A stretch of DNA of 47,878 bases, counting the filler, from an uncultured virus (IMG/VR IMGVR_UViG_2512564001_000010) (taxonomy: Duplodnaviria; Heunggongvirae; Uroviricota; Caudoviricetes). It is 6 parts of one record of this genome, joined end to end, with 100 filler letters (N's around TTAATTAATTAA, not from the genome) between each part and the next. Parts side by side here need not be neighbours in the genome. Positions count along the whole stretch, not along the records: positions 6,005 to 9,744 come from IMGVR_UViG_2512564001_000010; 5 more parts are not named here. One strand, 5' to 3'. A program made the translations under genes and the position numbers. Below are positions 1 through 47,878 of the stretch, one piece after another; position 1 is the stretch's first letter, and each line of letters begins with the position of its first letter. The notes below the pieces were generated by a model. It made no database searches. It was not told where the DNA came from and saw only the letters and a list, made by a program, of their open reading frames with translations.

Positions 1-1254
1 TTATGCATAAACAGGAAACTGCTGGCACATCAACAATACTTTTTGTTTTACATTTTGGATCACACTTTCATCATCAATCTTGTCCAAAATATCACATATC
101 CAATTGGCCAATTCAGCTGATTCTTTTTCCTTAAACCCACGACGAGTAATGGCAGGTGACCCTATACGAATACCGGAAGTAACAAATGGGCCCTTAGGAT
201 CATTCGGTACACTATTTTTATTGACAGTAATATTAGCACGACCCAGTGCGGCATCTGCCTCTTTACCGGTGATCCCTTTATCCACTAAATCTAATAAAAA
301 TAAATGATTTTCAGTTCCACCAGAAACAACCTTGTAGCCACGCTTGATAAAAACTTCAACCATCGTTTTCGCATTTTTAGCCACTTGCTGTTGATAAGTT
401 TTAAATTCAGGCTCCATCGCTTCTTTTAATGCAACCGCTTTACCCGCAATAACATGCATTAATGGACCGCCTTGAGCGCCAGGGAATACAGCAGAATTTA
501 GCTTTTTGTAAAACGCTTCATCACCACCTTTAGCCAAAATCAAACCACCACGAGGGCCGGCCAAAGTCTTATGGGTAGTAGTCGTCACAACATGCGCATG
601 AGGAACAGGATTAGGATAAACACCAGCAGCGATCAAACCCGCGACATGCGCCATATCAACAAATAAATAAGCACCTACACTATCTGCAATTTGACGCATC
701 TTAGCCCAATCTACCACGCCGGAATAAGCAGAAAAACCGCCAATAATCATTTTAGGTTTATATTTTTGTGCCTGAGTAGCTATATCGTCGTAATCAATTT
801 TTCCTTTTTCATCGATACCATAAGGAACGATATTATAAAGTTTACCGGAAAAATTGACGGGTGAGCCGTGGGTTAAATGTCCACCATGTGCCAAATTCAT
901 GCCTAACACAGTATCACCGGGTTGCAATAAGGCCATATAAACAGCAGTATTAGCTTGCGAACCTGAGTGTGGCTGAACATTAGCAAAATCCGCATCAAAT
1001 AAAGTTTTCGCCCGATCAATAGCAAGTTGTTCAACAATATCAACATATTCACAACCACCATAATAGCGCTTACCTGGATAGCCTTCAGCGTATTTATTCG
1101 TAAGTTGGGAACCTTGAGCCTGCATGACTCTTGGACTGGTATAATTTTCTGAAGCGATTAACTCAATATGCTCTTCCTGACGCTTAACTTCATTTTCCAT
1201 TGCTTGCCATAGTTCTTGGTCATAATCTGCAATACTCATTTCACGCTTTAACAT
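1..1254 (-). CDS. glyA: Serine hydroxymethyltransferase
   Basis: 417 aa; [22 protein letters not shown] and PLP-lysine motif TTTHKTL. Confidence 0.99.
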
Positions 1255-1359
1255 TTACTTCTCCTGACTCAGCCACATTTTAAATCGCTATTCAATTAAA
1301 TGAATAGCACACAGTGTAAACTCTTTTAGCTCACTGAGATAGCCCCAAAATAAAAAATT

Positions 1360-1375
1360 ACGCAAACGATTGCTA
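1360..1375. promoter_or_regulatory. PurR operator upstream of glyA
   Basis: ACGCAAACGATTGCTA resembles the PurR consensus ACGCAAACGTTT(G/T)CNT; glyA is a known PurR target in enterobacteria. Confidence 0.75.
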
Positions 1376-1489
1376 TGTATGTATTATCAAATATAGACAT
1401 TTCTCAATAGCGATTTGATCGCCAATTAAAATACGCTAACTCAATCTCATTTTTACAATTAATTATTTACTTTTAACCTGAAACAATTT

Positions 1490-1512
1490 AAGTTGCATTT
1501 AAAATGCAACTT
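1490..1512. promoter_or_regulatory. NsrR operator upstream of hmp
   Basis: Perfect 11-1-11 palindrome AAGTTGCATTT-A-AAATGCAACTT, close to the NsrR consensus, 30 bp before the hmp ATG. Confidence 0.85.
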
Positions 1513-1542
1513 TAAGCCCTCAGTTAACTTTAGGAATTTTAT

Positions 1543-1602
1543 ATGATTGATTCTCAAACTATCGCCACCGTTAAATCAACTATTCCTCTTATTGTTGATT
1601 AG
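1543..1602 (+). pseudogene. hmp: 5' fragment of flavohemoglobin, truncated at the phage junction
   Basis: AGGA RBS then MIDSQTIATVKSTIPLIVD*, matching the Hmp N-terminus (E. coli MLDAQTIATVKATIPLLVE); divergent from glyA as in enterobacteria. Confidence 0.9.
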
Positions 1603-1720
1603 TAAAATTAAAATTATTACACATCAATAAGTTACACAATTATAGCTCGTTTAATATACGCATTTACAAGTAAAAACAAGCGATTTCACTCACTATAAAT
1701 CAATTACTTACAGCTTATAG
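1590..1720. other. Probable left attachment arm of the prophage
   Basis: hmp homology ends here; IHF-like sites CATCAATAAGTTA (1622-1634) and AATCAATTACTTA (1698-1710); no att core partner seen in the window. Confidence 0.5.
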
Positions 1721-1830
1721 TGATTGACAATTTTACCTATTTTTGGCTGAAATCTCAGTTTAAATTCACCCTCTTTTTTAATTCCCAAATAACCTTAATC
1801 ATTCGTTTCATTACGAATATAAAATACCCA

Positions 1831-1860
1831 TTGACGAAAGAAGAAATCATGCGCTATAGT
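1831..1860 (+). promoter_or_regulatory. Sigma70 promoter of c4-ant operon 1
   Basis: TTGACG-18 bp-TATAGT; 1823-1873 is identical to 45246-45296 (51 bp). Confidence 0.75.
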
Positions 1861-1885
1861 TTATTTGCATCTGATAAATCAGGTG

Positions 1886-1942
1886 TCGGGTTTGACAGCC
1901 CAAAAGCTTAGGCGCACGACGCCATTAAGAGGCGTTTTTTTA
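1886..1942 (+). promoter_or_regulatory. c4 a1/b1 target leader with intrinsic terminator
   Basis: a1 TTGACAG (1892-1898), b1 AGCTTAGG (1905-1912), then hairpin ACGCC/GGCGT plus T-run. Confidence 0.7.
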
Positions 1943-1951
1943 TGCTCAATT

Positions 1952-2033
1952 AATGGTGGATCGTGCGTGGGAGAGAATTATCTCTGCCGGATCCCTAAGC
2001 TCCGGTCTGTCAACCCGCGTACGGTCTACCGCC
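1952..2033 (+). ncRNA. C4-type antisense RNA (P1 c4 / P4 CI family), copy 1
   Basis: Multi-stem fold (GGTGGATCGTGCG/CGTACGGTCTACC closing stem); loop sequences CCTAAGCT (1994-2001) and CTGTCAA (2007-2013) are exact complements of upstream and downstream targets. Confidence 0.8.
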
Positions 2034-2085
2034 CATCGTTTGACAGCGATTTTGGTAGGCTCCATAAAGCTTAGGAGTCAAAATA

Positions 2086-2841
2086 ATGAAAAATCTCAGT
2101 CCTGTTTTATTTAATTTTCATAATAATACTGTTCGTGTTTTATTGATAAACGATCAACCTTGGTTTGTTGCCTCTGATATTTCAAATTCCCTTAAGTATC
2201 TTTCAGCAAAGGATATGGTACGTAATTTAGATGATGACGAAAAGGATAGGCATATTGTGCCCACCCTTGGCGGAAATCAAGAAATGTTAATAATCAATGA
2301 ATCTGGACTATATTCATCTATACTACGTAGCCGTAAGCCAGAAGCTAAGCTTTTTAAAAAATGGGTAACAAATGAAGTTCTCCCCTCGATCCGCAAAACT
2401 GGCAGATATGAGCATCCTCCATACCAACCCGAAGCTCATGAAAAGTTCAGCAGCAAAGATACCCAAAATCTCGCTCGTATCATTTCCCTCATGACGCAAA
2501 ACTTTCGTTTCAGAGATGCATGGAATAATGCTATCTGGTATGCATTGAGAGAAGTCACCGGCATTCCCTCACCTTACCCAATGGAAGTCAGACTAGTCCC
2601 TTCTATCGCTTCTGAATGTGAGCGTATCTGGCATGTAACGGAAGCGCTTCAAGATGTGATAGCTGATGCAGAAAAAACAGCGATTAAACGAATTATTCGC
2701 AAACGTGAGAATGCAGATAGAGTTATCGCTGAGATTGAAACTTTGTTATCTCAGACTACACAGGATAACCAGCTAATGCTAAATGGTGCGCTATCAAACT
2801 GGCATAAAGCGGAATTGACCCACTTCCTCCAACGCTGCTAA
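2086..2841 (+). CDS. BRO-N domain antirepressor-like protein
   Basis: PWFVASD...INESGLYSSILRSRKPEAKLFKKWVTNEVLPSIRKTGRY; paralog of 45536-46354. Confidence 0.9.
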   Translation: MKNLSPVLFNFHNNTVRVLLINDQPWFVASDISNSLKYLSAKDMVRNLDDDEKDRHIVPTLGGNQEMLIINESGLYSSILRSRKPEAKLFKKWVTNEVLPSIRKTGRYEHPPYQPEAHEKFSSKDTQNLARIISLMTQNFRFRDAWNNAIWYALREVTGIPSPYPMEVRLVPSIASECERIWHVTEALQDVIADAEKTAIKRIIRKRENADRVIAEIETLLSQTTQDNQLMLNGALSNWHKAELTHFLQRC

Positions 2842-2861
2842 TATGATGCCCTGTGATGGGG

Positions 2862-4271
2862 CTATTCTTTTTGCGCTTGCTGCTGATTCCAGATTGAATC
2901 AACTGGCATTTCTACCCTCACATCTAGCCATGTGGATGCGGGAATATCACATGGCTCCCCATCAGAGTAATAAACTGGTTTGCCGTCAATAATTTCTTTA
3001 ACCCGCCAGTTTTGAAAATCTTTAGGTAAATGGGTATGTTGTCGGTGAAATGTTTGAATCTCGATGCTACCATTAGATAGAATTTTATCTTTGATATAAA
3101 TCAGTTCCAGACCATTGCTATTTTTTGGCACCGATACCCCATTATTTATACCCCATCCACCGTCTGCGTTATAACCCATGACGCCGGAAATGAAATATTT
3201 ACCAACTTCTGTTCGTTGTACGTTGACGCCTTCTGATTCGTCGTTAGTTTCAAAGCTACCATCTGGTTGAATTTTAACTATTGGTGATGATTTTTTAAAA
3301 TATCCGTTAGAATCTGCCCTCATTTTAGGAATATCAGATGTTAACGCTACAGTTCCCGCTTTTTCAGGGAAATAAATACTAAATTTACCGATTTTTTCAA
3401 AATATGAACGTTGGTCATTATTATTAGAACCTATTCGCCAAGTATTACCATTAGCTGCGATTAATTCTATATATCCATGAGTAGTTGGGGATTTAACCTG
3501 TAATGTAGGCGCTGTTATTCCTGTAGGATTATTAGTTAAAGCCAGTGTGCCATTTTTATTTGATGGAATGGTGACAACGGCTTTATTGTTATTTTTAGCA
3601 TCTCTATACACGAAATAGGCATCGCCAGGGGCAGTTTCGAGTAACAGTTTATTCCCATCACCTTTGATAAGGGTCAAGCTGGTATAATTACCGTTACTCT
3701 TTATATTTATCTGCCCAGCAGTGAATTTTTCCCAGGAATCTTTCTTGGCATAGAACTCTTCACAGGCTTTTTGGCTTATCACTTTATCTGTGGCATTGCC
3801 TGTCGTTTGTAATACGCTTGCTTTATCAAATTTTGTTTCTAATTTTTCGCTTATTTTTTCAATAAGTTCTTGTAGCGCATTAATAGACTCTAATTTAACT
3901 GTTTTACCACTCGGCAACGTGATTTCAACGACACCGTTGTCCCCCATCCAGGTATCCATGTTTTGCAGGAAGTAAAGGATATAAGTGTTAGCTGCAACCA
4001 GTGCTCTTGCCGCATCACTATTATTATTTGGCTCAGTGAGATTAATGCTGTAAGTGGTATCTGTTGCGCTAAAAGTCGGCTTATCTGCTAACGTTAATTC
4101 AGTATCACTGTTGACTGACAGAATCATGTACGGATAGTTAGTATCACCGTTTTTAATCAGCATTAACATGCCAGGTGATACCAACGGATTATTACTATTC
4201 CATTTCGTGCCTGTGCCTTTGACAATAGAAGAGCCTGACACGACGGTTACGGTGCCATCATTGTATATCAT
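2862..4271 (-). CDS. Phage tail fiber protein
   Basis: N-terminal YNDGTVTVVSGSSIVKGTGTKW and C-terminal KKSSPIVKI...PCDIPASTWLDVRVEMP, typical of enterobacterial siphophage side fibers. Confidence 0.85.
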   Translation of the reverse strand: MIYNDGTVTVVSGSSIVKGTGTKWNSNNPLVSPGMLMLIKNGDTNYPYMILSVNSDTELTLADKPTFSATDTTYSINLTEPNNNSDAARALVAANTYILYFLQNMDTWMGDNGVVEITLPSGKTVKLESINALQELIEKISEKLETKFDKASVLQTTGNATDKVISQKACEEFYAKKDSWEKFTAGQINIKSNGNYTSLTLIKGDGNKLLLETAPGDAYFVYRDAKNNNKAVVTIPSNKNGTLALTNNPTGITAPTLQVKSPTTHGYIELIAANGNTWRIGSNNNDQRSYFEKIGKFSIYFPEKAGTVALTSDIPKMRADSNGYFKKSSPIVKIQPDGSFETNDESEGVNVQRTEVGKYFISGVMGYNADGGWGINNGVSVPKNSNGLELIYIKDKILSNGSIEIQTFHRQHTHLPKDFQNWRVKEIIDGKPVYYSDGEPCDIPASTWLDVRVEMPVDSIWNQQQAQKE

Positions 4272-4280
4272 AATTTTTCT

Positions 4281-5312
4281 CTAGAAATAAAGGTCAAAGT
4301 CAATAACGTATGATGGAGTGCTATAAGTTATATCATCAATAGCTGATGTATCTACAAACACCCATTCCAAATTCCTTCCCTGCTGAATAGTTATTGTATT
4401 TCCTTGAAAACGATAACCACCAGCTTTGCAATATGTCCAGTCCTGATAGACGCGATCTATCATTTCTGCACATTCATTTGCTTGTAACATTGGGCGAGCA
4501 AATGGTGTAGTTACACCCCATTGAGTTAAGGTTATATTAGCGCCTACTAAAAACGGCAAATAATTAGATGAATAACTTAATGTACCTTTTGTATTATAAA
4601 TATGTAGACCATAATCTGCTGGTACTAGTGTAAAGTCAGTAGTAAATACAAGCACGTAAATATCAGTCTGTGCATTGCTATAAATGTTTTTATTGTCACG
4701 TGAAATGGAAACGACAGCATTTTGATTTGTCGGACGGATGAAAACTAAACTTTTATCAATACTTGGAACAGTGCTAGGTATAGCATAAGTGCCATTAGCG
4801 CTTATTGATATTTTCTTTCTAAAAACACAATATCCCAACTTTGATTGCTGAGTGATCTCTACTGCGTTACCTAAACCTCCAATGAATAATCCATAGTCTC
4901 CACTCGTCGCTTGTTTCGGATAGCCATAAACATCTATTTTATACACATTTTCGTACTGTTCACCGTACAAAAATGTTCCTCGATCTGACACCCCCCCTCC
5001 TGGGCCACCCCAAAACCAGTGGATACCCCAACGATCCCAATTGCACTTTAATTGATTTCCTTCAACGCGTATATTTTCAAGTCTCAGTTGACGTACAGCA
5101 TAACTTCTGGATACTTGATAAAGTCTAGATATGACTTTAGGGACGATTATTAGATTATATTTATCTGCTTCAGGAATGGTGAAGCTATGATCTCTTTTTT
5201 TTAGATCGTGGTTATTTGTACTTAAAAGTTTTGTCAGTATTCGACTTTTACTGGTTATTTCAAAGGTTTTAAAACCGTCATTCAAATCAACAAACAAACC
5301 GTAATCTGACAT
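4281..5312 (-). CDS. Tail tip / fiber-associated protein (DUF6453-like)
   Basis: Repeated DYGL motifs; lies between the J-like gene and the fiber; AT-rich. Confidence 0.6.
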   Translation of the reverse strand: MSDYGLFVDLNDGFKTFEITSKSRILTKLLSTNNHDLKKRDHSFTIPEADKYNLIIVPKVISRLYQVSRSYAVRQLRLENIRVEGNQLKCNWDRWGIHWFWGGPGGGVSDRGTFLYGEQYENVYKIDVYGYPKQATSGDYGLFIGGLGNAVEITQQSKLGYCVFRKKISISANGTYAIPSTVPSIDKSLVFIRPTNQNAVVSISRDNKNIYSNAQTDIYVLVFTTDFTLVPADYGLHIYNTKGTLSYSSNYLPFLVGANITLTQWGVTTPFARPMLQANECAEMIDRVYQDWTYCKAGGYRFQGNTITIQQGRNLEWVFVDTSAIDDITYSTPSYVIDFDLYF

Positions 5313-5904
5313 TATGGCCTCCTGCCTAGTTTTATTACCCCACCAGAAGCGGGATAAACGGCAAGCCCGGTATTATCTAACACAATTTTTGAGGCATCTC
5401 CCATGATTTTAAAGTCTTTATTAATGAGTAAGCGATTAAACTCTGCGATACCGGTTTCACCATCTATCTTGAAACCGGTGTCTCCCGCCTGATAATTTTT
5501 TGACTGAATAACAGAGCCGATTAATAATTCTTCAATCGTTCCTTTATCAATAAATATTGTGCGTAAAAAAACCTGCCCATTTCTAATAGCAAAAACGGGC
5601 TCCATCTTGCCATTAGCCGGATTGTAGACGATGAAAGTTTGGGCACTAAAGCCAATTTGCGTACTGACTTTGCCGTTTTTAAGCTCCGCACCAATGACCA
5701 TTCCTGCATCATAAGAGACGCCGTCATAAACAATCTTGACTAACGATGTCCAGGTGGCAGAAGCCTCACCCTTTTTCATGTCATATTTGGCTTGTAGCGA
5801 GTTCTGCGCCGCTGCCCATGACTTATCCGCTGTCGCTCTGACCTGATGGATAGACTCGGCTAAAGCTTTGGTCTCTGTTACCACATAATTATCAACCCTG
5901 ACAA
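5312..5904 (-). CDS. Central tail fiber / host-specificity J-like protein, C-terminal part (cut by gap)
   Basis: AGMVIGAE...FIVYNP...PVFAIRNGQVFL...IQSKNY...GFKID (DUF1983-like). Confidence 0.8.
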
Positions 5905-6004
5905 NNNNNNNNNNNNNNNNNNNNNNNNNNNNNNNNNNNNNNNNNNNNTTAATTAATTAANNNNNNNNNNNNNNNNNNNNNNNNNNNNNNNNNNNNNNNN
6001 NNNN

Positions 6005-7717
6005 TCCCGTATCCAGGGTTACCCCTGAACTTTTTTGCGGGGAGGCATACAGTTTGTCCAGTCCTTTCAGCGCTTGGGTGTATTCATTTAATGTTAAACT
6101 GCCCTCTTTATAGCGCTGGTTGATTTCCTGCTGAATTCTGGCTCTTTCTTTCAGCGGATCTTTACCCGCATTAATGGCCGCATTAATTTGTGCAGCGGTT
6201 TCGATGGTATGAATGGCGAACTGACTTTCCGTTTTAATTTGTGCTTCGCGCTCTTCGCGTTGTTTGATGTAAATCGCTTCCTGCTTATCCTTTTCTTTTT
6301 GCAACACCTGATTATACAGTGTCAGACTTTGTGTTGATGCCGCCATCAACACCTTAAAACTGCCGGTTAGACTATCGAGTGATTTTTTATGTGCCTGCGC
6401 TAAACGATCACTCTCTTTAATATTCTCCTGATACTGTTTTTCATAGGCGGTTCTTGCAAGCTCCTTCGCCTCTTCGGTTTGCCCGCGTCTTTCTAAGGCA
6501 GCAATTTGCTCGTAAATCGATTGCGTTAATACCACCCCTTCTGCTGCGTAATTTCGCAAGGCTTTTAACGGTTGGTCACCAATTGCCGATAGCTTACTGA
6601 CCAACATATCGACACTACCGCCCGACTCCTCAAGTTTAGCCCCAAACTCCGCTACGTCTTCCAGTAGCTTACCGGTAAACCCTGCACTGGCGGCAGAAGT
6701 CAGCGCTTTATAGGCTTCAGCTGTCCCGCCTAGTCGGTCGGCTAACAGATTCAACTCAACCGTTGTCGTCGATAAAAATAATCCGCCTTTTTGAATGGCC
6801 GCATAAAAAGACTTTTGCCTTTCTTCGGCTTCCTTAAACTGCGAATACAAATAAAATACTGACCCTGCGGTTGCCATCAAGCCAACATTGAGCGGCCCAC
6901 CCATCAGATTAATAAGATTACTGAAAGCGCCAGTTATTCCTCCGGTTACGCGCTGCAAAGCGGACAACTCCGTATTTGCAGCGGCAAGTTGCTGCTTGGC
7001 TAAAGCTAATTGTCGCGTGCCCGCCGTTTCCGCTGCTTGCGCTGTCGTTAATTGCGCAGAAGCGGCGGCGGCTTTTTGATTTGCGCTGACTTCAGCCAGA
7101 TTTGCTTCGGCGATCGTTCTGGCGTTTGCCGCATTTTGCGCCGCATATGCCTTTTCAATTTCAGCCGTATTCAGTCCATTTTGGGCGTTGACCGCGCGCA
7201 TCTTCTCAAGGTATTCATCAGAAGCCAACGCCTGTTCACGCTGCGCGATAGCCTGTGCTTTCATGGCTTGCGCGGTTTTTAATCCCTGCTGCGCACGGGT
7301 GGCATCTGCTTTGGCAGCCTCAATCGTAGACTGTGCATAATCTACCGCACTTTGTGCAGCGTCTTTCGCCATCTGCCGTTGAGTATCGAAAGTCGTGCCA
7401 TGCGCTGAGCCAAACAATCGTTCAAAAGCGGGTACCAACGCGTTTGAAATCGTACTGGCAGCTACATTGCTGCCAGAAACCAGTTCCGTTAACACATGGT
7501 GAAGTTGACCAAAGCCTTGTGCCGCTTGACCGCTAGAACGCTTTGCTTGTGTGGCCATTTGGTTAATGGCGCGAGCACTTGCATTTGAACTGCTTTCAAC
7601 CTGACGGGTGAATTTACGGGATTCATTCGCCGCAGTACTGTAAGCATCAGTTAGCTGTGATTTAAAACTGGCTGCATTTAAATGCAATGCTACAGCCAGA
7701 CTGGCGACATCAGCCAT
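6005..7717 (-). CDS. Tail tape measure protein (3' end lost in gap)
   Basis: MADVASLAVALHLNAASFKSQL start; Ala/Gln-rich helical; follows the chaperone genes. Confidence 0.9.
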
Positions 7718-7945
7718 TTAAAATCCTCATAATCGTATTACATTGCTGATTAACATCATCATGTGCAATAACTTCATTTTCAGCCTTATAGGCACCGTCT
7801 GTTTCACTTTCAAGCAGAAAAAACGCTTGCCAGTACGTCAATATCTCGTTCGGTAAAGCCGCAATTTTGCGCGGGTCAGGTTCACCCCATCTATCCGCAA
7901 GTTGGAAAAGAAAGCGTAATCTAGCGGAATAGGTTAGTTTTTTTT
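7710..7945 (-). CDS. Tail assembly chaperone gpGT extension via -1 frameshift
   Basis: Slippery A AAA AAC at the end of gpG; the -1 frame reads LTYSARLRFLFQLADRWGEPDPRKIAALP...ILNG* and overlaps the tape measure start. Confidence 0.8.
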
Positions 7946-8281
7946 AGCATTATCCAAACTGCCACAACTAAATTGCTGAACAAACTTGAGGGCTTCGATT
8001 AATGATTGCGTGGATTTGGTAGCGATTAACTCCTCTGCGGTAGGCAATTCTTCAGCGGGTAAGGGTTTCCCTGCTTTATCGCAAAGTGTTTTTAAAATCA
8101 GGTTTGCTCCCGCAATACTTGCCTGTGTGTTAGAGCCGCTGTCTTGCGCCTGTTTTAACGCTTGCTCATACGTATCAAGCTCAGCAATGGTTAAGCGGCG
8201 CAGATAAACATCAACATCAAAAATAGCGTGTTTTTCAACATAACTATCCGGTGCCAATAAGCGTGCTTTAAGTGATGACAT
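7934..8281 (-). CDS. Tail assembly chaperone gpG
   Basis: VYLRRLTIAE motif; ends AKKN; canonical position upstream of the tape measure gene. Confidence 0.8.
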   Translation of the reverse strand: MSSLKARLLAPDSYVEKHAIFDVDVYLRRLTIAELDTYEQALKQAQDSGSNTQASIAGANLILKTLCDKAGKPLPAEELPTAEELIATKSTQSLIEALKFVQQFSCGSLDNAKKN

Positions 8282-8291
8282 GCTATTTACC

Positions 8292-8519
8292 TTATCCTTT
8301 TTCTTCTAGTGCTTTGACACGTTTAGTGAGCGCATCAAGTTCTGATGACAAATCCTTACCCGGTTCGCCTTTATCGCCTTTATCGCCCTTATCCCCTTTT
8401 TTGGGTAACGTATTAAGTGCTTCAAAGTTGTCATTGGTTTTACTAAAAGCATCACGTAAGGTGTCACCCGTTCCATCATCCGGTTTTGTGCCAATATTGA
8501 TTTTTTTGATTTCTACCAT
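8292..8519 (-). CDS. Small T4 gp9/gp10-like N-terminal motif + collagen-repeat protein (putative tail decoration)
   Basis: INIGTKPDDGTGDTLRDAFSKTNDNF, then GDKGDKGDKGEPGKD, then a coiled-coil end LTKRVKALE. Confidence 0.7.
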   Translation of the reverse strand: MVEIKKINIGTKPDDGTGDTLRDAFSKTNDNFEALNTLPKKGDKGDKGDKGEPGKDLSSELDALTKRVKALEEKG

Positions 8520-8571
8520 CAGTTTACTTTCCTATTGGTATTATCCGCCGTGAATTTTGTCGCATCGGCGG

Positions 8572-9030
8572 TTAAGGCTTTGGGGGTACTGTTCCCCAGG
8601 TGAGATTATTTTGCTTTCCTTTGACTGTAATCTGAATGACTTCACTGGCTGGCGCACTAATCTCATTCATCTCCCAGCCTGACAGGGCCAAGATCATCGT
8701 GGCTGTCCGTTTGTTGGGTAGCTCAATATAAAGTTGGACGGTTTCTCTATTTTGTGCCGCATTTAAAAATGCCGTAAAATTTTCATTTTCGGGATCATCA
8801 ATAAATCCGAGCGATTTCTCAGGGCCTTCAGGCAAATCAGCTATAAACTGCTTGTTCCGATCTATAAGCGTTGTGCAGTCTATAAAGCTTCCTGTTAATC
8901 CTGTTGCGCCTATTGCTCTACAGGTATCCAGAAGTTTCATTGCAGTCACTGCATCCCCTACTTTGCCAAATTTAACCACGGTACCTGCGGGGAGCGTAGC
9001 ATATTCTGGCGAGGTTTTGTTTTCAGACAT
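8572..9030 (-). CDS. Major tail tube protein (non-contractile)
   Basis: IDCTTLID...FIADLPEGPE...ELPN motifs; position after the gp10-like gene. Confidence 0.85.
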   Translation of the reverse strand: MSENKTSPEYATLPAGTVVKFGKVGDAVTAMKLLDTCRAIGATGLTGSFIDCTTLIDRNKQFIADLPEGPEKSLGFIDDPENENFTAFLNAAQNRETVQLYIELPNKRTATMILALSGWEMNEISAPASEVIQITVKGKQNNLTWGTVPPKP

Positions 9031-9045
9031 AATAACTCCTATTCG

Positions 9046-9459
9046 TTAACGGTGTTTTTCAATGCTGGCGCGAATTTCTGATGCTAAGGTATTAAGGATA
9101 AATTCACGGTGATAATCCAATGCGGGTCGGATAAAAGGGCGCGCTATCTGTTTAACCGTACCAAACTCTTGCGCACGCGCTTTCATCGCCTGTTTTTTTG
9201 AAGGTCCGACTCTAACGCTCATCACGGTTTGGGTGTGGCTATCCTTCATTTTGTCTGTCGTTCGTATTTTGATACTCTCTCGCATATGCTCGCCGGGGTT
9301 ACTTACATCAAACCCTGCATGGGCTTTCATATCGGCGAGCACCGGTTTCATCACTGTTTTACCTGCTTCGCGCAGAATGTTAATGGCTACTTCATCGCCC
9401 AATTTTTTTAATACCGATTCAAGATCGCTTAATCCTTTCACTTCGACTCGTGTTCTCAC
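9046..9459 (-). CDS. HK97 gp10-family neck/tail protein (GTG start)
   Basis: VEVKGLSDLE...QEFGTVKQIARPFIRPALD; GGAGG RBS before the GTG at 9459. Confidence 0.85.
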   Translation of the reverse strand: MRTRVEVKGLSDLESVLKKLGDEVAINILREAGKTVMKPVLADMKAHAGFDVSNPGEHMRESIKIRTTDKMKDSHTQTVMSVRVGPSKKQAMKARAQEFGTVKQIARPFIRPALDYHREFILNTLASEIRASIEKHR

Positions 9460-9744
9460 TTTGCATCCTCCGCATAGGTCAAAATAAAATCCCGCGTGAT
9501 CCGATAGCATGTTCGGTTTTCTGTCAGTTCTTCCCTGTCTTGAATTAAGTTACCGCGTTCAACATGTTGTACTGGATAGTCACCAAGATAACCGTGCTCA
9601 ATATTCTCCCATTCTTCCTTGATTTTTTCGCTTAGCGACAGGGCTTTTTCATAATCATTGAGTAGCTGAACCGTTATCTGATATCGCGCCTGTACGAGCG
9701 TTGTTTTTGCCAAACCCGTAAACATTTTAGGATCACTGATACGC
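9456..9744 (-). CDS. Tail terminator/completion protein (5' end in gap)
   Basis: RISDP...ARYQITV...YRITRDFILTY pattern; frame open into the gap. Confidence 0.7.
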
Positions 9745-9844
9745 NNNNNNNNNNNNNNNNNNNNNNNNNNNNNNNNNNNNNNNNNNNNTTAATTAATTAA
9801 NNNNNNNNNNNNNNNNNNNNNNNNNNNNNNNNNNNNNNNNNNNN

Positions 9845-9958
9845 GCGTTGAGTCAATCGTTTAACGTAGGGTCTATTCGTGTTTGATTTAACTCTTCGAT
9901 AACCTTGGCTATGTCTGAGCAATCCCTCAACCAACTGATTTATCTGATATTCGTCCAT
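9845..9958 (-). CDS. Small protein downstream of HNH (partial)
   Basis: MDEYQINQLVEGLLRHSQGY...; overlaps the HNH 3' end and is cut by the gap. Confidence 0.5.
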
Positions 9959-10397
9959 TAAGGTTATACTCGTGTATCCAGTCATTACGATGAGCAGCTT
10001 TTTCTTCCTGCTCACGGAACATGCCAGCTTTACGCTGTGCTTTAGTTATTGGATCTTGCTGAATAATTTTGCGGTTATGACATCCCTGACACAGTGATTG
10101 ATGGTTATCTTGCCACCAGAACAGTACATCACTACCTCCCTCAATAGGGATGATGTGATCTACTATCTTCGCGGGTGTATAAATACCTTTGCTCTCACAC
10201 ATCACACAGAGCGGATGGGCTTTCAAATACATCAGGCGGTACTTATCCCATTGGGGAGTATAACCACGCTCTCTACGTGTTCCACGTTGTTTATCCAATC
10301 GGCGTCTGGCTGCTCGTTTATGCGCTTCGCACTTACCCGATTTAACTCGGGTACTACAGCCTGGCTCTGTACATCTTTTTAATGGTTGATACGGCAT
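9927..10397 (-). CDS. Packaging-associated HNH endonuclease
   Basis: RGY...W...HPLCVMC...VDHIIP...NHQSLCQGCHNRK. Confidence 0.92.
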   Translation of the reverse strand: MPYQPLKRCTEPGCSTRVKSGKCEAHKRAARRRLDKQRGTRRERGYTPQWDKYRLMYLKAHPLCVMCESKGIYTPAKIVDHIIPIEGGSDVLFWWQDNHQSLCQGCHNRKIIQQDPITKAQRKAGMFREQEEKAAHRNDWIHEYNLNGRISDKSVG

Positions 10398-10700
10398 TTA
10401 ATACACTCCAATATCTCGATACACTGACCATAACGATTTAATCGTAAAGGGGACTTCTTTAAGCTCAACATCTGTTGCCATTTCCCGATTCTCATAGAGC
10501 AATCCGATATAGAGCAAACACCCAACCTTAATTGCTGGCGTGAATGTCAATCCTTCATCAAACCGTTTGCCGATATGTTGTTGACAGGCTTCAAGTGCTG
10601 CTTCGGCATACGTGGTTAATAATTTATCATCCAGCGTAAAACTCTCTTCTAATCGACAATGCTGTTTGATTTCATTTAAAGGGATTTTTACATCAATCAA
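10398..10700 (-). CDS. Head-tail connector (HK97 gp6-like)
   Basis: EIKQHCRLE...DDKLL...LYENRE motifs. Confidence 0.9.
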   Translation of the reverse strand: MIDVKIPLNEIKQHCRLEESFTLDDKLLTTYAEAALEACQQHIGKRFDEGLTFTPAIKVGCLLYIGLLYENREMATDVELKEVPFTIKSLWSVYRDIGVY

Positions 10701-11031
10701 ATCGTCCTCCTCCCTTGCAAATCAATTCTAATCTTGATTGGCGTGCATCGGATAAAACAACGGCTATCTCAAATCGAGAACCCAGTGTATTAGCACCTTT
10801 ATACACAATGGCGTTGTCAATCGTGATATCAGGACGATAACGCATCCAAATCTTGACGATGGCTTGAGGATAGCGAGTACCAAAGGTTAATAACTCCTGA
10901 CCACGTAGCGCTTTTACTTCTGCCCAGACATCTTCAACATCTACCCAGGTTACTCGCTGGTCACCTAGATTACCGTATGTAATCTCTTGTTTCTGAATCG
11001 TCACACGATGTCTTAATCGTCCTGCTCTCAT
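10693..11031 (-). CDS. Head closure protein (SPP1 gp16-like)
   Basis: MRAGRLRHRVTIQ...W...VWAEV...IWMRYRPDIT. Confidence 0.9.
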   Translation of the reverse strand: MRAGRLRHRVTIQKQEITYGNLGDQRVTWVDVEDVWAEVKALRGQELLTFGTRYPQAIVKIWMRYRPDITIDNAIVYKGANTLGSRFEIAVVLSDARQSRLELICKGGGRFD

Positions 11032-12245
11032 GCGTTGTCCTCCGCATGTTTCTTAACCTCAATATGTTGTTTCCACGCCTGACTAAATTCATCACCGCCA
11101 TCACGAGGCGGTAAGCCTTCCCGTTCACGGGCTTCATTGGGGCACATCACACCGGATTTAATCGCCGTTTCATAACTTAAGAAACGCTCTCTTGGGTTGG
11201 CTCTGAGTAAATCGGCGGTGTCAAATTCCACTTGGTAACGCATACCGGATTGCGGAACATTAAGTAGTAGTGCCGATTTGATTTGCTGCTCGAAATTCGC
11301 TAACCAGGGACGCATGGTAATGGTTAAAAACGCGCGGCTGGCTTCACTAAAATTACTGTAGGTACTGTTGGAATATTCTTGCAGAAAAATAGGGCTGACA
11401 TTGAACATACGGGCAATATCTTCTATCGTAAAACGGCGGGAAGCTAACCATTCTGCATCCTGATTACTCATGCCTAATTTTTCATATCCCATTCCACCTT
11501 CAAGGATTGGCACTTTACCCGCATTTTTTGCGCCTCGATAACGTTCAAGCGCGTCAAGGGCTTTTTGCCCTTTGGCATCATTCAGCCACTCATTGGATTT
11601 AATAATCCCTGCTGCCATCATGCCATCTTTCATCACACTCGCGCCGTGGCGCTGTTGGGCTAGTCCTAAACCTAATGTCTCCCGACAAATCGTAATCGGT
11701 GAACGTCCCATAAACCCATCATCCGTGGCGTAACGTAAATGTAAGATTTCTTCTTGCAGACAGATACGGACTTGACCACTGTAGGGCTCGGTTATCGTAT
11801 AACGGTAACGGTGCTCACTTAATCGTTCAGGTACAACCGCACTCGGCGGATAAGGATGTAATGAAGCGGGCTGTCCGTCTTTACCCCATGTGATAAGCGC
11901 ATAGGCATTACCATTGAGTAAGCAATGGCGCATTAGGGTTCGTTTAAACTGGAAAGGTGTTTGACAATCATTTGGTTTTTCATTGAGCAAATAATCTACC
12001 ACGTGGTTACTTAGCCATTCCCGTGATTCCATACCTTTATCATTGTGTACCCGATATAAAAAACAGGGCATCGTCGCCACCGCTTCACTAATCACCGTAA
12101 CGGCATTGATAACAGCGGGTAAGCCTTCTGCGGTGATCGGTGAGACATATTCGCCTGACCGACTGTTAGGAATGCCAGCCAGTGACAGGAACTCATCAAT
12201 ACTGAGGCTGCGCTCTTCTGCCTTTTTATGTCTGAATGGCCACAT
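11028..12245 (-). CDS. HK97-family portal protein
   Basis: LLNGNAY, ILHLRY, EDIARMFNV, PNEAREREGLPP; likely start MWPF at 12245. Confidence 0.95.
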   Translation of the reverse strand: MWPFRHKKAEERSLSIDEFLSLAGIPNSRSGEYVSPITAEGLPAVINAVTVISEAVATMPCFLYRVHNDKGMESREWLSNHVVDYLLNEKPNDCQTPFQFKRTLMRHCLLNGNAYALITWGKDGQPASLHPYPPSAVVPERLSEHRYRYTITEPYSGQVRICLQEEILHLRYATDDGFMGRSPITICRETLGLGLAQQRHGASVMKDGMMAAGIIKSNEWLNDAKGQKALDALERYRGAKNAGKVPILEGGMGYEKLGMSNQDAEWLASRRFTIEDIARMFNVSPIFLQEYSNSTYSNFSEASRAFLTITMRPWLANFEQQIKSALLLNVPQSGMRYQVEFDTADLLRANPRERFLSYETAIKSGVMCPNEAREREGLPPRDGGDEFSQAWKQHIEVKKHAEDNA

Positions 12246-12799
12246 TATTCCACCTCGGATAATTGGAGCCACCGATCATGTAAATGCGTGGGCTTAGGGC
12301 GATATGCATTGAGTGAACGTTTGGCAATTTCGACACCACTTTCAGGGTAAGCGGGTAAACTGGTGATCGTAATTTCTAGCAATTCAGCCTCAATAACCGT
12401 TCTAAGATAAGGCTTTTCACCAATTTCCCAATGGTCTTTTATCGTCCTAAACGCAAAGCTCATACCGGATATATCCCCCCGTTCAACCAGTGTTAGAACA
12501 TCTCGGCCTAATTGCGTATCCGGCGGGGTAAGCGCAAACCGTAACCCCGTTTCATCTTCACCCAGTTGTAACGTACCCGACGCGGTACGCCCTAACAGGT
12601 TGGTCACGTCATGTTCAAACAAACACCGTGTATCTGTTCCTTTTCCCAGACTGTTTTTAAACGCATAGGGGGCGAAGGTTTCAATAAATTCACCCCACAA
12701 CAGTTGTGAGCGACTATTCCACTTAACCGCATATCCTGTTAGCTTTTTTTCATCAGCAGACAGGCTTGCCGTACGTATTTCAAAATCCGTTGATTTCAT
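12245..12799 (-). CDS. HK97-family prohead protease
   Basis: GYAVKWN, LFEHD, GMSFAF, EITITSLPAYP; likely start MKST at 12799. Confidence 0.93.
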   Translation of the reverse strand: MKSTDFEIRTASLSADEKKLTGYAVKWNSRSQLLWGEFIETFAPYAFKNSLGKGTDTRCLFEHDVTNLLGRTASGTLQLGEDETGLRFALTPPDTQLGRDVLTLVERGDISGMSFAFRTIKDHWEIGEKPYLRTVIEAELLEITITSLPAYPESGVEIAKRSLNAYRPKPTHLHDRWLQLSEVE

Positions 12800-12824
12800 G
12801 GATGAATGACCAGAGGGATTAGCC

Positions 12825-13979
12825 TCATACTCCTGCTCCTTTCGCCTTGACCTCAAGCACTTTAATTGCATTGGAATCGACTAATCCACCGCCTAGATAT
12901 TTATCAGTATGGATCTTGATAAAGCCAGGCTCAGTAATATTGTCAGGCCGTGTACGTGTGCCTGTCTGATGGTCAACAATGGTGTAACCGCGTTTGAAGT
13001 CACCGAGGGCTATCACATCATCATCCATAAATTCAAGGTAATGAACCGATAAACCCAACAGACTATCAGGATCACCCACTTGTAACCGTTCACGCCAGAT
13101 ATAATCACCATTGCCATTTTTCAATTTTTGTACTTTGGCAGCCGTGTTTGAGTTCATCACCCAGACGGCATTTTTACGGTATTTATTTTTTAGCGTGAAT
13201 TTCAGGTCAATCAGACTATCCGCTTCCAGCTTGGTCACTTCCTGCTTTTGCAATGTGCCAAAGCTGCGCGCTTTATCCGCTTTCGTATCACGGGGATAGG
13301 ATAGAAATCCTTTTGCTTTTTTTGTGCCGTTACCACTGACTAAATCGGTTTCTTCGGTATCAACAAAGGTGTCAGCAATTTCACGGGTCAACCAGCCTAA
13401 AATATCGACATCACTAAAATCCAAGATTTCCTGAGTGGTTTTAGGATAGGCATAGACAGGGAATAACTTGATACTGACTTCTTCCAGTTTAGGGGTTGCG
13501 GTTTCGATGCGCGCTTTGCCTTCTTCACCGTGATTGATCACCGCCCCACCAACAGACACCAGTTGCTTATATTCGTTGCTGTGAGTGGTCTTGATAGTAC
13601 AGATTTTACGCATGACGGACTCATCACTGAGACGTTGCATAATCTGTTTATTCAGTTCAGGGATAACGGTATAGCCACCATCAGCCGGAACCCCAGTCGA
13701 AAGCCCGCGCGTTTCCCCTGTCAAAACATAATGCCTTAATGCATCATTTCCCTGTTCTTTTTGTACAGGTTTTGCCGCTAATGTTCTTTCTTCATCAGCA
13801 AGCGCTTCATAACGGGCGATTTCAGTATTGAGGGTTTCCGACTGATGACGCAACGCATCAAAGTTTTTAGCTTCATCTTCGGTCAGTGTTCGTTTTTCTG
13901 TTTCTGCTAATGTCAGCATTGATCGCATTTGTGCCGTTAAATCGGCTTTTTGCTGACGTAATTCAAGTAGTCTTTTCAA
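12825..13979 (-). CDS. HK97-fold major capsid protein (probable TTG start)
   Basis: Coiled-coil delta domain, DGGYTVIPE, GNGTKKAKG, GDFKRGY; GGAG RBS before the TTG at 13979. Confidence 0.93.
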   Translation of the reverse strand: MKRLLELRQQKADLTAQMRSMLTLAETEKRTLTEDEAKNFDALRHQSETLNTEIARYEALADEERTLAAKPVQKEQGNDALRHYVLTGETRGLSTGVPADGGYTVIPELNKQIMQRLSDESVMRKICTIKTTHSNEYKQLVSVGGAVINHGEEGKARIETATPKLEEVSIKLFPVYAYPKTTQEILDFSDVDILGWLTREIADTFVDTEETDLVSGNGTKKAKGFLSYPRDTKADKARSFGTLQKQEVTKLEADSLIDLKFTLKNKYRKNAVWVMNSNTAAKVQKLKNGNGDYIWRERLQVGDPDSLLGLSVHYLEFMDDDVIALGDFKRGYTIVDHQTGTRTRPDNITEPGFIKIHTDKYLGGGLVDSNAIKVLEVKAKGAGV

Positions 13980-14569
13980 GGTTGGCTCCTGCATGCAGTG
14001 ATTGTCTTGACTGAACATGCAGAAAAAAAAGCAGCTAAGGGAAGGTGATATAAACCTTAACCGCTTTTAGTAACCATGAATATTTCAAAATACACCTGCA
14101 TGAATCAGGAACCTCAATTTAACATGATGAAAAATAACAGGAAACAACCTCACAGGAAGGCAAAAAAGATGAGAAAACATGAGAACCAATAATTTACATA
14201 ACTTTACATTAATTATTTATTAAATATCATCAGCTAAAAATTTAGCAGATGTTCTTATCAATTTGTCATTCTCCCAGGTCACTGTTGTAATGACCTCGAA
14301 ATAATCCACTAACCCTTTGATTTACTGCAAGAGGTCAAATTGACCACCCGCTAGGATATTCAATTCATCAAGAAAAGTTGCAATGACAGAATGGGTAATC
14401 CCTTGATTTTATTACTGACGGTCAAATTGACCGTTTGAGATGTTTTATAGAGAGCCTCCCAGTAAAAGAAATATTTTTCTGATAACACTTTTACTCAAAA
14501 GTTAAATTTTATTTATAACTCTATCTATTAAAGAAAAATAGGGGGGGTGTGTAAAAGTTTATGGTTTAA

Positions 14570-14818
14570 CTGTTCATACTGTTCATAATTTAATATTTAT
14601 CATATAAAACAATAGATTACACCATGAACACTCTATGAACACTTATGAATAGTTATGAACACTTGGCATAAATTTCTTATTTTTCCATGAACACTTATGA
14701 ACACTTCATGAATAGTTTTATCTCAAGTGTTCATGCTTTAATTAATTGATATATAATGTATTTTTGGTATATATGAACAGTATGAACACTTTTTGCTAAA
14801 ACTTTTCACACATACCCT
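14570..14818. repeat. Iteron cluster downstream of primase (P4 crr/ori-like)
   Basis: Many ATGAACA(C/G)/TGTTCAT units in both orientations, AT-rich, IHF-like site; 14687-14818 is duplicated at 20613-20744. Confidence 0.8.
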
Positions 14819-14862
14819 TTCCTATTTTAGGAGATATAAACTTTATTTATGTATAAAAAAAT

Positions 14863-14888
14863 AAAAAACCAGCCTTTTACTGGCTGGC
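14863..14888 (-). terminator. Intrinsic terminator after primase
   Basis: CCAGCC/GGCTGG hairpin followed by a T-run on the minus strand. Confidence 0.65.
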
Positions 14889-14915
14889 GGTATTGGTTTA
14901 ATCTTATTGTGTATT

Positions 14916-17255
14916 CTATGGTATGGGTACACTTGGCAACCAATCTTTAGCTTCCTCTTCATCTAATTCAAGATTGGTTCTATACCCATACATTGTTCTT
15001 TCTCTAATATACTTTTTTCCCATTTCTTTTAACGCCCCATTAATTGAGCGTCCAAAGTTCGTTAAACTCAATGCGTTTTTATTTCCATTCCCTTGCATAT
15101 AAGCCATGTAAGCATGATATAAATACTTTCTTGGCACTTGAGGGAAGATATTAGCATTTCCCATCAACATACCGCTTGCCCCTTCCATTGCAATAAGATA
15201 AGCACAAAAATCGATGAGGGGATCACTCTCCCGTTTAACTTCGGTTGCTTCTCCAGAGTCTCTTTGTTCAAGTAATAACTGATAGGCTATTTCTGACTGT
15301 GTGAATTCAAGCAATAAATCTCGAATAATAACAGGGATCTCCGCTTCTATTTTCTCTGTCAGTTTTTTATCTTTATCTTTGTCAGGAACTGATTCATTAA
15401 AATGAAATATGACTCGCCTTCTGGCTATGCCGTTATGACGCTCCGTAAATTGCATGGGGCGATTGCCTGTTATAATCACGACAGACTTCATCACCATTGA
15501 GAATTGTTTCTCGTATTTTGGGTCAATGCCAACCTCATCACCGCCTGTAATGGCTTTTAGTCCTTCACCATCACCACTATATTTTCGTTGATCAGGGAGT
15601 AATATCAACTTTTTGCCAATAAATTGCGCTCTTCCTCTTGCATCATCAAGAGATTTAAGTTCGCCACTCGAAGTGTTGTGTTTTCCTGTCAGAAATTCAG
15701 CAATATGCATAAAAACACTTTTACCGCTTCCGCCTACGCCTGTTACTTCAATAAACAGTTGCCAGTCATAACGATTAGCCAGCACCATATATAAACCGGC
15801 TTTTATCCGTCTGGCTTTATCAGCATTACCGCCTGATACATGATTTAACCATTTTGTATAATTGGGGGCATTTGCTTCTAATGTCTCACCTTCTACCGCT
15901 TCGGTGTAGGTGATCCCATTTTCATGTAATAGCCAATCATCAGGATTATGGGGACTAAACTTATGGTTTTTTGTATTTAACACACCGTTAGCAAATCCAA
16001 TAACATCAAGATCTCTTTCTCTTATCGGTTCAGCAATGACTTTTAATACATCAATCACGCCATTAATTCTTCTCATACTAAAATGAGTGTTATTTTCAGT
16101 GAAGAAATTAGCCATTTCACGAGATAATTCACTATCTTTTATCGGCTGCCATATTATCCCATTGTAGTTATATATCGTTGATGATTCCATATTTACAGCA
16201 AGCCTACCATAACGAGAAATTAACAATTTAGCTAACTGATTGGGTGCTAATTGTGCGATATCGGTATCCGTATCAATACTCAGTTTCTTATCACAATTAA
16301 CTAAAATTTTATTCGTTTTCATATTATTTTCGCTTAATTTGTACACCCCCTCTATAAACGCCTGTTTTGTTGCCTCAATCCCGTATTGCTGACGGTAATC
16401 ATCCCAATCAGCTTTTTCTTTGGTTGGCGGTATGGTGACCCAACCATTAACCACTTTTGCGGTTTTCTCCGCTTTAATCTTGCCAATATTGGCTTCATCG
16501 GGCTTAACATCATTATCCGCCGCAATAATGATTTTTGATTGGGGGTAATGCTTCCTGACCCATGTAGCAACGGGTAATAAATTACCTTCATCAAGCGCTG
16601 CCAGTACCACGCCTTCATGTAACTGGCTCACGGTTAAAGCGGTTGCATATCCTTCGGCAATTAACACCGTATCGGGCGTTCCAGTGAAATCAACGACGGG
16701 AATATAGCCCCCTTTTTTCCTTGTGCCTGAGATAAAGCGCTTTTCGCCATTAGGCTTAATTATCTGCGCACCCAACAACTCATTACCCTGTTTGACGGGC
16801 AATATCATTGAGCCATCAGCTAATAGCTTGACTGAACAGGTATGACCTTTACGTATTAAGTACTGAGACTGACCTGATGTGGCTTCTTCTAATAATTTCG
16901 TTGCCTTATCCACAACGCTAATATTAGGCGGTTGAGGGTTTTCCCCAGAATTGGCGAAAACTACTTTTTTAGTCAGCGGTATCGCTAATACCTTAGCGAC
17001 TTCATTAGCCGCTTCGGTGACATCAACATTAAATAACCGTCTCACTAAATCCAGTCCGTCACCACTACCACACTGATTACAGATAAATGTGCCGTTACCT
17101 TCCTTATCATCAAAACGAAACCGATCTTTACCCCCACAAGCTGGACAGGCGGTATGGCGATTCAAGGGGACTTCTGCCCCCAGTGATGCTAATATCCCTT
17201 GCCACCGTCCAGTGGACTGCTGCTTAACCTGGCGGATTAAATCAATATTTCTCAT
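14916..17255 (-). CDS. P4 alpha-like primase-helicase (Zn ribbon, TOPRIM, D5/SF3 helicase)
   Basis: CPACGGKDRFRFDD, IAEGYATA, IAADND, DWDD, Walker A GVGGSGKS. Confidence 0.95.
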   Translation of the reverse strand: MRNIDLIRQVKQQSTGRWQGILASLGAEVPLNRHTACPACGGKDRFRFDDKEGNGTFICNQCGSGDGLDLVRRLFNVDVTEAANEVAKVLAIPLTKKVVFANSGENPQPPNISVVDKATKLLEEATSGQSQYLIRKGHTCSVKLLADGSMILPVKQGNELLGAQIIKPNGEKRFISGTRKKGGYIPVVDFTGTPDTVLIAEGYATALTVSQLHEGVVLAALDEGNLLPVATWVRKHYPQSKIIIAADNDVKPDEANIGKIKAEKTAKVVNGWVTIPPTKEKADWDDYRQQYGIEATKQAFIEGVYKLSENNMKTNKILVNCDKKLSIDTDTDIAQLAPNQLAKLLISRYGRLAVNMESSTIYNYNGIIWQPIKDSELSREMANFFTENNTHFSMRRINGVIDVLKVIAEPIRERDLDVIGFANGVLNTKNHKFSPHNPDDWLLHENGITYTEAVEGETLEANAPNYTKWLNHVSGGNADKARRIKAGLYMVLANRYDWQLFIEVTGVGGSGKSVFMHIAEFLTGKHNTSSGELKSLDDARGRAQFIGKKLILLPDQRKYSGDGEGLKAITGGDEVGIDPKYEKQFSMVMKSVVIITGNRPMQFTERHNGIARRRVIFHFNESVPDKDKDKKLTEKIEAEIPVIIRDLLLEFTQSEIAYQLLLEQRDSGEATEVKRESDPLIDFCAYLIAMEGASGMLMGNANIFPQVPRKYLYHAYMAYMQGNGNKNALSLTNFGRSINGALKEMGKKYIRERTMYGYRTNLELDEEEAKDWLPSVPIP

Positions 17256-17602
17256 GATTTATCCTCCTGAGCAGCAGCGCTATCCGCCATGTCATTCATC
17301 ATATCAACCCACATATCAAGCCCAATCCCTGACAACTTGCCGTTCTCAACACACAGGTCAAGTATTTGTACAGCGACGGATTCCCAAGATTTATACTCAT
17401 CTTTCAACGGTTTTAATGCATAAGTATCAACCAGCTTCCTAATCCCTTTTACACCGTCGATAATATCAACATGAATAGCGTCATCTTCCGTGTATAACGT
17501 AAAGCAGTCTCCGCCGTTTTCTTCTCTTACATCCTGATAGATTGCCTTAGCGAAAGCGTTAGCCCGTGTATTCAGGCGAAAGTTTAAATTGATTAATGTC
17601 AT
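17252..17602 (-). CDS. Hypothetical satellite protein
   Basis: GGAG RBS before MTLINL; stop overlaps the primase start. Confidence 0.6.
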   Translation of the reverse strand: MTLINLNFRLNTRANAFAKAIYQDVREENGGDCFTLYTEDDAIHVDIIDGVKGIRKLVDTYALKPLKDEYKSWESVAVQILDLCVENGKLSGIGLDMWVDMMNDMADSAAAQEDKS

Positions 17603-17612
17603 CTCTCCCTCC

Positions 17613-18149
17613 TTAATGCACGGTAACGGGCTTAACATATTCGTTAAGCACATCATCAATAAATAGGTCATGGAGTTCAGATAGCGTTTTTTGCCCCATT
17701 GATGAGAGCTTTAAACCCTTATCACTTCCCTCTAGCATATTTTGGTAAAACGTTAGAATGTGTTTTTCTGCTACTGATTTACTTTCCCTCTCATAAAAAG
17801 CCCCTTCAATATTATTTGCCATGCCCATGCGTTCTGTCGCCAGATAAACCGGAAGATGAAAATTTCTATGTGTGTAGTAAGCCTGTCCATTTGTCATGAC
17901 ACAGTGCAATAAGAAAACCACCGCAATCACACAGCGATAAGACAGGATTAAATCCGCGTTGTTGAAATTGCCTGTTTTCCAGTATTCATTGATTAACAAG
18001 AGTGCTAAAGAAGGGTTATCATCCCATTCCCCCTCATTGACACGATTAGGGATATCCGCTATTGGAACAATTAATTTTTCAACCTTGCCTTGTTCATCAG
18101 ACTGAGTGATTTTTACGTTTTTACCGATAGTTTTTATGGTATTTCTCAT
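17613..18149 (-). CDS. Hypothetical satellite protein
   Basis: 178 aa; GAGG RBS; coupled to the upstream gene. Confidence 0.6.
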   Translation of the reverse strand: MRNTIKTIGKNVKITQSDEQGKVEKLIVPIADIPNRVNEGEWDDNPSLALLLINEYWKTGNFNNADLILSYRCVIAVVFLLHCVMTNGQAYYTHRNFHLPVYLATERMGMANNIEGAFYERESKSVAEKHILTFYQNMLEGSDKGLKLSSMGQKTLSELHDLFIDDVLNEYVKPVTVH

Positions 18150-18466
18150 CTCACTTCCTCCGATAAAGACAAGCCTTCACGCCGATAAAGCGTAAACTTT
18201 GCATCATCAGCACCCTGATTTAACGCCTTGGCTATTCTCGGTAAGTGTTGCAAGGCATTACCTAAACGGTATAAATCCCGCTGAGCCTGACCCTCAGGAT
18301 AATCCTCATTGGCACTCGCCCATAAAGCACATTCACCCATCACTTGAAGCCCTGACATAATTCCGCTATAAGCATCTTTATAAATACAGAGTATTTCGCG
18401 TAGCTCATCATTGCTCATGTTGCTTAAGTTATTGTTTGCAATGTAGTGATAAATATCCGCCATCAT
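18146..18466 (-). CDS. Conserved PICI/P4-like hypothetical protein
   Basis: 106 aa; ANEDY...LPRIAKALN pattern; coupled start/stop. Confidence 0.65.
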   Translation of the reverse strand: MMADIYHYIANNNLSNMSNDELREILCIYKDAYSGIMSGLQVMGECALWASANEDYPEGQAQRDLYRLGNALQHLPRIAKALNQGADDAKFTLYRREGLSLSEEVR

Positions 18467-18687
18467 TAAGCCCTCCCTGCATAGGTGTATTCTTGAGGGA
18501 TAGATATGTTCTCAACAATGGTTATTGCATCTTTATGTATTAACTGGTTTAAATCACACGCAATGCCTAATAAATCAAATAATTGTCTTGAGCACTCATC
18601 CGTTGCTTTTTCTAAAATCACCTCGTACAAAGAGCTTGCCAATTGGGATTTATACTCAATATTATTTATGGTTAAAGAATTACGCAT
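18466..18687 (-). CDS. Hypothetical satellite protein
   Basis: 73 aa; overlaps both neighbours. Confidence 0.55.
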   Translation of the reverse strand: MRNSLTINNIEYKSQLASSLYEVILEKATDECSRQLFDLLGIACDLNQLIHKDAITIVENISIPQEYTYAGRA

Positions 18688-19282
18688 GATGTACCCCCTT
18701 GGTGAAATCCCCTAAATCACAGATAGACAGTTGGGAAAGTTCAATAACGGTTTTGATGGCTGGACGAATCCGCTTAAGCTCTCTACGGCGTAGTGTCATC
18801 GCTGCACTGCCTGGCTTACCATGACCAAGATAAGAGTCTTTCTCAGCCTTAGCGACAAGATGTTGAGCTTCCTCCGGTTTCATCTGGCTTAACTCTTCAA
18901 GTGAGGGAATTTCAACATGACGGAGTTCACCTAATGTGTTACGGCGGAAATAAATATTGACTAACTCTTCTTGTACCTCCCAAGCTAAATCATCCTGAAA
19001 TGGCTTAACCAATAACAAATAGCCCATCTCCGTTATCAATACACCTTTAGGACTCTTCTTAGGGAAAAGGTCAAGAAGCATGTTGCGGACTATTAGTCCG
19101 GAAGATAGCTCAAAAAAGTGGCGATTTTCTATAAAGCGCTGACGGTGACGACGGAAATAACGTCCGGCTGTTCCTCTGGGGCGATCATGTGCCTTATCAA
19201 TCATGGCAAAGGTGACAACACGCTTACCTTGGTACTCCACAACTGGCATTGCTCGATTATGGATAGCAACAAAATTACGCAT
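18680..19282 (-). CDS. ORF6N-domain DNA-binding / antirepressor-like protein
   Basis: VEYQGKRVVTFAMIDKAH.RP.GTA...LITEMGYLLLVKPFQDDLAWEVQEELV. Confidence 0.85.
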   Translation of the reverse strand: MRNFVAIHNRAMPVVEYQGKRVVTFAMIDKAHDRPRGTAGRYFRRHRQRFIENRHFFELSSGLIVRNMLLDLFPKKSPKGVLITEMGYLLLVKPFQDDLAWEVQEELVNIYFRRNTLGELRHVEIPSLEELSQMKPEEAQHLVAKAEKDSYLGHGKPGSAAMTLRRRELKRIRPAIKTVIELSQLSICDLGDFTKGVHHA

Positions 19283-19508
19283 GAGCCACCTCCTGAGCAT
19301 GAGAAGTGGAGCACGCTATGATGCTTTGAGGTGTTATAGGCTTACGGCCTAACCAGACAAGGCGATCATCTTTGAACAGCACATAAAATAATCTGCGTTC
19401 ACGACGGGTCAATGACACTTTGCCGTAGGGAATATTGTAATCTAAACGAATAATCCAGTAAGTATCTGTAAATTTAGGGTGAGTTTGGGTAGACTTATAC
19501 AAAGCCAT
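19275..19508 (-). CDS. Icd-like (host division inhibitor family) protein
   Basis: TQTHPKF...RRERR...LVWLGR; C-terminal part of the 361-aa ORF; own ATG after a hairpin leader. Confidence 0.6.
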   Translation of the reverse strand: MALYKSTQTHPKFTDTYWIIRLDYNIPYGKVSLTRRERRLFYVLFKDDRLVWLGRKPITPQSIIACSTSHAQEVAHA

Positions 19509-19644
19509 AACTGTTACCTTAGTTAACATTGTGGTTAGCCCTCGCGTGGTACTACCAATACCATACGGGGGCGATTCATTTAAATGCTGCATTATGTTAA
19601 GGTGTAGACCTAACATTTTTAATACTAATACAACAGGTCTATAC

Positions 19645-19836
19645 ATGTCAACACAAAGAAGAGATAAAAGTCCTAAGGGATTAGGCCGATCACCAATGTT
19701 TAATATAAGATTATCCCCTGAGTTAAAAGCACAATTTGAAATGGTCGCTTCTGACGCTGGAATGTCTTTAGGAAACTGGCTAAAAACTCTAGGACGCGAA
19801 GAGCTTAAACGCTTAGGCATCACCCCTAAAGGCTGA
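19645..19836 (+). CDS. Ribbon-helix-helix (Arc-like) regulator
   Basis: SPMFNIRLSPELKAQFEMVASDAGMSLGNWLK; divergent from icd. Confidence 0.75.
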   Translation: MSTQRRDKSPKGLGRSPMFNIRLSPELKAQFEMVASDAGMSLGNWLKTLGREELKRLGITPKG

Positions 19837-20612
19837 GATTGCTTAGAAAAATATTTCCTTGATTGAGCCAACCCAACCAACCCGATATTATCGGGTAGCC
19901 TCATCATCAGAGAAATATTTCCTTGATGTTCTGAGTGACCATGAGCCACTCGCTTTGTTTGTTTATTAACCGTTCCTCTTAATGATGAATGGTTATTTTT
20001 TGCACTACTCAAATTTGAGTAGATGAAGTATTTTAAGCTGTGGTTAGATGGTTGTTTTGTATACTGCACAAATGGATAATTATCTCTATATATCAAAGCA
20101 TTAAGTGGGCATAACGATTGCCTAGCTATGTTAGGTTGTTTTTTGTACTGCACAAATCGTATTAACTTATTGTTTTTAATGCTTTCTTTTGTGCGCACCT
20201 CTCTAATAGCTTGTACACCCATGTTGTTTGCTTTCTGAACTACAAAATTTTTGTAGTGACCTACACTTTTTTTGTAGGTTGACTTGTTCAGGGTATCGCT
20301 CCTCTGATTTTTGGCACAAAGAAGCCCTTCACGGTTATTAACCGCGTTTTGAATATTCATGTTGAACCTTATTTAATTAATTGAAAAATGAGTCATTCTG
20401 CTTTTTCAGAAGATTAGGAAAAACGGCGTATCTTATTGGTAGATTGAGCTATGAATTGAATACTAACTCTATTGGTTAGAATTAAGTTAAATCAATGGGT
20501 TACCCTGTTCAGCTATGTCAACACTTGTAATAATGCTTGGTCAGAAAAAGGGGACTTTCGGTAATCACTGCCTACCAAGAAAAGAAATATTTTAAAACTC
20601 AATTGATAGAAT

Positions 20613-20744
20613 ATGAACAGTTATGAACACTTCATGAATAGTTTTATCTCAAGTGTTCATGATTTAATTAATTGATATATAATGTATTTTTAGTATATAT
20701 GAACAGTATGAACACTTTTTGCTAAAACTTTTCACACATACCCT
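20613..20744. repeat. Second copy of the 132-bp iteron block
   Basis: Direct repeat of 14687-14818 with 3 mismatches by manual comparison. Confidence 0.9.
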
Positions 20745-20796
20745 CAATTAGAGATAAAAATAACCTTTTCTTGGACGGCAAGGTTTGTTTAATTTG

Positions 20797-21081
20797 TTAG
20801 TGAGATTGACGGCTATAAGGATTATTGACGTTCTTCACCTTTGGCGGATTGCGTGCCCACCATAGCACATCGCTTAATAGCCATGAGACGGAGTTCTTTC
20901 CCAATGGAATACGCTTAGGAAATTTTCCCTCTTCTTCTAACACCCATCGACGGGAACGGGATAAACCCGATATCTGCTTACATTCTGCTTCCCTGATTCG
21001 GCGATCATACTTTTGACCGTATTCATCTAAAATAAATTGTCTTTCTTCTCTGGTAGGTTCAGTAAATTTAATCGTTATCAT
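20797..21081 (-). CDS. alpA: AlpA-family regulator
   Basis: DRRIREAECKQISGLSRSRRW..EEEGKFPKRIPLG.NSVSWLLSDV. Confidence 0.9.
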   Translation of the reverse strand: MITIKFTEPTREERQFILDEYGQKYDRRIREAECKQISGLSRSRRWVLEEEGKFPKRIPLGKNSVSWLLSDVLWWARNPPKVKNVNNPYSRQSH

Positions 21082-21097
21082 TATCTTCTCTCCATAA

Positions 21098-21121
21098 TAA
21101 AAAACCCCGATTAACGGGGTT
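21098..21121 (-). terminator. Intrinsic terminator between the two alpA genes
   Basis: AACCCCG/CGGGGTT hairpin plus T-run. Confidence 0.65.
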
Positions 21122-21153
21122 AAATGTGTAATATTTAATTTTATACGTTTTAG

Positions 21154-21378
21154 TTATTCAGGTTTCCATGTCCCTTTTATCCAAGCCTGAACTTCGGATA
21201 ATCGGTATAATCTGGTTTGTAGTCCTATATTTATTTTTAAAGGAAATCTGCCCCTTTTTTCTAAATAATATCTATGATTTCTACCTAGAGAAGTTAACCA
21301 TTCACATTCTTCTTCTTTAATTAATCGGTCAATTTCATCCATATTATCTATCTCAGCACGAGTTAATATTAGTATCAT
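21154..21378 (-). CDS. Second AlpA-family / excisionase-like protein
   Basis: DRLIKEEECEWLTSLGR...GRFP...YRLSEVQAWI. Confidence 0.8.
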   Translation of the reverse strand: MILILTRAEIDNMDEIDRLIKEEECEWLTSLGRNHRYYLEKRGRFPLKINIGLQTRLYRLSEVQAWIKGTWKPE

Positions 21379-21393
21379 AAAACCATCTTCTTT

Positions 21394-22581
21394 TTATAAT
21401 GCGTTTAAATAATCTACCCACCAAACAAGCGCTTCTCTTTTCCTATTCATATATTTACTTCGATTGTATATTCCCGCTACGCCAGTTAATGTGTGACCAA
21501 GTAATTGTTCAATAACATTATGTTCAAATCCGTTATCACTAAGATTTGTAGCGATTACTCTTCGCATATCATGTGGAGTCCATTTTTCTAAATGATTAAG
21601 CCTTTTCCATATTTTTATCATGCTGATGCTGGCTGCACTCTGACGCATGTTAAAACCAATTACCCTCTCTCTATTACAAGTTGCTTTGTTTAATAGTGAT
21701 AGCCATTGTTTAAAATTATAGGGAATGGGTCTAATAATTTCTCTACCATTTTTACTATGATGAGGGGGGACTCGCCATATATCATTTTCTAAGTCCCATT
21801 CATCCCATGTTGATAATATTATTTCAGAAAGACGACAACCAAAGACAATAAGAAATTTTAAAATAATTCTATTTTCATATGAGATAATATGATTATCATA
21901 TTCTTTATTCACATAATGCCACAGCGCTTTTAATTCATCCTTTGTTAACACTCTCTCTCTTTTATTTGATTTTTTTCCTACATCACTTACATCTAAATCG
22001 TCAATTTCATGGCTGATTGCATATTTTCTAACCCTACAAAATTTTAAAGCCTGTTTTGTTGTTTTTAACATTGCGCCTGCTTGTACCGGAGCAACTTTTT
22101 TTATTCTATCGAAACAGTTAACCCACATAGACAACGAACAATCATTCAATGGAATATCTCCAATATTGGAATAAATATGTTTCATGAAACAACTTTGAAT
22201 ATATTTTGCGCCTTTTCTTTTATCTTGAGCATAATTATTAATCCAGTATTCTAAGCTATCTTTGACTGTGACAGGTTTCAGTAAATCATCTTTGGTTATT
22301 TTGATTTGTATTCTCGGATCTTTACCCTCAGCTAACCATATTCGACAATTATCTCTCTGCTCCCTTGCGGCTTTTAAACTTAAATCAGGGTACTTGCCTA
22401 ATGTTAACCATATAGGCGCGCTCTTTCTCCCGTAAAGGCGAAAGAAAAAAACAAAACTTATCGTACCTGTTTTACTTATTCTTATAGCTAACCCATTACC
22501 ATCAGCAATAGTTTGTTGTTTTTCGCTTAATTTACCATGTAAGGATCTTAACTTTTTATCACTGAGCTTGTTGACTGCCAT
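21394..22581 (-). CDS. int: P4-like tyrosine integrase
   Basis: Arm-binding DGNGL...LGKYPDLSLKAAR; catalytic GCRLSE, HDMRR, LGH, Y; likely start MAVNKL at 22581. Confidence 0.95.
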   Translation of the reverse strand: MAVNKLSDKKLRSLHGKLSEKQQTIADGNGLAIRISKTGTISFVFFFRLYGRKSAPIWLTLGKYPDLSLKAAREQRDNCRIWLAEGKDPRIQIKITKDDLLKPVTVKDSLEYWINNYAQDKRKGAKYIQSCFMKHIYSNIGDIPLNDCSLSMWVNCFDRIKKVAPVQAGAMLKTTKQALKFCRVRKYAISHEIDDLDVSDVGKKSNKRERVLTKDELKALWHYVNKEYDNHIISYENRIILKFLIVFGCRLSEIILSTWDEWDLENDIWRVPPHHSKNGREIIRPIPYNFKQWLSLLNKATCNRERVIGFNMRQSAASISMIKIWKRLNHLEKWTPHDMRRVIATNLSDNGFEHNVIEQLLGHTLTGVAGIYNRSKYMNRKREALVWWVDYLNAL

Positions 22582-22600
22582 GTAGCGCCCTTTTTTCAAT

Positions 22601-22624
22601 TTGCAATACACATTGCAATACACA
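22601..22624. repeat. Tandem 12-bp repeat, probable integrase arm-type sites
   Basis: (TTGCAATACACA)x2 immediately upstream of int. Confidence 0.65.
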
Positions 22625-22867
22625 GAGTTGTGTAAAAACCAGAAAACACGAAAAAACACGAGAACAATAAAAAATGAATAATCTATTTTATATTAGTATC
22701 TTACAAACAACACGAGGACGGCTAATCCATTATAATTAGCAGATATTACATTTTTGGTTATAAAATTNNNNNNNNNNNNNNNNNNNNNNNNNNNNNNNNN
22801 NNNNNNNNNNNNNNNNNNNNNNNNNNNNNNNNNNNNNNNNNNNNNNNNNNNNNNNNNNNNNNNNNNN

Positions 22868-22984
22868 GATGTAGCCATACTTAACAGGAAGGCGTAAGAA
22901 GTCCTTACCGTCAGGCAATGAATCCAGGGTTAATCCTGCGACAGGAGGCTGGCTGTCTCGTCGTCTTGGGGTGCGTGAAAAAAA
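22868..22984 (-). CDS. Tail assembly chaperone frameshift extension (partial)
   Basis: Slippery T TTT TTT at 22978-22984; the -1 frame is open: SRTPRRRDSQPPVAGLTLDSLPDGKDFLRLPVKYGYI into the gap. Confidence 0.7.
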
Positions 22985-23340
22985 TTACCGAGGGAGTCTC
23001 CAATCACCTGCGCCACAATCTCAAGCAGGGTTTTTAAGTCAATATCATCAAACATTAATTCGCCCTGGCGAAAAACCGGCGTCCATATTTTGGCGTTTTT
23101 GCGTGAAACCACGGCTAAACAAGGATGCAAAATCGCATTACAATCTTCATCGCTCATTTGCGCAATGGCATTTGCCATAACGGGTAACACCGCTGCCATA
23201 GGCATTTCCCCTTGCTGTAATTTTTGCAGTTCACCGGTTAAACCCGATAATACGGGTAATAATTTTCGCGTCACTTTAAGCTGGTCAAAGACACTCAGTT
23301 TCGTCGCGCGATATTCGTGGCCGTTAATTTCTATTTCCAT
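22930..23340 (-). CDS. Tail assembly chaperone
   Basis: EINGHEYRATKLSVFDQLKVTRKL...LGNFF; follows the tube gene. Confidence 0.8.
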   Translation of the reverse strand: MEIEINGHEYRATKLSVFDQLKVTRKLLPVLSGLTGELQKLQQGEMPMAAVLPVMANAIAQMSDEDCNAILHPCLAVVSRKNAKIWTPVFRQGELMFDDIDLKTLLEIVAQVIGDSLGNFFHAPQDDETASLLSQD

Positions 23341-23780
23341 TAGAATTCTCCTAATAAAGCGTCGATCTTGATGCAGTCAAAAACCCAAGCGAGCACATTC
23401 GCCTCTTTTGCATTTTGAAAATCCGGTATTTTCTGAAAAGCACAACTGCGCGCGGTGATGATATCGCCGGATACCGGATTACGTATCACAATCACATTAT
23501 TACCCCAAAGCGCTGATGACACGCTTTGCGCGTTATAGGCGATCATCAGTTTCTTGTTAACGGGCGAGGCTTTAATGAGACTTACGGTTACCGTACCTGA
23601 CTTCCCCCCGTGTAGTGTGTGCATCCCTTCTCCATCAGCCCCAATGGTCATGATGTTTTTGGCTTCGGTCATCGTCACCACAATGCCTTCTTCCGAGTTC
23701 GCCGAGCCAGCGCCCAAATCTATCACCCCCGTGGGGCCGGTAAGCGTGGCGGAAACATCAACAAAACTATAAGCGGCCAT
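23340..23780 (-). CDS. Tail tube protein (DUF3277-like)
   Basis: YSFVDVSATLTGP...MTIGADGEGMH; directly after the sheath. Confidence 0.8.
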   Translation of the reverse strand: MAAYSFVDVSATLTGPTGVIDLGAGSANSEEGIVVTMTEAKNIMTIGADGEGMHTLHGGKSGTVTVSLIKASPVNKKLMIAYNAQSVSSALWGNNVIVIRNPVSGDIITARSCAFQKIPDFQNAKEANVLAWVFDCIKIDALLGEF

Positions 23781-23789
23781 TTTCTCTCC

Positions 23790-25268
23790 TTATCGAACAA
23801 TGGTGATCAAGACATCCGCGAAATGCACCGCGCCGGCTAACTTACAGGCAACCTGAATCGGCGGCGCCTTGCGTTTTTCGCGCTCGGATTGCGCCTGCTC
23901 CGCAAGCGGTTGAATATAGACGTAATACCCTTTGGTGAGCGTATCTCCGCTTGCCAATTGCCCTAAAGAGCCACCATTCCAGATACCCGGTGCAAGTAAT
24001 CCATTAGTGACCGCCTGCGCCAGGGATTGCTCAACATTGGTTAAAAGCGTCGTGCTGCCTTGCTCCGTTTGAGAGACTTTGGTGGTACTGGTATACAAAA
24101 GATTGTACAAATTGGTTTGCACAAAATTTTGCAACCAATCCAGGCCGTGGCGTTCATCGAAAAAATCACCATTGGCCATCACGCCTTCTTGTATGATGGC
24201 AGTGTCGTTATCATAATTGACAAACACGTTGCAATTTTTGTCCGCCAGCGTATTAGCCTGTGACGTAGTCAACGTCTCCGCTTTAACACCAGGCTCCTGT
24301 TTGAATTTAAGTGTGATCGTGGTGTTATTGCCGTTAAAATTCACGGAAAACGCCCGGCCAAAAGCAGAAGCAGCTGCGTAAGGTGTTGAAGTGGAATATT
24401 GCGTAAATACGCGTTGATGTTTCGCTTGTTTTAACACGGAGGCAATATCATCCGCTTTCGTGCTATCCAGAACGGCGGTATCTTGCGTAGTGTAACCAAA
24501 AACGCGGGAACTTCCGGCTGAACCGATAAAGTTGGCTATGGCTTTCACTTCATCGTTAGAAAGGGCAGAAGTCACCACCAGTCCATACCAGTCGTTGGAT
24601 AAATCGGCTAATTTTGCGATAGCGTCAACGATAGCTTCCCCGTCAGTTCCTTCGACAGGTGTAGCTCCCATCTCTTGCGTTAATTTCAGCATAGACGACA
24701 AGTCAGTGCCGGATTCCGGTGGAGACGCAAATCCGACTGAACCGTTTTGACCGGCCGTATTGGAGGTGACAACAAATCGGCGATCATTACTGTTCCATGT
24801 CATCGTGGAGGAAGTCATTTTTTCACTAATTCTTGCAGCGACACCGTTTAAATTGGTTTCTTGCAAAAAATTGATACCCGTTAATTTCACATTTTTGCCG
24901 TTAACACTGATAACCATTGCGCCGTCAGTAATGGAAGTGAAATTACTTATTGTTGATTCTTCCTCGGTTAATATGCTCCCACGCAACAAGGCTGGTGAAG
25001 CTGATTTCACCCATCGGCCAACATATAGATCGACGGGTTTTGGTGACTGCTGGTAATAGAGTGAAGCCGCCTGATACTCGGGTGCGGTTGTACCAAAATC
25101 ATTGGCGACTTCCTCAATATTGGAATACGCCCGTAATCGCTCAAGCGGATCGATAACGGGTGAGTCACCGACAACTAGCAGTGAACCGAAATTGCGACTG
25201 CTTGCGGCACGTGGTGACATATCAAGCGTGACCTTAACCACCCTTGAAATGGGTAAACCTTTAGACAT
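23790..25268 (-). CDS. Tail sheath protein (DUF3383-like)
   Basis: 492 aa; [30 protein letters not shown]. Confidence 0.88.
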
Positions 25269-25820
25269 TTATTTTTCTCCAAAAAATGTAACGTCGGCAT
25301 CTTTCACGGATTTTATGTGATAGCGACGTACCACTTTGCGACGTAGATGAACGGTGAAATCAAAACGATTTACCCACTGATTATTGATAAGCTCTGGAAA
25401 CGCCCTAATTTGACTGTGGCTACCGAGTGTAAGATTGAATTTATTCAGTTCAGCATTGTTTTGACTGAGCGTGACGCCATCCCGAAAGCGAGCGGCGTAA
25501 ATCATACCTTCTCTTCCGTAGAAAGAAGCCATACAGGTTAACGTTTCGTACTGCCAAAGTTCGCTCGATTCATCACGTTGATTGACCATGGCGGGATTTG
25601 GCTCACTGGTAATATCAATGAGGCCAAACGCACACCAGTTGGTATCAGGGGATGGCAACGGTGCCGGTTCGCGTTGCCAGCGAGGTAAAACGTGTTTTGC
25701 TGGCAAAGCAGAAACGCCACAAACCCAACGCGTTAACAGGCGATCTAAGCCTTCATTATACAAAGCGTTATCATCAAAGGGCGTTAGCCAACCGGCTTCG
25801 GTACTGCTGTTATTACTCAT
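25269..25820 (-). CDS. Neck / tail terminator protein
   Basis: PRWQ...NWCAFG...PELINNQWVNRFD; precedes the sheath. Confidence 0.7.
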   Translation of the reverse strand: MSNNSSTEAGWLTPFDDNALYNEGLDRLLTRWVCGVSALPAKHVLPRWQREPAPLPSPDTNWCAFGLIDITSEPNPAMVNQRDESSELWQYETLTCMASFYGREGMIYAARFRDGVTLSQNNAELNKFNLTLGSHSQIRAFPELINNQWVNRFDFTVHLRRKVVRRYHIKSVKDADVTFFGEK

Positions 25821-26199
25821 GAGAGATGCCTCCGTCAAAGGGCATCAGTTCACAATGCGCTTGAACAAATCCCGCGCCATAAGCGGTGTAAGGATCGACG
25901 GATTTCACCAGATATTTGCGCCCCTGATAGGTGAAAATATCGCCAATATGATGGGTTTCACCGGCTATTAATCGGGTGGTGGTGACAACCAGTATTCGAC
26001 CACTCACTAGTTGACCCGATGTGCGTATTTGCGCTTCAATTGAACTATCTACAGTAACGACACCTGAAAAAGGAAAAGTGCTTTCTTTTGTCGAGGTGAT
26101 ACCTTCATCATCAATCAAAATTTCCCGTCGTGTGTAAGTGAGCGAGGTATCGCAAAAATCCGGATCAAAAAGCACATCGGTTACATCAAGCATTGGCAT
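25813..26199 (-). CDS. Head-tail adaptor/closure protein
   Basis: [12 protein letters not shown]...YGAGFVQAHCEL; position in the neck cluster. Confidence 0.7.
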   Translation of the reverse strand: MPMLDVTDVLFDPDFCDTSLTYTRREILIDDEGITSTKESTFPFSGVVTVDSSIEAQIRTSGQLVSGRILVVTTTRLIAGETHHIGDIFTYQGRKYLVKSVDPYTAYGAGFVQAHCELMPFDGGISHE

Positions 26200-26734
26200 T
26201 TTTCTTCCTCACAACATAAGTGATAGCACGCCGATAGGTTCCCGTATCAATCAGCGGTTTAGCGTTGTTGTTATCGGGCGGTAAACCGGCTTTTCGATTT
26301 TCCAGCGCTTGCGCCGCCCCTTTACGTCCTCGTCGTGCCCGAGCAGCTAATGTACTGTCAGCCAGCGGGGTAAAATTGCTTTGGGTAATGACAGTCTGCA
26401 CCCCTTGAACGGCGATTTGGCCTGCCCGATTTAAAGCCTGTTCGGCCTTATCATTTTCCTCATACAAAATCGCTTTAGCGGCAGATTTCAATTCAGCAGT
26501 GGTTTTGGTTTCCACTGAACGAATGCCCGGTATCAAATGCGGTCTGGCCGGAATGTTTTTTGCCGGTGAGCCAAACTCATTGATATAACCAATCGCTGCA
26601 TTGCTAAAGGGAATGTCATCGCGATTGCTATTTTCAGCCGGAATACCCACCAGTACATCTTGCTTGGTCAGCTGATGTAAGGCAGCAAATAACTGACTTG
26701 TTTTATCAAGTCGTAGTGCGACACCACTTTTCAT
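26186..26734 (-). CDS. Neck / tail completion protein
   Basis: VLVGIP...INEFGSP..NIPARP...KPLIDTG. Confidence 0.7.
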
Positions 26735-27144
26735 ATTTGCCGGCCTCCAGCCCCAAACATCAGTACCCACTGATAAAATTCCGCACCATAACGGGTGTTA
26801 TTCCAGAATCCCGCATTGGGGTTGAGCGTCATGCTGTTATCGTAACTGACACTGACCTTATCGACCGACTTAGCGGCTGCCACCCCTGAACTTGAACCGC
26901 CCACACCGCCTGCCTGTAAAGAACGTGAATCCATGGCATAAAGCGTGAGGTAATGCGCAACAAATAACCCCACCCAGTAAGGAAAGACATCACTCCCTGA
27001 GACATTTTCACTGAGGAATTTGTCGGCTAAATTTAAACGAAACTGAATTTGCGCATCAGGAAATTTAACCTCATCGTTAAACTGGGGAAAATCATTGCGG
27101 AATTGTTGTACCGTTGGCAGGGGTTTGTTCCGTTGACTCATCAA
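26731..27144 (-). CDS. Head-tail adaptor (DUF4054-like)
   Basis: FRNDFPQF...LFVAHY...[11 protein letters not shown]...TRYG. Confidence 0.8.
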
Positions 27145-27376
27145 TACCCTCTTTATTTTCAGTTTCCTGGTTGATTTTTTCTTTCCCTTTTTTCTTAGTC
27201 TTGGTATTCCCGTTTTCGTTGGTTTGCGATTTTACGGGATCAAGGACGATACTATGCGCCTCGGTAAACCAATGCTCTGCCGTATTTTTGCTGACCTCAT
27301 GGATACCGACATCAAAATCGGTTCGCTCACCGGACTCATGGGTAAGCGTAAAAGGGGTATGTACCTGAATTTTCAT
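27092..27376 (-). CDS. Small virion-associated protein (STY1053-like)
   Basis: [10 protein letters not shown]...AEHWF; follows the capsid gene. Confidence 0.6.
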
Positions 27377-27411
27377 GAATGAACTCCAAAAATGAAGCCC
27401 CAATATGGGGC

Positions 27412-28359
27412 TTAGATACCATCACAGTAGGCCAGTGTTTCGGGATAAACGGCTTCAACCGCACCCAGACGACCGTAATAAGTCACCAGTTGATACAATC
27501 CTCGATATTGGATAGGGATACTCTGTAGCGGCACCATCGGGAAGCGAACATACTGTTTATCATTGGTATACGCGATCATGCGATCTTTGTTGCTGACACC
27601 TCGCCCTTTTAACCATTTCACCGCGTAAATATTGAGTGGCACCCCGTTTTGATGATACGCAATGGTATTAGTTTTGAGATACGTCAGTAATGACTGATTA
27701 CCCGCACTAGAGACGATAACACTGGATATGTGAGCAAACTGTTCAGGCGGAATAAGTAAATCCGTTGGCACCATCGAATAAGCAGACGCTGCCCATGCAT
27801 CGCTTAAGATTTTGTTGATACTGTCACGGATTTCATCAGCGGTGGACTGGCTCCAGGTTTTGGCGGCATTGTTAGTCTTGATATTGTCAAGATTCAGCAA
27901 GCCTTTAATGCCTAAACCGGAATCACCAATATAAACCTGTTCGTCCATATCCATATTCCACTTGAGACGCATCCCTTCATGTTTCTGTGCATCCACGGGG
28001 CGACCTACTTGTCTGGCGGATTGTAATTCCACGACCGTCCAACCCAACTCCATTCCCCAAAGCGGCAAAGGGAAGCCATATTTTTGAATATCGATATTGA
28101 TGCCCGCTAATGCGGTGGAATCTATGCTAATCCAGTTTTTACCGTTAGGATTAGCGCCACTGCCTGCCGCCGCAAAACCAGTGCGGGTAAAGCTCGAAAT
28201 TTCATCCGCAATGGAAACATCTTCACGGCGTTGCACATCCCGACTATTGGTGTATTGCACCAAAGGCATATTAATCGTGGGGTCTAAACGCTCAAGCTCA
28301 CCGATAAGAAAAGCACCGGTTGAGTCGATTGTGCGTTGGTCAAAAGTTAACATAGTCAT
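27412..28359 (-). CDS. Major capsid protein (DUF2184-like)
   Basis: [15 protein letters not shown]...VYIGD..GIKGLLN...VRFPMVP. Confidence 0.88.
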
Positions 28360-28362
28360 TCC

Positions 28363-28884
28363 TTAAATTTTGTACGAGATTTCAACGTTGCCGTCAGCAT
28401 CACCGTGGCCGGTAAACTCAGCATTCGCCAATATCACGGTATTGATTTTTTCTGACGCCCCTGCCCCTGTTTTTTCTTCGGCAATCAAAATAGCACCCAA
28501 CGGGCTTTTATCCGTTGCCTCTGCCACTCGCACATAAACCTTGGCGCCTTTTTTAACCTGTTGACTATCCATGCCAACATTCACCAAGACATAGCCGCGT
28601 TTTAGCGCATCGCCAGTAAAGTTCTTCTCAGTGCCAATCTGCCGGATAAAATCTTGCGTTTGGGTGGTTGGGTAAGGACGGATATAAATACCTTTAATCA
28701 TTTCTGCGGTATCACCCTCACTAAGGGGAACAAAATAATCGCCGTCATATTTTCCTGCCAATCCATAGGTGGGAAAACCGTCTTTAGATTTTAGTAACAC
28801 CGGCTCCGTGGTTAAATCCCGATAGCGTGAGATAGCACCGGCAATACCCACTGGCATCCGGTATAAATAAGGTTGCATCATCAT
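28363..28884 (-). CDS. Head decoration/cement protein
   Basis: YRMPVGIAGAISR...RPYPT...EISYKI; between protease and capsid. Confidence 0.7.
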   Translation of the reverse strand: MMMQPYLYRMPVGIAGAISRYRDLTTEPVLLKSKDGFPTYGLAGKYDGDYFVPLSEGDTAEMIKGIYIRPYPTTQTQDFIRQIGTEKNFTGDALKRGYVLVNVGMDSQQVKKGAKVYVRVAEATDKSPLGAILIAEEKTGAGASEKINTVILANAEFTGHGDADGNVEISYKI

Positions 28885-30098
28885 AGGTTTTTACCTCGTG
28901 TCGCCCAAAATTCGGCATTTGACTTGTTTAAATCGGCGATCGCATTGCCGGATTTTCGGATTGAATCGATAGTGGGGATATTGGCGGTATTGCGGTTTTT
29001 CGAAAGTTCTGCGACCGCATTAAACGCCATATCCACTGTACGCTTGGGTAATCGGTTAATTTCCGCATCGCCGACAATAGCGCGCACCATAGTTTGGTCT
29101 GCATTGGCTAACACCTGACGTTTAAAGGCCGTGGGTTTTACCGGTGTTGAAAGGGCTACCCCTGGCATAATCAACTCTGCTTTATATGCCGCATCGCCGG
29201 TAATGGTTTCTACCTTTTCGTTTTTTTCCTCGTTATCCTCAGTATGGGTTGTCTTTTCATCTGGTTTATCACTACTATCAGCGGTTTTACCCTCAAGGGC
29301 ATCTAACCTTGTCAAAATGGCTTGAATGTAATCCGGTACCCCCTCATCACTGGTCACGACTTCGGGCTTTTCCGCTGGCATCGGATGTTGTGGACTGATA
29401 TTAATATTGATTGCCTTAGGTAATTCACCCGTGCCTTCATCCCCTGTAATTGACTCTGGCGCGTTATTGAGCACTGATTCCATGGCCACGGCATCTTTCG
29501 TGCGATGGGCACTTAGTAGCCGTTTGAACCAGGTTTGTGTTTTGTTTGACATACTGTCTCCAATTGCACATCGTATTCCCGCTCTGCCTTTAGGGACCAG
29601 AGCGACATGATTGCCAACGATTTCATACTGACGTGCGATGCCAGGCGCAAGCTGTTCGTATTGCGCGTCATAGCCACACGAGACTTCGTCGTTGCCGTGA
29701 TTAATTTCCTCGATTGCTAGCGTATCCTTGATGATCAAATCCGCTATCACCAAATCCGCCTGTTCACCCTCTCCGCGTCTCACATTTTGCACATGCCCTT
29801 GCGCTAAATCGCGCCAATTGTCGGTGTCAACAAAAATGACATTGCCTTTCCCATCTTCGGGATGCAGAAGTGTGACGCTCATGCCCTCAAAAGAGGCCAG
29901 CGTTTCAGGACGAAAGACTTCGTCACTGTGTCTCTCAACGAATATTTGCCCTTGACTGTCTGGCTTGAGATTAGGTAAATCCAAGGCGGAGTAAACTTGC
30001 GTGCCTGTTCGGGCAATCGGTACGTTTTTACACAATAGCGAGCCGTCCGCCATTTGGTAACGGGTGTTACCCAGGCGTGTTTTAAAAAAATATTTCAT
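28881..30098 (-). CDS. Prohead protease/scaffold (DUF2213-like)
   Basis: VPIARTG, SFEG...HP, SCGYDA, NHVALVPKGRAG. Confidence 0.85.
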   Translation of the reverse strand: MKYFFKTRLGNTRYQMADGSLLCKNVPIARTGTQVYSALDLPNLKPDSQGQIFVERHSDEVFRPETLASFEGMSVTLLHPEDGKGNVIFVDTDNWRDLAQGHVQNVRRGEGEQADLVIADLIIKDTLAIEEINHGNDEVSCGYDAQYEQLAPGIARQYEIVGNHVALVPKGRAGIRCAIGDSMSNKTQTWFKRLLSAHRTKDAVAMESVLNNAPESITGDEGTGELPKAININISPQHPMPAEKPEVVTSDEGVPDYIQAILTRLDALEGKTADSSDKPDEKTTHTEDNEEKNEKVETITGDAAYKAELIMPGVALSTPVKPTAFKRQVLANADQTMVRAIVGDAEINRLPKRTVDMAFNAVAELSKNRNTANIPTIDSIRKSGNAIADLNKSNAEFWATRGKNL

Positions 30099-30122
30099 GG
30101 GGATACCAGTAAAAGAGCGATA

Positions 30123-30395
30123 TCAGCGACTTTTGTAAGGTAAAAATGAATGCGAATGACAGCCATATCCTCCGTGAATACGGTCAAGTTCACTATCCCA
30201 AATTCCCTTAGTGGGTAGCGTTAGCTCCAAAATTCCACATATTTTAGCTATTTCATCAAACGTTATCTCAAACTTCCTATTAGTTATACCCTGGTAAACA
30301 CCCATACCTATATATTTAATATCACTTACCACGCCCCCACTGTTTATTACTTTCTGGATTATTTCTTTTAATTCATTAATAGTATTTTGATTCAT
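30123..30395 (-). CDS. Hypothetical AT-rich protein inserted in the head operon
   Basis: 90 aa; visibly lower GC than the flanking head genes. Confidence 0.55.
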   Translation of the reverse strand: MNQNTINELKEIIQKVINSGGVVSDIKYIGMGVYQGITNRKFEITFDEIAKICGILELTLPTKGIWDSELDRIHGGYGCHSHSFLPYKSR

Positions 30396-30437
30396 GTCTG
30401 ATTCTCAAATTATCCGTTGTGCTTAGCGACGATGGTG

Positions 30438-31193
30438 TTAACTGTCAGAAAAAGAGACTTCACAATAACAGCGGCAATTGGGTAGCGCACCCGCGTGCCC
30501 TATCATCCCGTCAAGTGTGGGTGGGTTATGCCAATCAATAAATTGACCTTCCAGTTTTTTATGCGAATGGCGTACATCACCATCATTAGCCGTGCGCCAG
30601 ATATAGCCTGTTGAGCCTATCGCTAATGCTCTAGATTGTGTCAGTGCTTGTGTTGCCCGACCTAACTCGGTGCGAGCTATCATTTTTGCCCGCGATGCCG
30701 TCACATTGCCGGAATTCGTTATCATTGCGGTAAAATGTTCAGGGCGCTCGCCGTTCACCACCGCTTCAATCGCTCTGTTTTGGATATCGTAGACTCTATC
30801 GGCGGCATCCATTGGCAGCGATTTAATGTACTTGATTTGCTCATGTACAATGGATTGCATGACATCACCAACCGGTGCTTGGGCAATTAACCGCTTAAGC
30901 TCTCGGCTCATTTCATGGCTATTTTTCTGCCACAATCTCGCATTATCTTGTGATACCGTGTCGACAAATTTTGTCGCTACCCGCCTTGCCCAACTCTCGA
31001 TAAGTTCGCTGTAATCCGCTAATGCTTGCTGAATGTCTAGCACCGAATCATTCGAACCGTCATAGCGTTGATTGATGATAGCCCCAATTTCGCGGGCAAC
31101 TTGACTAAGGCTCGTTCGATATTGGGTTTCCGCCCGTTTTGACCGTTGGTGCGTGGACAGCACTGAGCCTTGGCGGTACTTCTTCTTCCGCAT
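30438..31193 (-). CDS. Head morphogenesis protein (SPP1 gp7 / Mu gpF family); start uncertain
   Basis: RAKMIARTE, YIWRTANDGDVRHSH, PNCRCY. Confidence 0.9.
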   Translation of the reverse strand: MRKKKYRQGSVLSTHQRSKRAETQYRTSLSQVAREIGAIINQRYDGSNDSVLDIQQALADYSELIESWARRVATKFVDTVSQDNARLWQKNSHEMSRELKRLIAQAPVGDVMQSIVHEQIKYIKSLPMDAADRVYDIQNRAIEAVVNGERPEHFTAMITNSGNVTASRAKMIARTELGRATQALTQSRALAIGSTGYIWRTANDGDVRHSHKKLEGQFIDWHNPPTLDGMIGHAGALPNCRCYCEVSFSDS

Positions 31194-32502
31194 TCGCTAT
31201 GTCCTCATCGGTGATGGTACTGCCAATACTGATAACATCGGACAAATCCCGTAGCGACGACATGGCCGCTTTTATTGACAGCATGCCTCCATCCTGCGCG
31301 GCATTGAGCGCATTAATCATGTTAACCGCGACGGTAGACTTATCCATGTCTGACATTTGCCACAGCGGATTAAAGGCAAACGTAAAATCCTCGGGTAACG
31401 GTTTACCTAATACCGATTGATGCGCTATCTCAAAGAGCTTTCGTAACGGTTGCTTAAGTCGCCTTGATTGTTGCGTGGCGATATTATCGTAGTAATTGGC
31501 TAAATCCGCATCGCCGGTATTAAACCCTGAGGGCGATTGACCAAACAGACGAACCAGTGGAATACCGGTTGCCCCACTAATTTGTTCAGCAAAACGCGCC
31601 AGCACACTATCTAATCCTGAAAAGGAATAGCTATGCGTTTCAAAGTCATCGTCCGTATCCATCAGCGTCATCCCTTCGTTGCTCTGGTACTGACGTATCA
31701 TGTCCATGTGCTTCATCAGCGATTCGTATGGCTTGCCGCCAAAACCGATGATTTCACGGAGCTTATTCACTTTGAAGGTTCGTAAATGCGCTTTATACAC
31801 CAATTGCGCAATACCGGTTGTGGTGCTATCAAAGGCGGTTAACCGGTCGAAGATACGCTCAATGACCGACATGCCCCACTCATTCTCCGTTTTGGCCTGC
31901 TGATAAGGGAGCGTCACTCCATCAAAACGGATCAGGCGGCTGTGATGCACTCGCCAGGCGGGGATGCCGTTCTCAACGGTCACCATGTCGTAGAATTCGG
32001 GTTTCCCTAAGTCCTTGCTTAAGGTTTTGATACGCCGGTTCAAATCGGGGTTAACCTGCCAACGATCTAACGGTAAAATGCCTTTGAATTTACCTTGCCC
32101 TATCGTCTCGACGCGCAAGGGGGTTGAAGGCGCTTGCCCTTCAATCAGAATAAGCCCTAATGCGCCGCCGTAGAGCCGTGACCACTTGATCGCGTTATTG
32201 AGGCTCTCCCAGATTTCCAGTTCGTCAAACAATGATTCGATTGCACCTTTATCGCTCGACTCCATTTGTGAGGTGATCCGCACGCCTTTTCGGGTCATAT
32301 CATCGGCGACGGTATCAACGGCGTCACCAATTATCCATGACGAGCGGTAAGCATACTCCAGTAATAACCGGTTCCGACTTGTCCAATCAGGGCGATAAGT
32401 CGAATCCGCATGTTGATTGGGGGTTTGCATCCCGACTCGGGCGGTGAAATTCTCATAGCCGTCAACGGTTTTTTGAGAGTGTGATTTTTTCTTTTTTTTC
32501 AT
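31105..32502 (-). CDS. Portal protein (DUF1073-like)
   Basis: [42 protein letters not shown]. Confidence 0.88.
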
Positions 32503-34121
32503 GCGCTCCTGCCCAGTAGTGACCAAATTTCAAGTGCCGTGTTCATCGGGGCAAAACTAATCATCACTGAATCGGCCAGATTCGGTGACTTTGTCCCATC
32601 CGGTTGTTTATCAATCACAATTTTTCCCATCGCGTTAATGGAATAGGTTGGCTGCGATAATTCAACGATGAGTTTGTCTTTAAGTCGCATACTGCCATTA
32701 ATTGCGATGATTTCATCCGGTTTGAAGGGTTGCTTTTCCACCACCGCACGATAGACATTTTGAAAGCGTTTGCGTAAATGCCACCAACTTTGTGCTTTGG
32801 CATTGGCGAAAAAATCCTTGTTTAATCGTGCATTCTGTCCATCAAATCCGGCGATCGCTTCTTTGTCTGGGTCAAATACCCCACCACTGCCACGAAACGG
32901 CACGGCGTCAATACGTGCGGCTCTTTTTTGTCTGCGCTGGTCATTGATAATTCTCGCGTCCCCGCGCACACCAGCTCCTAATCCATCTTCATCAAAACGA
33001 AAGCTCTCAAGCTGATACTTATCCGCTAACTGAAAAACGTTCTCAACGCTGCCAAAAATATCACTGCCTTTTCCTGACCATTCCTCAATGCCTTCCAGCA
33101 AGAAGCCGTGACGCCAAGAAAAAGCATTCTTGTCTCTGCCCTCATCCGCCACATCAAAGGCGCCCAGGCGGATACCGGTTGGGGTAATGCCAAGTTTCGT
33201 GTGGGCATCAATCGCCGCCTGTACCCATTCAGCCGGAATCAACACACCTTCTGCAGAAGCGGAGTAATTCAAATCAAGCTCTTGGGCAACGATGACAGGG
33301 TTATCAATTTTCTGGCATTCCTTTTCATACCACGCATCATCTTTGCGTGGGTCGCTGCGCCAGTGAAAGCTAAAAACCGGAATGCGGCCACTATGACGTT
33401 TTTGGGCAAAAGGATTAGTCATGCCATTAACCGAGCTTAAATCAATCCGGCATCGTGTGGTTTGGGACAAGGCGGCATCAATCAATAATGGTCGAGGAAG
33501 GAATGCGGATTCATCGACAAAATAGATTGTCGTACGGTCACCTCGTCCAATATTATCACCCGCTTCACCCTTGATAATCGCCCTGGTGTTTGGAAAGTTG
33601 ACCCGCATGTAGGGAGCGTGTTTTTTTGCATCCCATCCGCCCCGAAACTCACGAGGCAACGTTTCCACAAATTTACGCGCTTTCCAAAATAAGGCTTTTG
33701 GATCGGTGGTGCTGTCTACGTACTCCTCCTTGCGAGAACCAAAGCCAATCACCATTTCTTTGGTAAATAGACACAAAGAGCACGCCAGTGCAATTGAAGT
33801 CCAACTTAACCCTATTTCGCGGCTTTTTTCGGTGAGACCGTTTTCCCGCTGCCGCCATCGGTTCATTATCCATTCAATCCATTCCTCCTGTTTGGGAAAC
33901 AGTAAAAACGGGATCGTGACCGGTAGCCCATAATCGATATTGCGTGGGTCTGTGGTCATACCCCAGTCAATAATAAACTGCGCGGGATTTTCCTTATAAA
34001 ATCGGGTTAACGGTTTAAGACTTTCCGGCTGATCACGAAGACGCTTTAATCTTTCAGCGCGCCACTCAAACACCTGGACATAATCCGGCTTTTTAAAGTC
34101 AAAAGGGAACGGTAATGGCAT
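32499..34121 (-). CDS. terL: Terminase large subunit
   Basis: [17 protein letters not shown] (Walker B), [15 protein letters not shown]. Confidence 0.92.
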
Positions 34122-34283
34122 AGAGATTTGTCCAGAAAAAAGCGAGTTAAAAAAATATATCGCACATAACTGCGTACATAAAAAATATAAAACAGGAATT
34201 TAATTTACATAAGATATTGATATTAATGTATTATATTTATATAAATATTATTCTTCACAAAATAGGTTAGCTATTTTAGCCCT

Positions 34284-35018
34284 TCAACCCATCAATTTTT
34301 TATAGGCTTCTGCCGCCTGTTCGGGGGTCATGTCATGGGTGATTAATTCAACCTGGCTCTGTGAAGTTCCTGAATGTTCTATTTTCTGTTTATTGGTATA
34401 CGCGTCACCGCATTCTTTAGCTGCTTGCTCTATCATTTGCGCGGTGAGTAAAAAATTATCCATCGACTCTGTTCGAATCGCCATGCGGTTTAGCACCCGC
34501 AGTCGATACGCTTTATTGGCAATAGGAATATCACTAATCTCTTTTTTGAATCGCTCTCGCGTGAAGTGAAAGAGATCAACCCATTTTTGACCAAGGCTTT
34601 TTCCAATCGCTTTTGTGGGGTCATAGGAAGATACCTGTTGTACGGTGAGCGTTAATCCAAATTCCAGTTTCANNNNNNNNNNNNNNNNNNNNNNNNNNNN
34701 NNNNNNNNNNNNNNNNNNNNNNNNNNNNNNNNNNNNNNNNNNNNNNNNNNNNNNNNNNNNNNNNNNNNNNNNNNNNNNNNNNNNNNNNNNNNNNNNNNNN
34801 NNNNNNNNNNNNNNNNNNNNNNNNNNNNNNNNNNNNNNNNNNNNNNNNNNNNNNNNNNNNNNNNNNNNNNNNNNNNNNNNNNNNNNNNNNNNNNNNNNNN
34901 NNNNNNNNNNNNNNNNNNNNNNNNNNNNNNNNNCCTGTTTGAGCACTTGCGTTGGGCTATCGAAACAGGCTAACGACTGCACGATGAAGGCCTTAACCTC
35001 TGGAGATAATGCCGCCAT
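34284..35018 (-). CDS. terS: Terminase small subunit (DUF2280-like), interrupted by an N gap
   Basis: MAALSPEVKAFIVQSLACFD...YDPTK...IPIANKAYRL...EQAAKE. Confidence 0.85.
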   Translation of the reverse strand: MAALSPEVKAFIVQSLACFDSPTQVLKQXXXXXXXXXXXXXXXXXXXXXXXXXXXXXXXXXXXXXXXXXXXXXXXXXXXXXXXXXXXXXXXXXXXXXXXXXXXXXXXXXXXXXXXXKLEFGLTLTVQQVSSYDPTKAIGKSLGQKWVDLFHFTRERFKKEISDIPIANKAYRLRVLNRMAIRTESMDNFLLTAQMIEQAAKECGDAYTNKQKIEHSGTSQSQVELITHDMTPEQAAEAYKKLMG

Positions 35019-35087
35019 TGGTTACCCCTCCTACTAAGTTAATATAATTTATTTTGCTTAATTTCAATCGACAACACGCTTATTGAT

Positions 35088-35537
35088 TCATTGACACTGT
35101 GTCTTGATGTACTGCTGTAAATATTCCGTCTGTTTTTCGTTCTCAATCATCATCTTTCTGAGACGGAAATAATCTTGTCGAGCTGCTTCGCTAAATTGTG
35201 AGGTGGCTTCATCATATCGGCTCTTGGCGGTAGTGGTTTTGGGTGCACCACACACGGCATTGACGCGCAACCGCTGAGTGCCAGCGCGAACAGCATCATG
35301 CAGCTTATCCAGTTCAGCGTTGGCATTATTGAGTTTCTCAGTCTGTTGAATGTCGAGTTGGTGCAAAGCATCGATTTTTTGCTGCTGTAATTTCACCGCT
35401 TCAATTTGTGCGTGATATTCCTGTTTTAGCGTGTGGTATTGTGTTTTCAGATTTTTGTAGTTTGATAAGACAACGCTGAGATAAATCATCAATCCAACAA
35501 TGATTATCAAGATGGGTGTGACAGGTCTCCATAACAT
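35088..35537 (-). CDS. Rz-like inner membrane spanin
   Basis: N-terminal TM segment, coiled coil, RLRVNAVC, YLQQYI..QC. Confidence 0.88.
   Translation of the reverse strand: MLWRPVTPILIIIVGLMIYLSVVLSNYKNLKTQYHTLKQEYHAQIEAVKLQQQKIDALHQLDIQQTEKLNNANAELDKLHDAVRAGTQRLRVNAVCGAPKTTTAKSRYDEATSQFSEAARQDYFRLRKMMIENEKQTEYLQQYIKTQCQ
35150..35326 (-). CDS. Rz1-like outer membrane lipoprotein spanin (nested)
   Basis: Signal peptide with lipobox LSGC, Pro-rich, in an alternative frame inside Rz. Confidence 0.82.
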   Translation of the reverse strand: MPTLNWISCMMLFALALSGCASMPCVVHPKPLPPRADMMKPPHNLAKQLDKIISVSER

Positions 35538-35989
35538 ATTACGCTCTCAATTTCCCGCCGGGTCATTAACCCTTTCCATTTTCTACCATCAACATGAACC
35601 CATCGTCTCATTTCATCACAAGCGCCTTTTCGGTCATCAGCGTTGAGCTTTTTGAGTAATGTCGATTTAGTAAAATTCCCCACGCCCACGTTGTAGGCGA
35701 ATGAGTAAAGGGCTGCCTGAGTCAGTGTATTGATATTGACCTTAACCAGTGGGTCAACATAGCGCTTAACTGCGTTCAAATCGTCATCAAGCCACTTATC
35801 ACAGTCTTCTTTGGTATACGTCCGGTTACGTTCAATATCGTTGCCTGTGTGCCCGTAGCAAACAGAAAGCACACCGCCACCATCGAAATAGGGCTTAAGT
35901 CTCAACCCTTCGAAATGCGTTATCATGCTTGATGCCAGAAACAACGCGCTACCGCCTGTTGCCATCAATATTTTTTTCGGTATCTTCAT
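35507..35989 (-). CDS. SAR endolysin (GH24 lysozyme)
   Basis: Weakly hydrophobic N-terminus, FEGLRLKPYFDGGGVLSVCYGHT, YNVG, GLMTRR. Confidence 0.93.
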   Translation of the reverse strand: MKIPKKILMATGGSALFLASSMITHFEGLRLKPYFDGGGVLSVCYGHTGNDIERNRTYTKEDCDKWLDDDLNAVKRYVDPLVKVNINTLTQAALYSFAYNVGVGNFTKSTLLKKLNADDRKGACDEMRRWVHVDGRKWKGLMTRREIESVICYGDLSHPS

Positions 35990-36191
35990 ACTGACGCTCT
36001 TTGAGTTTGTACTCCTTTTTGCGGTAGTACACGTTGATAAAAAATGTCCCTATCGTGCAGCCGATACCCATCACCGCAACCCACTGGTCAAGGGTTAAAA
36101 AATCAAAAATCGTTGTTGTAACGCCCCCGATGGTGGTCATGATGCCCCACAGATAGGCAGCCGGTGTTGAGTATTTTTCTGACATGCGCAT
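35949..36191 (-). CDS. Class II (pin)holin with dual start M-R-M
   Basis: Two hydrophobic segments, basic tail YYRKKE; ATGs at 36191 and 36185. Confidence 0.85.
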   Translation of the reverse strand: MRMSEKYSTPAAYLWGIMTTIGGVTTTIFDFLTLDQWVAVMGIGCTIGTFFINVYYRKKEYKLKERQYEDTEKNIDGNRR

Positions 36192-36285
36192 ATACCCTCC
36201 CACTGAGGGTTCCATTGCTTTAAATTAAACAGGGAGCCAACCGCCTTACTCGTTTAGGCTATTGAACTGTCTTTTGCGGTGGCGT

Positions 36286-36312
36286 AAAACAAAAAACCTC
36301 GCAAAAGCGAGG
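36286..36312 (-). terminator. Late-leader terminator (tR'-like)
   Basis: CCTCGC/GCGAGG hairpin plus T-run between Q and holin. Confidence 0.7.
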
Positions 36313-36389
36313 CTAGCAAAATTTAATTCATTGAGGTTTTAGTTATCAGCGTACATCTCTGCTGGACACAAAAATTCATCTTGGGCACT

Positions 36390-36821
36390 TTAGCATACCT
36401 TTTGCGGCCGCACTAGTGTTTGATAACCGTTTGTATGATATTTGTACAATATGTCGATATCTAATTGAATATCAAGGGTTTCTAGGCATCCCAAAATAAA
36501 TCCTTCCGCAATTTGCATTCTTTTTCGCACCTCATCCTCGCGTACCGCAAACTTTCGCGCAATAGCACGCTTCGATATCCCCTTGATGTAATAATCCTCA
36601 ATGTAACTCAGCTCTCTCGCCATACCCACCGTGTTAAGGCGACTGACGCACACATCAATCACCAACCCGTCCGCATCACTGCACGATAAGCGATTTGCGC
36701 CTGTAAACGGCATGAAACGATTAAAGCCGGATGCCACCGGCAACCAGCTCACCGAGGCATACGGATTACCTGCACACCAACCGCCCCAGTGGAGTAGTAT
36801 TTTCTCGATGTCTCTGCTCAT
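36390..36821 (-). CDS. Late antiterminator Q
   Basis: MSRDIEKILLHWGGW...CSDADGL...ISKRAIA...AEGFILGCL. Confidence 0.9.
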   Translation of the reverse strand: MSRDIEKILLHWGGWCAGNPYASVSWLPVASGFNRFMPFTGANRLSCSDADGLVIDVCVSRLNTVGMARELSYIEDYYIKGISKRAIARKFAVREDEVRKRMQIAEGFILGCLETLDIQLDIDILYKYHTNGYQTLVRPQKVC

Positions 36822-36869
36822 GATCTTTTCGCTCCTGTTGTGAACGGGAATATTTCTTCTTTACCCCAG

Positions 36870-37040
36870 CAAGACAACCAAGACAACCTATTTCTATTAA
36901 TACTTTTTAAGGACACATATTACTAGCGCGCGTATTGGTTTCAAAAAAGGTTGTCTTGGTTGTCTTGGTTGTCTTACGCCTTTAAAATCAATTAGTTAAA
37001 CAAGACAACCTAATTAACCTAGGTTGTCTTGGTTGTCTTG
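36870..37040. repeat. Iteron cluster, probable replication origin
   Basis: Eight 9-bp CAAGACAAC/GTTGTCTTG units (one with a 1-nt mismatch) in alternating orientation plus IHF-like AATCAATTAGTTA (36986-36998), at the 3' end of the primase-helicase. Confidence 0.75.
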
Positions 37041-39269
37041 TTTTGGTGAAAAAACGCGCGTTTGGATGCCATTAATATAAATTCTTTCCGTTTTATACCC
37101 ACAATTTTGTAAAACATTGCCAATGCGCATTTGTTCCCGTCGCGATATATTTTTTGGTTCAAGGTTCAGAGCTTCACGCAAAATATCCGCTGTGCGTAAA
37201 AATTGCCGTGCCCGTGGTTTTTGTCCGGTCATTAAATCCGGTTCATCTAACCAACGCTCGATAATTTCCTGCCATGCATCTTTGATAAAATATTTTTCAT
37301 GTACCTGATTAGCCAACTGCTCTGCTTCTTGAAATTGAATACCGGTTGCGTTAAATAGTTCGCGCGCTTCTGCCCAAAACTGAATCACATCCTTTTTGAT
37401 ACCTTCTACATCCATTTTCCCAACTTCAACAGGCAGCCAACGCCGATTACCGGTTTTATCGCCTAAAAATTCATCTTCATTCGTAGTACCAATACTCAAT
37501 GAGCGTCTAGGAAATTGGGTGGCGAATTCTTTAAACTTGGGGATCCACTTTTCATGTGTCCGCGTGACAAAGGCCTTGATGGATTCCAGTTCTTTAGTAT
37601 TAAGTCCGCGTAATTCGCTAATTTCTGCCACCAGACAGCCTCGCATCTTACGCGCCAGATCATCATCTTTTTCAGCAAATGAAATTTCAGTGAAAAAAGC
37701 CGGATCAGGGGATAACGCCGCCACGCCAGAAGATTTCCCAGAACCTTGTGCACCCACCAAGATCGGCACCATATCCGCTTTGATACCTGGCTTTAACACG
37801 CGTCCCGCAAGGGCTGTCCACATATAGCGCGATACCGCACGCGTATAAGCGCTATCCTCAGTGCCAAAATGGGTATGATAAAACCTTTCGATACGCGGTA
37901 TGCCGTCCCATTTGAGGCTTTTTATCCATTCCATGGCGGAATCAAAGGGGTTTTCATCCGCTGCCAGTAATACCACATCACGAATTAATTCACGTCCAAC
38001 CGCTTTAAACCCTCGCTTTTCCATTGTGATACGCAATCGGGAATAATCGACATCAGTAAAGGTTTGCCACGCTTTAGTGCCAACAGGGGCAAACATGATC
38101 TCATCTCGGAAAGTATCAAACCGAATTTCTACCCCGACAAAATCAGGGCACATAACCGCTTTAGCTGCGTTGTCAATGGTGGCTTCTATTTGTCCTGACG
38201 TTTTATTGCGTTTAAATGTAGGCCATTTTGAATTTTCAGTAGGGTCTGTTAGATCGTCAAACTCATCAATTGTAGCAACCGCAGTTTTCAATCGCGCTGT
38301 CCCGGGATTTACCCATCCTGCTTTTTGCGCTAAACTGAATATCGCTTGATAGCCTGTTCTTTCGGCACGTAGCTCAGGCCATTTGGCTTCTGCAGCGGAT
38401 ATGTCTCCTTTATCGACGGCAGAAGACCAATCAAGCCACATCTTTTTAGCTTCATCTTCAAAGTGTGTGTCTTTAAACCAGGCGAGGCGATTGCCCATAT
38501 CCACCCATGAAGGGTAGTTCTCAGCCTGGTTTAACATTTTCGGATACCATAGTGCTGAACGTAAATCTTCAAACGTCTGGTCATTGATATTTTGCAAATC
38601 GACTAAACGGGTTAGATCGTCATTATCGGGCGTAGGGAGATCAACCTGCTCAATAACAGGCGTATTATCCGAGGCTAAAAGCGTATCTACATCAACCACG
38701 GTACCTTCAAAACTTTCGTATTTAGCCCCTTCATGAGGAGCAAAAACCATATGCGAAGGCTCATAGACTGAGCGATCCCACTTAATCGCCAGATCACTAA
38801 GCAATTCGAAACAATCCATCAACTCCTGCTCAATCCGTGAGCCAAGTGTTTTGTACTCTAATGCAGTCACCTCACGGGATAACAAAAAACCAATACGCCA
38901 GCGTTGCTCACCCTGCGCAACAGGATGTTCATGGCTTGCGGTGGTATAGGCAAAACATTGATAAAATCGGAGAATGCCTGTAAGCATTTCCCACGCATCC
39001 AAGGTACACCCATCCATGTCAAGCCATAACACGCTGCGGTTACCCGCATTAAGCGCATTACGCCCTTTTTTGGCATTTTTCATCGCACCCCAGATATAAT
39101 TAAGGGCTTTTTTCTTTTTGTCGAAAATGGCTTTGGTATCGGTTGGACTAATATTAATAGGTTTGGTTAATTTTTTTATCGCCTGCTGATACTCGGCAAA
39201 AGAGCCAGCAACAGCAGGACTCGGGCGCTGATCAGTAACACTACGCCCGACAGAATAATTTATTTGCAT
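37014..39269 (-). CDS. Primase-helicase (PriCT-2 + VapE), APSE P3-like
   Basis: WLDMDG, YTTASH, W..WS..KW (PriCT-2), GAQGSGKSS, GTTN, TGNRRWLP. Confidence 0.9.
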   Translation of the reverse strand: MQINYSVGRSVTDQRPSPAVAGSFAEYQQAIKKLTKPINISPTDTKAIFDKKKKALNYIWGAMKNAKKGRNALNAGNRSVLWLDMDGCTLDAWEMLTGILRFYQCFAYTTASHEHPVAQGEQRWRIGFLLSREVTALEYKTLGSRIEQELMDCFELLSDLAIKWDRSVYEPSHMVFAPHEGAKYESFEGTVVDVDTLLASDNTPVIEQVDLPTPDNDDLTRLVDLQNINDQTFEDLRSALWYPKMLNQAENYPSWVDMGNRLAWFKDTHFEDEAKKMWLDWSSAVDKGDISAAEAKWPELRAERTGYQAIFSLAQKAGWVNPGTARLKTAVATIDEFDDLTDPTENSKWPTFKRNKTSGQIEATIDNAAKAVMCPDFVGVEIRFDTFRDEIMFAPVGTKAWQTFTDVDYSRLRITMEKRGFKAVGRELIRDVVLLAADENPFDSAMEWIKSLKWDGIPRIERFYHTHFGTEDSAYTRAVSRYMWTALAGRVLKPGIKADMVPILVGAQGSGKSSGVAALSPDPAFFTEISFAEKDDDLARKMRGCLVAEISELRGLNTKELESIKAFVTRTHEKWIPKFKEFATQFPRRSLSIGTTNEDEFLGDKTGNRRWLPVEVGKMDVEGIKKDVIQFWAEARELFNATGIQFQEAEQLANQVHEKYFIKDAWQEIIERWLDEPDLMTGQKPRARQFLRTADILREALNLEPKNISRREQMRIGNVLQNCGYKTERIYINGIQTRVFSPKQDNQDNLG

Positions 39270-39272
39270 GGG

Positions 39273-39494
39273 TTATTTGGCCTTAGTGTTTGAAGCAGCT
39301 ACCTGTGCATTTTTAGAATTTTTTGCCTCAAGATATAAACTTTCTATAGCTTTCAAAACAGAAATACGAGGATCAGAATTTTTACCAGATAAAAGCCTAC
39401 TGATTGATGGCTGACTAATACCTGTTTTTTGTTGGATTTGTATTTGAGTTAAACCTGAATTAATTAAGTATTCAATCATATTTTTGGGGGCCAT
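39273..39494 (-). CDS. Cro-like HTH protein
   Basis: GLTQIQIQQKTGISQPSISRLLSG; divergent from cI. Confidence 0.88.
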   Translation of the reverse strand: MAPKNMIEYLINSGLTQIQIQQKTGISQPSISRLLSGKNSDPRISVLKAIESLYLEAKNSKNAQVAASNTKAK

Positions 39495-39518
39495 TTTTCA
39501 CATTTCCTCACCTTATTA

Positions 39519-39602
39519 AATTCATCTATGAATTTATATTAATTCAATATTAAGTTGAAATCCATATTAAAATATTCGTATATAAATATTCATCTATGAA
39601 TA
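39519..39602. promoter_or_regulatory. OR-like operator array
   Basis: AATTCATCTATGAATT (39519-39534), TATTCGTATATAAATA (39573-39588), TATTCATCTATGAATA (39587-39602). Confidence 0.7.
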
Positions 39603-39613
39603 GTGAGGAAATT

Positions 39614-40288
39614 ATGATAAGCACACCTGACAGACTGATAAGAAATATACAAGTGCTAATGAAAGAGAAGGATATAGAAAATGTCACAGAATTAGCTCGT
39701 AGAACAAGAATACCACAGCCAACGATGCATAGATTAATTTCTGGAGAAATTAAAGAGCCTAAATATGCATTATTAAAACAGGTAGCATCTTATTTTAATA
39801 TCCCAGTTAGCGAACTAGTCGAAAAAGATATAGGAAGTAGTAAATTATCAAGCAATGTAATAAAGGCTGAAGAAAAATTTCAATTTAAAGCAATCCCAGT
39901 TTTAGGCAACGCACAATTAGGTAGTGAAGGTTATTGGGAAGCACTGGAATATCCTATAGGTTATGGTGACGGATATATAAATTGGCCAACAAAGGATCCT
40001 GATGCGTTTGCTCTAAAATGTACAGGAGATTCAATGAAACCGAGGATAAAAAACGGAGAATATGTAGTTATTGAGCCTAACCATACTTATTTGCCCGGAG
40101 ATGAAGTCTTCATTAAAACATCTGAGGGGGAAGCTATGGTTAAAACCTTCCTTTATGAAAGAGATGGGTTAATCGTTGTGATCTCAATAAACGAGAATCA
40201 CCCCCCGCTTCATTTTGATATAAATAAAATAGAAAAAATACTTTATGTTGGAGGAATCGCTAAACCTTCTCTTTATGATTGTTTATAG
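39614..40288 (+). CDS. CI-like repressor (HTH + S24 autopeptidase)
   Basis: ELARRTRIPQPTMHR, GDSMKP, AMVK; GAGG RBS before the ATG at 39614. Confidence 0.93.
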   Translation: MISTPDRLIRNIQVLMKEKDIENVTELARRTRIPQPTMHRLISGEIKEPKYALLKQVASYFNIPVSELVEKDIGSSKLSSNVIKAEEKFQFKAIPVLGNAQLGSEGYWEALEYPIGYGDGYINWPTKDPDAFALKCTGDSMKPRIKNGEYVVIEPNHTYLPGDEVFIKTSEGEAMVKTFLYERDGLIVVISINENHPPLHFDINKIEKILYVGGIAKPSLYDCL

Positions 40289-40336
40289 AGTTTTTTTTGT
40301 ATTTAATCCATCAAATCATAATTTTTTGACCTTAAT

Positions 40337-40437
40337 AATTCACATATGAATTGACATGACAAATAAATTCAATTATAAATTATATGAAAATAAAAATTCA
40401 GTTCAATATAAATAACTACTATTACGCTCTTTAACAA
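40337..40437 (+). promoter_or_regulatory. OL/PL-like promoter with boxA
   Basis: Operator AATTCACATATGAATT (40337-40352); TTGACA-17 bp-TATAAA; boxA CGCTCTTTAACAA (40425-40437). Confidence 0.78.
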
Positions 40438-40616
40438 TTTAGAAAGTCGGAATGTACAGCGCGTTATGTCTGTATGAGTGCAGTTATGCACGTTGCATTG
40501 AGTGCGATCCGCTCNNNNNNNNNNNNNNNNNNNNNNNNNNNNNNNNNNNNNNNNNNNNTTAATTAATTAANNNNNNNNNNNNNNNNNNNNNNNNNNNNNN
40601 NNNNNNNNNNNNNNAA

Positions 40617-40793
40617 AAATTGCTTAAAAAAGACAAACCGAGTCGCTGGGCAAAACTGGAAGCGCTTATTGAGCGAGCAGACGGTAAACCCGTCATCGCA
40701 CCAGAATCAGACCCAAGACCTGCCATTATTACTAACCCCTTAAACGACTTTGACGATGTGACCGAAGCAGCACTCGTTGATAAATCCATTTAA
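40617..40793 (+). CDS. C-terminal fragment of a DUF2800-like nuclease (rest in gap)
   Basis: W..LEALIERADGKPVIAPESDPRPAI...NDFDD; canonical position upstream of DUF2815. Confidence 0.7.
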   Translation, partial: KLLKKDKPSRWAKLEALIERADGKPVIAPESDPRPAIITNPLNDFDDVTEAALVDKSI

Positions 40794-40808
40794 TTAAAAG
40801 GTAACCCT

Positions 40809-41363
40809 ATGAAAATCAAATTAAACAACGTACGTCTGGCTTTTCCTGAATTATTTGAACCTACACAAGTCAGTGGTCAAGGAGCGTTCAAATACCGAGC
40901 AAATTTCCTTATCGCCAAAAATCGTACTGACCTGATTGAGGAAATCAACACGGGGATTAAGGCGGTTATTAAGGAAAAATGGGGAGCCAAAGAGGTAGAA
41001 AAAATTTATAACAGCATCTGCCACTCCAACAACCGTTTTTGCTTCCGCGACGGGGACAATAAAGAATACGACGGCTATGCCGGAAACATGTACATCACCG
41101 CCAGTAACAAAGATCGACCGTTAGTCATTGACGTAAACCGCACACCACTCACCGCACAGGATGGTCGCCCCTATTCTGGCTGCTACGTTAACGCCACCAT
41201 TGAGTTTTACGCCTATGACAACAATGGTAAAGGCGTTTCAGCATCCTTAAGAGGCGTTCAGTTTTTCCGGGATGGTGATGCGTTTAGCGGTGGAAGCGTA
41301 GCTTCTGTTGACGAGTTTGACGACCTGAGCATGGCTGAGGAAGAAGAATTATTGGCAAGTTAA
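40809..41363 (+). CDS. ssDNA-binding protein (DUF2815-like)
   Basis: NVRLAFP, RDGD, YSGCYVNA, LRGVQFFRDGD, acidic tail. Confidence 0.9.
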   Translation: MKIKLNNVRLAFPELFEPTQVSGQGAFKYRANFLIAKNRTDLIEEINTGIKAVIKEKWGAKEVEKIYNSICHSNNRFCFRDGDNKEYDGYAGNMYITASNKDRPLVIDVNRTPLTAQDGRPYSGCYVNATIEFYAYDNNGKGVSASLRGVQFFRDGDAFSGGSVASVDEFDDLSMAEEEELLAS

Positions 41364-41439
41364 CACCGGGGAAACCACTGCCGCCTTAAGTGGTTAAATA
41401 ATAAGGCAACCGCATTAAATTCCTTGAGGAGGGTTAAAA

Positions 41440-41634
41440 ATGAAATTAAATAATATTGGTGAAACCATTGCGCTCACTAACCCCAGTAACAACAGCCATT
41501 ATTTACTTAACCTAGCGCAACCCGTTTACGCCGATGAGGAAACCAGAACATTAATCAATATGATCCAACTACTGGCAGAAGAAAACCAGTACTTGAGAAA
41601 AGAGAATAAACGATTGGCAAAAAGCCATCAGTAA
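41440..41634 (+). CDS. Small hypothetical protein
   Basis: Strong GAGGAGG RBS; coiled-coil C-terminus. Confidence 0.55.
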   Translation: MKLNNIGETIALTNPSNNSHYLLNLAQPVYADEETRTLINMIQLLAEENQYLRKENKRLAKSHQ

Positions 41635-41636
41635 AA

Positions 41637-41712
41637 TGGTGGGCTATGCAGGGTTCGAACCTGCGACCGATGGATTAAGAGTCCACTGCTCTACCAACTG
41701 AGCTAATAACCC
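41637..41712 (-). tRNA. tRNA-Lys(CTT)
   Basis: 76 nt GGGTTATTAGCTCAGTTGGTAGAGCAGTGGACTCTTAATCCATCGGTCGCAGGTTCGAACCCTGCATAGCCCACCA; full cloverleaf with encoded CCA. Confidence 0.95.
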
Positions 41713-41723
41713 ATGATAGTAAT

Positions 41724-42398
41724 TTATAACAATCCTTTTAACAAAAATGGTGGAAAGTAATTATCAAAACCTTCAGCGATACCATAATCTCTCAGTTGTT
41801 TTCGTGTGTAAATATCAATCTTTTTATATATCTGTTGTATTATTTGCTCTACAACACAAGAGTATGTACCTAACCGCAATGCTATTTCTTGATTGCTCAT
41901 AAGTTTCATAACAAAAAAAAACACATTAAGCTCTTCAGTCGTAAATAAATTATTCGGTGGGTGATTGGTTAAAAAAGAAGGTGTCGTGGGATTCTTAAAG
42001 AAAGCTTCTGATAGTAATCGAGGGGATATTTTTTTTGAATGGCTTAAGGTACCTATAATTTCATTCTGATGGAAGTAAGGAAATTTTTCAACAAAAAAAG
42101 AACGAAATGTCTGCTCTTTTCCTGAGATGTGTGTGACAATAGAATATATTGGCTTACCTAATTTCTGAATAATTTCGGCCTCTCTTTCAAGTATACCACT
42201 ATTTTCACTCCACGATGCAGGGCATTCAGAAGGGCGACGACCTTCGATATTAAAGTTCATGGGTAAACAGGAATTAAAAAACATAGCTTTGTTGGCGTAA
42301 ATATAACGAAATTCAATATCTTTTATATTCCAACAATCATGTTCCTGTTTTTCCATAAACGAAATCAAATGACTTGTTAGTACATCGCGAGTTTTCAT
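41724..42398 (-). CDS. PAS-domain / LuxR-type HTH regulator (moron)
   Basis: W.IKD..FRYIYAN (PAS) and FT.EE..V.FF...EIA.RL...IY.K (HTH); AT-rich, antisense to its neighbours. Confidence 0.85.
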   Translation of the reverse strand: MKTRDVLTSHLISFMEKQEHDCWNIKDIEFRYIYANKAMFFNSCLPMNFNIEGRRPSECPASWSENSGILEREAEIIQKLGKPIYSIVTHISGKEQTFRSFFVEKFPYFHQNEIIGTLSHSKKISPRLLSEAFFKNPTTPSFLTNHPPNNLFTTEELNVFFFVMKLMSNQEIALRLGTYSCVVEQIIQQIYKKIDIYTRKQLRDYGIAEGFDNYFPPFLLKGLL

Positions 42399-42510
42399 AA
42401 AGATCCCTATTATAATTTAATTTTTATAATTAAGTTTCGTTTTTTAATAAAAAAAACAAAAATAAAAACCGCTTTCTTATTAAAGCATCTCGTGTACTGA
42501 TAACTCCTGA

Positions 42511-42549
42511 TACGAAGGTAAACTGACCCACTTCCTAGAACGTCACTAA
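42511..42549 (+). pseudogene. 3' remnant of a BRO antirepressor gene
   Basis: Encodes YEGKLTHFLERH*, versus YEGELTHFLKRH* at 46316-46354; the downstream spacer is also conserved. Confidence 0.75.
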
Positions 42550-42613
42550 TTAAACCAAAGCCCCTTTTTATAGAGGCAATCTTTCATCAATTTAAGTATT
42601 GAGGAATTTTTAC

Positions 42614-43797
42614 ATGCAAAATTTACTATTTTGCGATTTAGAAACCTATAGCAATATTCCGATTAATTGTGGCACGCATCGCTATGCTGAAAATGCAGAA
42701 ATATTACTTTTTGCCTATGCTTATAATCATGAACCCGTAAAGGTTTGGGATGTGACGCAAGATAAAACGATGCCCGCAGATTTAAAAGCCTATCTTGATG
42801 ACCTTGCGATTTTAACTGTCTGGCACAATGGCGGTATGTTTGATACGGTGATTTTAAACAAAGTGTTAAATATTGACTTACCCTTATCCCGTGTTCACGA
42901 CACGCTTGTACAAGCACTGGCACATGGCTTACCCGGTGCGCTTGGTTCGCTTTGCGATATCTTCAACGTCAACAGCGATAAAACCAAAGATAAAGAAGGT
43001 AAAGCGCTCATACAGTTATTTTGCAAACCACGCCCTAAAAACAGCAAAATACAACGCGCCACGGCGTTAACACATTTCGAAGAATGGCTGCGTTTTAAAA
43101 CCTACGCAGGTTCAGATATTTTAGCAATGCGCGAGATTTATCAACATTTACCGCGTTGGAATATGAATGCTGATGAAACCGAACTATGGCAATTAGACCA
43201 AAAAATTAATCGCCGTGGAATGGGTATGGACGTTGAACTGGCGAAAAGCGCCTTGACTGCCGTTGAAAGCGAGCAGAAACGGTTATCAACCGTCACACAG
43301 CAATTAACAGGTAACGCTGTACAGGCTGCGACCCAACGCGATGCTCTGCTACAGCATATCACCGCGTCATTTGGCATCACGTTACCAGATATGCAGGCCA
43401 GTACGTTACAGCGCCGAATTAACGACCCTGATATTCCACCGACTTTACGCGAACTGCTGTCAATCCGTCTGCAATCGTGCACAACCAGCACCAGTAAATA
43501 TAAGGCGCTGTTAAAATCGGTAAGCGCAGATGGACGACTTCGAGGAACCAAGCAATTTTGTGGCGCCTCACGCACTGGACGATGGGCGGGGCGTATTTTT
43601 CAGCCGGATAATCTCCCAAGACCCATGCTTGACCAAAAGACGATTGATAACGGCATTGACGCATTAAAAGCCGGTTGCGCCGAGCTGATTTGTGATGACA
43701 TTATGCAACTGACCAGTTCTGCGCTTAGAGGATGTATTATTGCCCCACCGGGTAAAAAACTGGTTATTTCCGATTTGTCGAATATTGAGGGCCGCAT
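42614..43797 (+). CDS. Phage family A DNA polymerase (APSE P45-like), 3' part in gap
   Basis: Exonuclease DLETYS, WHNG.FD; RTGRWAG...QPDNL; motif [10 protein letters not shown]. Confidence 0.92.
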
Positions 43798-44011
43798 NNN
43801 NNNNNNNNNNNNNNNNNNNNNNNNNNNNNNNNNNNNNNNNNTTAATTAATTAANNNNNNNNNNNNNNNNNNNNNNNNNNNNNNNNNNNNNNNNNNNNTTG
43901 CGGGCTGAGAGCCTTAAAAACAATTTATCTTCTTGATTTTCCTTACTTTAAGCCCCTGCGGGTTACAGAACACTTTTCACATTATCAATTTCATTATTGA
44001 GGAATATCTTT

Positions 44012-44824
44012 ATGTCTAAAATTACCAAAACCGAATTAATGACTTTCAAAACCGATGATTTAGGTATTGAATTACAGGGAACTCTTTATCAAGGTAAACC
44101 TGTCTTCTTTGCGGTAGAACTGGCAAAGTCTCTTGGGTATGGAAACCCTCACGATGCCCTAGAACGACACTGTAAGTCATTGATTAGAATTGATTCTCGT
44201 GAAACGCGAGAATTGAATATGGGAGAGTATCACAAAGGGTTGATACTTGCACCCGAGTCCGATCTATACCGCTTGATACTGAAAAGTAAGCTTCCCTCTG
44301 CCGAACGTGTTCAGGATTGGGTCTGTGAAGAGGTGTTACCGGCATTACGTCAACACGGAAGCTATAGCATTAAAAGGCATCACAAAGACGAAGGCAGCGG
44401 ATTACCTGAATTTCGTAAAGCAAAGACGATAGAAATTCAGGCGAAAGCCATACAAATTCAAATGGAAAATGTGAAGCAGATATTTGAATGGGCAACAAAC
44501 CTTTCCGATAACGCTAGACAAACCATCATAGCCGGACTGATTAATCCTATTGCGGGTAGTGAAGTGATCCCCTTGCCGCTTATCACCGAAAAACATTATA
44601 CCGCAACAGAGATTGGTAAAATGCTTGGTGTTTCCGCAAATAAAATTGGGCGTATCGCTAACGACAATAAGATGAAAGTTAAAGCGTATGGCGATACCTA
44701 CCTCGATAAATCACCTTACAGTAACAAAGAGGTTGAATCTTTTCGCTACAACAACAAAGCAATTAAGAAATTCAAGGAAATTCTTGTCGCAGAACAAGAA
44801 TCCGCAAAAAGCGAGATCGTTTAA
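44012..44824 (+). CDS. BRO-N domain antirepressor-like protein
   Basis: LAKSLGY.NP.DAL..HCK...ESDLYRLILKSKLPSAERVQDWVCEEVLPALR. Confidence 0.88.
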   Translation: MSKITKTELMTFKTDDLGIELQGTLYQGKPVFFAVELAKSLGYGNPHDALERHCKSLIRIDSRETRELNMGEYHKGLILAPESDLYRLILKSKLPSAERVQDWVCEEVLPALRQHGSYSIKRHHKDEGSGLPEFRKAKTIEIQAKAIQIQMENVKQIFEWATNLSDNARQTIIAGLINPIAGSEVIPLPLITEKHYTATEIGKMLGVSANKIGRIANDNKMKVKAYGDTYLDKSPYSNKEVESFRYNNKAIKKFKEILVAEQESAKSEIV

Positions 44825-44867
44825 TGTATAAGTTTGAGAATAGTTGTTAACACACATATTGACATAA

Positions 44868-45209
44868 TTAGCTTCCAAATAGTTTTGGCATTATCTCTTT
44901 AAATAATAGACACAAAATACCAGCCAATAAGAACCATAATATCAAATTGCATTTTTGTTCCAACTTATAAAAACGGGTTTCCAAGAAGTCAAGTCTTTTA
45001 TCTATTTTAGCAATATCTTTACGGACTTCAGCGATTTCTGTTCTGATGTCAGATATATCATGCTTAAGTTCTCTAATATCAACTTTAGTCGCTATATCAG
45101 CAACCTCATGTGACTTACGGACTAAGAGTGAAATAGCCTTAACTTGCTGACTAGTCAGTCCGGTATCCTGAAGCTCTTCCGATGCTTGTAATGTATCAAA
45201 TTTTTCCAT
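44868..45209 (-). CDS. DUF1640-like coiled-coil membrane-anchored protein
   Basis: FDTL...GLT..Q..AI...ATK.DI, heptad repeats, C-terminal TM; GAGG RBS. Confidence 0.75.
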   Translation of the reverse strand: MEKFDTLQASEELQDTGLTSQQVKAISLLVRKSHEVADIATKVDIRELKHDISDIRTEIAEVRKDIAKIDKRLDFLETRFYKLEQKCNLILWFLLAGILCLLFKEIMPKLFGS

Positions 45210-45253
45210 AGGAAAATCCTCTTGTTCTGGTAAGTATAACCTAACAATACCCA

Positions 45254-45283
45254 TTGACGAAAGAAGAAATCATGCGCTATAGT
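45254..45283 (+). promoter_or_regulatory. Sigma70 promoter of c4-ant operon 2
   Basis: TTGACG-18 bp-TATAGT, identical to copy 1. Confidence 0.75.
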
Positions 45284-45307
45284 TTATTTGCATCTGCAAA
45301 ATCAGAT

Positions 45308-45370
45308 GTCGGGATTAGTACCCCGCCGTAAACTACCGCGACAGAATGACACGCCGTGAGCGTGTTTTTT
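45308..45370 (+). promoter_or_regulatory. c4 a1/b1 target leader with intrinsic terminator (copy 2)
   Basis: a1 TTAGTAC (45315-45321), b1 AAACTACCG (45330-45338), hairpin ACACGC/GCGTGT plus T-run. Confidence 0.7.
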
Positions 45371-45394
45371 AATGTCGTAATCTAGCCACAATTC

Positions 45395-45474
45395 AATGGT
45401 GGGCTGGATGGGGCAACCGTAAGGTTGGCCGGTCGGTGGTTTCCGGTAGTACTAACCCTGTTCAGTTCACCGCC
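45395..45474 (+). ncRNA. C4-type antisense RNA, copy 2
   Basis: Closing stem GGTGGGCTGGA/TTCAGTTCACC; CAACC-GTAA-GGTTG hairpin; loops CGGTGGTTT (45434-45442) and GTACTAA (45449-45455) complementary to flanking targets. Confidence 0.8.
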
Positions 45475-45535
45475 AATATAGAGATTAGTACCTCTTGGTG
45501 GTGAGTAAATTCAAACCACTATCGGAGGTCATATT

Positions 45536-46354
45536 ATGACTACCGCGCAAACTATCTCATTTTCTTTCCAAGAAGCACATGATGTACGGATAAAAATAAT
45601 AAATTCTGAGCCGTGGTTCTGTCTAAAAGACGTATGTGAAATTTTAGATATATCACGTTCATCTGACTTAGTGCAGATCTCAAAGGAATTCGTTAAAAAC
45701 GAACCCCTTAAAAATACACGAGGAACTCTTGACCCACAGGGGGTACGCAAAACAGACACCCTTACAAAAGGCGGAAACCAACTACTGGTTTATGTCAATG
45801 AACCTAACCTTTATCGTGTTATTTTCCGTAGCAATAAGCTGGAAGCAAAACAATTTCAGGATTGGGTGTTTAATGAAGTCCTTCCTTCAATCCGCAAAAC
45901 TGGCAGATATGATCACACCAAACCAAAATACCAACCCCAAACGAAAGCCGTAGAGCGTTTTACCCATTCTGATATGCGTAACCTGACGCATTTAGTTTGG
46001 TGTATTACTAATGGCTTCCGTTTTGAGCGTTCATGGAGTAATGCGGTCTGGCTGGCTTTGCGCGAAGTGACAGGCACGCCATCACCCGAGCGTTTTCAGG
46101 TAGAGCATATCCCCTTAATGGCTGACGAATGTCGCCGTATTTATTACATCACCGAGACATTGCGCCAAATTATCAATGACGCTGAAAAGCAGACGATCAA
46201 ACGACTTTTACGTAAACGTGAGAATATCGATACTGTGTTAGCAGAAATAAAACAGCTTTTTGAACAATTCCACCATCAACAAATCGGGATAATCACCGCT
46301 CGCACCGATCAGTGGTACGAAGGTGAGCTAACACACTTCCTAAAACGTCACTAA
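45536..46354 (+). CDS. BRO-N domain antirepressor-like protein
   Basis: PWFCLKDVC...NEPNLYRVIFRSNK..AKQFQDWVFNEVLPSIRKTGRY. Confidence 0.9.
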   Translation: MTTAQTISFSFQEAHDVRIKIINSEPWFCLKDVCEILDISRSSDLVQISKEFVKNEPLKNTRGTLDPQGVRKTDTLTKGGNQLLVYVNEPNLYRVIFRSNKLEAKQFQDWVFNEVLPSIRKTGRYDHTKPKYQPQTKAVERFTHSDMRNLTHLVWCITNGFRFERSWSNAVWLALREVTGTPSPERFQVEHIPLMADECRRIYYITETLRQIINDAEKQTIKRLLRKRENIDTVLAEIKQLFEQFHHQQIGIITARTDQWYEGELTHFLKRH

Positions 46355-46419
46355 TTAATCTTAACGCCCCTTTTTATAGGGGCAATCTTTCATCAATTTC
46401 ATTATTGAGGAATATCCTT

Positions 46420-46846
46420 ATGTCAAATTTAATCAACATCGAAACAAAAAACATTAACGGTGGATTAATCCAAACGGTTAATGCTCGTGATCTACATGCA
46501 TTCTTAGGGGTAAAAAACCATTTTAAAGATTGGATAAAAGATCGCATTGAAAAGTATGGATTCCTTGCGAATGAGGACTTCGTGACTTTCGCGGAAAAAA
46601 CCGCAAAAGGTAGGCCGTCTATAGAATACGCAATTTCCCTCGACATGGCGAAAGAGCTATCCATGGTTGAGCGTAATGAAAAAGGAAAACAGGCAAGGCA
46701 GTATTTTATTGAATGTGAACGACGTGTTTTACAACCTCAAACATTGCTACCAACAGCAAAAGAACTCGCTCTCATGGTTGTTCGTGCCGAGGAAGAGAAA
46801 GAACAGTTATTACTGGAAAACAAAAGCCTCTCAACAGAAAACGATT
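46420..46846 (+). CDS. AntA/AntB-family antirepressor (3' end in gap)
   Basis: VNARDLHAFL...F.DWIKDRIEKYGF...LDMAKELSMVERNEKGKQARQYFIECE. Confidence 0.9.
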
Positions 46847-47019
46847 NNNNNNNNNNNNNNNNNNNNNNNNNNNNNNNNNNNNNNNNNNNNTTAATTAATT
46901 AANNNNNNNNNNNNNNNNNNNNNNNNNNNNNNNNNNNNNNNNNNNNAAACTTACAAATATTTATATTTTAAAATCAAATATTTATCATTCTCATTCGTAT
47001 TAACAACGGAGAACTCACC

Positions 47020-47196
47020 ATGTGGATTTTAATTTTAGCCATGTACGCCAGCCCTTACGCCTCAAATGACTTTGCAAGTGTTCATACTCAGGAATTTGAC
47101 ACTGAAAATATGTGCCAATTCGCCGCTAAACAGTTTGAGCGTGAATTGGAAACTTTCAAGGATATCAACGCCAAAGCGATTTGCGTTAAGAAATAA
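47020..47196 (+). CDS. Small exported/membrane protein (58 aa, not in the ORF track)
   Basis: GGAG RBS; MWILILAMYASP...QEF...C..A...AICVKK with two Cys. Confidence 0.7.
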   Translation: MWILILAMYASPYASNDFASVHTQEFDTENMCQFAAKQFERELETFKDINAKAICVKK

Positions 47197-47218
47197 GCCA
47201 ATTTCAAAAGGTTCAACC

Positions 47219-47464
47219 ATGAAACTTAACATCATCAAACTATTAATCACGACATTATTGTTTATCAGTGCAGCATTTGCTTTCGAACTGATAGTTGGTC
47301 ACATTGCGCACGCCGATACCGTCATTGACCCGCAAATCAGGTTTAAGCGTGGCGAATTAGGCAATATCCATTTAGGTGGGCAAGAGCTACTAGTTATTGG
47401 CACTATGATAGTTCCTGATCTCATGGGGCATTTGGGGGTATTTCTCGACGCATTGAAGAAGTAG
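47219..47464 (+). CDS. Hypothetical protein with hydrophobic N-terminus
   Basis: MKLNIIKLLITTLLFISAAFAF...AHA; AAGG RBS. Confidence 0.45.
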   Translation: MKLNIIKLLITTLLFISAAFAFELIVGHIAHADTVIDPQIRFKRGELGNIHLGGQELLVIGTMIVPDLMGHLGVFLDALKK

Positions 47465-47637
47465 CATAAAGAGAATAAGCATTATCCCACCTGAATTTTC
47501 CTACTCTAATTAGCAATATCGAAAGGTAAGCATTTAGCTATTAAAAAAGACCAGCACAAGGCTGGCCAACACCAGGGAAAATCACGTTGTGAATAGCAAA
47601 CACACAACAAAGAAAATCGTAACAAAAAAATCAATTA

Positions 47638-47653
47638 CTGTATATAAAAACAG
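47638..47653. promoter_or_regulatory. LexA (SOS) box upstream of xis
   Basis: CTGTATATAAAAACAG (CTG-N10-CAG), preceded by TA. Confidence 0.8.
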
Positions 47654-47683
47654 GTGTAAAGATGTAATAAAGGAGAAAATCCT

Positions 47684-47878
47684 ATGAATGAATCCCCTTT
47701 TGTCAAAACCAGTGAACTGGCAAAAAGGTACGGAGTGTCAACTCACACTATCAGACTGTGGGCGGGTAACGGATACCAACGGCGGGAAGGTTTTCCACGC
47801 CCTCGGTTTAGATCTAATGAGCTTAACTTTGCCCGGCAGGATATTCTGGATTGGGAGATGGGTAAACGATTTGATTAA
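47684..47878 (+). CDS. Excisionase-like winged-helix protein
   Basis: ELAKRYGVSTHTIRLW...FPRP...DILDWE; AAGGAG RBS; at the end of the early arm. Confidence 0.8.
   Translation: MNESPFVKTSELAKRYGVSTHTIRLWAGNGYQRREGFPRPRFRSNELNFARQDILDWEMGKRFD

Follow-up and report, generated by a model that had tools for sequence, protein, structure and literature searches.

The 3' end of the major tail tube gene in the DNA analyzed here, a stretch of 47,878 nucleotides, filler included, from an uncultured virus of the Caudoviricetes (the window), appears to be a programmed -1 frameshift cassette, and we propose with moderate confidence that the TAD-repeat tail it would append is a docking tag for a small fiber encoded by the following gene. 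Comparison with relatives indicates that the frameshift product is very probably made and selected for, and the chance that the TAD tail serves as the docking site of the fiber appears about even. We infer the frameshifting itself, its rate, the presence of a trimer of the small protein in the virion, and the binding of that trimer to the TAD tail from sequence comparisons. No single feature of the window is significant alone; the features gain significance because they are conserved in relatives.

The tube gene end and the small gene

The tube gene occupies positions 8572..9030 on the minus strand, as do all features described below within their own coordinates, and encodes a 152-amino-acid (aa) protein that matches PF16463 (Phage_TTP_13; E 3.1e-63) and the PHROG major tail protein family phrog_158, with 73.8% (~74%) identity to the tube protein of PY54. 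Its 0-frame 3' end reads GTA CCC CCA AAG CCT TAA, giving the protein end ..WGTVPPKP*. The minus-strand read confirms the in-phase CCCAAAG claimed at 8584-8578 in the preliminary description: the slippery heptamer C_CCA_AAG (8578..8584) stands in the X_XXY_YYZ phase of the tube ORF, and the 0-frame stop TAA (8572..8574) follows one codon past it. In E. coli, this heptamer is described as one that shifts very readily (PMC5009743). CCCAAAG occurs four times in the window versus 6.0 expected, which is within chance. A run of five Cs (8586-8582) overlaps the heptamer, and the run length varies among prophage copies. The Arsenophonus nasoniae copies have from 4 to 8 Cs, including frame-breaking changes, and a run of 6 Cs brings the tag in frame.

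Translated from 8584, the -1 frame reads PKALTADATKFTADNTNRKVN and ends at a TGA (8521-8519). The extension, PK-ALTADATKFTADNTNRKVN (8519..8584), adds 19 residues beyond PK and has no start codon of its own; from stop to stop, we read no ATG, GTG, or TTG with a ribosome-binding site. It is built of two units of a heptad, TAD-x-T-K-hydrophobic. An open -1 frame of 19 codons is not rare and is unremarkable by itself. Being too short for an Ig fold, this payload is not Ig-like.

A hairpin was also claimed downstream of the heptamer, and it is indeed present (8545..8571), with a 6-bp GC stem formed by CCGCCG (8571-8566) and CGGCGG (8550-8545) around a 15-nucleotide (nt) loop, 6 nt (CCTTAA) from the heptamer. 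It is not, however, independent evidence beside the TAD repeat, as both stem arms are the TAD triplets themselves (ACC GCC GAT and ACG GCG GAT). With one set of bases serving both stem and peptide, the conservation tests of both are blurred. Folding of the hairpin region gives -10.9 kcal/mol (z -1.46), a value matched by 13 of 200 shuffled sequences; no T-run follows the stem. The hairpin is a likely frameshift stimulator.

The neighboring gene outside the cassette encodes a G-like tail assembly chaperone (7934..8281, minus strand; PF16462, E 1.3e-16; phrog_25875). Its own -1 frameshift region (7710..7943) has the heptamer A_AAA_AAC at 7943-7937 and a T part that is open to 7710, and phrog_25875 (195 aa) has matches in the G part as well as in the T part of 43 aa. 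This canonical G/GT site indicates that the prophage already uses -1 frameshifting.

Between the tube and chaperone genes lies a small gene (8292..8519, minus strand) for a 75-aa protein with a gp10/gp9-like N-terminal motif (residues 1-37), a collagen run of five G-X-Y triplets (GDKGDKGDKGEPGKD), and a short C-terminal helix, the C-terminal stretch being DLSSELDALTKRVKALEE. The TGA of the -1 frame (8521-8519) overlaps the ATG of this gene (8519-8517) in a TGATG (8517..8521, minus strand). Motif, collagen repeat, and overlap are all present as first reported. A Shine-Dalgarno-like AGGAAAG read from the sequence (8527..8533) also encodes the R-K at the end of the peptide, and AGGA(A/G)AG or AGAGGA is found in other cassettes adjoining a small gene. 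The protein matches profile positions 2-34 of 175 of PF07880 (T4_gp9_10_N) with an E value of 7.8e-5 and 23.3 bits, against a cut-off of 25, and two shorter relatives have a precomputed PF07880 match. A profile of the small-gene family matches T4 gp10 residues 3-63 (E 4.6e-6) and a gp9-like connector (E 0.053), and the 75-aa protein also matches PHROGs 677 and 958. The top PDB profile matches, designer PPR proteins, were discarded as sums of weak repeat matches. The family forms 17 clusters, in which Arsenophonus, Morganella, and Proteus are the only named sources; members differ in how many triplets they have, and PF01391 is matched in 4 of the 17, which are longer relatives. For the Proteus mirabilis relative P0018, a scan of viral contigs gave matches to the N-terminal motif only. 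The architecture of the 75-aa protein marks it as a candidate trimeric mini-fiber, which is its most likely identity, and the position of such genes after capsid or tube genes places it, by prediction, in the virion.

Conservation of the cassette and its link to the small gene

We found 12 distinct versions of the cassette, whose elements are C_CCA_AAG in phase, a stop in the 0 frame, a GC stem of 5-6 bp, and a -1 frame reading PK[AV][LVI]TAD..K[hydrophobic].AD.T. The heptamer CCCAAAG is in phase in 10 of the 12. The two tube copies of G426 have CCAAAAG (C_CAA_AAG) instead, with the TAD frame still open, and thus either the canonical heptamer is inessential or the decaying G426 prophage no longer makes the tail. 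All 12 place the 0-frame stop within 0-2 codons past the AAG (PK*, PKP*, PKS*, or PKQ*), and their payloads are 19-26 residues long. A broad DNA pattern retrieved 36 stretches from IMG/VR, comprising 13 true cassettes and 23 chance matches, the latter rejected because the "-1 frame" was an ordinary ORF or no ORF lay upstream.

Three types of genes carry the cassette: TTP_13 tubes (the window, the A. nasoniae copies, G408, G402, and G426), a 234-aa Morganella tube without significant similarity to the window tube (BLASTP E 0.11), and HK97-type capsid genes (Morganella, G402, and G426). The arrangement had been presented as a tail-decoration system; it is not specific to tails, since the major capsid genes of Morganella prophages and of Arsenophonus G402 are also followed by the cassette and the small gene, with a second cassette on the tube. 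Cassettes that precede a chaperone gene retain the peptide in a longer form of 3 repeats. The Morganellaceae examples represent about three lineages only.

The 5-bp core of the stem pairs in all 12 cassettes, and two pairs are altered on both sides by compensatory double changes (CG>AU and CG>UA). Stem covariation is 0.202 versus 0.103 in shuffled alignments, a value reached by none of 500 shuffles. The cassette alignment gives the -1 frame a pN/pS of 0.37 (pS 0.52, pN 0.19) versus 1.76 and 1.75 in the other frames, and variable columns at codon positions 1, 2, and 3 number 5/15, 9/15, and 15/15. The loop-encoded Lys and hydrophobic residue are retained through different codons. By these measures, the -1 frame evolves as coding sequence, and the tandem TAD repeat first noticed in the window is thereby joined by a coding signature in relatives. 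The check first proposed, conservation in homologs that carry the small gene, comes out in favor of the idea: heptamer, stem, and TAD frame are all retained there. No in-frame TAD fusion was present in the 14 tube homologs read, of 120 listed.

The cassette also travels with the small gene. Within a sample of 401 genomes, the small gene is present only in G001 and G324, and the cassette pattern is present in the same two and in G175, whose match was rejected as chance. All nine IMG/VR contigs with close small-gene homologs carry the cassette; the cassette pattern occurs in 10 contigs, in the tenth of which the small gene is broken, and G403 has neither. A TGATG or TAATG overlap joins the two in all eight distinct cassettes that adjoin a small gene. 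The reported link between cassette and small gene is thus upheld (2/2 genomes of 401, 9/9 contigs, and 8/8 overlaps), and this co-occurrence is partly a matter of descent and physical linkage. The translational coupling first proposed fares less evenly: the stop/start overlap is kept in 8/8, but the small gene comes with an AGGA Shine-Dalgarno sequence of its own, so coupling need not be obligatory and may be minor.

Unrelated environmental phages have TAD heptads directly upstream of gp10N-type fiber genes without a frameshift. In L029-L032, the heptads form the C terminus of a gp7-like baseplate wedge protein (phrog_17744, E 1.5e-89), and in L280, L211, L259, and L271, they occupy small separate ORFs, with a TAATG overlap in L280. 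Nine of 24 regex matches lie within ~400 nt upstream of a gp10N-type motif, versus 0.70 expected. The matches were sorted into 12 groups by eye, and the independent groups with both TAD heptads and a gp10N-type gene were counted as 3-4, a range given because the L223 match is weak. Three further matches (L239, L248, and L270), in which a TAD-like triple is internal to a ~140-aa protein 2.5 kb from the gp10N gene, were not counted. TAD heptads are absent from T4 gp6, gp7, gp8, gp9, gp10, gp11, gp12, and wac, and the T4 analogy therefore does not extend to the motif.

Proposed mechanism and competing explanations

According to the docking model, most ribosomes would read ..PPKP and stop, and some would slip by -1 on C_CCA_AAG, aided by the GC stem 6 nt downstream. 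The slipped ribosomes would add the 19-residue tail and terminate at the TGA that overlaps the next ATG, where some could reinitiate. The 75-aa protein, as a trimeric mini-fiber, would then dock on the TAD tail, and the slip efficiency would set the number of tube (or capsid) subunits that bear a fiber, with the stop/start overlap tying fiber synthesis to tag synthesis. Related prophages would use the same cassette to put the TAD motif on the capsid, the tube, or both.

The foremost competing explanation, which we regard as unlikely, keeps a frameshift tail that is made and maintained by selection but has it work alone, for instance as a flexible peptide on the surface, as a weakly adhesive element, or as a modulator of assembly comparable to other C-terminal additions to tube proteins; the fiber gene would merely share its mobile cassette and dock elsewhere on the virion. 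Linkage and shared descent could explain the co-occurrence, many different short tails and Ig domains are found at the C terminus of TTP_13 tubes, and no small gene adjoins four of the cassettes, those on the tubes of G402, G324, and G426 (a/b), an absence that fits docking and equally a tail with its own function. However, the cassettes of G402 and G324 among these are second cassettes that lie 4-5 kb from a small gene in the same prophage, the stop/start overlap recurs in 8/8, and TAD heptads also stand directly upstream of gp10N-type genes in unrelated phages, where no frameshift is involved.

It is improbable that the cassette is mainly an expression device, in which frameshifted ribosomes melt the stem and reinitiate at the TGATG to produce the small protein at a fixed low ratio, the peptide being a by-product. 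This would suit the invariant overlap and the location of the stem between the 0-frame stop and the ribosome-binding site of the small gene, but the peptide is under purifying selection that extends to loop residues no structure needs, the cassettes before a chaperone gene keep and even lengthen it, and the small gene has its own AGGA.

We also disfavor, as very improbable, a decaying relic of a PY54-type tube-Ig frameshift in which the Ig domain was deleted, or the small gene took its place, and the 19 codons left over are functionless. The heptamer, the PKP* end, and the stem position are those of PY54, there is a faint likeness, at a one-codon offset, between the beginnings of the tail (KVIT..AD) and of the PY54 extension (KAVIS..DAD), and the A. 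nasoniae C-run carries frame-breaking changes. A relic would nevertheless not be expected to show a coding signature at such high synonymous divergence (pS 0.52, pN 0.19) or to recur as the same tail on unlike tube and capsid genes, with its motif also in unrelated phages. That there is no frameshift at all, the features being coincidental and the stem an RNA stability or attenuation element between genes, is scarcely credible given the comparative evidence, the missing T-run, and a start-less -1 frame that evolves as coding, even though each window feature alone is within chance.

Beyond the docking model itself, we tentatively suggest a broader scheme, somewhat less probable than not. The TAD heptad could be a general, as yet unnamed docking motif for gp10/gp9-type fibers that is supplied in three ways: at the C terminus of a gp7-like wedge protein, in a small adaptor ORF, or as a frameshift tag on the major capsid and tube proteins of Morganellaceae prophages. 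The peptide repeat itself would form the stimulating stem through complementary synonymous codons, slip efficiency would set the number of collagen-like mini-fibers on head and tail, and the A. nasoniae C-run might act as a second heritable switch.

If the docking model is correct, a tag of ~20 residues, common to head and tail, recruits a trimeric fiber encoded by another gene. Decoration would then have two components, and ribosome slippage would determine how many sites are occupied. The model would also name the partner motif of the N-terminal gp10/gp9-type anchor that is widespread in phage fibers, exemplify compact dual coding in which a peptide repeat is also the RNA stem that controls its synthesis, and supply phage display and the engineering of virions with a natural, portable tag and its fiber. 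For annotation, it predicts that a short -1 frame left open behind C_CCA_AAG, where a major structural gene ends, deserves notice.

Relation to known systems

A class of frameshifts that add an Ig-like domain to major tail proteins was reportedly described by Fraser et al. in 2006. As far as we found, the appended part in known frameshift extensions of capsid and tail proteins is itself the functional domain, usually Ig-like, and we found no earlier description, in the openly readable literature, of a frameshift tag paired with a separate fiber gene.

The closest parallels are the Yersinia phages PY54 and P840, whose homologous tube proteins are 73-74% identical to the window tube. Their tube genes end in ..CCA AAG CCG TGA. 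As in the window, the heptamer is in phase and at that codon, PKP* closes the 0 frame, and a stem begins ~5-6 nt downstream; it has 9 bp in these phages and, like the window stem, encloses a loop of 15 nt. The -1 frame there encodes an Ig-like domain of 88 residues (a match to Ig_3/I-set, with Ig_3 at E 2.6e-5, below the cut-off), and Table 3 of PMC9022992 counts PY54 gp12 among the Ig-bearing tube proteins. The slip site is accordingly of an established type, and the payload is new: PY54 and P840 append an Ig domain of ~90 residues, whereas the cassette appends a heptad-repeat peptide of 19-26 residues that, unlike theirs, is also found on capsid genes and is genetically coupled to a separate fiber gene. 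In Vibrio phage K303, an Ig-like domain is in frame (I-set, 25.2 bits; cut-off 23.7). At the lambda-type G/GT site, ribosomes likewise slip by -1 on an X_XXY_YYZ heptamer close to where a tail gene ends, but its product is a chaperone that leaves the particle, whereas the cassette would alter the structural subunit itself.

The frameshift extensions of PSA, A118, A500, A2, and T3/T7 are long. Those of PSA, A118, and A500 (Listeria), A2 (Lactobacillus), and T3/T7 gene 10 are described for capsid and/or tail proteins, and one phage can extend both its major capsid and its major tail protein in this way (PMC5009743). These extensions differ between head and tail and have no partner gene over their stop, in contrast to the TAD cassette, in which head and tail share one short motif. 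In SPP1, a frameshift adds an FN3 domain to the tube protein, and gp17.1 and gp17.1* are described as forming the tube at 3:1 (PMC8718954, PMC9022992). The cassette would similarly fix a decorated minority of tube subunits; in SPP1, however, the shift is +1 and the appended domain is, as described, the decoration, whereas here the appended part would only anchor a second protein.

The fiber side of the proposal also has counterparts. SPP1 gp12 is described as a small collagen-like trimeric decoration protein of the capsid (PMC7602432), comparable to the 75-aa protein in its very small size and collagen-like segment, with the trimeric state and virion location of the latter predicted. It binds hexon centers directly, and its description there sets it apart in featuring neither a gp10-like N terminus nor a frameshift tag. 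In T4, the gp9 N-terminal domain is described as binding a gp7 domain, and gp12 as lying coaxially on the gp10 N-terminal domain (PMC3004832). The 75-aa protein matches gp10 over residues 3-63, and the environmental gp7-like wedge protein ends in TAD repeats; unlike the T4 proteins, the 75-aa protein has only the first ~37 residues of the gp9/gp10 family, followed by collagen repeats.

A probable second slippery site in the tail module

By ORF and family searches, the minus-strand region of the window is a siphovirus tail module, in which an HK97 gp10-like protein (9510-9046) is followed by the major tail tube protein (9030-8572; PF16463 Phage_TTP_13, E 3.1e-63), a 75-aa ORF (8519-8292; here, the small gene), the tail assembly chaperone (8281-7934; PF16462) and the tape measure protein (7717-5957), all on the minus strand. 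The chaperone carries the canonical G/GT -1 frameshift, GCT AAA AAA AAC TAA with A_AAA_AAC at 7943-7937 (-); its T part is open to 7710, where its end adjoins the tape-measure start (7710-7943, -), and the single PHROG family 25875 spans both parts. Thus -1 frameshifting is already at work in this prophage, at its customary site. At 11028-14018 (-) lie a capsid-like ORF (14018-12825), a 208-aa ORF (12871-12245) and a portal-like ORF (12272-11028), their functions assigned by eye without a family search; this capsid-before-portal order is that of Morganella prophages (protease-capsid fusion, small gene, portal). Masked bases account for the X runs in two ORFs, namely, a small one at 9797-10015 that adjoins a 156-aa cysteine-rich ORF (9927-10397), and the end of the tape-measure gene (5957-6000).

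The preliminary description proposed a -1 frameshift at the end of the tube gene, and re-reading the window sequence recovered all of its elements where it had located them. The gene ends GTA CCC CCA AAG CCT TAA, with the heptamer C_CCA_AAG in phase (8584-8578); six bases after the heptamer stands a GC hairpin, CCGCCG + 15 nt + CGGCGG (8571-8545); and the -1 frame, which translates as PKALTADATKFTADNTNRKVN*, closes on a TGA overlapping the small-gene start codon (TGATG, 8521-8517). What had been overlooked is that the TAD triplets, ACC GCC GAT and ACG GCG GAT, form both arms of the stem, so that "hairpin" and "repeat" are one feature counted twice. Each feature of this cassette, taken alone, is within chance in the window: CCCAAAG occurs 4 times against 6.0 expected, and the hairpin region folds with a z of -1.46.

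The C-run overlapping the heptamer (8582-8586, -) has 5 C in the window and 4, 5, 7 or 8 C in near-identical prophage copies (L004, L019, L020, L027, L086 and L139; public sequencing runs X5 and X6). With the 6 C of one X6 contig, the TAD tail would be fused directly in frame, and a run of 4 or 7 C carries the tube into the third frame (..QSLNRRYDEIYGG*). Decay, assembly error or a heritable switch may lie behind these length differences.

Cassette versions and constraint on the -1 frame

A search of relatives found 12 distinct cassette versions. In each, C_CCA_AAG is followed after 0-2 codons by a 0-frame stop; a GC stem and a -1 frame of the form PK[AV][LVI]TAD[STA]xK[FLIV]xAD[NST]T complete it. 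The cassette sits on TTP_13 tubes in the window, several A. nasoniae prophage copies and the Arsenophonus genomes G408, G402 and G426. It also ends a 234-aa Morganella tube whose similarity to the window tube is non-significant (BLASTP E 0.11), and the major capsid gene of Morganella prophages (genome G324; L024-L026), G402 and G426, where the capsids resemble that of the window only faintly (E 7e-4). In both G324 and G402, capsid and tube of one prophage carry it. A 21-base pattern matched five genomes 8 times, at cassette sites only, and its reversed control matched 0 times. The exceptions to C_CCA_AAG are two versions, both tube copies of G426, which read CCAAAAG rather than CCCAAAG. The system seems to be eroding in this Arsenophonus endosymbiont, whose capsid gene is in pieces and whose small gene contains a stop (L005, L006 = L149, L153; L158, L192); the 26-residue TAD frame is nonetheless open in both tube copies, even with 8 base differences.

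Over the 15 codons common to all 12 versions (66 pairs), pN/pS is 0.37 in the TAD frame (pS 0.52, pN 0.19) versus 1.76 and 1.75 in the other two frames, and variation falls on 15/15 third, 5 first and 9 second positions. Within the loop, where no pairing is demanded, a Lys is invariant, and the residue after it is always hydrophobic by way of TTC, TTT, CTA, CTT, CTG, GTT or ATT. Judged by these substitutions, the -1 frame is coding. Reading the sequence revealed no start codon of its own for this frame, which is reachable by shifting only. The 5-bp stem core pairs in 12/12 versions, with wobble changes and two compensatory double changes, of which the Morganella tube has one (CG to AU) and the Morganella capsid the other (CG to UA). 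Stem covariation is 0.202 versus 0.103 when shuffled, with 0/500 shuffles reaching the observed value, among related sequences whose same bases are bound by both peptide and stem; sliding the partner columns drops pairing to 17-57%.

The slip site is of an established type, and a published account (PMC5009743) has C_CCA_AAG as highly prone to shifting in E. coli. The nearest phage relatives of the window tube are Yersinia phages PY54 and P840 (73-74% identity), whose tube genes end ..CCA AAG CCG TGA and share the in-phase heptamer and the PKP* ending; a 9-bp stem with a 15-nt loop begins 5 nt downstream. Unlike that of the window, their -1 frame encodes an Ig-like domain of 88 residues (Ig_3 E 2.6e-5, below cut-off), annotated as its own gene overlapping the tube. 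The Ig-bearing tube proteins in a review table include PY54 gp12 (PMC9022992), and Vibrio phage K303 has an Ig-like domain fused to the tube in frame (I-set, above its cut-off). The in-phase heptamer occurs in 15 of 80 tube loci examined, all of them Arsenophonus-type loci or PY54; it is absent from the phiKO2 and Klebsiella phage tubes checked and from the Proteus, Morganella, Providencia, Dryocola and Pantoea prophage tube relatives. Other C-terminal add-ons of TTP_13 tubes (P0041, P0093, P0040 and P0105) are Gly-rich tails and in-frame Big_2 Ig-like domains, alongside frameshift Ig domains and the frameshift TAD tail. Because of this range of alternatives, the TTP_13 C-terminus looks like an exchange point.

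The small gene and TAD heptads beside gp10-type genes

The N-terminal motif of the 75-aa protein matches PF07880 just below cut-off (E 7.8e-5), and the profile of its family matches T4 gp10 residues 3-63 (E 4.6e-6); five G-X-Y triplets and a short helical end follow. The family forms 17 clusters, every source-named one from Arsenophonus, Morganella or Proteus, and the main difference among its members (49-100 residues) is how many collagen triplets they have. In the window, the A. nasoniae copies and G408 the gene follows the tube; in Morganella, G402 and G426 it follows the capsid. Just after the portal, Morganella prophages encode a ~315-aa protein with GKDGRDGKDG collagen-like repeats and a CBM_5_12 carbohydrate-binding module (L155:16742-17689 in G324; L024:4112-5056; L025:4138-5094), a candidate second collagen-like virion protein of the same phage.

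Within a 401-genome sample, the small gene is present in G001 and G324 only, and the cassette pattern in the same two genomes plus one chance site. Ten IMG/VR contigs show the strict cassette pattern: the nine that have close small-gene homologs, and a G426-type prophage whose small gene copy is broken. A related tube in Arsenophonus G403 ends WGMAS*, with neither heptamer nor small gene. The -1 stop overlaps the small-gene ATG (TGATG or TAATG) in 8/8 distinct adjacent versions. Taken alone, the co-occurrence is suggestive and not decisive, since it comes from few lineages that are partly linked by descent.

TAD heptads also occur among 138 environmental phage loci picked solely for an encoded gp10-type N-terminus. 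A two-unit heptad pattern matched 24 times in 2.17 million six-frame residues, with 9 matches no more than ~400 nt upstream of the gp10-type motif versus 0.70 expected (binomial P 1.4e-8); grouping the sequences by eye leaves 3-4/12 groups upstream (P 5e-3 to 3e-4). A 781-aa gp7-like baseplate wedge protein (L029-L032; phrog_17744, E 1.5e-89) ends ..GGGLTADRQDYTADVTVLTVDMTTEP*, with a fiber gene directly after it. A 48-aa ORF (L280) ends ..LTADNTNFSADSTAMTADATVTP* in a TAATG overlap with a 406-aa PF07880 protein, and a 55-aa ORF (L211, L259 and L271) ends ..FTADTTKETADTTLFTADATEF* ahead of a 189-aa fiber gene. Frameshift and TAD-codon stem are absent in all these cases, and the motif therefore stands on its own as a feature of the protein. 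In T4, whose gp6-gp12 and wac contain no TAD heptads, the gp9 N-terminal domain is described as binding a gp7 domain and gp12 as coaxial on the gp10 N-terminal domain (PMC3004832).

A proposed shared tag for head and tail

From the observed cassette features, their conservation and their genomic associations, we infer slippage, the oligomeric state of the small protein and its binding to the TAD tail. In the most probable mechanism, a minority of ribosomes would slip on C_CCA_AAG, so that some tube subunits end in a Pro-rich linker and a TAD tail and, in other phages, some capsid subunits are tailed as well. Probably a trimer of collagen and coiled-coil type, the small protein would dock on this tail through its gp10-type N-terminus; slip efficiency would set occupancy, and frameshifted ribosomes may feed translation of the fiber gene through the stop/start overlap. 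The alternative that survives best is a TAD tail with an independent function, which suits a co-occurrence owed in part to descent and sits less easily with heptads placed beside gp10-type genes. The other rivals are improbable. A pure expression device would account for the overlap and less well for a coding -1 frame, and an Ig relic would suit the slip site of PY54 and P840 and less well the heptads of environmental phages. Coincidence would cover the window features one by one and fits the 12 versions poorly.

Parts of this docking scheme are already described in the available literature: frameshift-extended tube or capsid proteins (PY54-type Ig, SPP1 gp17.1*, Listeria phages, A2 and T3/T7), small collagen-like decoration trimers (SPP1 gp12) and gp9/gp10 N-terminal attachment. 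The literature searched, with paywalled work including Fraser et al. (2006) outside its reach, held no description of the tag and mini-fiber arrangement. What is new is a short shared tag in place of a folded domain, one tag for head and tail alike, and its genetic coupling to a separate mini-fiber.
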